A stretch of DNA of 64,000 nucleotides, taken from the NCBI RefSeq assembly GCF_006345805.1, contig NC_043000.1, positions 127,782,001-127,846,000 of the forward strand. The letters run 5' to 3'. This DNA comes from Octopus sinensis (Eukaryota). Of the stretch, positions 1 through 64,000 are shown piece after piece (positions within the stretch are counted from its first letter, which is position 1; the number at the start of each line of letters is the position of its first letter). Both the position numbers and the translations under genes were made by a program. Below the pieces are notes generated by a model that made no database searches, was not told where the DNA came from, and was given only the letters and a program-made list of their open reading frames with translations.

Positions 1-632
1 AAAATTTAAATACTTGGGGTTCTTGGATACGAATAACTTTTACACAGTACCTCTACAACCCTTCAGCTTTCGTTTCATATAAAAATTATTTCGATACATG
101 CAATATATATTTTAGTTTTCTCAGCTAAAGTGTAGTTGGGTCTCAAGGAGGTGGTACAAACCTAACAATCTGTGTTTTATAGTGAAGACAAAATGTCCAT
201 CCAAATGGCAATTACCGGACAATTTCTGTTCGAGTCTGACCGTTTTAAGTCGTAGTGGAAACCCGACCTATATCGCAAATAGGCATACGAGCATTGTATA
301 AATTTCATAATTGAAAAATTTACTTTATTTTGTACGTACAAGAATATCATCCTCCGGGCGCAAATAAAACCTGTTGCTCTCACAGAGAAATAATGTATAT
401 TTTTTCATGTTAGTGCTTACGGTCGATACCATATATTAACATTAATATAAATTTAAACATGCAAATTTAGAAGCTTGGACACTCGAAAATGATTTGACAA
501 ATTTCATTGCATGCTAACACTAATTCTTATTGGCATCTACCCTTACCGGAAGAAAAAAAACCCCAACTCCACCGTGTCTGCATACGCGTTTATGTATCGT
601 TGAACGTGTGAGCTATACATATATAAAACATA

Positions 633-865
633 AGGCGGTGAACTGACAGAAACGTTAGCACGCCGGGCGAAATGCTTAGCGGTATTTCGTCTGCGGTTAC
701 GTTCTGAGTTCATATTCCGTCGAGGTCGACTTTGCCTTTCATCCTTTTGGGGTCGATAAATTAAGTACCAGTTACGCACTGGGGTCAATGTAATCGACTT
801 AATCCGTGTGTCTGTCCTTGTTTGTCCCCTCTATGTTTAGCCCCTATGTGGGCAATAAAGAAATA
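633..865 (+). mobile_element. tRNA-derived SINE family A (Meta/MESC-like central domain), full length with 19-bp TSD
   Basis: A/B-box-like head, gcctttcatcc..ggggtcgataaa..agtaccag core, tail ending aataaagaaata. TSD tatacatatataaaacata at 614-632 and 866-884. Confidence 0.9.
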
Positions 866-1729
866 TATACATATATAAAACATATGTAAGAGATCGTTCA
901 TTATTACGCTATCTCACAAACTTCGAGCAATTTAATCGTAACATAACCCGTTATACATATTCTTCAAATGTTTTACTTTTTTCTTTCTTTCCCCATCTTA
1001 CTATTCTTTACCTGTCATTGCGTTCGTTGTTGATCTCCTCCCCGCTTAATACCGCCCCCAACTTCTCACTTGTGTGTATGTTGTTTTTTTTCACTCTTCA
1101 ACTTAAATCAAGTGTCTTCTAACAACACACTTCTCATTTCTTCAAAGATACTTTCTACCCTAAAGCGTCAGAATATCACCTCGCTTCACAGCACACCAAA
1201 TTTATCTTCTTACTTTACGAAAGTTGTAAAAATCACTGCTATGAATAGCTACCTTGTCCGACAAGATAAGACCAGTCTGGCAATTCTCAACTAGCTTGTA
1301 TATAGATCACAACATCAATTACCATGATAAGTTGTAAACTGTTTTCATTCCGGATACAACAGACATTTTTCAGTTCAGATAATTATACGTTACGGAAGAA
1401 GTCTGAACTACCGATGCCAAGAAGTTGGATTGTAATTTCAATAAATAAAACAAATGTAGCTTCAACTAAATTGCAGCTTTAATAAACACAACAATTTATT
1501 TAAAGCGGAATCTTCTAATTTCGTTCTACCTCGTACATACACTAGAATTACCCATTTTTGTGTTTGGAAGAAATTACTAAAAATGATAAGCTATTGGAAT
1601 GACATCTACATTTACGAGCCAATGAGGAAGTAGCCTCTGCGTAACCGCTCAAGGAATTGAAAATAACAGTCAAATTGTTTTGATACATTTTATCGTCTTA
1701 AAAAAGGAAGGACACATTAAACAAAATAC

Positions 1730-1918
1730 TTTATTTGATATCATATAAAAAGCACACTTTTATTACCCCGGAAAATGTTTCAAAAATCCCCACCAGGTCC
1801 TATATGTGAAGTTGGGCATCCCATAAGCTTTAACACTTTTTTTTACCTGAATATTCTCTCCTGAAATTGGGGTGAGTCTAATATGCCCATGTGTCTTTTA
1901 TGCCATCAAATGTAGTAT
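1730..1918. mobile_element. Degenerate Tc1/pogo-type MITE interrupting a family-E repeat (1630-2025)
   Basis: The host repeat (cf. 26440-26645) resumes after 1918. Terminal ...caaatgtagta resembles pogo/Tc2 ends. Confidence 0.4.
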
Positions 1919-2036
1919 ATGATCCTCGATGCACTATATCAGAAAAAAAAAGACTGGATGATCATGACTCTGTAGTTTTGGTTATTGATCTGATCAATCA
2001 GGACAGGCCTGCAACTAGAAGACAACTATGTGATGA

Positions 2037-2084
2037 AGATAGACCGATTGATTTCATTGTTATTTAATTACTCATCAGGATCTG
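2037..2084 (-). ncRNA. Decayed minimal hammerhead ribozyme
   Basis: Minus strand reads agatc-CTGATGA-...-GAAA-tcaatcg-GTC-tatct. Stem III is two transitions from the palindrome accgatcggt; stem II is weak. Confidence 0.5.
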
Positions 2085-2239
2085 CTTACATCTCCTTCCC
2101 AAGAGCGACAGTAGAGGAAGAGTACTAGAGTACATGTGAAAAGGATCCTGGTCGCGATAGTTACAATTATCATATAACCGCTGCCCCAATATGAAGAGCA
2201 TCATTACACGTGGTCAATACTAAGAACCTGAATCCAGTC

Positions 2240-3420
2240 GTAATAACTTCCATCGCTCAAGTTTCAGAAATAAAAGTAAAGCGAACCCTACAAGACTAAG
2301 TATTTAGATCTGGGAACTGAAAGACAACAACATTAATTATAGATTAGAATGGCGTATCCTAAGCCAAAGCATCTTCCTATAACCTTAATAATAATCGCTG
2401 TAATTTATGCATAAATGAGAAATTCTTCATTTTAATGACCAAATCAGAATTACTTAATAAACGAAACGAGAAATATGACATATTTGCATAAAGATAAATT
2501 CTTATTCTCAAAATATCGCTAATACCCACATTACAGGTTATTAGCTGACCTACCTAACATCTTATTACCTCCCCGAACCATCCCACTTACCACAGAGCAT
2601 AATTTAACATCACATCGCAATTTTAAATTAAATTACCCAGATTAATCAAACTATTTAGACTCTGCGTTGTACATTAGGGCATATAATCCTTGATAATATA
2701 TTCACTTTAAAGCTAGATAGCCGACACACTTAACACGTTATGTATTAGTTTATTTTAATTGATCTTTATTGATTTTTTATGTACTCTTTATCTTTTTTTC
2801 ATCATTCCTTTACAGAGCCCATGAAGCATCCTTAGTTTTTAACAAGGGCATTATTTGTAACCATAGGAACTGACCTAGCAGTCACAAACAGCAATATGTA
2901 TTACAATTAACAACACCGAATATCTCCACCAGGTATATCTCCTTCGACTTACACCGCCGGTCAACTTGTCACTTCCCACTTACTGCTCCATTCAGCAAAT
3001 TGAAGAAACGTACACACACTTGGAACCCAAAAAGTCACTAAAATTTAAGCCTAACGTCTTAACGAACTTTTTCCTTTTCCCTTTTCTCCTATTTATATTT
3101 CTCTAAATCATTCTGACGATGTTTGTTAAATTGAACGAGATAAATGCAAATTTACCTCGATTATATAAACAAAAACAGCTGTAAATGGTTCTGAACTACA
3201 ATTAAACTATGACTTTTTTAATACCAATGATCAGCTTCTCATTGTTAATTACTGGTCCATTTCTTTTATTTTCTATATATATTAAACCACGGTTTTACCA
3301 TTAAATTACCAACTACTGTATACCTTATAGCTATAACTATACATAGTGAGGTAATAGACCAGTAGTGTCAACGGATACATTATTCCTCAGATGGTTGAAT
3401 AACCTCTAACTCATTTTTTG
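2240..3420 (+). mobile_element. Penelope-like element 3' fragment (GIY-YIG C-terminus plus pLTR)
   Basis: 2260-2515 translates with lesions as FRNKSKANPTRLS.IWELKDNNINYRLEWRIL...CNLCINEKFFIL...LLNKRNE, typical of PLE endonuclease ends. An HHR motif follows at 3109-3187 and the element ends at (TA)n. Confidence 0.75.
3109..3187 (+). ncRNA. Decayed hammerhead ribozyme in PLE pLTR
   Basis: catt-CTGACGA-tgttt...aaaca-(A)AAAC-agct-GTA-aatg. Palindromic stem III acagctgt; the catalytic G12 appears mutated to A. Confidence 0.55.
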
Positions 3421-3724
<304 letters not shown>

Positions 3725-3725
3725 C

Positions 3726-3793
<68 letters not shown>

Positions 3794-4189
3794 AATTGGT
3801 TGCGAACGTCACGTTTTTAAAGTATATTGGACGATGGAATATTTTGTAACTGAAAAAGCCAAACAACAAAAACGTATTATGTGTTATATGCAGCAAGAAT
3901 AACGCAGTCCTGGAGGAATATAATATACGTAAGCATTATCAAACGAAGTATTCATATCCTAATTCTCTTCAAATAGAAAAACTACGTCATGGGAGATATG
4001 AAAGTATTTTATCAGTATTTTTAACAGACGTGTTTTTTGGGTTTTTTTTAGTTAGATAACTGCTAATAAAGAAGTAACTAAAAGGCTAGTCTGAGAGTAG
4101 ATTATTTGCAAACCAAGAAAAAAGAAACCTCATTTAGTGGCGGTGAATTAATTAATTTTTTTTGTGATTACAACAGCTAAAGAAGTATC

Positions 4190-4583
4190 TTTTATCTTTT
4201 GCTTGTTTCAGTCAGTGGACTGTGGCCACGTTGGAGCATAGCTTTCAAAAATTTAAGTCGAACAAATAGACGCCAGTATTTGTTTTTGAAGTCTGGTACT
4301 TATTTTATCGGTTTACTTGACCGCACTGGTAAGTTACGAGGAGGTACGTAAACCAAACATCGTTTGTCAACCGGTGGGAAGGGACAATCATATATATATA
4401 TATATATATAATATACGATGGGCTCCCATATAGTTCCCGTCCACCAAAATATCTCACGAAAGTATCGGTTGGCCCGGGGCTATAGCAGAAGGCTACTTAC
4501 CCAAGGTCACGCACATTGAGACTGAACACAGAACCACTCGGTTACAAAGCTAGCTTCTTAACCACACAGCCTTGCCTGCACCT
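4190..4583 (-). mobile_element. SINE family B (tRNA head, CORE-like domain, internal microsatellite), diverged copy
   Basis: Homologous to the better copies at 28628-29030 and 46099-46490. Confidence 0.8.
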
Positions 4584-4689
4584 ATATGTATATTCCGTAA
4601 AAATAAATTCATTCAAAAAATTAGTCTTTCTACAACATCAGAGACTGGGGGAGTCGAAGACATAGGAAGCAATATCTTGTTCCAATTAA

Positions 4690-5960
4690 ACAACAATACG
4701 AAAGATTTCTGTTTGGTTTTCTCTGGTTCTTGATGAGTGGACAGCTGCGTCTGACAGTTCGGTGTTGCTATTGTTTGTTGAGGGAATTAATGCTGACTAC
4801 GAAGTCATGGAACAGCTATTGATGATGACATTTCATAAGAGCTGGAGAAAACATTAACTAAGTGCAACCTGGTTTAAAAACATTTAAAGTATTTTACAAG
4901 CGACGGTGGAAAAATTTTGTGTGGCGTAAAGAAAGGTTATATTGACTGAGCCTACACAACTTGTGACAGTATGAAGTGTAATGTAAAAATTAAAAAAACT
5001 CTATGGTGTTTTACTGCACCATTCATCACCAGGAACTTTGCGTAAAACATTTAAATCTATCATCTGTGACAGAACCAAGCGACAAACAGCGAATTTTATT
5101 TGATCGCGTGTGCTCAATCAATGTCAGTTTCGAACATTTTGGGAAGAAATACAAACTGAATATAGCAATTTGCTGTACTACACTATTGAATAATGGTTTA
5201 GTAACAGTAATGTTTAGTAAGCAGCTATACCACACTGCTGAAAGATTGTTTAGTAACGGTGGAGTTATCTCAGGAAGTTTTTAAAACTTCTGATGAGGAT
5301 TTTTATTTATTTTAATGAGAAAAATTGTTCTCAGGCACAAATTGCAAACGGCAAATGGTGTGGGAAAATGGCATTTCCCACTTCACGAGCTGCATTTTAG
5401 ATCACATTGCCATTCTGAGCTTATAAGCGGCATATACTCTGCTGTAGAAGCATAAAATAACATTTTACCAATCCCAGTTTATGATAAATAACTTCGGTCA
5501 CTTTTCTTGCTGTGATAAATATACGAAAGAAGCAAAATTCTTGTTTCCTTTCTAAATCACGCATCACATTTTCACTTGACAGAAGTTACAATATTAACAG
5601 AGTTTGGCAAATCTCAATAAAAATGTGAAATCATTAAAAACCTTTCAAAAGCCATTTCACTGCATTATTGAAGTGACATCCAATAGATCTTCAACCGGAA
5701 GTTATTGATTTGTTGCCAAATGATATGCTAAAAGGCAAATACATTTATAAAAGGGAAAACATTTATAAAATGACTCCCAGATAAAGGATTTACTCCTTTA
5801 AAATTTTTTGCTGTGAGTGGGCTTTTCACACAATTTATTTATGTGAAAGAACATTTTCAAGCATGAAATATATCAAATTGTGTTAACTAACTACTTGCAA
5901 TCAGTTGTGATTGAAGGAACCACGAAATTTGAACCACATTTTAATATTTTCTTATCGTTT
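4690..5960 (+). mobile_element. Decayed hAT (SPIN/GTF2IRD2/Buster-like) transposase remnant
   Basis: Fragments resembling DESTD...LLFV.GI...YEV.E.L (4731-4820), CxxH..xLC.K (ORF 5003 YCTIHHQELCVKHL) and the dimerisation motif YLCERTFSSMKYIK (5836-5880). Many stops. Confidence 0.7.
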
Positions 5961-5984
5961 AAAAACAGGAAAGAGATTTAAAAT

Positions 5985-6508
<524 letters not shown>

Positions 6509-6607
6509 TTCACTCATATTCTTTTTATGGTGGGGACCTTGATTTTGTCAGTTTGTGCTAGATGATTCTGTAGACAGTGATACAATGTTTTGCGTTACTA
6601 TTACCAA

Positions 6608-7135
6608 GACGGCGAGCAAGCAGAATCGTTTGCACGCCGGGCGAAATGCTTAGCGGTATTTCATCTGAGTTCAAATTCCGCCGAGGTCGACTTTGCCTTT
6701 CATCCTTTCGGGGTCGATTAAATAAGTACCAGTTACGCACTGGGGTCGATATAATCGACTTATTCCGTTTGTCTGTCCTTGTTTGTCCTCTCTGTGTTTA
6801 GCCCCTTGTGGGTAGTAAAGAAATAGGTATTTCATCTCTCTTTTACGTTCTGAGTTCCAATTCCGCCGTGGTCTACTTTGCCTTTCATCCTTTCGGGGTC
6901 GATTAAATAAGTACCAGTTACGCACTGGGGTCGATATACTCGACTTAATCCGTTTGTCTTCTCTGTGTTTAGCCCCTTGTGGGTAGTAAAGAAATAGGTA
7001 TTTCATCTCTCTTTACGTTCTGAGTTCCAATTCCGCCGTGGTCGACTTTGTCTTTCATCTTCGCTCTTAAAATAAGAACCAGTTGAGTACTTACCCCTAC
7101 CCCAAAATTGCTGGCTCTGTGCCAAAATTTAAAAT
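6608..7135 (+). mobile_element. Head-to-tail trimer of SINE family A
   Basis: One full unit, then two 5'-truncated units, each restarting at ggtatttcatct (about 6826 and 6997). Confidence 0.9.
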
Positions 7136-7439
7136 TATTATCATTATTGCATCTAACACTAATTGTTGTTTCATGCAATAATCTTTTTAACATTTGGCTT
7201 CATAACTGGTGGTTTGTTTGATATGTGTGAAAATCTGTGAGGTTAGAAATAATCGATATGGACAGTAAACAGTTCATATCGATTATAATATAACTTCATA
7301 TAATTGAGAAATCAGCTGGAGCAGTTATTAAGTTTAATAAGGTTAGAACACCATGAAAGAAGATGATTGGGTGAACTTATTAGTTCTCTAATGAGAAGCA
7401 AATGAATAGGAAGACCAGAAAGAAGAACGAAGTAAGGAA

Positions 7440-7655
7440 GAGGGGAGGGATGTGAGGAGTGGTGGGGAGATGAGGAGGAGGAGGAGGAGGAGAGGATGAT
7501 GATGAGGGGGAGTAGGGTGATGAAGAGGAGGAAAAGGAGGAGGAGTGTGATGATGAGGAGAGGAGGAGGGTGATGATGATGATGAGGAGGAGGAGGAGGG
7601 TGATGAAGAGGACGAGGAGGACGAGGAGGAGTAATGTGAGGAGGAGGAGGAGTTA
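7440..7655. repeat. (GGA/GAT)n low-complexity purine tract
   Basis: Directly visible; explains the spurious Pro/His/Ser ORF 7312-7689. Confidence 0.9.
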
Positions 7656-7789
7656 AGTAGCAGGAGACAACTATCTGCGGTTGATTCAATCGACTATGCC
7701 CACATCATTACGAATGAAGAAGGATTTGTTATTCGGGATTTAATTATTAGTTGAATTAGTATTAGCGAGTACCTCAAGATTCAGACCAT

Positions 7790-8185
7790 GTTGCGATATG
7801 ATGGCTTGTATGATGGGTGTACCAGCGGAGCGCAAGCTCCATGTAGGACCTCCCGGGCTGGACAGGTTAAAGGATAGAGACCAGAGTAATATGAATCATC
7901 TTTTTCCAGAGGTAAAAATGGGTTTGCATAGGGCCGACACTCCTTCTTAGAAAAAAGCAAAATTACAGAAGCATCGATAACAATTCACAACGAGTAAGAC
8001 CTGGGAAAGAAGGGCTTCCCTCAAGGAAGCATATGACGCGGTTCAGCAAAATTTAAAAGAAGCTGCAAAGAGTGGGGATCCAATCTGGGAGAAGCAGGAA
8101 AGCATCCCAGAGTCAATAACGGTGGAGAAAAAAATCATCGATAGCCTTTGTTCCATTAAGAGCGAAGTGCTTGAGTGAGTAAGTA
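7790..8185 (+). mobile_element. Probable internally deleted RTE-type non-LTR element (5'UTR-like part fused to 3' end)
   Basis: The 3' part resembles RTE ORF ends (W.E.....Q...RWR.....LC) and is followed by a (gagt/aagt)n tail. The 5' part is GC-richer and structured. Confidence 0.4.
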
Positions 8186-8340
8186 AAGGGTAAAGGCCCC
8201 CTTGGGTCATGAATGACCATGGGATTGCACCTAGAAAGTTACCCTCCGAGGCACAGGTCTGAGCACAGTTGTTTACGGAAACCAGCAATTGCCCATGCAA
8301 ACCAGCCTCCCTCTTCAATGTTATCCAAGGGAAAGGCAAA
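8183..8340 (-). mobile_element. 3' half of SINE family D
   Basis: Reverse complement of 42850-43009. Confidence 0.85.
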
Positions 8341-8356
8341 GACAACGTCAAATAAA

Positions 8357-8720
8357 GTGGCCGTAATCCCCTCATCTGAGATTCCACATACTGTGACACC
8401 TTTTCCAACAGTAATGTGGTGTGCTCAGTTTCCAGCCCAGGCCCCGCTGCTCGTCAGGCTGATGAAAACAAACTGTCGATGTATCGTTCGCTTTTTAACG
8501 GGTTTATGGTCGAGCCTATGGCAGTGGAGACCTCCGGCGTTCTTGGCTCCCGGACCAAATCCCTGCTCACCGCTATCGGGCTGTCCGCGAGTGCGAGCCC
8601 CGTGAGTCAGAGTGACTGTTCCAGCGCATCTCCCTCACGATCTTCCAGGGTAACCCCTTTTCCATTTTGTCTGCTGGGACCTTGAGGTGACCTGACTTAC
8701 AGGAAAGTGTATAAAAAGAA
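8357..8720 (+). mobile_element. CRE-clade (restriction-like endonuclease) non-LTR retrotransposon C-terminal fragment
   Basis: Translates ..LI(W)DSTYCDTFS...PGPAARQADENK..YRSL...VEPMAVETSGVLG...QRISLTIF.GN, matching the CRE-type WD.T..DT / P.AVET.G / QRIS....GN pattern. Confidence 0.7.
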
Positions 8721-9350
8721 TACATAACTTACAATACATAAACTGTGTGTGTATTTCATTAGAATTATTTCCACGAAAAAGTTGAGCTAATTGTCATCGA
8801 GATATGAACTATCAATTGGTGTTGCAGGAGATAGAGATCGAGAGTATAGGGAGAGAGGGAAAATAATAACAATGAAGGATAAGGGTAGGAGGAGGAAGGG
8901 GAGGAATAAGAGCAGGAAAGAAGAGATAGGTAAGGGAGGAAGAATGCAGAGGTAGTAAGAGTAAACAAGTGTTAATGGCAGGCGGCAACGGTCTGAGTTT
9001 AATTCAGTCGATTATACACACATCCCTTCAAAGACAATCCCCAGTGACATAGCAATGTTCCTCAGGGCCAGAAGGGCATAGACACTTTTATAGCACCCAT
9101 CATAATTAACTAGGATGAAATACCTGAAGAAATTTAGCATTATTTCACTCCATTTTCTTTCTTGCTACGTCACTGGTACTCTTGTTCAAACATGAAAAAT
9201 TGCTGTGGGTAAAGATAAGGTCTGAAAAGATTTAAAATTTCACCCCTGCTTTATTTTCCTTTCCTTTCTTTTCTTTTTGTTCATTTTTTTAATTCGGTGT
9301 TGGTTTTATTGCCTTTTTAATAGCTATATCGAAATATATTTTTATGTTTA

Positions 9351-9429
9351 TGACATAATCCGGAATTTAACTTGAAGTGTTTATCTGTGGAACAAATAAA
9401 CACATCAAGTTAAATTCCGGATTATGTCA
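9351..9429. repeat. Near-perfect 79-nt hairpin (38-bp arms, 2 mismatches)
   Basis: tgacataatccggaatttaacttgaagtgtttatctgt-gga-acaaataaacacatcaagttaaattccggattatgtca. Confidence 0.9.
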
Positions 9430-9509
9430 AAATTTTCAGCAAATTATAAATTCCTTATATCTACGTCTCTATGTACGTACGTATATGTGTGCGTGTGTAC
9501 ATACACATA

Positions 9510-10403
9510 TATTGGGTAGAAGAATAATTCATGAGCGTTTTTTTTTTATTTAAAAATGCACGCAGATATAAAATGCATTGGCAAAATGTTTTGTTATTTG
9601 AAAGATAATTTTTTGCTCTACAAGATTTTTTTTTATTTTATTGATTTTTGTGTATTTTCAGATCATTAAAATGGAATGTCAAGTGGACAAAACTGAGCTA
9701 TTTCGACACCATTTGCTTTTTGCATGTAATCAAGGTGTTAAACCCGTCAAGGCTGCTCGTGAGATTTGTGTTGTGTATGGAGAAGGAGCAATGCATCAGA
9801 GTACCGCCCGCCGTTGATTTTCGCGCTTCAAAAATTCGAATTTTGACCTCAAAGATGGATCACACACCGGTCGACCAGCTGAGTCCGATGAAGAGCGATT
9901 GAATCATCTTCTTCACGAAAATCCACGTCAAACAACCAGAGAATTGACGGAGCAGATGGATTGTGATAAAAAAATTTTTTAACTGTGGTGAGCCATCTTC
10001 ACTCAGTAGGCAAGGTTCATCGAACTCAATTAATCGACTGGTGTGTGATCCATGTTTGAGGTCAAAATTCCCATTTTTGAAGCGAGAAAAACAACGGCAG
10101 GCGGTACTTTGAGGCATTGCTCCTCCATACACAACACAAATCTCACAAGCAGCTTCGGCGGGCTGAACATCTCGATTAAATGCAAAAAGCAAATGGTGTC
10201 GAAAATGCTCAGTTTTGTCCACTTGACATTCTATTATAATTATCTGAAAATAGACAAAATAAATCAATAAAATTAAAAATCAAGACATATTATCTTGTAG
10301 AGCAAAAAATTATCTTTCAAATAACAAAACATTTTGCCAATGCGTTTTATTTCTGCGTGCATTTTTTAATTTGAAAAAAAACACTCATGAATTATTCTTC
10401 AGC

Positions 10404-10409
<6 letters not shown>
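9510..10409. mobile_element. Mariner-derived foldback element made of two inverted 5' ends
   Basis: TIR tattggg..gaagaataattcatgag at both ends in a TA context. Both ~385-bp arms encode a mariner N-terminal HTH (FRHHLLF...AAREICVVYG...WFSRFK..NFDLKD..H.GRP). No DDD domain. Confidence 0.88.
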
Positions 10410-11135
<726 letters not shown>

Positions 11136-11664
11136 AGTAAGTCGCACAGTATGTGATACAAAATGAGATTTCACCATATTGTAAGCAGTAAGGCGTTGTG
11201 ACTACCTTACACAGAATATGGATCATATAATAAACTTAGAAAAACATTATTTTACTTTGAAGTACGTTGTCTGTTGACACAATTTATTTAGATTCCATCC
11301 AGTTCGCGCTATTTTTAAATAACAATCATTTCATTATCCTTCTTATAAGGTTTTTCAGTTCCATGTGAAATTTCTCAAATAACCAAAAGTTAACTAGATT
11401 CGTTTGTTCCAACAATTAACTTCCACACATTTTGGATTGCTCAATGAATACAACCTAAGTCTTGTGGATAAAGAAAATTTTTATCGAGTCAATTACAGAA
11501 TTTTAATCAGTTGATATTGGAAACCGTAATGTCCGTTTCCATTCCCAGATTAATTCAAGACATTTTTGTTTTTACAAATGAAGATTTATTTATTGAAAAA
11601 TGTTATTGCACAACTGAAAATACGATTAAAATTCACTGAAATTTTGGCTTCAGTAGTCTTTAGT

Positions 11665-12003
11665 TTACTTGTTTTACTTGTTTCAGTCATTTGACTGTGG
11701 TCATGCTGGAGCACCGCCTTTAGTCGAACAAATCAAACCCAGGACTTATTCTTTTAAGCCTAGTACTTACTCTACCGAACTCTTGCCGAACCGCTAAGTT
11801 ACGGAGACATAAACATACCAGCATCGGTTGTCAAGCGATGTTGGGGGGAGAAACACAGACACACAAACATATACACACACGTACATATATATATATATAC
11901 ATACACACATATATACGAGGGGCTTTTTTCAGTTTCCGTCTACCAAATCCACTCACAAGGATTTGGTCGGCACTTGCTCAAGGTGGGACTGAACCCGGAA
12001 CCA
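11665..12003 (-). mobile_element. SINE family B, 5'-truncated
   Basis: Homologous to other family B copies. Confidence 0.85.
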
Positions 12004-12424
12004 GTTTGTAGAAATTGTATGAATAACTTGAAGACGTTTGACTCTTTTGACATCAGTTTATAAATAGGAAGTACTGACGACTATCATCTTGACTCCTCAA
12101 GGAAACGAAAGTTTCCAGACCCACCTTATTTAACTCCTTGTGGTGATTCACTGTTTTAACTCCCGAACATCTTATTTACCTGAAAACAAATAAATACTTA
12201 ACTTTTTAAAATGCCGTATGCATTTTATAAAAATTAACTGAAATTGAAATCAACCATCAGCAATGAACTGATGAATTTTGTCGTTGATTTGCTTACAAAA
12301 AGGTTCGGTGTTTTAAAATGTTTCCCAATTAACCGAATTATACAATTACGCAATATACAATTGTAAGCTAATTGTATGCAATTATACGGACTTTGAAAAT
12401 GATATTTAATGAATGTTTCAAATT

Positions 12425-12628
12425 TTGGCACAAATCCCTGAACTGTAGGAGGGAGAAGTTAGTCGATTACATCGACTCCATATACAACTGATACTTACTT
12501 TATCGACCTCGAAGGGATGAAAGACAAAGTCGATCTAGGCGGAATTTGAACTCAGAAAATAAAGATGGACGAAATGCAGCTGAGCATTTCGTCCGATGTG
12601 TTAACGGTTCTGCCAACTAGCTGTCTGA
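12425..12628 (-). mobile_element. SINE family A
   Basis: Reverse-complement match to 16480-16690. Confidence 0.8.
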
Positions 12629-12683
12629 TATAATTAGATATCATCGTGATAAATCTATATGTACTTTTCCTTAATGTATCTGT

Positions 12684-12995
12684 TTTTTTTTGTCGCCCTT
12701 TTCAAGCCTAGCCAGACTCATGGGCCCAGTTTCCCGGTTTCTGTGGCGTATGTGTTCCCCCCAGCTGGATGGGACGCCAATCCATCGCAGCGTTACTCAA
12801 GAAACAGGAAGAGAGAGTGAGAGAAAGTTGTGGTGAAAGAGTACAACAGGGGTCGCCACCATCGCCTGCCGGGGTCTCGTGGAGCTTTTAGGTGTTTTCG
12901 TTCAATAAACACGCACAACGCCCGTCTGGGAATCGAAACCGCGATCCTCCGACCGCGAGTCCGCTGCCCTAACCACTGGGCCATTGCACCTCCAC
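12684..12995 (-). mobile_element. tRNA-derived CORE-like SINE family C with 11-bp TSD
   Basis: Intact tRNA-like head (tggcccagtggttagg...ggtttcgattccc). TSD aatgtatctgt at 12673-12683 and 12996-13006. Confidence 0.88.
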
Positions 12996-13586
12996 AATGT
13001 ATCTGTCTTGGTGATCACTCATTTCAGAAATGCAACGAAGAGCGGGTGAATAAGAGGTCAGCCTTCTCGTTCTAAGTTTACACGTTGTTATTCCAATTGT
13101 GTATGTTATTAATGCTATGTTAGTTTCATCCTATTGAACAGACAGAAATAAAACAAACACAAACCAACTAATTAATGAAGGCGCAACAATATAAACGGAC
13201 GTTGATCTGTGGCTTGATGTCTTTTAGGATTAATTATGTTAGAATATACTCAAGCTTAGTTTTCCAGTCATTAAGTGTGCTTTTTAACAACATAACCGCT
13301 TAATTATCACGATTTGATATCCCATACTAATTTGTGAAGTGAACACCCTACATTGACAATTAGGTGGTGGCAGAGCCGAGTTCAAAACTCAGTTTTAATA
13401 CAGTTTTATTTCACCTAAGGCGCTCGTACCGCTAAGAAAGGTATGAACTTCTCACAGTTTCATATTTCTTTTGATAGATCTGATACTATAAGTCAATATA
13501 ATAAATTAGAAATTAAAATGTAAATTATTTTAAATTCCAAAATGTTTCAGTTATTGATTTCTAACATAGACGTGTGGAGACAGGTG

Positions 13587-13999
13587 GGATCTTTTCGGTT
13601 TGAACGGCAGTTTTTTCTAGCGGTGTCATATGAAATTGTCACCCATAATTATGACCCTAGTATCGATCTATTGCATTTCAATCTGTTTTAGGGTTAGGTG
13701 TGGGGGAAGGGTATCTTTTTTTTTCTTCGCAAATGTAAATAAACCCAATCTGTTTCTTAAACGAGGGACATATTCATACGGCACAGAATGTTTTTTACCT
13801 CAATAGACGTCACTGATTGGTTGAAATTGCAGAAATTGAAGAAAAAAAAACAACAAATATATTACAAGCTATAGAATTTTCTCAATAAAGCCAAGAGAAA
13901 AAGATGTTTTATAAACACATTCTACCAGTATACGAAGTTTAAAATTTTTTAGTTACCTAGAAATTACGTTAAAAACTGCCGTTCAAACCGAAAAGATCC
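13587..13999. mobile_element. MITE with ~29-bp TIRs starting GG and 8-bp TSD (Merlin-like)
   Basis: TIR ggatcttttcggtttgaacggcagttttt. TSD gacaggtg at 13579-13586 and 14000-14007. Superfamily inferred from GG ends plus the 8-bp TSD. Confidence 0.85.
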
Positions 14000-14162
14000 G
14001 ACAGGTGTAATTAATGGTAGCATTAAGAAGTTCGTTTCGCAACCACGTGGTTCTGATTTCGACATCATTGCTCGACACTTTAAGCAAGTGTTTTGTATTG
14101 TAGCCTTGTGTTAATCTATACCTTGTGTGCAGAATTTTTTCGGCGAAGACTATGTGGAAACT

Positions 14163-14238
<76 letters not shown>

Positions 14239-14919
14239 AGCGGAGTGTGCTTTTTACATTGGCGAAAAAAATAAACATTAACGCTAAAACTAAAAATCCA
14301 GTACTTTTCAGATGAAGATCCTCACAATATTTGTTCTGTATCGAATTACAGACACTCCCTTGTTACTCTTGCAGACGTCAGAAATGCAGAAAATATGTAA
14401 CCAACGACACATTTAATCACCCACTGCTGTATAAAATAAATAAACTCTAGGTCACATTGTCACAAGGAAAGGAAGAGGTTATAAATGATTGCAGAATCTT
14501 CAAAACTGATGCAGAGAAAGGAGACTGATGCATTAGCAAAGAGTACTTCAAGATACCGAGATATGTTTCGAGTGGAGATACAGTCCGAATATTTTCACCA
14601 GAGTGAACTCGGCTCCAAGTGGACAGTAGTGTTAAACTGGACAATGGATAAGATCAACTACCCCTAAAACAAGTAGACCTTCATTGATTCTTTTATAGCT
14701 TTTGCTTCTTCGTGTGGCCGCCATTGAAATGCATCTCATAATGCTAGGCCAGGAATCTCTCTCATTAGCTAATGGTAGACTCACAGTTTTATGGTGCGTG
14801 TTTGCCAACGGCATCAACGTAGTTGAGAGGTCTTCTGTTAGGGTCTTCAAAATATAATACCCGATATGGCCGGTTGTTAATGACCAAAGCTTATCCACAG
14901 TTTGAGCAACAGTTATCGA

Positions 14920-15131
14920 GGGCGGCGAGCTGGCAGAATCGTTAGCACGCAGGGCAAAATGCTTAGCGGTATTTCGTCTGCCGTTATGTTCTGAGTTCAA
15001 ATTCCGCCGAGGTCGACTTTGCCTTTCATCCTTAAGTACCAGTTACACGCTGGGGTCGATGTAATCGACTTAATCCGTTTGTCTGTCCTTGTTTGTCTCC
15101 TCTATGTTTATCCCCCTGATGGAAATAAAAA
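14920..15131 (+). mobile_element. SINE family A, small internal deletion
   Basis: Homologous to 633-865. Confidence 0.88.
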
Positions 15132-16479
15132 TAATTGTAGAGATAGATGCAGAATGTGTCCATAAATCTCCTCTTTGGTTTTGTGTTCAGTCCATGAGAT
15201 GTTTTGAGTCCTAATGAGAAGTTCGAATATATCAATAAAGCCGAAAGCCACAGCCAGTTAGTTTCAACGATAGCTCACATCTTAAGGAGGTCTATGGCTT
15301 CAGACACCTTGGATCCTATTTTGTTGACACTGAAAAAGATTTCCCTATATAGAAGGGACTGCTCTGGGGTGCCTGTAACAAGCTTCAAAACATCTGATAA
15401 TCAAGTATTTCAGAGCTTGCCTTTATCGGGATATGTGTAGAGAGCAGTCTTTTCGAAAGAGCCGAAACCTGAACTATAAAGAATAAAAGTCACCGTGATT
15501 GTACATACCTTACATAGTATTAGTTCGAATGTTATCGATGATTGGGAGGATGAAAGGTTAAGCTGACTTTTGTGAGATTTGAACTCAGAACTAAGGAGAT
15601 ATAACTAAATACAGTAGACATTTATGCCTGACGCAGTAACAATTCGGCCAATTTATTAAACAGTTGCGCAAAACGCTTGAATATAAAAACGAAGCAAAAA
15701 GAAAAGGAAGATGAAATGTTGATGTATGTCATTTGGGAGGGGGACCGCATTTTGAGAAAATGAATAGAGTTCATATTCTCTTTGGATTTAGGTGTGTAGA
15801 ATAGTGAAGGAGAGAGAAGGGAAGGAGGAAGAAAAGAAATGGGTTGAAATATATACGAGAAAGAGGTGAATGCAAAATGATGGACAGGGAATCAAAGATT
15901 TAAGGAGATAGTAGTATAAAGAGAAGTAGTCAGTTAGATATTATATCGGCCAATATTTTTGATGTGTAGGTGTCTACAGGAATGGCATTAAAAAAAACTT
16001 CCCTCTCTTATATCATTTATGTGAGTCAGACGAAAGATAAACAATGAAAGTGAAAGCCCATTGGCTGCTCTCGAGAACTAGGTCTCTCACTCCTCACCCT
16101 CCATCTTTACTACCTCATGGATTTCCCGCGCACGAGCACAGATCTATTGACTCTAAATAATGAAACCCTTTCCTAGATAGTGTGTCTGGCTAAAAAAAAC
16201 GGAGATGCACATTAATATTGACGATGAGACGCATCAATTTAATTCAGTTTATTTATTTCGACGACACAATTACAGAAAACTACAATATAGAAACAGACAA
16301 AACCGAGAATAAAACTTTTGTGACCAAGAGGCCGTGACGAAGGACCTAAATTTACATTATTGTGTCAGGGGCCTTTTGTGATTCACATAACTGAAACAAA
16401 AGAACAACAGTAGTCCCGGGACAAGAGAGAGGAAGGGAGAGAGGAAAATATTTTTATCAGTTTAATATAAAAGGTTCTG

Positions 16480-16900
16480 AGGCGGCGATCTGGCAGAATC
16501 GTTAGCACGCCAAGCGAAATGCTCAGCGGCATTTACTCAATTTTTACGTTCTGAGTTCAAATTCCGCCAAAGTCGACTTTGCCTTTCATCCTTTCGAGGT
16601 CGATAAAATAAGTACCAGTTGAGCACTGGGGTCGATGTAATCTACTTATCCATCCTCCAAAATTGCTGGCTTTGTGCCAAAAATGGAAACCATTATAAAA
16701 ATTCTGATTTAAGATGGCGAGCAAAATGCTTAGCGGCATTTCGTCTGACTTTACGTTCAGAGTTCAAATGCCACCAAGGTCGACTTTGCCTTTCATTCAT
16801 TTGGGGATCGATAAAATATGTACCAGTTGCGTACTGGGGTTGATATAATCAACTTGCCCCACCTCTGAATTGCTGGTTTTGAGCCAAAATTTTAAACCGA
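16480..16900 (+). mobile_element. SINE family A dimer, alternative-tail subfamily
   Basis: Two consecutive units, each ending aattgctgg..tg.gccaaaa. Confidence 0.82.
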
Positions 16901-17723
16901 CATAAAACGTGCTAATCTCGTTTCTTCATTTCCTTCTTCTCATGTGATCCAGCTGAATTATCAGTTGATGCTCTACTTACCAATTTTTTAATGGCTCATG
17001 TCCTTACGAAGCCAATCAAGCAAATATACTTAACTATCAAAATCTATAAAGAAGTTGCTGTTGTTGTTAACCTGATGTCAACCCTGATCGAATGAACTTG
17101 TGATAAAAAAAAAAATATCCCTGTCTTTCAGTTAGACATACTTTATCTTAGGCCAAGTTATTCTGTGAGTCCTTGATTTTTAAAGACGATAAGTGGGGGA
17201 AATTTGGCTCACTATATTAGGTCGAGAGGTTGTTTCTCAACCAGAGTTCACTTTGTCCTCTAGGAGTAATTCCTAGTCCAAAGTGAGGGATTAGATTTTA
17301 TACAAAACATTTTAATCAAAGACAGCAACTGGAATTTTGGAAATTAAAGAGATGTTCCGTACTAGATCAAACGCATCGATTAACAATAAATACAAAGTGA
17401 ATGCGCATGTTAGATTTCTGTCCCATTTTTGATTCTGCGCAAAACTACCAACGCTTCACCATCCTCCATTTTCTTTTGACAAAGACGTTTTAAATCCGAG
17501 CTAATGAATTATAAGGTAAGCTTAAACTGTTTTCTTTTAATTCCGTTTTTAATTTCCATTGAAAATACCGCTGCTTCAATTGTAAATATGTAATTACTTC
17601 CTTAATTTATTAATAAATACTAAGCCAACGTGCTCACATACACGGAAGCAATTAGTGTCGCATGTTTCGCTAGAAAGTACGTCGAGGCACGTCTTCCACA
17701 AAGAAATAAAACAATAATAAAGG

Positions 17724-18929
17724 TATTTCTTTATTATGATTATATAATCACACATAGAAGGACCAATACAGGACATACATGCAAAAAAAACAGTTAAGAG
17801 ATTCGTTTTAAAAATTTTCATTTACATTTGGATTATTCATTATAAAAATAAAAATAAATGTCCTTTACATGACCAGTAGAACAAACAACAGTACATAACT
17901 TATGATCTCACCGAAGTTTTTAACCCCGGCAATTTATAAGGCCCCGCAGCTTTTGTTTCCTCTCCTTCCTCCATAGTCAAGCTGGGTTTCTGACACCCAC
18001 CTTTTTTTCCACTTCCTTCCATCTTTTCTCATACACACGCCGTGGTAAGATCCTCTTTTCCAGCCCCATTTTGCTCTTCAGATGATATCTGAAGTACGTG
18101 AGCAAGCCGGGGCCGGAGACAAAGGATCCTATCGCGGCTCCTTCCATCCTTGTTCTCCACATGCATTCTTTTACTACTGCAACCGTGCAGTGAAAACATG
18201 CCTCACCTTCCTTCGAGAGTCCAGTTGGCGGTATCATCTTAATCATAGACTCAGCCGACAGCTGTACTCGTCCCAGATGCGATAACACGTGTTCTGCGTA
18301 ACTTATCAAGTCGGACAACTTCCGACAGTGAACAAAAGCGTGCTGGACGGTTTCATCGTCCAACTCGCACCTTGGACACGTCGGTGGCACTGAAACTCCG
18401 TGCCGCGATAACTTCTCGCGAACAGGTAAAGCGTTCCTGTAGCACGCCAGGCCAGGGATCTTTGGAAATTATCCAAATACCCCGACCTGAAAGTTTTTTT
18501 AAACAGGTTGGTAAGCTGGTCTTCGTCGAACCCCAGAGCCCCTCCTAGGACGTCGTCGTTTTTTGCCTCTACCAGCCCTCTATAAAATACCGAGGTGGTA
18601 TTTCCGCAGCCGGCCTTGCCCGCCTTGTGGATCAGCGTGAGTGCCTGTCGGCACTCCTTTTGCCATGGAGTCAGTTTCCATCTTTTGATGTAACCGGGTT
18701 TAAAATTCACTAAGGAGGCCGGTCTCGGGGAAAATCCCCCTGCCAGCGGACTCCACACCTTATCACCTTCCAGGTGGTGCCAGAGATGCCTTAGCCTCAA
18801 CGCATGTCTGCGCATCATCAACCAAGGCATTCCTAACCCACCCTTTAACGGTTCCTGGCAGCAAACGGAGCGCCTCACAAGTGGCCTTCCTCCTTTCCAC
18901 AAAAAGCGGAAAAGGATTCGCTCCAACTT
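17724..18929 (-). mobile_element. 5'-truncated Tx1/L1-clade LINE (ORF2 C-terminus with zf-RVT, plus 3'UTR) with 17-bp TSD
   Basis: ORFs 18306-18926 and 17977-18390 (FRFLWKG...KGGLGMP; CPRC...ETVQHAFVHC) are joined by one frameshift near 18445. TSD taaaacaataataaagg at 17707-17723 and 18930-18946. Confidence 0.92.
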
Positions 18930-19273
18930 TAAAACAATAATAAAGGAACATCTTTTTTGGCCGCATTATTTTTAAATCATTTAATCAGATACAAGCAGAG
19001 AGGGTTCGTACATATTTATTAATCTACATTTTAAAACTTTCTTGTTGAATTCCTAAACTCAACTTCAGTTTACTTCGATGTTCGGTCATATTGCAGATTA
19101 CAACAACTACAAGACGACAATCTATAGCTACCCTCAATTGTAGTTTCATTGAAGAGCAGATTACAATCTTTTGCAGATTCCAGTTACATAAAACAGCAAC
19201 CAGGTGAAGACATTGAATCATGTGTCATAGTTCTATAAAGTCTCGCCAGACACTGTAAATTTCGGTCTGCAAC

Positions 19274-19340
<67 letters not shown>

Positions 19341-19347
<7 letters not shown>

Positions 19348-19879
19348 CTGTTCTGTCTGTCTGCGTGTGTGTCTTCTCGGATCTCGGGCATCCTCCATCC
19401 GATTGCGCTCAAATTTGATATGTAGATACCGACGGTATCAGGGCGTGTATAAGTCTTGAAAAAATTACAAAAATCGATTCCAGGTGAGAATGCGATCGAT
19501 AAAGCCGTTTTTGCCCTGCTTTTCGTCTGTCAACCTGTACATAACTGCACCTTCCATTTTTTGTTGTTTTTGTACTGCTTAAAGGCACGTTTCTTTCCTG
19601 CCAAGCTTACTGTTTAAACCATATTTGTGTTCTCCCAGCCTTATTATTTCTGGTACTTTAAACTCTTCGGTTGCATATTTGTGTGAATGAAATCGTTCTT
19701 CTTTGGAATAGAAAAAAGTTTATCTTTATTTCTTCTTTTGCTGGTGTCTCAAATTTAGGTTAAATCAGTGTTTCTCAAAGGGGAGGCCTATGGGACGGTC
19801 GGACAAGTTGTTTTGAGAAAATTTAGTTTAAATGTTTGACAACTCAGCACCGTCCATTGGACGGGGGCGTTTTGCTCGT
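19341..19879 (+). mobile_element. Non-autonomous Helitron
   Basis: 5' atataaaat..tctgtctgtctg; 3' hairpin ccgtcc-att-ggacgg about 10 nt before ctcgt; no TSD; second copy at 35961-36646. Confidence 0.78.
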
Positions 19880-19887
19880 GTATATAT

Positions 19888-20281
19888 ATTATCAATAATA
19901 ATAAAGAGTAAAATTAATTAATTATTTTACCAAGTAGTTCGGTATGTTAAAAGAATCATTATCGGTAAACTTATACATAAAATTTTTATAATTATGAGTA
20001 TAATTATAATTAGGGTTCAGCAAAGATCTGCTTCACCACATACCAAAATTTAGAAATAACAGTTAAAACTAACTATTTCACTATCATGAGAAAAATCTCC
20101 CAAACAGCAATACTCAACAACCCACGTAGGGTGCGTGGGTTGTTGAGTATTGCTGTCTGGGAGATTTTTCTTATGGTAGTGAAATAGATAGTTTTAATTG
20201 CTATTTCTAAATTTCGGTATGTGGTGAAGCAAATTTTTGCTGAACTCTAATTATAATTATACTCATAATTATAAAAATTAT
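19888..20281 (-). mobile_element. Hairpin-plus-tail foldback element (150-bp arms, 3-nt loop)
   Basis: Arms 19980-20128 and 20132-20280, unique tail 19888-19979, TA runs on both sides. Confidence 0.75.
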
Positions 20282-20336
20282 ATATATATAGATAAAATTG
20301 ATCAAAATAAAATAAAAACATGATGCGAAGGATTCA

Positions 20337-20414
20337 GCGGTACATATGTTTCGGGCCTTTATTAGACAGATTTATAACAATGCATAATGTATGTCTGTGG
20401 CCTTCTTCAGCCGC
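20337..20414 (-). ncRNA. Type I minimal hammerhead ribozyme
   Basis: Exact reverse complement of 22166-22243. Confidence 0.75.
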
Positions 20415-22165
20415 GCACAACAGCTTCCACAAGGACATGTGTTACATCAAAAATTCTTGGTTGGGGATGCAAATCCTCTCATTCGCGTACGACATAATGC
20501 GGCAGCAGCATAGAATTGAAGCGTCCATCTCTTTCTTCTCTCAATGTAGAATGAGGAAAATTGGATGTTGAGGTAATGTAAATAAATAAATACATATAGG
20601 CGTGAAGATGGAGGGGCGAGAATTCGGGACGAGGGATAAAAATGTATAAAAGTTGTAAGTATAGAAAAATATAAAAATGTAGAGCATAAAGATATAAAGA
20701 GTATAAGGAGATGTAAAGGGGGTATAAAGAATATAAAGAAATATAAAGAAATATAAATAAATGTAAAGGATAAGGTTATAAAGTAAAAAATAGAAATAGA
20801 AATAAAAGTAAAAAAAACATGATAAAAACATGATAAAAATGTAAAAGAATGTAAGATAAGGGATGTATAGAGGTACGGACCAAGCATGGTGGTCAGGAGA
20901 TGATTAATTTAGTTGTAGAATTGTCAGTAAATCAATTTCGTCTGGGGACCTAATGTGTTGTAAATCAGAGCTGATGAGCATTTAATCTGGTTCCTTGAAT
21001 AAATGGACTTCTAGTACATAATATCATCATGGATACATACACCCACATACACGCGTACATATACGCCTCCAAGCCTATAAGCATACACACGCACTCGCGT
21101 GTAAACATGTACATAACACACACGCACGCGCGTACACATCATACATACAACAGAATATCCGCATGTATACACGGACACTATACGCGTACACATAGGACAC
21201 ACAGCCGTGTTGCGTGCACGTATAGACATTGAAGCGTACGTGATTTTTTAATACGTTTTTTTACATACGTTCTTATAACATCCTTTAATATCTTATATCT
21301 AGACCTAGAGGCGTGGGCATATACGTGTGTGTATGTAGGGATGGGCGCGCGTATTACATGTGAGTGTGTACGCGTATAGTGTCCGTGTATACATGCGGAT
21401 ATTCTGTTGTATGTAATGCATGTGTACGCGCGTGCGTGTGGGTGCGTGTGTGTCTATGTACAGTTTACACGCGAGTGCGTGTGTATGCTTATAGGCTTGG
21501 AGGCGTAATGTACGCGTGTATGTGGGTGTATGTATCCATGATGATATGTATGTACTAGAAGTCCATTTAATTCAAGGAACCAGATTAAATGCTCATCACT
21601 CTGATTTACAACACATTAGGTCCCCAGACGAAACTGTTGATTTACTGACAATTCTACAACTAAATTTATCAATCTCCTGACCACCATGCTTGGTCTCGTA
21701 ACCTCTTACATCCCTTATCTTTACATTCTTTTACATTTTTATCATGTTTTTATCATGTTTTTTTTTACTTTTATTTCTATTTCTATTTTTACTTTATAAC
21801 CTTATGCCTTTACATTTATTTATATTTCTTTATATTCTTTATATTCTTTATACCCCCTTTACATCTCCTTATAACTCTTTATATCTTTATGCTCTACATT
21901 TTTATATTTTTCTATACTTACACCTTTTATACATTTTTTATCCCTCGTCCCGAATTCTCGCCCCTCCATCTTCACGCCTATATTATGTATTTATTTATTT
22001 ACATTACCTCAACATCCAATTTTCCTCATTCTACATTGAGAGAAGAAAGAGATGGACGCTTCAATTCTATGCTGCTGCCGCATTATGTCGTACGCGAATG
22101 AGAGGATTTGCATCCCCAACCAAGAATTTTTGATGTAACACATGTCCTTGTGGAAGCTGTTGTGC

Positions 22166-22243
22166 GCGGCTGAAGAAGGCCACAGACATACATTATGCAT
22201 TGTTATAAATCTGTCTAATAAAGGCCCGAAACATATGTACCGC
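22166..22243 (+). ncRNA. Type I minimal hammerhead ribozyme
   Basis: gcgg-CTGAAGA-aggcc...ggccc-GAAAC-atat-GTA-ccgc. Stem I gcgg/ccgc, palindromic stem III acatatgt, predicted cut after 22239. Confidence 0.78.
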
Positions 22244-22379
22244 TGAATCCTTCGCATCATGTTTTTATTCTATTTTGATCAATTTACTCCACCACCTACA
22301 CCACCAAACGGTATACACAGGTGCTTATAATTATCAAGTACTCACCCCGAATTTCTATATATATAGATAGATAGATATA

Positions 22380-22480
22380 GATCACGTCACGTGATCACGT
22401 GACCGACCAGACCATCAGATGTAGTTACACATCGCTGGTCACAATGCGTTCGCATTGTTTTAGCCTTCGAATGACACCAT
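22380..22480 (-). mobile_element. Short LINE-derived 3'-tail repeat ending in cacgtgat units
   Basis: Shares gctggtcacaatgc with the LINE 3' remnant at about 62960-63000. Confidence 0.5.
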
Positions 22481-23394
22481 ATATATATTCTCAGGGAGAG
22501 AGGGGGAAAACTCCCCGAGAATTCTTTCTTGAATTTGGAGCAAGCTGTCGCCTGTTCCTTATTTGGAAGCCGCAAGACCATTACCAGAGATTGCCATCTC
22601 TTTTCCATTGATCTCTCTAGAACTGTAGCACAAATAGTGTACAGCTTCCTTAACAATTAGCATACTGCTGCCATGATGAGCAAATTAGTTTAAAGATGAA
22701 AATACGGTTTACATTTTTACCATGGCCACATAAATTGTCCAGCAAAGAACGAAACTTTACGCAACTGCAAAATGGCTGGGTATTTTCTGGAGCTAGTCAA
22801 AACAATTACGACATCAGCGTCTAGAACCCTCGTACACTTAGGGCAGGCACATCAATGAAATGAACTTGAAAAAGGTATCAGCGCATTTATAACTAACCAA
22901 TGTATTGGTGTTCCACTCGATTCGGTTAATGTCACCCGTTTTATAGACAAGGATTTCTTTTCGAGAATTCCCCTGTTTCGAACATTGTAGTCATGCTCTT
23001 GAATTATCCTGGAAATTTAATCTAGACAGATTGTTTCTTCATCCTTCTATACAGCAAACATCGCCTTAAGTATCTTTCCTTTATGAAAAGGTGCATAGCC
23101 TGTGCTTTCTACAACTGAAACTAACTTTCTAACTCGGGCGATCGTTAAAAAAAATTCATGTTGCTTGACTTGTTCCAGTATTGCTAACCCCTTGTATTTT
23201 CCCCCAACTCTGCAACGATCTGGAACCAGCCGATACTAAATCTTGTCAGTTCTCTCTTCTTGATGAAAGATTTATTAAGAAGGCGACTAAACGGCCTCAA
23301 GGTGATGGTACTATTAAGCCTTTGATCTCCCCAAATCGATAACTAGTGGTAATAGTAAGAAATAGTAATAGCACAAAACCAGTAAACTGCTATT

Positions 23395-24125
23395 ACTTTT
23401 TAGTTGACAATTCACGTCCCACTATTGAAAATCTCTTACATTCTATTTCCTGCAATATATTCTACTGCAAACTTGATTTGAATGCAGCGTATACCATCAG
23501 ATGCTACACCACAAAGACTATAAGAGATACACTGCATTGAGGCGACGAGCTGGCAGAAACATTAGCACGCCGGGCGAAATGCGTAGCCGTATTTCGTCTG
23601 CCGTTAATGTTCTGAGTTCAAATTCCGCCGAGGTCGACTTTGCCTTTCATCCTTTCGGGGTCGATAAATTAAGTACCAGTTACGTACTGGGGTCGATGTA
23701 ATCGACTTAATCCGTTTGTCTGTCCTTGTTTGTCCCCTCTGTGTTTAGGCTGGCATAATTATTGACATTGGCACTAAAGGATTTAAGGCCTATATCGACC
23801 CGCCGATGGATTACTGGGAAGGAAATCACAAATTCACTAATTAAATTTCCTCATCACTCAACAAGAATCCGGAAAGCACCGGAAAGACTCAGTTTTTGAA
23901 ACGTCAGTAAATGCTGAGAAATCATTTTTGTAATTTCCGGCCTAGATGTCTTTTGATTTACCACTGGTTGATGCGGTCACACACTTTGAGTACTGAAAAT
24001 TAATCATTTGTGCTGAAAGAAAATTTGAAACGTGAAGCAACTGCTGAGAATCAAATCGTTTTATTCGACGCAAACGATCGACTTCTTAACAAGTGTATGC
24101 GTGCTCATGGCTGGGCTGGCTACAA
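23395..24125 (+). mobile_element. Decayed Gypsy-type pol remnant, interrupted by SINE A (23539-23748)
   Basis: PTIENLLHSIS...FYCKLDLNAAY(HQI) RT motif at 23418-23502. The downstream linker resembles FE..K.LL.....D...L..DA...GLG. Confidence 0.55.
23539..23748 (+). mobile_element. SINE family A, young copy
   Basis: Near-consensus and CpG-rich. Confidence 0.9.
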
Positions 24126-24409
24126 GTATTCGATCAAAGTAAAACAACGCATTTGAACTGCAAGTAACAATGATTTTATATGTGTTTGCGCGAGTGTGTG
24201 TGCAGGTGTAAAGATACCATCCATGTATTTCGTTAATAAAATTTAATGCCGATTTTATTTTAAAAAGGCAGTTTTCGTTACCCTCATTGATAGTTACAAG
24301 CTTTCTAATAACGAAATGTATTCAATGTTTGGTGTAATCTAACACTTATTCGTCGTCGTCGGCGTTTTATCGTGTGTCCGTTAATTTATTTGGTATCTTC
24401 TTGAGCACG

Positions 24410-24750
24410 TGTGTCACGTTTACAGTGGATATGGGCTCATGCCCCGTGGACGGCCTTCAGGGTGGCAGAATTCCATGCAAGAGCCTTTATTTATACCTCT
24501 GATGACTAATGCAGCCGATTCTTGCATGGAAGCATCTGTTGCAAAGTTCATAAGGGATCCATGTTGGAGGCTTTAGTTGTTGCAGCCTCCATTTTCTTTC
24601 TTGTCGTTTCTCTTCCTCTTTCGTCTGTCGTTCAACTTCAAAATGATCTGTCACATTGGAGATGGAATGCAGCCAGCCAGGCCTGTCCTGAGCTTCAATG
24701 TCCCAGGCGTTGGGATCGATTCCAGTCTGTGTTATGCGTTGCCGTCCCTA
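24410..24750 (-). mobile_element. RTE-clade LINE 3' fragment
   Basis: Minus translation GIDPNAWDIEAQDRPGW...FEVER...EEKRQERK...CNRCFHARIGCISHQR-stop, then 3'UTR. The same tail recurs at 30767-30845. Confidence 0.8.
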
Positions 24751-25074
24751 ACACTTATTATCAAAGATTTATTTAGAAGCATCTATAACAAAAAGAAACA
24801 GTACGTTATCGCTGAAGACAAGAAATGTGTGTATGTGTATGTGTATGTGTGTATGTGTGTGTGTGTGTATGATGTGTTTGTGTATTGTGTGTGTGCGCGC
24901 ATGTATAAATGAGTACGCAAGTGCGACTGCACATTTTGTATGAGTGTAACTTTTTTTTAAAGATTTATTTTATGCAATGTCAGTTAAGCTTTTTTGTTTT
25001 AACAACTATATCATATAGCCGCGCATTGTCATAGTTTTTGCATTGTTCCTGGGAAGTTGTTAATTGAAATGAAT

Positions 25075-25442
25075 GTGTGGCTGTGTGGTTAAGAAGCTCA
25101 CTTTGCAACGACGTTGTCGCAGGTTCGGTCTTATTGCACGGTACCTTGGGCTAGTGTGTCTCTGATTATTGCTCCGAGCAAGCCAGTGCCTTGTGGGTAA
25201 ATTTCGTATACGGAAACTGTGTGGGAGCCATTGTATATATGTGAGTGTCTTTGTATTTGCATTTGTCCCCTCACCACGGAACATCCAGTATTGGTTTGTT
25301 TACGTCCCTTCAACTTAGCGATTCGGCAAAACAGACCGATAGAATAAGTACCAGACTTGAGAAAAGAAGTACTGGGGTTATGGTTTACAAAACTCTTCAA
25401 GGCAGTGCCCCAGCATGGCCGCAGTTCAATGACTGAAAGAAG
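25075..25442 (+). mobile_element. SINE family B, older subfamily
   Basis: Homologous to family B. Confidence 0.8.
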
Positions 25443-25949
25443 ATATAGATTATCTCAAGATTCTGTTATGATATTCGCTTTCTTTGATGATTACAGTTTT
25501 ATGAACCGTGTATTTTCTTATTCAGAGTTGTATGTGATGTTGGGGAGTTACATGTAAGACGTTGTGCGTTGCAGGAGGGCATAGTGAGATTAGTCTGTTT
25601 CATCAACATTAAGAAGTAGGCAACTACTGTATGGACAAGGGATTTTATTAATCACATAAGCTGCTTAAGTATTGCTGCGTAGTCATTTAATTACAAAAGG
25701 ATATGTTACAAAAGGATTAGATTCAACATGGACTTAGAAGCAATCAACACTACTGAATATCATGTTGTAATATAACTTTTGCTGTGATGTATAAAACAAA
25801 CACAGCATTAATTTGTATCAAGAAGTCATCGTTTTTTGAGTGTCAGTAGGGCTAACATACATCTCTCTTCCACATTTGGGCAGTTGCTTGACCGGCAAGA
25901 CTGAGTAGCCAAATTTTGCCTTCTAATACAATCCACTTCAGAGTCTTAA

Positions 25950-26190
25950 AAGACTAGACGCTACATCGAAGAGGCCAGGGAACAAAAGAAGACATGCACC
26001 CAACACCAGAGCTGAAGACACCTCCGAAAGGGGGGGGGGGCACGTCAAGACGGTAGAGGAGTAGGGGCCGAAACCGGACGTGGTTTCTCCTGATGATGTC
26101 TTGCGCTAACTGTATCCTATAAAGGAGCTGTTGTGGTAGCAGACCACGAAACAAGGTTGAAATTCCTAGGATAATGTAATCTTAGACCCT
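25950..26190 (+). mobile_element. Possible LTR-retrotransposon PPT/LTR remnant
   Basis: A G-run (26030-26040) like a polypurine tract, followed by a TATA-like tataaagg. Weak. Confidence 0.3.
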
Positions 26191-26439
26191 TTATCTTTTA
26201 CTTGTTTCAGTAATTGGACAGCGGCCATGCTGGGGCACCATCTTGAAGGGTTAAGTCGGACAAATTTACCTCACTACTTATTTTTATAGGTTTCTTTTGC
26301 TGAACTGCTAATATAGATATACAAAAAAAAAGGCTGGGGAAGGTCAATGGGGGGAATCGTTTTGATCATCTGCTCGATCAGCACTGACAAGGGGCTAAAC
26401 AACTATAATAACAATAATCGCTACAAAATCTCGATACCT

Positions 26440-26645
26440 CGAGTCAATATGGCCGATCAACCTGCAAAAAATAGCAACTAAATCTCCCTTAAGCTACATC
26501 CTACCGTCTTAAAAAAAAGACGCTCTGAATAATGTAGTCTTAAAAACACAATTTCTGAAAAATATAAAAACATGATGGTCTTGGTTTGAATACCTTTGAT
26601 CATAGATCTGTTTTATCAGGACAAATTCGGGGGCTAAGCAATGAG
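26440..26645 (+). mobile_element. Dispersed repeat family E (SINE-like, often ending ggggctaaacaacaac)
   Basis: Related copies at about 1630-2025, 17055-17230(-), 31135-31290, 39680-39900(-), 41615-41815(-), 44850-45030, 47020-47220(-), 57370-57570 and 61860-62230(-). Confidence 0.7.
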
Positions 26646-27170
26646 ACTTCGCACAGTTTGGAAACTTAGTTGGTTTTAGCCGAATTCCGTCTGTTGCAAG
26701 GATTTGAACATGACATCTAATTCCCTTCTCGCAGACGATTATTCTTTTCTACTGCCATTGACTAGCAAATTTTGTGGACGGGTATCGTTAACATCAATAA
26801 CTAGGGATGGTGGTGACGTCTCCTCCCTCCATCATCTCATTAAAAGTGATTCCCCTATTCATTGATATAGTCGTTCTCTTTTGAATTTTTCGTCATATTT
26901 TAAATTATAGCGTTTCTTTTCTACTCTTTATGCACTTGTTTCTCGTCTGCATATCGTTCGTATTTCATTTCACACAGCATCTGCTAAAACCATCACTTTA
27001 CTCTCAATTTTCCCCCTCATCACCTGCAGTTCCCTCTATATCTCTACTTCGCCTCGTCTTCCCCTTTTCCTCGCTTATCACTCATCTCTCTTTCTCACTT
27101 TTATTGGTTCCATTTTGTAGCTCACCGTAACATTTGTATAGTAGAGTAATATACATCATTACATACTTAC

Positions 27171-28057
27171 TATACCCATATCACATGACTCAACCCGGTG
27201 CTCACGTGATCAATGTTATTTAACAGGTTTACGAATTCGATGAAGGAATATTGAATATTCAGTCGCCTAAGGCTTCTGGGGGTACAGGGCTTCTTATGAC
27301 TAGGTGTTTCCTTATCACTAAATGTTAACAGTTGTTGAGAGTCTCTAATGTTGAATAGTATTCCATTTGGAAACGAGTGAAATTTTTCACATACTAACAT
27401 CCACCACCATGACTTTCTTTCCAGTTAGATGATACTATTGTTCGATTTTTTAAAATGCTTAAGAGACGTTGGAAAAAACATGACATTCTAGCTTGGAGTC
27501 ATCTTGTACAATTGTGGCGGTGAATCCAACAGAACTGGTGTTAGTATAAATAGAAGTTTTCTGTTTGGTATTAAAGTGTAATAATAATGTACGTGATGTT
27601 AGGCTGTGTTTCAATTCTTTAAATCACAGTTAAATGTTGTATTTTTCCTAGATGTAATGATTTCTTTGATAACAAAATTCACTGTAAATTATCTTACCTA
27701 GGTGTGAAAAGACTATTGTTGGTTGCTTTCTGTAAAATCAAAAACAAAAAAAAATTCCATTTTCCACAAATGAATGTCCGTAAAATCTGTTTACCCACTG
27801 AATATTCTCTGAAGAAAAACTTTTATATTACCATCATACTAATCAATTTCTTATAAAGAATACTTAAGCTATAGAATTGCTTGGGTATTGTGGGACCTAA
27901 ACAGAGAGTATCTCGAAAAAAGTATCTTTTGGTAGCAACTGATGAATGCATGCGTTACCCTTTTGTTTCCTGCGTCTTCAAACTCGATAGCACAAATGGC
28001 TAGTCTTTCTAATTCGAACACCTGGTACTATCCAGTGATAGAAGAATTCATTTTATA
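27171..28057 (-). pseudogene. Candidate decayed multi-exon gene fragment with small introns
   Basis: Four exon-like blocks bounded by GT/AG with 60-140 nt introns. Three of the four have stops in every frame. Loose Ig/FN3-like words. Confidence 0.3.
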
Positions 28058-28627
28058 TCTGTGGAAGTGTAAAAGTTTTCTTACTGCTCTCGGAATTGTA
28101 CAAAACAGAACTACTCTTTAAGACTTTAGATGAAATAAGCTATGTAAAAAGAATTAATCAAACAAATGATGTCAGCATCGTTGACTTTAAAGTAATAAGA
28201 TCTTCCAGGATCTCTTTGAAAAGATATTCTTTTTAGAGTAGTTCCTTTAATTTGTTATCTGCTTACAACGGCCAACCAATAAGGCTCTTCCTTGTCATTT
28301 TTATTTTTAGACGCTGTTATCTAGTGGTGCTTCCATTACTTCTTAGCTAATTTATCTTTATAATATAAATCCCTGTTGAGTTTTAAATATGAATCAAGTT
28401 TATAGAATGAATTAAACAATGGTTATATTCATCAATGATGATAACAGAATTTCTTAAAAGAGTAAACGTGACCAGGAATCGCTTGAACTAAGAAAATAAT
28501 TGACTTGACCTGGCAGCGAACTGGCAGAATCGTTAGCACGTCAGGTGAAATGCTTAGCAGTATTTCTTCTGCCGTTACATTTTGAGTTCAAATTCTGCCA
28601 TGGTTGACTTTGCCTTTTATACTTTTA

Positions 28628-29030
28628 TAGGCGCAGGAGTAGCTGTGTGGTAAGTAGCTTGCTAACCAACCACATGGTTCCGGGTTCAGTCCCACTGCAT
28701 GGCATCTTGGGCAAGTGTCTTCTGCTATAGCCCCGGGCCGGCCAATGCCTTGTGAATGGATTTGGTAGACAGAAACTGAAAGAAGCCTGTCGTATATATG
28801 TATATATATATATGTGTGTGTGTGTGTCTGTGTGTCTGTGTTTGTCCTCCTAGCATTGCTTGACAACCGATGCTGGTGTGTTTACGTCCCCGTTACTTAG
28901 CGGTTCGGCAAAAAGAGACCGATAGAATAAGTACTGGGCTTACAAAGAATAAGTCCTGGGGTCTATTTGCTCGACTAAAGGCGGTGCTCCAGCATGGCCG
29001 CAGTCAAATGACTGAAACAAATAAAAAAAA
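28628..29030 (+). mobile_element. SINE family B, near-consensus, adjoining a truncated SINE A (28511-28620)
   Basis: Full head ggcgcaggagtagctgtgtggtaag through an A-rich tail. Confidence 0.92.
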
Positions 29031-29801
29031 AAAAAAAGATCTACAAGAGTAAGTGAAGATTTACTAGCAAGCAAATACAGTCCTTAATGTGAATGCATTT
29101 GGTGAGCTGGCTGAATCATTAGTGTTGATTCTTTATGATCTGAATTCAAATCCTGCCATGGTCAGCTTTGCCCTTTCATCCTTTCGCCATCAATAAAAGT
29201 ACTTGTCAAGTATTGGAGTCAATTGTATTGATTAATCCCCTCCCCTCAAAATAGCTGGCTATGTGCCAAATCAGTAACCATTATGAAAGAACGTAGGTAA
29301 AAGATGAAAGACATGACATTCATGTGAATGTTGCATAATATACGTGCCCATTTATGTCAGGTGCCATGACTCTTGTCACATGACCAGTACTGTTCAACAT
29401 AATTACCTATCTGAATGAAGAAAATTTTATTATTCAAATAAGGAAATAAATCATTTTAAATTACCCTCAACCTTTTTTTTTTCCAAAAGTTTTTTTAACC
29501 AGATATATTACATGCTACTATTTATAGTTATATCCTCTTCACTCACTGTCTCAAAGCTTCCACATGATTTAAACAAACTGAATAAGGCTTCTAGAGGGAA
29601 AGGATTTTGGTAAAGGTTGTACTTAGCTAAACACTTTATTGTGTGAATACATTATTAATATTAGCATGTTACAAGACATGCTTGCATGCTTCACATTCAT
29701 TATAAACATTACAACCTGTCTCATTAAATTGCTCTCAGATCATAAAATGCTAATATTTAGAGACAAAGCAATTTCAAAACTTCATGCCTTTCGAATATTT
29801 A

Positions 29802-29975
29802 TTCATTTCTCAATTATATTTTGTGTCCAAAAGTGAGACTGTTTTTAATATCATTTTGTCTTGGTTTAATTTTTAGTTCATTTCTCAATTATATTTTGTG
29901 TCCAAAAGTGAAACTGTTTTTAACATCATTCTGTTTAGGAGAGACAACGCTGTCTTGACTTAATTTTTAATTCAA
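29802..29975. repeat. Local tandem duplication, ~75-bp unit
   Basis: ttcatttctcaattatattttgtgtccaaaagtg occurs at 29802 and 29877. Confidence 0.85.
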
Positions 29976-30624
29976 AGTGAAAGACACTTAACAGTTTCTT
30001 ATTTCACTTAATTACTGCAAAAATCTAAGAGAGAAGGAAGTAATAATGCCAAAATATTAAAAGAAAAAAGAAAAACTCTAAAAAGGAATATATACGCTTT
30101 GTATTAACAGAAGCAACCTACAATACTTGCTGTATTACCACAAATAACTTTTTTTTCCTAATCTTGCCACAAGGCTTGTGATTTTGAGAGGAGAGACAAT
30201 CTGATTATATTAACTCCAGTGCCAGACAGGTACTTAACTTTATCAACTCTAAAATGATGAAAGGCAAAGTTAACCTTGATCTTAATTTGAACACAGAACA
30301 TAAAGAACCGGAAGAAATGTACTCCAAAGCATTTATTCGTGAGGCAAAAAAAAAAAATCTAAAACTGCTTTAAGCCTCACTCTAGAGAGTGTCACATGAC
30401 ACTTCAAGTCAGAAGAAATGCAAATGAAGTCATGTACTACGTTCTTAGCAAGGCAGCAACTGTCATGTGTTCTTGGAAGTAATTCTACGAAGTATTTTCC
30501 ACGTCCAGTGTATGTAATTCTTTATATAAAGTTTGCGTACCCTTCAGTGTGTGTGTGTGTGTGTGTGTGTTGAGCAAAAGATAAATAATATCTGTACAGT
30601 GAAAGATGCTTATACTATTAGAAT

Positions 30625-30895
30625 TTTGAAACTTCAAGAGCTAGGAAGTAAAATATTTTTAAAGGTGGAGCTCAAAGCTGATAAAGCTATAAATAGAAAA
30701 TTTATTTGTAGAAAATTGGGTTATAAAAAACCCTTCGATGGAAAAAGTCAAAGGGAAAAGAACGTCTGTCACGTTTACAGTGGATATGGGCTCATGCCCC
30801 ATGGACAGCCTTCAGAGTGGCATAGTTCCATGAAAGAGCCTTTGTAACTCAATGTCCTACATGCTATTATTTATAGCTTTAATTACTTCAAGTTC
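30625..30895. mobile_element. AT-rich MITE-like repeat carrying an inserted RTE 3' tail (30767-30845)
   Basis: aaagctataaata/tatttatagcttt inverted ends are shared with 43100-43270. Confidence 0.55.
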
Positions 30896-31361
30896 CACCA
30901 TTAAAAATAATTTACTTGATAGAAGTTTACATTAGTTTGGCAATGCAGAATATGAAATTTAGCAATGCAACTGGTATAAAGCTAAATCAATTGGTTCTAG
31001 TCTGCTACAGTTACTTATTTTACCATATTTCAAAGAATGAAAAATACAGTCTACTCAAGTCCAGTTTAAAATCAAAATGTAAGGTGATTGGAATGAAAAT
31101 GTTAAAGTGTTCTGCCATTTCAGTAAACAAGGGAGCTGCTCTATGGTCACTGAACCTGCTACAAATAGCAGCTAAATCTTCCTCAAATCACAATTGGCCA
31201 TCTTAAACAGGGAAATGAGACATTAAATAATTTTGTCCTAAAAAAATAAGATTGTTGTAACTGCAATACCCTTTAATGATAAGCAGAGCCTATAGAATGG
31301 AGTTTACCCAGCACATCATGAAGACAGACAGGGACCAATAAATATCTAATATTTTCCCATT

Positions 31362-31528
31362 TAGGCGTAGGAGTGGCTTTGTGGTAAGTAGCTTGCTTAC
31401 AAACCACATGGTTCCGGGTTCAATCCCACTGTGTGTCACCTTGGGCAAGTGTCTTCTACTATAGCCTCGGGCCGACCAAAGCCTTGTGAGTGGATTTGGT
31501 AGATGGAAACTGAAAGAAGCCCATCGTA

Positions 31529-31570
<42 letters not shown>

Positions 31571-31863
31571 GTAAAAAATAAATACAGACATAAAAAATAA
31601 ATACAGTAAAAAATAATAAAAAAAGTAATGTGTATGTGTGTATATGTATGTTTGTGTGTCTGTGTTTGTCACCACAACATCGCTTGACAACTGATACTGG
31701 TGTGTTTACATCCACGTAACTTAGCGGTTCGGCAAAAGAGACCGGTAGAATAAGTACTAGGCTTACAAAGAACAAGTCCTAGGGTCGATTTGCTCGACTA
31801 AAGGCGGTGCTCCAGCATGGCCACAGTCAAATGACTGAAACAAGAAAAAGAGTAAAAAAGAGA
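31362..31863 (+). mobile_element. SINE family B
   Basis: Full-length copy. Confidence 0.92.
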
Positions 31864-32665
31864 GTATATATTTTTAAAAAAAGCCTGTCAAGGCTTCCTT
31901 GAATTTTAAGATAGAATAAGGAAAACTCCCCAAAAGCTGTTTTGTTCTGCTGTGTAAAATTTCTCTCAGTAGCTTTGATCATAGATCTGTTCAATCAGAG
32001 CTGACCTAAAGATAATCAAGCTAACTTTAATTAGCTGCTCATCATCTACTCAATATCATTAACTATTGACACTCACAATACTTTGAAGCCTGAGGCTAAC
32101 AAAGTATCAGATTTTCTCACACACAAATACATACCACACTGTAATTGGTTACCAAGTAATGTTGCCAAATCAGACGACTAATCAATGCAAACATTTAGAA
32201 AAAGAGAAAAGAATAACGATTGCCTTATTTGTACTACTGTTGTTCTTTTGTTTCAGTTATGTGAACCACAAAAGGCTCTTGACACAATACTGCCTTATTT
32301 ATCCAATTCATTAATGTGTGAATAGAATCAAATGCTGCACTTTCTTGATTAGATACTGCCTCAATGGATGGTTAACCTTAATGACTGCTTGAAGGTTTTT
32401 TTCTCAAGAGCCTTGGCAGGGTTGGCTAAATATCTAAAACCAGGAATTGAACCAGTTTCACAGATTCAGTTTGTCAGTAGTGCCAGTAGCATTAAAAAAA
32501 GCACTCAGTACACTCTGTAAAACGGTTGGCATTAGAAAGGGCATCCAGTCATAGAAACCTTGCCAAAGGTTACATTGGAACTCAATGCAGCCCTACTGTT
32601 TGCTAGTCCCCTCTCAAACCATCCAGCCAATGCCAGCATGGAAAGCGAACATTAAATAATGATTT

Positions 32666-32729
<64 letters not shown>

Positions 32730-32843
32730 TTCAAATGAATTAGGTACTTGAGTTGAAGCACCAAAATTTAGTGCGGTATTATCCATACAACTTCAAAATA
32801 AGGTAAATAAAATGAAAATAAGTGACAGGATAGTCCAGAGGTG

Positions 32844-32931
32844 ATGCAGTACGACCGTTTCAAGCAGCTCCATTTAATTGAACAAAGCGATCATTACATC
32901 AATTTAAATGCAGGGCTATCCTCAGCTGCAT
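32844..32931 (-). ncRNA. Type I minimal hammerhead ribozyme
   Basis: Minus strand: atgcag-CTGAGGA-long stem II-GAAAC-ggtc-GTA-ctgcat. Confidence 0.72.
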
Positions 32932-33039
32932 AAATAAATAGAATTTTTTTTTAATCAGGCGGACACATTAGTATAATTTTACTTAAATCCTATTAGAGGA
33001 TTTAAGTAAAATTATACAAATGTGTCTGACTGATTATTT

Positions 33040-33127
33040 ATGCAGCTGAGGATCGCCCTGCATTTAAATTGATGTAATGATTGCATTGTTCAATTAAATG
33101 GAGCTGCTTGAAACAGTCGTACTGCAT
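33040..33127 (+). ncRNA. Type I minimal hammerhead ribozyme
   Basis: atgcag-CTGAGGA-...cattta.aattga/tcaatt.aaatg...-GAAAC-agtc-GTA-ctgcat; 6-bp stem I. Confidence 0.72.
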
Positions 33128-33386
33128 CACCTCTGCACATCCTGTTGCTTATTTTATATATAACTATTATAATAAATTATTTTAATTTATTACCCTCATA
33201 TTTATGAAAGTAATATTTATAATTCAGAGGCTGTATAGAACACAGTTTTAGATTTATTTATTTACTGCTGGATTATATATTTACGCTCACGCACAAAGTT
33301 CAAATCCATAATGGATAAAAATCTATCTGTCTTGTGCACATGTTTTCAGTACATATTTACAACTACATAATTATTAATTAATTAGC

Positions 33387-33458
33387 AATCTTGCTGATGA
33401 GCTACAGATCTCAAATTAGTTTATTTGGAAATTAATGGTGAAACTCAAGTCTGGGATT
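33387..33458 (+). ncRNA. Minimal hammerhead ribozyme (separate PLE-type end)
   Basis: aatcttg-CTGATGA-gcta...tggt-GAAAC-tcaa-GTC-tgggatt; stems pair with G-U wobbles. Confidence 0.65.
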
Positions 33459-33872
33459 AACTAATTCATTTTTTTTGTTCGTTCTTGTGTTATAAATCAG
33501 TGTGCCTCATGAATTTTTTTCATGGTTTAGGTTTTAACTGGCCTTTTTAGCATGCAAGGAGTCCTGTCAAAGGTCTCCTCTTTGTGTACAGAAATATTCT
33601 ATACACTGTTATATTTTTAAATATATATATTTGCTAAGCCTCTTATCTATTAGATAAAACTATCGGTTAGAGTTATTGTAGGCAAATAAGGGGTGTCTCA
33701 GTTGTGACTGAAATGATATACTTATAAAAAAATTGATGACCAAGAAAGGATATCAATAAGTGCCTTCTTCAATTGTTATTGCATGGTAGAATACTTTGTA
33801 CAAATTAAAATTCATACTAGAAGTTTAACAGACAGTCATACTTAAGACAGAAAACGGAAAAAAAAAACATTC

Positions 33873-34290
33873 ACTCTTTTCTTTTACTCTTTTACTTATT
33901 TCAGTCATTTGACTGTGGCCATGCTGGGGCATCGCCTTTAGTCGAGCAAATCGACCCAAGGACTTATTCTTTGTAAGCCTAGTACTTATCCTATCAGTCT
34001 CTTTTGCCGAACCACTAAGTTATGGGGATGTAAACACACCAGCATCGGTTGTCAAGCGATGTTGAGGGGACAAACACAGACACACAAACATATACACATA
34101 CATACACACATATATGTACATATATACGGCAGGCTTCTTTCAGTTTCCGTCTACCAAATCCACTCACAAGGCTTTGGTTGGCTTGAGGTTATAGTAGAAG
34201 ACACTTGCCCAAGATGTCACGCAGTGGGACTGAACCCAGAACCATGTGGTTGGTAAGCAAGCAAGCTACTTACCACACAGCCACTCCTAC
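33873..34290 (-). mobile_element. SINE family B
   Basis: Full-length copy. Confidence 0.92.
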
Positions 34291-35084
34291 ACACACCCAT
34301 GCAGATAGCTATGGATACCAATAATGAGGAAATATTTGGCAAGAACAGAGTTGCCCAAAATGCAATTGACCAGTCATCATTCTAAGCATATTGCCATGTG
34401 TGGGTTATACAACTTAACCCTTCTCCAGATACAATAGACATATTTCTCTGGCATCCATGTTGGGTATATATATCATATATGAATATGATACATGAACCCA
34501 AATTTTTTCAACCTCTAAAGCGAAACTTATGACAATAAAGCTTTATATTTACTCAGAATGTATGAAGCAAAGGTTAACTAAAAGTCTGAAATCCAGTTTG
34601 GACATAAAGGACAAACTTAGGAAAATGCTTTGGACAGGCAAAGAGTTAACCATTAAAAAAGTAAACTAAAATAAGCTTTTCATAAAACGTAGTCAGTATG
34701 TGGATGTTTTCACAAGCACTTCCTCTTTGCTCCACTGCATGTGTGGCTAATTAGAAGCACTGTTTCAAAGATCTTCACACAATTGGATGTCAACACTCCC
34801 AAAAATAAAACCTTTTATGAAAATGCTTTTCTCTGCCAGTGTATCAGACATCTGGAATATATAGACATCTAAATATCTGTCTATGGAGTATTCAGTGCAA
34901 GTTCTATAGTATAAATAAGATGTTTTGTGTAAACCTAGAGCATAATATCCTGTTATAATAGTGTTATTATAATAGTGTTATTATAATATAATGGAAAACT
35001 AGAGAAAGTAAATAATACAGTTGTATTTTAGCCTCACCTATTTGGATGAACAGAGGGCAGATTATGTAAACAAATACCTACATA

Positions 35085-35153
35085 TTTATATACATATATC
35101 TATATATGCATATATGAACATAGAAACATACAGTGTACATACACGTGTGTGTG

Positions 35154-35196
<43 letters not shown>

Positions 35197-35332
35197 GCAT
35201 GCATATATTTGTACGTGTGTATAAGCATACATGCATATGCCCATATATACAAATACATGTATACCTATATGTGCATATATACATGTGCATTTACATATAC
35301 ATGTGTATATGCATATTCATGCATATATATTA

Positions 35333-35375
<43 letters not shown>

Positions 35376-35397
35376 TATACTTCTGTGTGTGTGTGTG

Positions 35398-35434
<37 letters not shown>

Positions 35435-35520
35435 GGTATACTTCTGTGTGTGTGTGTGTATATATATATAGGTATACTTCTGTGTGTGTGTGTATCTGTG
35501 CGCGCACACAAACACACATC
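35085..35520. repeat. Degenerate (TA)/(CA)/(TG) microsatellite field
   Basis: Directly visible. Confidence 0.9.
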
Positions 35521-35960
35521 ATGGTGGGAGTCAGTAGGGAGAAAATTATGGTAAAGAAAGAGTAAATTGTGTCTTTATATTTAGATAAACAGAGAACTGA
35601 AAGGAGTGGCAAAGAGATATGATGTGCATGTATCAGACACGCACTCAATAAACAAAATGGTTAAGTCCCATTCTTGTCGACATATGAGCAAAATCAATGC
35701 TTCCTTTAAGCCACATGGATGCTCAACTGAGCAGCCACTACATTGGTACCATCCACTTCGAAATGTTACCAATCATTCTAATTTTTAAATGTATATATAT
35801 ACAGGCACAGGGATGGCTATGTGGTAAGATATTTGTTGTCCAGCCACCTGTTTCCATGTTCAATCCACTGCATAGCACCAGCTACTACTATAGCACCAGC
35901 CAAAGCCTGTGAGTGGGTTTGGTAAACAGAAACTAAAGAAGTCTATTGTGTATATATGAA

Positions 35961-36646
35961 TTCGAGCAAAACTCCCCCCCCCCATCCAATTGACGGTGCT
36001 GAGTTGTCAAACATTTAACCCTTTAGTGTTCAGATTATTCTATCAAACATAATGCTTATTGATTCCCATTGATTTGAATTAATCATGCATTATCTCATAT
36101 CTTCAAGATCTTGATGGTGCAATTACTTAATATAGAATAACATTGTAGGGTAGGTGTGAGGGCCTGGATCTGGTCAATTTGAACATAAAACAGATTAGCT
36201 ATTTTGGCCGGATATGGCCGGTTTAAATACTAAAGGGTTAAACCAAATTTTCTCAAAACAACTTGTCTGACCATTCCATAGGCCTCCCCTTTGAGAAACA
36301 CTGATTTAACCTAAATTTGAGACACCAGCAAAAGAAGAAATAAAGATAGACTTTTTTCTATTCCAAAGAAAAACAATTTTATTCACACAAATATGCAACC
36401 AAAGAGTTTAAAGTACCAGTAAGTACATTGCAACAGCTGATGTACTTTGCGTGTACAAATGCACGTTCCCACGGCTTTATCGATCGCATTCTCACCTGGA
36501 ATCGATTTTTGTAATTTATTCAAGACTTATACACGCCCTGATACCGTCGGTATCTACATATCAAATTTGAGCACAGCTGGATGGAGGATGCCCGAGATCC
36601 GAGAGGACACACACGCAGACAGACGAAACGGATTTTATATAAGAGA
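35961..36646 (-). mobile_element. Non-autonomous Helitron (family of 19341-19879) carrying a piggyBac MITE
   Basis: Reverse-complement match to 19341-19879. Confidence 0.8.
36019..36237. mobile_element. piggyBac-type MITE
   Basis: TTAA-ccctttag...ctaaaggg-TTAA. The empty TTAA site is present in the paralogous Helitron near 19828. Confidence 0.9.
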
Positions 36647-36873
36647 TATGTGTATGTGTGTGTTTATCGTCGACCACCACTTGACAACCGGTGCTGGTTT
36701 GTTTATGTCCCTGTAACCTAGTGGTTTGGCAAGAGAAACCAACAGAATAAGTACAATACTAAGTACTGGAGTTGATTTATTCAACTAAACCCTTCAAGAC
36801 AGTGCCCCAGTATGGTTGCAGTCAAATGACTGAAATAAGTAAAAAGATGAAAAAAAAAAGTAATATGTGTGTG

Positions 36874-37105
36874 TGGAGACACGTGGCTTAGTGGTTAGGG
36901 TGTCAGCATCATGATCATAAAATTGTGGTTTCGATTCCTGGACCGGGTGACACGTTGTGTTCTTGAGCAAAACACTTCATTTCACGTTGCTCCAGTCCAC
37001 TCAGCTGGCAAAAATGAGTAACGGTGCGATGGACTGGCGTCCCGTCCAGCTGGGGAATATACGCCATAGAAACTGGGAAACCGGGTCCATGAGCCTGGCT
37101 AGGCT
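36874..37105 (+). mobile_element. CORE-like SINE with family C tail
   Basis: tRNA-like head, tgttcttgagcaa..cactt CORE-like block, tail shared with 12684-12995. Confidence 0.85.
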
Positions 37106-38849
37106 TTAAAAGGGCACATTTATTTTATAATTTATGTGTGTTCTTGTGTGAGTCTATTTCCCTCATCTTCGCATGTTTTCACTGATTGTAAAGAAAGGCT
37201 TGTGGATGGTCTTGTTTGCTTGCAGTCCACTACAAAAGTATGTCTGGTCTTTTTTGAAAGTCTTAACATGGTGCAAGATCTTTGTAAACAAATGGCTCAT
37301 TTGTAAGGTGTAGTTTGTTTCCAGTTTTTGTGTAACCATAACCAGGCTGTTTCATTTTTGATACATTGGGAGATTAATGCTTCACTTGGAAAAATGCAGA
37401 GTTCTGATGTCATGAAGGGTATCCAACCATAGAAAGCACTGCCCCTATGTACTCTTGTCTAACCCAAGCAAGAATGGAACTGGATATGTTAAAACAATGA
37501 TACAATTATGATGTACTTGATAAGGTACATGAAGGTTTGAATGCTTTGAATGTAAAATATTCTTGCTCAAACCAGGCATGGCATGGCTGTGTGTTTAAGG
37601 AGTTTGCTTTGCAACTGCATGGTTTTAGGATCAGTCCTGCTGCAAGGCACCTTATGAAATTGTCTTTTACTACAGCTCTGAACTGACCAATGCTTTGTGA
37701 ATGAATTTTATACTATGGAAACTCATTGCATATATGTGTGTGCCTTTGTATCTGTTGTCCCCTCAGCACTTGAGAACTGATGTAGTTTGTTTACATCCCT
37801 GTAACTTAGTGAATCAGTAAAAAGACACTGATAGAATAAATATCTTATTTAGAAAATAAGTACTGTAGTCAACATGATCAATTAAACCCTTCAAGGTAGT
37901 GCCCCAGCATGGCCACCATCCAACAACTGGAACAAGTAAAAGAGTATAAAATTGAGCAAACAATCAAAACTTCTGCTCAGTGGCTCAGAGAAATTAGATG
38001 GAACATTGGGAAGAACCTCCATTCATTTCTCTAGCTTACAATGGAAATGGATGAGTTTGAACTCAGAACCAATAAGTTCATGACAGGCTCTTTTTAACAT
38101 TCTGCCACCAAAACACTGTACAGCTGTTAAGTAACTTTGGAGATGCATAAACTCGTTTTAGTAATGAACTTAGTAAAAACTGGGTTTACAAGTTGAGTTT
38201 TCAATTAATATAACATCCACTGCCTATTATTTTTCTAAATTTCACTTATGTTGCTTTGTAGTTCATTACAAATATCATAAGACAGACAATATATTATTGC
38301 CTGTGAGTTTATTTGTGAAGATATGTGGTTTGGTGGTGAGGGTGTTGGGTTACAGCTGTTTGTGAGTTCAATTCTTGGACAACATGGTGCATTGTGTTAT
38401 TCATCAAGGCACTTTATTTCATATTGTTCCAGTTCACTTAGCTGAAAATGAGAACCAGTAACATACGAGAAGGAGTTAAACTTGTCATAGACTGGCATTC
38501 TGTTCAGAAAGGGTTTTTCTACTCTCAGCCTAACCCCCTTGAAAATCTGGATAAGCTCCAGACTAATGAACCTGTATGCTTGAGATAAACATTTGATTTT
38601 ATTCAACCCTTTTGGTACCAACCCACTTGAGACTCCTTTTGGTCCTATGGTATAAACTTCTTGTGTAAAGTGGCTTCACTTAAAATCTTCCATCAAGATT
38701 TCATGGTAATTTACACTAGCTTAACCCTTTGATATTTAAACAGGCCATATCAGGCCCAAATATTCTACTTGCTTTAAGTTTAAACTGGTCAAATCCAGCC
38801 CCTTACACCTACCCTATAATATCATTCTAAAAATAATCATATCTTCAAA

Positions 38850-39145
38850 ATGGCCTAGTGGTTAGAGCAGTGGACTCGCATCAAGGAATCGCAGGTTCAA
38901 ATCTCAGACCAGGTGATGTGTGTGTTTATGAGCGAAACACCTAAGCTCTGTACAGCTCCAGCAGAAGGTAATGGCAAATTTCTGCTGACTCTTTTGCCAC
39001 AACTTTCTCTCACTCTTTCCTCCTGTATCTTGCAGCTCACCTGCGATGGACCGGCGTCTCATCAAGGTAGGGAACCTATACGCCAAGGAAACCAGGAAAC
39101 CAGTCCTATGAGCCAGGCGTGGCTCAAGAAGGAACAAACAAACAT
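38850..39145 (+). mobile_element. SINE family C inside a piggyBac-type MITE remnant (from 38721)
   Basis: Homologous to 12684-12995; the flank matches 36019-36237 in reverse. Confidence 0.8.
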
Positions 39146-39916
39146 TTGATAGAGAGTAATATGAATGCTAAAAGCTAACTAATTTCAAAATTAATAGAAA
39201 CAAGGACAGTGTATTTCAAAAATATCATGTAGTACTGAACATATTACTGATTACTTAAAAATAGAATCTTAATTTTAGGAGTTTTATACAAGCCATGTAA
39301 AAGGGCTATATAAGACCTTGTATTATTACAAAACTTCTGTTAATGTAATTGATCAACTAATGTTGAATATTTGCAGCACAGTAGCAAAGTTGTAAGAGCA
39401 AAAAAACAAAATTATTCTACCTCCAACACTACAGTGTAAAGGTTATGCATTCAAACTTTATCTAAGGAAATGTAATATGTATATATGTTGTATATATGTA
39501 ATAAAAGAGTACCTGATGTTAATCAGACTGGACTAATTGAGACTCAGTATATCACATAACAAAAGAAAACACCATTAAAAGAGGAAGTTAATTAACCTGA
39601 AAGTTTAAATGATTCATATCAAGTTGGTTCAACACTCCATCATCAAGGTGTTCTGATAAAATAAGGAAAATTGTTGTTATTGTTATTGTTTAATTGCAGT
39701 CTTGACTGAGTGGGCTTCAGATCAAAGGCATTCAAGCTTTGAGCATCCTATCTATATTTCGTTTTTCTCAAATAGTCAGAACCACACAATTCAAATATTT
39801 CCTTCTTTTAAGACAACAGGGTATGATGGGAAGAAAAAAATTAGGTATTATTTCTGGCAAGGCAAGCAGCTGCATAAAGGCTCGTTTTGAAAGGTATTAT
39901 GCATGTATATGTATTT

Positions 39917-40067
39917 AGGCAGTGTGGTAAGTAGCTTGCTTACCAACCACATGGTTCTGGGTTCAGTCCCATTGCGTGACACCTTGGGCGAATGTCTTCT
40001 ACTATAGCTCGGGCCGACCAAAGCCTTATGAGTGGATTTGGTAGACGGAAACTGAAAGAAGCCTGTC

Positions 40068-40103
<36 letters not shown>

Positions 40104-40180
40104 ATGCTTGTGTGTCTGTGTTTGTCCCCCCCAGCATCACTTGACAACTGATGCTGGTGTGTTTACATCCCCATAACTTT
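39917..40180 (+). mobile_element. SINE family B, 3'-truncated
   Basis: Homologous to family B. Confidence 0.85.
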
Positions 40181-41037
40181 AAGTTCAAAGTCTCTGATCA
40201 GATCCTCACTGTGACACTGTGAACACTTCAAAATAACATATTTCCAAATATATAAACAACTTCAGATATTATGTGAAAAAGTTTAAAGTGATTTCTTTTG
40301 TGCTGTAAACCATTTACCATTTCTGTGGTGCCCTCTTTTCTTGATGCCCTAAGCACATACTTATTTTGCTTAATGGTTAATCCAGTACTCTGTATGTGTG
40401 TTGCCTTACTTCATCACAATACTTCATCAGTAGCGAGATATAACGCTCTTTCATAATGTAATGCGGATGCAATAAAACACAGGTTTGTGATTAAGATGTT
40501 CACTTAATGACTGTGATTTGGGGTTCGATTCCACTACGCAGCACCTTAACCAAGAAAATACTACTATAGCTTCAGATCACCCAAAACCCTGTGAATAAAA
40601 TTTAGCAGATGGAAACTATGTAGAAGCTCAACAGTGTTAATTACTATTCTTCAATAGTAAACTTAATCCATGTGGAGGCAAAAAGCCTAGTGATTTGGTT
40701 GTTGCACTCCTAATTGTAAGGTCATGATTTCAATTCCCAGGCTAGGCAGTGTGCTGTTCTTGAGCAAAAATATTTCAGTTCATGTTGCTCCAGTCCACAC
40801 AGCTGTAAATGAGTTCCAACAATAGCTGGGGGGGGGAGGGGGTTAACCCTGTTATGGTTGTTAAATAGTAGGAAAGACAAACACAGATACATACACATAT
40901 AGAAGAGGCTTCCACACAGTTTCCATCTATCCAATTCAATCACAAAGCATTTATTACCTTAAGGCTATAGTAGACACTTGCCCAAAGTACCATGCTATGA
41001 CTGCTCATTCTTTTTATTCAGGCATAGTGTACTGTAG

Positions 41038-41383
41038 GTGAATGCAGATGGCTCAGTGGTTAGAGCATTGAGCTTACGATCGTGAGGTTGTGAGTTCGAA
41101 TCCTAGACCGGGCTGTGTGTTGTGTTCTTAAGCAAGACACTTTATTTCATGTTGCTCCAGTTAACTCAGCTGTAGAAATGCGTTGTGATGTCACAAGTGC
41201 CAAGCTGTATCTGCTGTTGCTTTTCCCTTGGATAACACTGGTGACATGGAGAGGGGAGGCCGGTATGCATGGGCGACTACTGATCTTCCATAAACAACCT
41301 TGCCCGGACTTGTGCCTGGGAGGGTAACTTTCTAGGTGCAATCCCACGGTCATTCATGACTGAAGGGGGTCTCAATTTAATCA
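41038..41383 (+). mobile_element. CORE-like SINE family D with 12-bp TSD
   Basis: tRNA head tggctcagtggttagagc...gttcgaatcc. TSD agtgtactgtag at 41026-41037 and 41384-41395. Confidence 0.9.
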
Positions 41384-42493
41384 AGTGTACTGTAGACTAC
41401 CATGTGTCCTCCTCTGTATGAGAGTAAGATATATTTTGAGGGAGATCTGGCTGTTATTTCTAGAAAGTTGAATGACTTCATTGACTTGTTTAAAATGTGA
41501 TAAAAGGGAGCTGGTACCTATTTTTTGAAAAAATGTTAGATAACTTGCCTACTATATGACCCCACAATAATCAAGTATTTTGAGAATAAAAATCAAATAG
41601 CAATACTGTAGGCGGATTTTTAGCCCTAGGAAAGTTCTGATCATGCAGACATCTAATCAAAAAGCGTTCCAGTTATCCCACCTTTTTCCTAACTTTTCCA
41701 ATATAATGTATCCAAGGATCACATTATCTAAGATGTCCTTTTTCTCTCTTTTAAGATGTCGGGTAGGATTTCAGGGAGACTTGGCTGTTATTTCCACCAC
41801 AAGAATGACTATGTAGAAGTTTCTTCATTCACTAACGATACAGATGGTCATAATTAGAAGCATAGCAAGCATGTATTAAAACGTCTAGTTTTTATAAAAG
41901 AGAATATAATGAAGATATCCTGTGATGAATATATTTCTAATTGCAAGTCTCACTTTATAAATAAATATATAAATAGGTTAACAGATGCTTAAGTTAAGAT
42001 AATTGTCTTTAAATAGATATTTAAATGAAGCTGGTTATTTTCTCAAGAGAACTACTTATAATTCATGGAGGACTTTAAAAACTATTGAAGACAATAAGAT
42101 TGAGTAAATTAAACATTTTGTCATAGCCAAAGTTTGCATTTTGACCTAAGACTCATGTTAGCTATTTCTATCCCTTTTTTATGAATGTGTGTGTGTGTGT
42201 GTAAACCATAAAACATCAGGACATAGGAGAGATGAATTTATTTATTTAGCCACTTGATATCCTTAGGATTACAGCTGTTTTGCAACCTACATCATGTAAC
42301 AATAATTTCTGTGAATAGTGAATTATGTTTACATGTCTGCACCAATATATATGCTATGCATTGTACAATAGAGTTGTAAATTTACAAATCAATGCAGATA
42401 AAGAAGGCTAGATCTTCAGATCACCAGAACATCATGGTTGCACCAATGTTTCAACTTGGTGTATACATACAAAAGTTTGTATGTATGGCCACA

Positions 42494-43009
42494 AGATTCT
42501 ATGACTCTATATATTGCACTGCCATGATAGATCGTTAGACACTACACACATTTTTTTCTCTCCTTGTTTTTTCTGTGTCCCTTTCTGTAGAAAAGTGTAG
42601 GCTCGAAACGTAAAAGGCTTTTTCTATTCCTGAGCGTTATACTAATACATCTGTTTGTTTTGTACACCACCTGCCTGGCTCAGTGGTTAGAGCGTCGAGC
42701 TTACGATCGTGAGGTTGTGAGCTCGAATCCCGGACCGGGCTGCGTGTTGTGTTCTTGAGCAAGGCACTTTATTTCATGTTGCTCCAGTTCACTCAGCTGT
42801 AGAAATGAGTTGCGACGTCACTGGTGCCAAGCTGTATCGACCTTTGTGTTTCCCTTGGATAACACTGGTGGCGTGGAGAGGGGAGGCTGGTATGCATGGG
42901 CGACTGCTGGTCTTCCATAAACAACCTTGCCCGGACTTGTGTGTAGGAGGGTAACTTTCTAGGTGCAATCCCATGGTCATTCATGACTGAAGGGGGTCTT
43001 TACCCTTTA
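42494..43009 (+). mobile_element. Composite insertion: HHR-like PLE end fused to SINE D, under one TSD
   Basis: TSD tatggccaca at 42484-42493 and 43012-43021; SINE D starts at 42675. Confidence 0.7.
42581..42616 (+). ncRNA. Variant or decayed minimal hammerhead-like motif
   Basis: cttt-CTGTAGA-a-aagtgtaggctc-GAAAC-GTA-aaag; core A6 replaced by U. Confidence 0.45.
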
Positions 43010-43099
43010 TATATGGCCACAGTTCTGAGCTGAAACTACAGAAAAACAATACATTACTGATGTCATAAGAATTTTATAAGCTTTCAAAAGAAATGTGAA

Positions 43100-43270
43100 A
43101 TAATTCTTTTTTCAAACACTGGGTCTCGAAGTGCATAAAGCTATAAATAATAGCATGTAAATATTGTCACACCTTTGACTTTTTCTATCCAACAGGACTT
43201 TTCAACCCAATATTTATATGCTATTATTTATAGCTTTATGTGCTTTGAGATATTGTTCCAAACAAGAATT
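43100..43270. mobile_element. AT-rich MITE-like inverted repeat
   Basis: Arms about 43123-43165 and 43208-43250; related to 30625-30895. Confidence 0.65.
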
Positions 43271-43349
43271 GCGTGTAAAAGTATATATGTTCATTTGATG
43301 TAAGTGTTTGCAAGTATGGGTATATGTGTATGTGCATATATATATATAC

Positions 43350-43393
<44 letters not shown>

Positions 43394-44411
43394 ATATATG
43401 TACTCATCTATTTAGCATTCACTGGAAGATATTTGTGGCAGGTTTTTACAACCAGATTCACTTCCTGTTTTGCAAGAAAGGGATTCTTTTTTCTGTAGTC
43501 TAGAGGACATTGAAAATCAGAGAGTGACAAATCATAATATCAACACTGAATGTCCTTGTCACTAGCTTCACTCAAGCAGTGAGAGGCATAGAATATCATT
43601 GTTTATGGACACTTACACACAAAATATTTACATATGACTGATCTCTTCTAGTTTCTATGTACCAAATTCCCTTACAAAGCACTTGTTGGTTTGTAGTTAC
43701 ACTAGAACACACTCAAGGTGCCACATGTAAGTGGTGTGACAAATATTTAACAACCCATAGTCGACATTACTATGATAAAGTCATTAGTTTTGGATAGATT
43801 AGCTTGCAGTATTCATTCTGACTTTCTATGCTCTGAGTTCAAAAACTGCCAAGGTTAACTTTGTTTTTCATCAAGGCTAATAATTAAAATACCAGCTTTA
43901 TACTGAGGTTGACTCTTCTCTTTCTCTCTCTCTCTTTTTTATTGTTTGTTTCTATCTCTTTCTGGAAGAATTCAGCTGTTGTCATAAATGGCAAAAGATG
44001 GCCTCTGGTAGATCTAAGAACTACCAAAGACACACTGTATGTCATGCTGGCACCACTACATCTCCATCAGAAATTGCGAACCCTAGGCAAGACAAGTAGA
44101 CAATATTATCAAGGAAAAAAAAAACTGAAACCAAAGTGAATGTAACAATGGCTAAAATAATAACTTTCCTGTGATATCATCATCATTCTAATGTACATTT
44201 TTTCCATGTTTGCATAGGTCAGATAGAATTTGTTGTGGCCAACACACTTTCTGTTACCAATTGTCACTGAGTTCTTAAGTAAAATAATATTGGCCAGACA
44301 TCTTTTCATGAAAGCCAGAAAACAAGCAACACTACTTATATGATGACGTTGAGGTCATTTTCAATTATTGTGCTGTATCAAGACACATATACACACACAC
44401 ATACACACACA

Positions 44412-44446
<35 letters not shown>

Positions 44447-45644
44447 GAATGGCAGCTTTAAGTTTCCATCTACCATATACTTTTCTTGTCCTGGAGCTAA
44501 AGTAGAGGACACTTGCCCAAAGTGCCCCCTGTGGAACTGAACCCCAAACCACATGGTTGGGAAACAAACCTCTTAACCCCACAACTTTGTCTACGCACAC
44601 ACACACACACACACAGAAAAAGAAAGAGGAGACCTAGCTTATAGAAACAGTGAGGTGGGGAGAGAGAAGCATATACATCAAACTGGTTTGGACTTGCTCC
44701 TTTATGCATAATTATTCCTGTCTATATGGTTAACTACATTAGGTATACATTTACATTCAACTTTGTAAAACTTTTACTTTGATGCTTTAATAATCAAATG
44801 AAGGAAAGATTTGATTTTCAGACTAACATAAAGCCCAATGCACTAAAGAAACCTCTGTGCTGTCATTCAATCCACTAGAAATGGCAGTCAAATTTCCTTT
44901 AAATCTCACCCTACCATCTTAAAGAATGTATCGGGTAATTTAATTTACTTGAAAAGAAGGATGTGGTGTTCATGGCTGGGAAATCTGTGATTATGAGTTG
45001 CTCAGTCAAGACTAACTGGGTTCAAACAACAATGAGATCATCAGTTCAGTTTCTGATAGCAAGTCGTTTCCTTGAGCAAGAAATTTTATTTCATGTTGCC
45101 TGTATTTCAAAGGGCCAGACTTGTCACACTCTGTGCCACGCTGAAACTCCTTGAGAACTACGTTAAGCGTACACATGCCTGTGGTGTGCTCAGCCACTTG
45201 TACGTTAATTTCATGAGCAGGCTGTTCTGTTGATCAGTTCAACAGGAACCCACATTGCCATAACCAATGGAATGCCAGTTTAGTTTTAGTGTTGAGTCCA
45301 ATTTAAATATATTTATATTCTGATTGTGAAGGTGCATGGTTTAGTTGTTAGGTTGCTCTTGGCTCCTTGTCATAAAGTTTCAGATTAAATTCCTGGAGAA
45401 GGCAACTCATTGTCCTTGAGCAAGGCATTTCATTTCTTATTACTCCAGTCTATTCAACCATAAATGCGTACCAACTGGTTGCTCATGAACCTCCTCTTCC
45501 TTTCAGCTGTCACATCCTAGATCTATCACTGGGTTAAGGGGAAAATCGGGTAACAGGGTGTTTGTGTGCTTGGAAATTCGTAGGCACCTGGAACAATTAG
45601 ACACACTATTCTGACTTGAAAATTAGGAAAAAAATAGGGATTAA

Positions 45645-46490
45645 CAGGCGTAGTTGTGTGGTAAGGATCTTGCTTCCCAACGATAGGAACTTGCTTCCCA
45701 AACACATGGTTCCAGAATCAATCCCACTGCATAGTACCTTGGGCAAGTGTCTTCTTTAGTCTCAGGCCAACAAAAGCCTTGTGAGTGGGTTTGGTAGATG
45801 AAAATTGAATGAAGCCCATTTATGTATGTGTGTCTTTGTGTCTGTGTTTATCTCCCACACTTACTGCTTGACAACCAGAGTTGCTGTATTTACATCTTCA
45901 TAACTTAGTGGTTCAGCAAAAAAAGGACCAATAGAATAAGTACCAGGCTTACAAAAAAAAAAAAAAGAAACTGGAGCCGATTCAGCTGACTAAAAATTCT
46001 TCAAAGTGATACCCCAGCATGGCCGCAGTCTAATGACTGGAACATATAAAAAACAAAATCAAGGTATCTGGTTGTTTTACAAACTTCCCAAACATGTATA
46101 GGTGCAGGAGTGGGTGTGTGGTAAGTTGCTTGCTTACCAACCACATGGTCCCAAGTTCAATCCCACTGTGTGGCACCTTGGGCAAGTGTCTTCTACTATA
46201 GCCTCGGGCTGACCAAAGCCTTGTGAGTGGATTTGATAGACGGAAACTGAAAGAAGCCCATCGTATATATGTATATATATGTGTGTGTGTGTTTGTCCCC
46301 GCTACATCGCTTGACAACCGATGCTGGTGTGGTTACATCCCCGTAACTTAGTGGTTCGGCAAAAAGAGACCGACAGAATAAGTACCAGGCTTACAAAGAA
46401 TAAGTCCTGGGATCGATTTGCTTGACTAAAAGCGGTGCTCCAGTATGGCTGCAGTCAAATGACTGAAACAAGTAAAAGAAAAAAGAAAAG
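45645..46490 (+). mobile_element. Two consecutive SINE family B copies (45645-46050, 46099-46490)
   Basis: Both have head, CORE-like block and tail. Confidence 0.9.
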
Positions 46491-48358
46491 AATGTTTTGT
46501 TAGTGGCTTAGCAACATAATAGACCCTATTAGTCTGTAAGGGGTCTTTTACTTTTACAGCATGAAGACAATAAGTTTAGTACAGCTAACCCTCCATTGGG
46601 GGTCAAATTGACTAATGTAAAATCTAACCTTTGACTTTTACAGAGTACAGGTATATTTTCATTATTGTAACTTATTTTAGTGTAAAAATAACATTCTTGA
46701 TGCCAGGAAATAGGGTACTTGCAAGCTTTGGGGCTATTTAATGGTCAGTAACAGCAGTATAATATTAGTGAAATCACTGCTACTACTACTACTACTTCTT
46801 CTACTGCTATCAGCTGGAGTATAGGATTTCTTCTGCAGTTGAAATAAATTTTTTAAGAGATAATTATTCTCACCTTTACAGGTTAATAACCAGCTCTTGC
46901 TGTTTAATTGTCATACTAAATGGCTGCTACAGAATATTGTATTTCTCTTCCAAACAGCAGGGGAAGAAAACAGACACCATTTTTTCAATTCATAAAAGGT
47001 GACAGTTTCTACTGAACCAGCTTGTTGTTGCTTAGCCCCAGGTCAGTCTTCAACAAACACACCTATGATCAAAGGCATTCTAGCCCTGGTCTTTCTGATA
47101 TTTTTTTACTGGGTAAATTGTTAGTAAAACTACATTCTCAGATGCATTTTCTCATTCTTTTTAAGACTCCCTGGAAGAGTTGAAGGCTATTTGGCTGTTA
47201 TTTTTTGCATGTCAAGCAACAATGTAGCAGTTTTACTGTTGGCTTGTATCTTATTGATGTTAGTCTCAAAGATGAAATTGTTTGGAATATCAAGTAAATT
47301 CATTGTTCATTCTATTACTACAGAAAACGCAAACGTGCTGTGTGTGTGTATTTCATTTTCAATGTACTTTTGTTAAGTCCAAGATCATTTTTTTACAATA
47401 CCATACCATCTTAGCAATAGCTATTGTGTAACTCCAGGCAAGCTTTGAATAACCAGCAACCTTAGATCAAGAGAATTTCAGCCATGATGGTTAAGACTTT
47501 GATTTGTAATAATGCTTTTATTTCTGTCTATGAAAGCTGGTGGATTAGCAGAACCATGAGAACATCAGAAAAAATGCTTTGCATTATTTGTTCTGGTTAC
47601 TTAGAATCTGATTTCAACTTAATCTTGATCTTTTCAGGGTTGGTAAAATAAAGTATCAATGAAGGACCGGGGTTGATTGTATTGATTAACTCCTCTCTCA
47701 CTAAAAACAAAAAATGGAAAAGAAACTGCTGGTTTTATGCCTAAATTATAAATAATTATTTCTGTCTATAAGGTATCTACATTAGATTACTTTTACTTTT
47801 ATACTATAAACACCTTCAATAAAAAAAATATATAATTTTTTATAAATTTTCCTCTCTCTAAAGCTGAGCACTCTCTCCTCTGTAGGGGGACTTCATTTCA
47901 TATCCCTTACCCTATACAGCAATGAATTTCAAACCTAGGCTGGCATCAAACACTTTGTGCACCATAACATGTATGGGGCAGGAGATTTATATTATAAATT
48001 TTTATAAAAATTTATTAAAAAATATAAATAAAAAAATATAAATTTATATGAAGCCTGGTGGATATTTAATAGCTTACAGTGTTATCACCAGTGTTATCAT
48101 TTTTGCATCTGCTTTTTCTATGATGCTATGGCTTGAATGGGACTTCTTGAGGCAGTGTTCCACAGCTAGATGCCCCTGGTGTCAACCCTTATTTGTTTTC
48201 CAAGTAAAGTGCTCATCTTCACTTGTCAAACTGTCAAGCAATGGGACATGCATGTCACTACTCTCTAAGTGAATTCAATGCAAGAACACACACATGTACA
48301 TGCAGCAGACTGCCATATATTGTCTCTGTCTACCAAATTTCACTGACAAGATATAGAT

Positions 48359-49072
48359 CAGGGGTTCCCAACTTTATTTTGCTTGTGGACCCTCTGAGAG
48401 CTATCTTTATCATCTGTGGATCCCATATATGCACATGTGAATTTTTGAAATAAAATATTTGTTTGTAGGTTAGTAAAAACTAACAATGAAGCAATTTCGT
48501 TATATTTATAACATAAATCAAAAAATCAAAATCGAAATTGCTCAACATCAATGGAAATTGTGGGTGTGATACCAGTGCAGGTGGCACATAAGAGAACCAT
48601 CCGAACATGGCCGTTGCCAGCGCCGCCCCGACTGGCCTCCGTGCTGATGGCACGTAAAAAGCACCATCCGATCGTGGCCGTTGCCAGCCTTGCTTGGCCT
48701 CTGTGCTGGTGGCACGTAAAAAGCACCATCCAATCGTGGCCATTTGCCAGCCTCATCTGGCACCTGTGCCGGTGGCACGTAAAAAGCGCCCACTACACTC
48801 ATGGAGTGGTTGGCGTTAGGAAGGGCATCCAGCTGTAGAAACACTGCCAGATCAGACTGGGCCTAGTGCAGCCTTCTGGCTTCCCAGACCCCAGGTGAAC
48901 CGTCCAACCCATGCTAGCATGGAAAGCGGATGCTAAACGATGATGATGATGAAATTCCAAATACAAATCTTGAAAATTTCAATAAATACAGGTACCTCTC
49001 CTAGTAAACAAATTTTATATATGGACCCACAAATTACAATTTTTACTCGTGGACCCTGGTTGGGAACCCCTA
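48359..49072. mobile_element. hAT-type MITE inserted in a SINE B remnant
   Basis: TIR caggggttcccaac/gttgggaaccccta; 8-bp TSD atatagat/gtatagat. Confidence 0.82.
48519..48951 (+). mobile_element. RTE-related non-autonomous retroelement with internal ~57-bp tandem units and (gat)n tail
   Basis: Four ggtggcacgtaaaaagcacc-type units and the gttggcgttaggaagggcatccagc motif. Relatives at 32480-32665, 54986-55300(-), 60310-60495, 60685-60877 and 62550-62853. Confidence 0.82.
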
Positions 49073-50079
49073 GTATAGATCAACCTGAGGCTATACCAGA
49101 AGACAAGGTGTCACATACTGAGATTGAACTTCAAACCATGTGATTGTGAAGTGAAACTTCTCAACCACACAACCATGCTTTTGTATACAACTGAAAAAAA
49201 TTCATTCTTTAAGCACTGTCAAATAAAATTCCCCTCAATTTACCATACTACTGCAAATGCAGGAATTATACAACACTGTTTTGCCTGTCCAGCACCCTTG
49301 AGACCTGAGTGGTGTTTGGTTATCAAAAATGCTGGTGTATTGGAATACACCAATTTTAGTTTTAAAGAATAAAATTAAAATTGTATTTTAAAGTTAAATC
49401 ATGGTTTTAATGAGGTCACCAAATATTTAACTGTATTTATTAGCAGTGTCAATATCTGCTAATTTCTTTTAGTCAGACAAATTAATTTTATGAATACTGT
49501 ATCATATTTTAATCTTTCTAGACCAACCAACTAAAAGCAAGCAAAACTCAGCAATAACTATCATCATCATCGTTTTACATCAGCCTTCTATGCTGCCATG
49601 TGTTAGAAGGGCCATCAAAGCCCAAATAATTTCTTTCTTACACCAAGAACTACAAGCTTCAATCACTCACCCACCCTCTCTCACCCTACACCATTACACC
49701 CACCTCTTTCCCCACTCCTTGCAATACCTACTTTCACACCACCACCACTCTCCCCTCCACTGCCAACACTCATACACCTGCTGCTATCTCCTGCCCCATG
49801 CATGTCATGGTGCACAAAGTGTCTGATGTCAGCCTAGGTTTGAAATTCATTGCTGTATAGGGTAAGGGATATGAAATGAAGTCCCCCTACAGAGTTGGGA
49901 ATGCTCAGCTTTAGAGAGAGGAAAATCAGGAGGAATAGTTACAACATGAAGAGGAGTAGCAAGAGAGGAGGAGGAGGAAAGTAGGTTAGGTGGTGAAGGG
50001 AAGGTGTCCTACCCGCACCAAGTAAACATGACTGCTTCACTGACCTGGGCTGCATCATCCCATTGGATGTCAGCCCCTG

Positions 50080-51650
50080 GTCACTTCCATGCAGTTGAAC
50101 AGTTTGCAAGCATTTGTTACCATACCCTTAATCCATAAGTATGACTGACAACTTAACATCTCCCAAGCCAAACTTTAGGCCTTTCATTGCCTCCAACTCT
50201 GAGAACCTCAGCATTAAATCAGCTGACGAGGGCAGAGCTGTAGTTGTGCAAACCTCTACAAGACTACCACTTTCAACTCTTGTCTTCTACCCTCCAACAC
50301 ATGCCTCACAACCAACATATCATTTCCTCCACTAGCAACAAACTCACTTCCTCATCCCTCCTGCTCCCTATTACCTCCAACCTCTTCGTCTGAACCCCAT
50401 GCACACCTATCATTTGCTTCCTTCCCAAGATCCATAAACCCAACAATCCTGGCTATACCATTATCTCTCTGTCTGCAAGTGCCCTACAGAATTAATATCT
50501 ACATATCTTGACCTCATCTTTGTTCCCCTGGTGGCTACACTCCCTTCCACATTCATAATACCTATCACACACTTTATCTCTTCAAATTCTTCTCTTTCCC
50601 TCCAGGACCTTCCCATCTCCTGTTCATCCTTGATATCAAACCCTTTTACACTGTCATTCTTCATAATGAAGGCCTCCTCACCCTCAAACATTTTCTAGAC
50701 CAAAACACCCATCCCTAGCTTAGCGCTTCTACTCTCATCTATTAGGCTGAACTTATTCTTAACCTAAATTGCTTTCCATTCAGAGGAGAGTTCTACCAAC
50801 AAGTCTTGGGAATGGCAATGGGAATGAGATGGACCCCAACTACATGAACCTGTTCATCAGCTATATTCTCAGTTCCCTGTTCTCATTCCTGAACTATATG
50901 GTTGGTATATCAATGATTGTTAACCATGCATCAGCCATCTCTTCCTGAGCCTGTCCCACTTTTACCTGCCTCACCTACCATTTTTACCCCTCACCTACCA
51001 TTTCTCCATACTATCACTCCAATGCAATATATAACAAGCTTTCTGCACCTTGAATCCTGCCCTGTCACCTTCTATATTTTTCCCAACTCACCCCTCCCTT
51101 TTTTTCAAATACACCCATAACCAAATACAAGTTACTGGTTTGTATCTTTCCTCACTCCTGGCAGTCAACCTGGCTTCTCCCTTTGCTCTCGCTCACACTG
51201 CCATGCATATCCCTTCCTCTCAAACACTCCTGATCTCACTGATACCCATTACCACTTCTTCCATGTTACTGACTCCACACACCTTCAATCTAATTTACTG
51301 CATCCTCTGCTCTTTTTGCCTCTCTATTTACATAGGACAAACTAGTTGATGCCAAGCCGATCATTTTGCCAACAAATTATGGGACATAAGAACAACACTC
51401 TAGCTTCATGCCACTTCCACTCAGCTAGTCATACCTTTGAACATTTGTTCAGATTGCTCTTGCAGAAGTCTTCCTGAACTCCCATCGCCATCTGGAACAG
51501 GAAATTTTACCCCTTCAGATTTTAGTCTTCAACAATCTTAAATCCCAACCCCCTTCTCATTTAACCTCACTTTTTTCAGCTTAACACACATTATCCACCT
51601 CAGTCCCTATATTTAAACCCACCCACCCCCTACATACCCACATAACACCT
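50080..51650 (+). mobile_element. Decayed Penelope-like element (RT plus GIY-YIG)
   Basis: IKSADEGRAVVV, FLPKIHKPNNPG, LDIKPFYT, FYQQVLGMAMG, WYINDC (YIDD) and NLIYCILC..C..IYIGQT occur in order, with an internal deletion and many lesions. Confidence 0.88.
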
Positions 51651-53207
51651 ATCAACAAAAATTCCAACACTATATGCACCAGCATGTTTAAAGAATGTAC
51701 ACATATATATTGCTGCCACACATATACACATTGTCTACTTCATGTCCTAGTGGCACATACACACACAATGGGTTGCTAGACTGTTTTCTTCTATCAATTT
51801 CATTTTTAAGGACTAGGCTAACTTAAGGCTACAACAAAAGACACTTGCTCAATATGCCATGCATCGAGATAGAACTCAAAACCCTGTGGTAACAAAGCAA
51901 ACACTGTATCCACATGGCCATATCTGTTGTATCAAAAGATTTGTTATAATGAGATTGACAAAAAACAAATCATAAATACACTCTTATTCACGCTATTTAC
52001 AAGAACACAGTAAATGGAATATTTAATGTTTTGAAACATTTTGGTAAATTCAGATTCTTCATGTTATTTTTAACTGTTATACTGCAATAATATATATTAA
52101 ACTGTTTTATCAAACTATATTAGATTTTATAAACCTTGATTGATAATATTCACTTATTTAGACTTGTATTGGTAGGGGGCCCTAGCATCATGACAGCAAA
52201 GGAGAATGGGCTGCACCTGCCTACCTGAAAAAGGAAAGTGCAAACCTTCATCCTGGGTTTGAGAAGGGAGGACACCCAAAAACCGGGCAAGATGGTGTGA
52301 GGTAGATCCAGCCACCCCCATTAACAGAGACAAAACCCAGATTTAAAACACTGAATGATGATGATGATGTCTGAGTTGAAATTTGAAAACAACGAAGGGA
52401 TAGTCACAGTTAGAACACTTGTTACTGAATTAAAGAAAAAAGAGACAATCACTGAATTTATACAAGACTGAGGTCAAAGGTCACAGATGGAGAATTTGAA
52501 AGATAATCAGTTGGAATGGTTTTGTTTAAAAGAATCTGATTCCAAGAAAAAGGCTTGATAGCCATGGTTAGAACACTTTTGTTCTTACTAATGTTTACAA
52601 ATTAATAAATAAATATATTCTTATTGTCGTGACCTTTGAAATTTTCAGCATGTGTGAAGCAGACGTTTTTTTTTTTTCTTTCCATTGTATCCTCTACAAT
52701 GGTAAAGGATACAAAAAAAATGACAATACAAGAGACAAATTTGTTCAGTGCATCTGTCTGATACATTAGCATATTAATACAGCATCCCACTCACTGTTCA
52801 GGCAATTGACTGTCTCCCCATTGCATTGTCCATAGTTCAATCAATATTATATACATATTTTGATTTACAGGACTGATGTCTCAAAAATGGTTTTTAAAAT
52901 AATTTAAATTGAAGCAAGAAATCTTAGCTAAGTGTTCAGTTTTGCTCTATAGTAACAAATTTTGCTACAAGACTTATTTCCATAAGATTATGGCCATTTA
53001 TTAAAACAAATATATTAATTGAAAAATTCATTATATTGCTAATCTGTTATGACAGGATTCCACCAACTATAATATTTGTTGTTTTCTTAGATTGCTAAAG
53101 TGATTCAGCCATGATGTGATTGTTTTAATCTCAATACATGACCTCAGACTCATGTGCAGAACAGATATACAACTCTGGAATATATTCACTACCATCATCA
53201 TGTTTTC

Positions 53208-53530
53208 TATACTCTTTTACTTGTTTCAGTCATTTGACAGCGGCCATGCTGGAGCACTGCCTTTAATCGAGCAACTCGACCCCGGGACTTATTCTTTTGT
53301 AAGCCCAGTACTTATTCTATCGGTCTCTTTTGCCAAACCGCTAAGTAACGATGACATAAACACACCAGCATCGGTTGTCAAGCAATGCTAGGGGGACAAA
53401 CACAGACACACATATATATATATACATATATATATGGCGGGCTTCTTTCAGTTTCTGTCTACCAAATCCACTCACAAGGCTTTGGTCAGCCCGAGGCTAC
53501 AGTAGAAGACACTTGCCCAAGGTGCCACGC
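53208..53530 (-). mobile_element. SINE family B, 5'-truncated
   Basis: Homologous to family B. Confidence 0.88.
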
Positions 53531-53707
53531 TATGTCTGCCTTTTCTGAGCAAAAGGCCTGGTTGGAGGGCCAACCTTCTGAGTTCTTTTACAGCCCTTAG
53601 AAAAACTGAAGGGCTGCTGTAACAAGTACATGAATCTGAAAGGGGAATTAACTGATCCTCCTGTATTTTTTTTTTTACCTTTAGAAACTTTTCAGCACCT
53701 CTTCGTA
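53530..53707 (+). mobile_element. Mariner 3' remnant
   Basis: WLEGQPSEFF...LEKL...NK..NLKGE-like C-terminus and TIR-like aaacttttcagcacc..tcgta. Confidence 0.5.
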
Positions 53708-54925
53708 CAAGGTGTTTGGCTAAAGTTGATTTTTTTTTATGTCTCTTTTTTTCTGTTTTAGGAACATCTTGATGTATTGGTGAACAGTCAACAGTGTAGG
53801 AGAGCACAAAGATTACAGTTGTAGTTGAGAAAAAGTTAGCTGACATGGAGGACCGGAAGGTATGCTCTTTTACTTGTTTCAGTCAGCTGACTGTGGCCAT
53901 GCTGGAGCACCTTTAGTTGAGCTCATCGACCCCAGGACTTATTCTTTGTAAGCCTTGTACTTATTGTATCGGTCTCCTTTGCCGAACTGCTAAGTAACAG
54001 GGACGTAAACACACCATCGGTTGTCAAGCAATGTTGGGGGACAAACACATAAACACACACACATACATATATATATATATACGACAGGCTTCTTTCAGTT
54101 TCCGTCTACCAAATCCACTCACAAGGCTTAGGTCGGCTCGAGGCTATAGTAGAAGACACTTGCCCAAGGTGCCACGCAGTGGGAATGAACCCAGGACCAT
54201 GTGGTTGGTAAGCAAGCTACTTACCACACAGCAACTTTTTGGAAAAGTTACCTGTATCAGGATGTTTCACACCAAGAATCAAAATGCTGACATCAGTACT
54301 GCTGTTCAATGCTCTATGAACACTGTAAGATGTGACATGGATTAGCTGCAACAGAGACTATGAAGCCACAATCAACAGGAAGGGATACAGCAGGTGTTCT
54401 GACTGTGTCTGCCTACCAGAATCCATCCAACAGCTAATGAAGAGACTTTAGGCTCAATTCAGACACCTATGTGAAGCTGTTTGAGACAGTGGTAAAACCC
54501 TGGATGGAGAGGGTTGCAGTTGTAAGACCATATGTGCGCTAACTGGAATCAGTCCCTTGCCATACTTCCAGAAAGTCAGAAACGATTGTCAGATTATTTC
54601 TGACTTCACCAGCCCCAATTTCTGGCCCCTAATTTCTCTGATTGTAATCCCATGGATTACAAAGTATGGGGTGTGGTTGAGAAAGACACCGACCACTCTG
54701 CCTGCAGCACCAAGGCCAAGCTTGTGGCCAAGATCAAGGAAGTCTTCAAAGATCTTCCTAGAGACACAGTGAGGAATACACAAGCCAGGTTCTGGAAGCC
54801 AAGAGTCACTACTGTTATCTCGGTCATAATCTATTTGATATTTTTTGATTTCCTAAAAATACTTTTTATTTTTGGATGGGATATTTTTTTTAGGCAAACC
54901 GTCAAATTTAACCTAAATACCTGTT
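53706..54925 (+). mobile_element. Decayed maT/DD37D-type Tc1-mariner element interrupted by SINE B (53863-54232, minus)
   Basis: VVKPWMERVA..RPYV...PCHTS...FWP.NS.DCNPMDY.VWG motifs; imperfect TIRs acaaggtgtttggctaaagttga and tcaaatttaacctaaatacctgt. Confidence 0.75.
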
Positions 54926-54985
54926 CTTTTATTCATGTTGAGTGAGTTTTTTATCTGACTTATGGACAACTGAGAATTTTATATA

Positions 54986-55300
54986 CATCATCATCGTTTA
55001 ACATCCGCTTTCCATGCTGGCATGTGTTGGACGGTTTGACTGGGGACTGGTGAGCCAGATGGCTGTACCATGCTCCAGTCTGATCTGGCAGAGTTTCTAC
55101 AGCTGGATGCCCTTCCTAACGCCAACCACTCCGAGAGTGTAGTGGGTATTTTTACATGCCACCGACACAAGGGCCAGTCAGGCGGTACTGGCAATGGCCA
55201 CACTCAAATGGTGTTTTTACATGTCACCTGTACAGGAGCCAGTCCAGTGGCACTGGCAACACCCTCGCTCGAATGTTGTTTTTCACATACCACCGGCACA
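54986..55300 (-). mobile_element. RTE-related (gat)n-tailed element
   Basis: Reverse-complement match to 48519-48951. Confidence 0.85.
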
Positions 55301-55814
55301 AAATGTATGTATGTATGTATGTATATGTGTGTGTGTGTGTGTAATACACATATCCAATGATTTCAGGTTTTGCTCAAGACCTGATGTTTCCTGAAACCAT
55401 GCAACTTAGTCATGTAAACCAAGATTTTCACTGAAACTTGCCATAATTTTTCCTGTTTGATAGGGAAACAAAATCAGGAAACAATGAAAGAAAGAAAGAG
55501 ATAAAAGATCAGAGAGATATAAATTAAAGTTTTAAAATGACAAATGGAAAAGGAAATTCAAATATTTTAATAAGTTTATTTGGAGAAATGGGGTAACAGC
55601 CTATGATGACCAATAATCGAAGGTGGCTGGCCCTGAAGTGAGACCGGCTTAAAATGAAAGCAGGTATATATATATGTTTTAAAAGGATTTTGTTTCTTTC
55701 TTCAAGTGATGATTTACAAAGTATTCAGAGAGCTCGGACTGAACCTGACGCTGATAGAGTATCAAAAATAACCAATCTTGAGAAATATGGTTTTTCCTAA
55801 CAGCCCCAGTAATT

Positions 55815-55841
55815 TCATATTTCGTTTCCCAAAGCTGTCAG
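55815..55841 (-). CDS. SCFD1: SCFD1/Sly1 terminal coding exon, LTALGNEI-stop
   Basis: Long polypyrimidine tract ending tttttcag. The frame continues from ...IKQ and resembles vertebrate LSQLGQK-stop. A minus-strand AATAAA at 55575-55580 is a possible poly(A) signal. Confidence 0.85.
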   Translation of the reverse strand: MTALGNEI

Positions 55842-56044
55842 CTGAAAAACAGAAGAGGAAAAAAAAACATTTTCATGATCATAATTTTTAATGAAAATTT
55901 CAGTTTGTTTCAGTAATTTCTAAAATAATCGAGAATTTTATTTGATAAAATTATAAACCCTGTTTTCATTTATAGATGGATTTAGTCAAACATAACAAAA
56001 GATAGATTTCTATAAACAATTATGATACAAGGTATGAATTTTAC

Positions 56045-56248
56045 TCTAGGCACAAGGCCTGAAATTTTTGGTGGGATAGGGCTAATCAACTACATTGACC
56101 CTGGTGCTCAACTGGTACTTATTTTATCAACCCTAAAAGGAATGAAAGGTATAGTTGACCTTGCAAAATTTGAACTCAGAACAAGAGTTGAGGAAATTCC
56201 ACTAAGCATTTTGTCCAGCATGCTAACACTTTTGCCAGTTCACTACCT
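56045..56248 (-). mobile_element. SINE family A, CpG-decayed, in an SCFD1 intron
   Basis: Homologous to family A. Confidence 0.78.
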
Positions 56249-57890
56249 TATATTAATTTAAATATTAGCAATTTAACATGAAGTTTTGCATCATAAAATG
56301 AAGAGTAGTTCATAGTGATTTCATATTAACACTTGATTACAAATCAGCCAGAGACCATTCCTAGCTCTAAGATAAAAATTTTCTGATGCAAAGTGATTTA
56401 AATTAAAATCTTCCATCAAAATTTTGTGTTTATATTTCCAACATGAACTTAATGACATTTATTTAAATTCTAATTTAGAAAATTAATTGAAACAGAGGTA
56501 ACATAATTAACATCACTTGTTTAATGATGATGCTCATTATCATCACATAATGTCAAGACAAATATATGATGGTCCTTTTTTTTTCAGTTTCTATCTACCA
56601 AATTCACTCACAAGGCTTTGAATGGTCCAGAGTTATAGTAGACACTTGCCCAAGGTGCCACGCGGTGAGACTGAACCCAAAACCATGTGGTTGAGAACTT
56701 ATTTCACAAGGAGTGACCTAATATGAATACTAAACTACCAATCTTCAGGAATACCACTTTTATAAAACTTAAAACTATAAATAAAAAGTAAATGCTAAGG
56801 TCTCAATTTTTTTTTCTTACAACTAAGTTTACATCTAACATGTCTAATGTATTTTTAATTGTATTGGATACAAATTATTTTCTTGATTCCTTTTTTTTTT
56901 AAACATATTTCAACCACCAACATCATAAACAGCCAAAACAGAATATAATTTAATTTTCAATTTTATGAAACTCAATTTTCTTTTTTATTTTCAGATTTTG
57001 AGTTTTGATTTTTTTTCATAACAAATGCATTTACATCTGTTAATATTGCGGAGGCTGGAGAGAAAGATGTGTATAAAGTGAGTTACTGTTTTCTTTCACA
57101 CCAAACACTCAACCATATGGTAGGTGTAGCACCTAGTTTTCTGTCTGGCTCTATGTAAATAGAAACATGTCTACTAAGCCAATCCCTTAGAAATGCAACA
57201 CAGATTAACACCTAACAAGGAAACTGAGGCAGCTCAGCTTCAAGGTTGTTGAACTGGAGCAAGGGTGAGAAGCAAAGAAGGGAAAAATGATGGTTGGAAG
57301 GGGGATTTGAAATTATACTAGCTTCAGCTGAATGACAACCAATCCTTGTACATGGAGACAGCAAATGATAGAGCCTCTACCTGGTCATTCAACTTGTTAG
57401 AAATAGTAGTGAAGTCTCCTTTGAATCACATTTATGAAAAAAGGACACAGATAGTGTAGCCTAGAATCACTATGCTTGAAAGAAAGAAAAGTAGTTGGGG
57501 GTCTTAGTTGCAACATCTTTGACTGTATGTCTGTCTGATCACAGTTGATCTCAGGCTAAAAAAAACAACATGAATGTATGCCTGAAGATTGCAGTAGCAT
57601 GAAACTTGAGTTGAGTGTGGATGTGTGAATGCAAGTGTGTCTCCTTGTGTTGATATAACATCATAGTTATGAGTGTCCACTGCCACACAAGTGGTGCTGT
57701 TTGTTTCAAATCTTCCCTGAAAGCATGTCTGGTTATGGGAGAATGTTATATTATATGGAAACAAGTGAGGATTGGCAATAGGAAAGGCATCAAACTCTAG
57801 AAAAATTTGCTTCAACAAATTCCATCTGACCCATGCAAGCATAGAAAAGTGGACATGAAGGGGATGAAATAAGTATTGGCTATTACTTAC

Positions 57891-57968
57891 CTGTTTTATC
57901 ATCTGGGAAGCATTAACTATGTCACTGCAACCATACACTATTCGTTTAGGGATTGAACTGGATTTTGA
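57891..57968 (-). CDS. SCFD1: SCFD1/Sly1 coding exon, SKSSSIPKRIVYGCSDIVNASQMIKQ
   Basis: ttcttttgcag acceptor, cag|gtaagt donor, 78 nt, phase 0-0. Matches the Sly1 C-terminal IxYGCS...NA.Q.IKQ. Confidence 0.93.
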
Positions 57969-59189
57969 CTGCAAAAGAATGTTTAAAATTAAAAATTGAG
58001 TGAAACAGAAATGAATGAAGACAAACAAACAAAATATTTGATTGCATGTTTGAGAGAGCGGTAGTGAGAAGTAGACAAGATACTGTGTGTGAGACATGAG
58101 AGAGTAAGAATGACTATTTGTGTTTCATTGACTGCATGTGTATGTGAAAGAGGTAAAGGTGGTTATGTGAGTGTGAAGACTGATTGAATGTGTCTACTAT
58201 GTGAGTGATAGCATGTAACTTTCCACTTAAGTAATTAAAGAAGAAACTTAAGGAAAGTTATTTAGCAAATTGTAATAAATGGTGACATTGTATCATATTA
58301 ATAATTTCTTTTTGCTTGGCAAGTAGAGTTGAGTGTATTGTATGAAGCGAACACTTCCCTATGACTACAACAGAATAAAAAAAACCATGATCCAACAGAA
58401 AAGTGTGATATCCTATCCACTTGGTCATCATACTACACCAATATTAATGACACACACATTTCATCTGAGATATACAAAATGGTGAAGGCTAGAATGCCCT
58501 TGATCAGAGGTCTACTCAGTCAGGGCTGTCCTGGAGCTAAACAGCAACAATAGTAATGCACCTGTGTTATCATGGACAAATCTTTAGGTTTCCCACTTCA
58601 AACTGAAATAAACTATGAAACCCTTTGATTTGTTGTTTTAAAAATGACCCCCATCCAAAAGAATACACGTGGAGAGCTATAATTTGGAAAATCAACTTAA
58701 AACACAAATTTTGTTATACATTTTCACATTACATTTTTTCTTCATGCCCTCCATAACCATTTCCTTTAAATCACTCTTGGCTAGAGATCTTTTACTTCCA
58801 TCACTAATGAATCATAAACAATTAGATTCTTATGTAGTACCATAAAATGTAGGGTGACGAGCTGGCAGAATTATTAGCATGTTGGATAAAATGCTTAGTA
58901 GCATTTCTTCCAGCTCTTTATGTTCTAAGTTCAAATCCTGCCAAGCTTACCTTACATCCCTTTGGGATTGGTAACAAAAGGTACTTGTCAAGTACTATGG
59001 GAGGAGAACGATATAAGTGATTTGCCTCCTTCCCTTGAACCCTGACATCCATTCAGAGAGAATATTGTGATTTTTGTCATTTATACACAACAGGAACTGG
59101 GTAACCAGCCTTGTGAGTTCTAGGGCTCCAAGAAAAAGGGGAAAATGTAAGATACTCAGATTACACATAAGTTTAGACAGAGTTAATCT

Positions 59190-59407
59190 TTAACTGTTTT
59201 GTTACAGTATTCATTTTCAGATGTTCTGTGTTTCTTTCAATTAATTTTAAATATAACAAAGAATTGAGTAAAATAACAGTTATCATTAAGCTAGTGTTAG
59301 AAACATAAATTGTGACTAAGGTTTGGTGGAAGATTTTAATTCAGAACTTATGAAAACTAGACATTTGTACTACAGAGCCAGAACTGGTTTGGTATCGAAA
59401 GGGTTAA
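59190..59407. mobile_element. piggyBac-type MITE (inverse of 63457-63675)
   Basis: Ends gaaagggTTAA; the interior matches 63457-63675 in reverse. Confidence 0.82.
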
Positions 59408-60954
59408 TTTAGTTACATTCTATTTACTTAAGATAAAATTTATAACAAAGATGATGAATAAACATTAAAAAGGAAACTAAACAGACAAAAATGAAACTCA
59501 AATAACGAAACAGATTCTAGACGAAAGAAAAACATTTGAGTAATACTTAAATACAGAATAATAATTAGTTCTAGAGATAAATAAAAACTATATTATAATG
59601 TCAAGTCAGAGAAATATAACTAATTTCTTTATGTTTAAAAAAAGTGAACAATACACACTTGGCAGAGATAAAAACTGCAAAACAAACACACATTAGAAAA
59701 CAGTATAAATACAAACTACAGTTTAACTACTGTTAAAAACAAAAAGAAATAAAAATACACAAACAAAAATGAAGTCCACTGCTATAAGGATGAAACTAGA
59801 AGAAAGAATACAAGACTATGTATTCATAAAACTTAAATGTGATAAAGAGAAAAAGAAAATAATTAAATCTTTTTCAAAAGTTAATATAAACACCAGTTCT
59901 AGCTGCAGGCATGGCTGTGTGTTGGAGAAGTTGACTTCTCAACTACGTGACTTTAATAAAAGATACTACACTGTAGGACTGAAACCAAAGACCCAGACTG
60001 ACCAATACCATGTGAGGGGAATTTGGTAGATCAAAACTGAAAAAGCCTATTGTGTGTATATGTACCTTAAGTGTTTATTCTGGCAACTTGTCACTGCCAT
60101 TTCTGCCTTCTTTCCATCTATTCCTACTTTTATATAATGTAGAGTAGCCATGTATTTCCTTTAAGCAAGAGACCTGTGCTTGTCCCTCTATCATACTTTA
60201 GCCTTTCAATACCTGGTATTTAAGCCACCTCTCCATCTTTCAAATACATTACCCACCCACCCAACTCAGTTGAGGGGGATTTTTCCTTTCCTTTGTAAGT
60301 TACTTGGCAACATCATTAATGCCAATGATACAAAATCAAGCACCCAGTATACACTGTAAAGTGGTTGACACTAGGAAAGGCATCCAGCCATACAAACCAT
60401 ACAAAGGCTGATATTGGTGACCAATACAGTCCTGCGACTCATCAGTTCTGGTCAGACCATTCAACCCATGCCAGTAAGGAAAATAGACAATAAATAAGTA
60501 TATATATAGTCCACAGATGAGATCCAGATATTCTCTGTATAGAATACACTAAGTGATCAAAAGATTCAAACTTAGACTCTGATGTCTTTACAAAAGATAT
60601 TCCACAAGGTAAAGAAAGACATTAGAGGGATCAGGTTGAGCAGGTACAGAAGCAAATATGGGGATAAGCAAATTAGACACATCTCACCTGTGCTTGTGCC
60701 ACATAAAAAGCACTAAGTCTACTCTGCTGAGTGGTTGGTGTTAGGAAGGGCATCCAGCTGTAAAAACCCTGCCATAACAGACACAGAAGTCTAGTGCAGA
60801 CTATGACCTGGTTAGCTCTTGTGGTACCATCACAGCCATGCTAGCATGGAACATGGACATGAAATGATGATGATGACAGATATAAAAAGGATCGACTTGC
60901 ACAGAGTACAAATGACAGAGAAAATTAATGGGATAGAATAAAAGGTATTACAAG

Positions 60955-61075
60955 TCCAACAGCTGTTTCTGAAGGCTTGGTGATCCATAGTAATGTTCGT
61001 AGATTTAGCACATCAGAAAATGTGACCATATGGATGCATTTAACATAGGATGAAATGAACCTCCATCTTCAGGGA
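60955..61075 (-). ncRNA. Minimal hammerhead ribozyme with long stem II insert, sense to SCFD1
   Basis: Minus strand: tcc-CTGAAGA-tggagg...(84 nt)...ccttca-GAAAC-agct-GTT-gga; palindromic aacagctgtt. Confidence 0.62.
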
Positions 61076-61521
61076 AGAGATCTTACATTTCAGATCTTGA
61101 TGTAGAGAAGTTCAAAGATGGAATGATTAAATGTGGAGATTGTTTATCCCCATGTTCATATAAGTATGTGTGTCCCCATGGTATGTATAGCTATGTGAAT
61201 CTTTACAAAACTACACTGAGCTATGGCAACAGGCAGTGGCATCAACATTTGTGGCTGGACTGCAACCAGTGATGTTTGATAACATTTCCTGTCCAGGGTA
61301 AAAAATCCTTCACTTGAAAAACAAGCTAGGTATTAGTGACAGGAATTGAATTCAACCATACAAATCATGCTTCAATTTTTTTGCTGTCTAATGTCTGTTT
61401 ATCCATGTTCAAAACATGCTACCATGAAAAAAAAAGCTGTCATTAACTGGAACAAAATAAAACAAAGTTTGAACAGTTGTTTTTTTGTTTTCTTTCTAAG
61501 TAACAATAGATATCCACTTAC

Positions 61522-61587
61522 TTTGACATAGTCCTGCAGATTTTGGTACTCTATGTAATTTCCTCCACCAACAATGAAAACATAGGC
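61522..61587 (-). CDS. SCFD1: SCFD1/Sly1 coding exon, AYVFIVGGGNYIEYQNLQDYVK
   Basis: ttgttctcag acceptor, aaa|gtaagt donor, 66 nt, phase 0-0. Contains the diagnostic Sly1 motif VFxVGGGNYIEYQNL. Confidence 0.96.
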
Positions 61588-61738
61588 CTGAGAACAAGAA
61601 CAAAGATATTATTGAAAACAGAATATAAAAAGTGTGGAAAAATGACAGACAACTTGATAATTTCAATGACTGAATTTATATATATATATATATATATAGA
61701 TAGATATAATATAAAAGAGAGAGAGAGATGTATCTTAC

Positions 61739-61775
61739 CTCTTGGAATGGAGATTTATTTCTGGCAACAGCAGAA
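61739..61775 (-). CDS. SCFD1: SCFD1/Sly1 (Sec1/Munc18 family) internal coding exon, xSAVARNKSPFQE
   Basis: On the minus strand: ttaatattgcag acceptor, gag|gtaaga donor, 37 nt. The peptide resembles vertebrate SCFD1 SVPRNKNPFQE and joins the next exon in frame. Confidence 0.9.
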
Positions 61776-62389
61776 CTGCAATATTAAGAAAAACAATATT
61801 TCAATACCTATAGTAAACAACATAAAGATAAAACTTTTCAGTTATATATTTCAACTATTATGTATAACCCCAGATCAGTCTCCAACAAGTAATTTTTTTT
61901 TTATATCAAAGCTGTTTCAAACGTGACCATCCCATCTTTTTTATAGCATATTTGAGACTATATTATTAAATAATTTTTTTGTGATAGTAGAGAGAGATTT
62001 AACTTATTTTTAATACATCGATCTGCATGTTATTTACTTCCGAGTCAGCCCAATCAAATACACAGACCTGTAATATAAAGACATTCAAGCCTTAGCCATC
62101 CTGACCTTTAGGAATAGTGTACCTTAGACTATATTATCGAATATGCTTGTTTTGAAGATAATAGATATGTGGTTTGAAGGATATTTTCATGCTATTTTCA
62201 TGCTCTTTCTAGCTGGTTAAGTGATCAACAGGGGCAACTTCTTTGGCTCATCACTATGGTGTGTTGCAAGGCAAAGTCAACCTCATAAAGGTTGTTTTGG
62301 TGAAGCATTGTGTGATACCATGTGTGTGTGTTTATTAAAATGTAGTTTTAGTGAAGCATTGTGTGATATCGTGTATGAGTGTACACAAC

Positions 62390-62853
62390 AGATTTCTCTT
62401 TCAATTCCCCTTGCTACCACATCCACTCCCAAAACGTTTGTCGGACCATGGCTATTATAGAAGATACCTGCCCAAGGTGTCATGCAGGAGGACTGAACAC
62501 AGAACCATGTGACTGGGAAGCACACTTCTCAACCACACAGCCACACCTGCACCAAGCACCTTTCAAGCATGGGTTATTGCCAGTGCCACTTGACTGGCTC
62601 CCATGTCGGTGGCACATAAAAAGCACCATTCAAGTGTGGTCAATGCCAGTAATGCCTGAATGGCCCTCATGCTGGTGGCACATAAAAAGCACCTGCTACA
62701 CTCTGAGAGTGGTTGGCATTAGGAAGGGCATCCAGCTAAGAAACCTTGCCAGATCAGATTGGAGTCTGGCGCAGCCTCCTGGCTTGCCAGTCTTCAGTCA
62801 AATTGTCCAACCCATGCCAGTATGGAAAGCGGATGTTAAACAATGATGATGAT
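62390..62853. mobile_element. SINE B head (minus) followed by an RTE-related (gat)n element (plus)
   Basis: Homologous to both families. Confidence 0.8.
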
Positions 62854-62959
62854 TCTTATGACAATTTCATGCTATATCTTCTTTTACCAGTTTTTCACTT
62901 ATTTTAATTATATTTGGAGATAAAAGCCTTTTATCACAGTTTCACAGTACCAATCATAG

Positions 62960-63300
62960 CAAATGCTGTTATACACTGCTGGTCACAATGCACTTCCAAT
63001 TCTGTCTTGATTGCACCATTCTTTTCCTTCTTGACCCAAATTGCATGACTAAATCATCTTCCCATCATCATTGAGGCCTTCCAAATGGCTTTTTCCAATC
63101 TCTTAGATACCACACAGCAATGAAAGCTAAAATATAATTCAGTGTTTAATCCAACATCATCTTGAGGATGTTAAATTTAGGCATGATATAAAAATCCACT
63201 TGCCTGGTCATTTTTACAACCAACTTGTAGCTGCCAAAGATACTTATGCAGTACAATCCATCATTTGTAGTAACAATAATCTAGATAGACTTCAATGTCA
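62960..63300 (-). mobile_element. Decayed RTE-like LINE 3' remnant
   Basis: Minus-strand pieces GRPQ..WEDDL and QDRI..KCIVTSSV. Confidence 0.45.
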
Positions 63301-63456
63301 AGTGAAATTTGAATTGCTTCATTCTTTGACAAGTTGTTGACATAGAAGTAACTGTAAAGTGACAAAGTCCTAGGCTGTGGCAAATAGGTGCATATCACGA
63401 GAAATGAGATTGGGGCATTCACAAAGAACGGACACTTGAATGAAGTATATCTTTAA

Positions 63457-63675
63457 CCCTTTCATTACCAACCTGGCTGAAACCGGCTCTGGCTCTGTAG
63501 TACAAATGTCTTGTTTTCATAAGTTTTGAATTAAAACCTACCAAACCTTAGTCACAATTTATGTTCCTAACACTAGCTTAATGATAACTAAGTTATTTTA
63601 CTAAATTCTTTGTTATATTTAAAATTAATTGAAAGAAACACAAAGCATCTCAACAGAAATACGGTAATGAAAGGG
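63457..63675. mobile_element. piggyBac-type MITE
   Basis: TTAA-ccctttcattacc...ggtaatgaaaggg-TTAA. Confidence 0.92.
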
Positions 63676-64000
63676 TTAATGAATAAATAGTTTTGTTTAT
63701 TTGTTGAAATTATTAAATATATCTCAAAATGCATCAGATCACCACCACCAACATTTTCATGTCCACATTTTCCTTGCTGGCATGTTAACCAGACAAGACT
63801 TCATAAGGCAGTAAGTAATACTACATCCCAGCAGCAGGATTAGAATTCAGAACATAAAGAATCGGAAGAAATACCACTAAGCATTTTGTCCAAAGCTTTA
63901 ACAATTCTGCTAGTCCACAAAATAATGTCCTGTAATTAGTTAGTTTGTTGATGTTTAGTTGGAGATTTTTGTCTTCATTTAATCTGGTTAAAGATGGCAG

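Follow-up and report, generated by a model that had tools for sequence, protein, structure and literature searches.

The 2-kb hairpin at 20295–22355 of the 64,000-nucleotide Octopus sinensis stretch analysed here (the window) is very probably a single, doubly 5'-truncated insertion of a young autonomous Penelope-like element (PLE) into (TA)n sequence, with two copies of the element's 3' end set head to head. The insertion itself was likely dead on arrival; the family from which it stems is young, high-copy, autonomous and Penelope-like. The shape is known already: publications on PLEs describe truncated copies in inverted orientation, tails on one side only, (TA)n targets and hammerheads paired on opposite strands. 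As a stand-alone element the hairpin is of no weight, being retrotransposon debris with a published shape. What the family offers, its ORFs being intact, its two ends sharp and its two-armed insertions numbering in the hundreds, is counts that bear on how PLE structures form; PMC8557442 describes the way in which tandem and inverted ones arise as an open mechanistic question. It also offers a Hydra-clade enzyme for reconstitution. The features, in window positions, are as follows.

20279–20294, no strand: left (TA)n-rich target remnant
20295–21192, minus: left arm, an inverted, 5'-truncated, tail-less copy of the PLE 3' UTR/pLTR
20337–20414, minus: type-I hammerhead motif of the left arm, identical to the right-arm motif
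21189–22355, plus: forward, 5'-truncated, tailed copy of the PLE 3' UTR/pLTR
21193–21390, plus: spacer, 198 nt
21391–22285: right arm, paired part
22166–22243, plus: type-I hammerhead motif of the right arm, Hydra-clade layout
22286–22355, plus: one-sided tail, 70 nt, at the right end only
22356–22381, no strand: right (TA)n/(GATA)n target remnant

Aligned with the reverse complement of 21391–22285, the segment 20295–21192 gives 889 matches, three substitutions and 35 gap columns, with a single base difference over the outer 299 nt. On the 4,768-nt unit taken from locus L072, the left arm corresponds to positions ~3764–4699 and the forward copy to ~3601–4768; both arms map more than 1 kb beyond the stop codon at unit position 2591. 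Judged by alignment to the unit, the spacer is the surplus 5' reach of the forward copy beyond the inverted one. The head-to-head junction lies at ~21189–21192, with a BLAST overlap of 4 nt. There is no RT frame among the 20 stop-to-stop frames of at least 60 aa in 19500–23200, the longest of which has 153 aa. Short (TA)n runs border both ends of the hairpin, and no target-site duplication is discernible there. An initial annotation had described inverted arms of ~900 bp, a ~70-nt tail on one side, (TA)n on both flanks, an identical hammerhead near each outer end on opposite strands, and the lack of an RT ORF, all of which hold. It also rightly saw a spacer, but put its length at ~170 bp. Its proposal of a PLE origin is borne out, since both arms are the 3' UTR/pLTR of an autonomous PLE with an 836-aa ORF. 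Adjoining the left TA run is a separate 317-bp hairpin (19972–20288; 155-bp arms, 92% alike), a high-copy repeat according to public contigs; the PLE insertion probably went into its TA end.

The wider family is large. With the right end of the insertion as query, the 2.72-Gb genome yielded 1,845 candidates, of which the 40 best are 99–100% identical, and the exact hammerhead pattern matched 1,203 times, its reversed control not once. Further copies are therefore abundant, and the autonomous partner sharing the tail is found too: its unit measures 4.77 kb, and its 836-aa ORF is intact (3/3 loci listed; 71 matches in a protein search). Thirty-nine other top loci, selected by their tail, were retrieved with ~8.5 kb of upstream sequence; ~85 loci were examined in all, every one from the top of identity-ranked searches. 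By eye, 24 of the 39 have an inverted arm within ~8.5 kb, and 17 extend into the family ORF; one more locus of the set matched just a distant family. Among the first 100 hammerhead places listed, a count by eye gave 24 minus-then-plus pairs within 5 kb (48 of the 100 motifs in head-to-head pairs) and no plus-then-minus pair within that distance.

Two-armed insertions span 408–7,651 bp, the longer ones with ORF in their arms. Locus L033 has the same design as the window copy at 7.1 kb, with 3,258-bp arms that are 98.9% alike and ORF in both. The full layout is seen in L072: an inverted tail-less arm, a partial tandem, the ORF, a 3' UTR of ~2.2 kb and the tail, with a unit period of 4,768 nt. 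Partial tandems occur in L072 and L074; in tandem copies the tail continues into the leader, and the ATG lies 81 nt past the tail end. Direct tandem units are spaced by 5,334 bp in L074/L075 and by 4.37 kb in L088, which would allow two hammerheads in sense orientation to form a dimer. Other loci are more elaborate: L021, L024, L030 and L054 contain nested or repeated inversions, with three or four segments per insertion, or adjacent foldbacks, and L024, L036, L050 and L077 contain, within a few kb of the copies, fragments of another, distant PLE-like ORF (28–54% identity). The family probably has no name so far. It may be in Repbase or elsewhere under another one; in the openly accessible literature no paper was found on this family or counting tail pairing.

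The 836-aa ORF carries YRDD, and its predicted structure (pLDDT 79.6) finds its best fold match in telomerase TERT (3du5, E 3.7e-9). Neither the ORF nor its alignment matched an RT in sequence searches of Pfam and PDB; the RT is identified by motifs and fold search. At the C-terminus, VIY...YIG, R, E and N align with homologs as a GIY-YIG endonuclease; Pfam recognises this domain in 5 of 24 aligned proteins and not in the 836-aa ORF itself. Among 8,000 proteins scored, 1,374 homologs reach E 1e-20 or better, and the named ones come from the molluscs Solemya velum and Argonauta hians, at 31–39% identity. The alignment shows DKT in place of DKG, a CxCx5C linker, and CxxC and CxH around E and N, while CCHH is absent from it; PMC8557442 gives precisely these as marks of the Hydra clade. 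By such motifs, taken from the text of that paper, the family fits the Hydra clade. Membership of Neptune or Nematis was set aside, as the linker and endonuclease motifs agree with the Hydra description.

In common with the EN+ PLEs of the Hydra clade (Craig et al. 2021, PMC8557442), the family has a C-terminal endonuclease, (TA)n targets and the hammerhead layout. It departs from the description given there in several respects. Its unit of 4.77 kb, with a 3' UTR of ~2.2 kb, lies outside the clade's general length of <3 kb, which is a tendency and no definition. The N-terminal motif is RWA, as opposed to the RWK of the clade and of most aligned homologs; the tail has 70 nt against the usual 30–40; and loop 2 of the hammerhead has 41 nt against 3–10 nt in the listed Hydra motifs. 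The motif listed for Hydra-1_Obim differs from that of the family, marking it, by motif comparison, as a different family. The ORF additionally holds two low-complexity inserts rich in N, Q, T and R (L064:796-3303, at ~residues 487–549 and 629–692, pLDDT <50), which are missing from most homologs and recall the asparagine-rich inserts of rotifer PLEs (PMC3846280).

How the two-armed structure arose is best approached through its ends. Copies of the family terminate at one of two sharp 3' ends, separated by 70 nt. Both kinds of end adjoin TA repeats, which follow 131 of 132 ends. In 45 loci picked by ORF or hammerhead, without regard to tail, there are 24 head-to-head pairs: 20 unite a tailed with a tail-less end, four have an unclassified end, and like-with-like pairs do not occur. 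For 20 out of 20 classifiable pairs the chance is about one in a million, assuming even odds and independent ends and loci. Breakpoints vary among loci, and a repeated junction is seen only inside one locus. Of 43 junctions, 18 have a tail-less arm that extends further 5' than its partner and 14 a tailed arm that does so; in six the two are near-equal, and five are unclassified. BLAST overlaps of at least 2 nt occur at 22 of 49 junctions, against 27% in a null that was measured differently; an exact-match version was spoiled by sequence errors.

Formation by two cDNAs is the reading we moderately favour. The RT-endonuclease would nick both strands of the TA target, and one cDNA would start at each of two fixed sites; both would stop early, their ends then being joined head to head, and the size of the inverted repeat would be set by the two truncation points. 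The invariable pairing of tail with tail-less end, with either arm the longer, favours two cDNAs from two fixed sites. Where the tail-less arm is longer, plain copying of one arm from the other cannot have produced the pair, and this speaks for two cDNAs templated by RNA. There is precedent in a lizard PLE, reported to start reverse transcription at two sites that delimit the tail, to nick both strands in vitro and, by prediction, to act through a dimer; its cleavage needed protein and was dispensable for insertion in vitro (PMC11167929). This element, PAc Poseidon of Anolis (Frangieh et al. 2024, PMC11167929), shares with the octopus family the two fixed ends bounding a tail, AT-rich targets and a hammerhead near the 3' end; it belongs to a different clade, and its hammerhead and RT start sites overlap the ORF start, whereas both ends of the octopus family lie upstream of the ATG.

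Twin priming of the L1 type inverts adjacent parts of one RNA. It was set aside here, where both arms contain an identical 3' end.

A bolder statement, tentative and in our view somewhat less likely true than false, is that a single protein dimer makes a nick in each strand of the TA tract and that two cDNAs invariably set out from there, one from each of two different fixed sites separated by 70 nt, to be joined head to head; about half of the 1,203 hammerheads would thereby be left in self-silencing kilobase hairpins that seed hundreds of double-stranded RNA substrates. If true, the double-stranded RNA of such hairpins would be a substrate for editing or small-RNA silencing, and a young Hydra-clade family would be a record of PLE integration whose intact 836-aa ORFs allow in vitro tests.

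The main competitor, rather unlikely as a general explanation yet to be taken seriously, keeps the same element and has its cDNA or antisense RNA fold back and prime its own copying, the palindrome being trimmed later by a central deletion and an endonuclease cut at one end. Self-priming has been proposed for inverted pLTRs with an optional tail (PMC3846280), and the arms do resemble each other: in 20 of 30 pairs no sequence is closer to an arm than its partner, and in all 30 the partner is closer than the median (0.56% vs 2.6%). Such likeness also fits two copies of one source transcript, or gene conversion. The six near-symmetric junctions among 43 exceed the permutation mean of 1.5 (p 0.002), and snap-back or self-priming thus acts in at least some insertions. 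Against it as the rule are the 18 junctions with the tail-less arm further 5', where plain copying would need a later deletion; asymmetric deletion of a symmetric palindrome would, in turn, mimic two independent truncations.

Two cDNAs or one, the hairpin is a remnant of the autonomous family, and this conflicts with the initial annotation, which saw a non-coding, PLE-dependent element. A distinct non-autonomous foldback or inverted retrozyme, in which a 2-kb unit is copied by a PLE in trans, is largely refuted and very improbable. It would account for a window copy that is non-coding and has both family ends and intact motifs, and proteins of PLEs are able to act in trans and mobilise what lies between pLTRs (PMC3846280). 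Yet the window junction has a single match in 2.72 Gb (as an exact pattern, which diverged siblings could escape), breakpoints differ by locus, and arms of sibling copies, up to 3.26 kb long, extend into the ORF in the 17 of 39 loci noted above. The hairpin also has inverted arms and no tandem unit, whereas non-LTR retrozymes are defined by tandem direct repeats with a hammerhead per unit (bioRxiv 10.64898/2026.07.22.740005). The window insertion does share its whole architecture with the general PLE insertion unit, which in the family includes partial tandems (PMC8557442; PMC3846280); it differs in that both of its copies end inside the 3' UTR, so that no ORF is left.

That the second arm is an assembly artefact made by a long-read palindrome is hardly credible: the inner 600 nt of the arms do show a long-read error pattern (35 gap columns vs two substitutions), and DNA contigs of four public runs contain the family without any of them spanning the hairpin locus, but the two flanks are not mirror images of one another, as a simple read palindrome would have them, the tail is one-sided, the same tail rule is obeyed at dozens of loci whose flanks are unrelated, and the window contains an older family that has the same pattern with 6.6% arm divergence. 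Contigs from the four runs also provide letters that are absent from both arms, so the gaps between the arms are likely local base errors.

The hammerhead motif opens with stem I (GCGG/CCGC), followed by CUGAAGA and one unpaired base; stem II (GGCC/GGCC) encloses the 41-nt loop and is followed by GAAA and the palindromic ACAUAUGU. The predicted cut falls after A22239, in agreement with the site proposed in the initial annotation. A strict type-I descriptor finds four matches in the window, against 0.03 per window in 100 Markov simulations, whereas Rfam, whose models are escaped by minimal motifs with a long loop 2, matches no hammerhead either in the whole window or in the motif alone. Folding computations give a three-stem form for the isolated 78-nt motif (−11.8 kcal/mol) and a helix-III dimer for two motif copies (−35.4 kcal/mol). 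With flanks included, other folds outcompete the hammerhead form, and the fold of 22160–22250 is not unusually stable (z-score 0.97). The motif is of type I, with a stem I that is short, a stem II preceded by an unpaired base, a palindrome in helix III and an occurrence in opposite-strand pairs, and in all this it resembles the minimal PLE hammerheads of Cervera and de la Pena (2014, PMC4209133) and those of non-LTR retrozymes. Dual motifs 100–700 bp apart on opposite strands are described in the former work, and PMC8557442, which reports for PLEs an adjacent inverted 5'-truncated copy, a tail at one end only and (TA)n targets, lists Penelope-13_HM as having such a copy and a hammerhead on either strand. 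Inverted hammerhead pairs are accordingly not the surprise they had seemed.

In full copies the hammerhead sits in the pLTR, sense to the ORF, which is also the orientation of the right-arm motif. It lies only 43 nt inside the nearer 3' end, which explains why it is present in both arms here and kept by most arms elsewhere. Across 95 copies in 57 of 59 loci, substitutions amount to 0.4% in core and stems, 1.0% in loop 2 and 2.5% in the flanks. The lower core variation is a weak sign that the hammerhead may be conserved, weak because the copies are young and related. Arm starts show no enrichment at the predicted cut site: in a sample of eight short arms, biased to copies that keep the motif, one starts within 3 nt of it.

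Where full elements are transcribed in tandem, the hammerhead is predicted to cut as a dimer. A hairpin transcript would contain only one motif in the sense orientation, and the arm duplex, computed at −558 kcal/mol for the outer 300 nt of the arms, would likely suppress the predicted cleavage; as the initial annotation suggested, the duplex might also be a substrate for ADAR or Dicer. Its remark that transcription reading through the insertion would produce the antisense arm before the sense ribozyme is geometrically correct, and it is valid for all two-armed copies.

Hammerhead-like features occur elsewhere in the window. An older foldback of the same design lies at 32728–33160, with motifs at 32925 (minus) and 33046 (plus); one arm is ~85 nt longer, the flanks are TA or AG, the stems differ and loop 2 is long. 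It has 4,215 candidates in the genome, with two arms in most of the 14 loci viewed. A lone, decayed hammerhead-like motif at 33390–33455 (plus) passes the strict descriptor. Two successive CUGA-N-GA...GAAAC motifs at 26000–26170, which fail that descriptor, possibly mark another element end.
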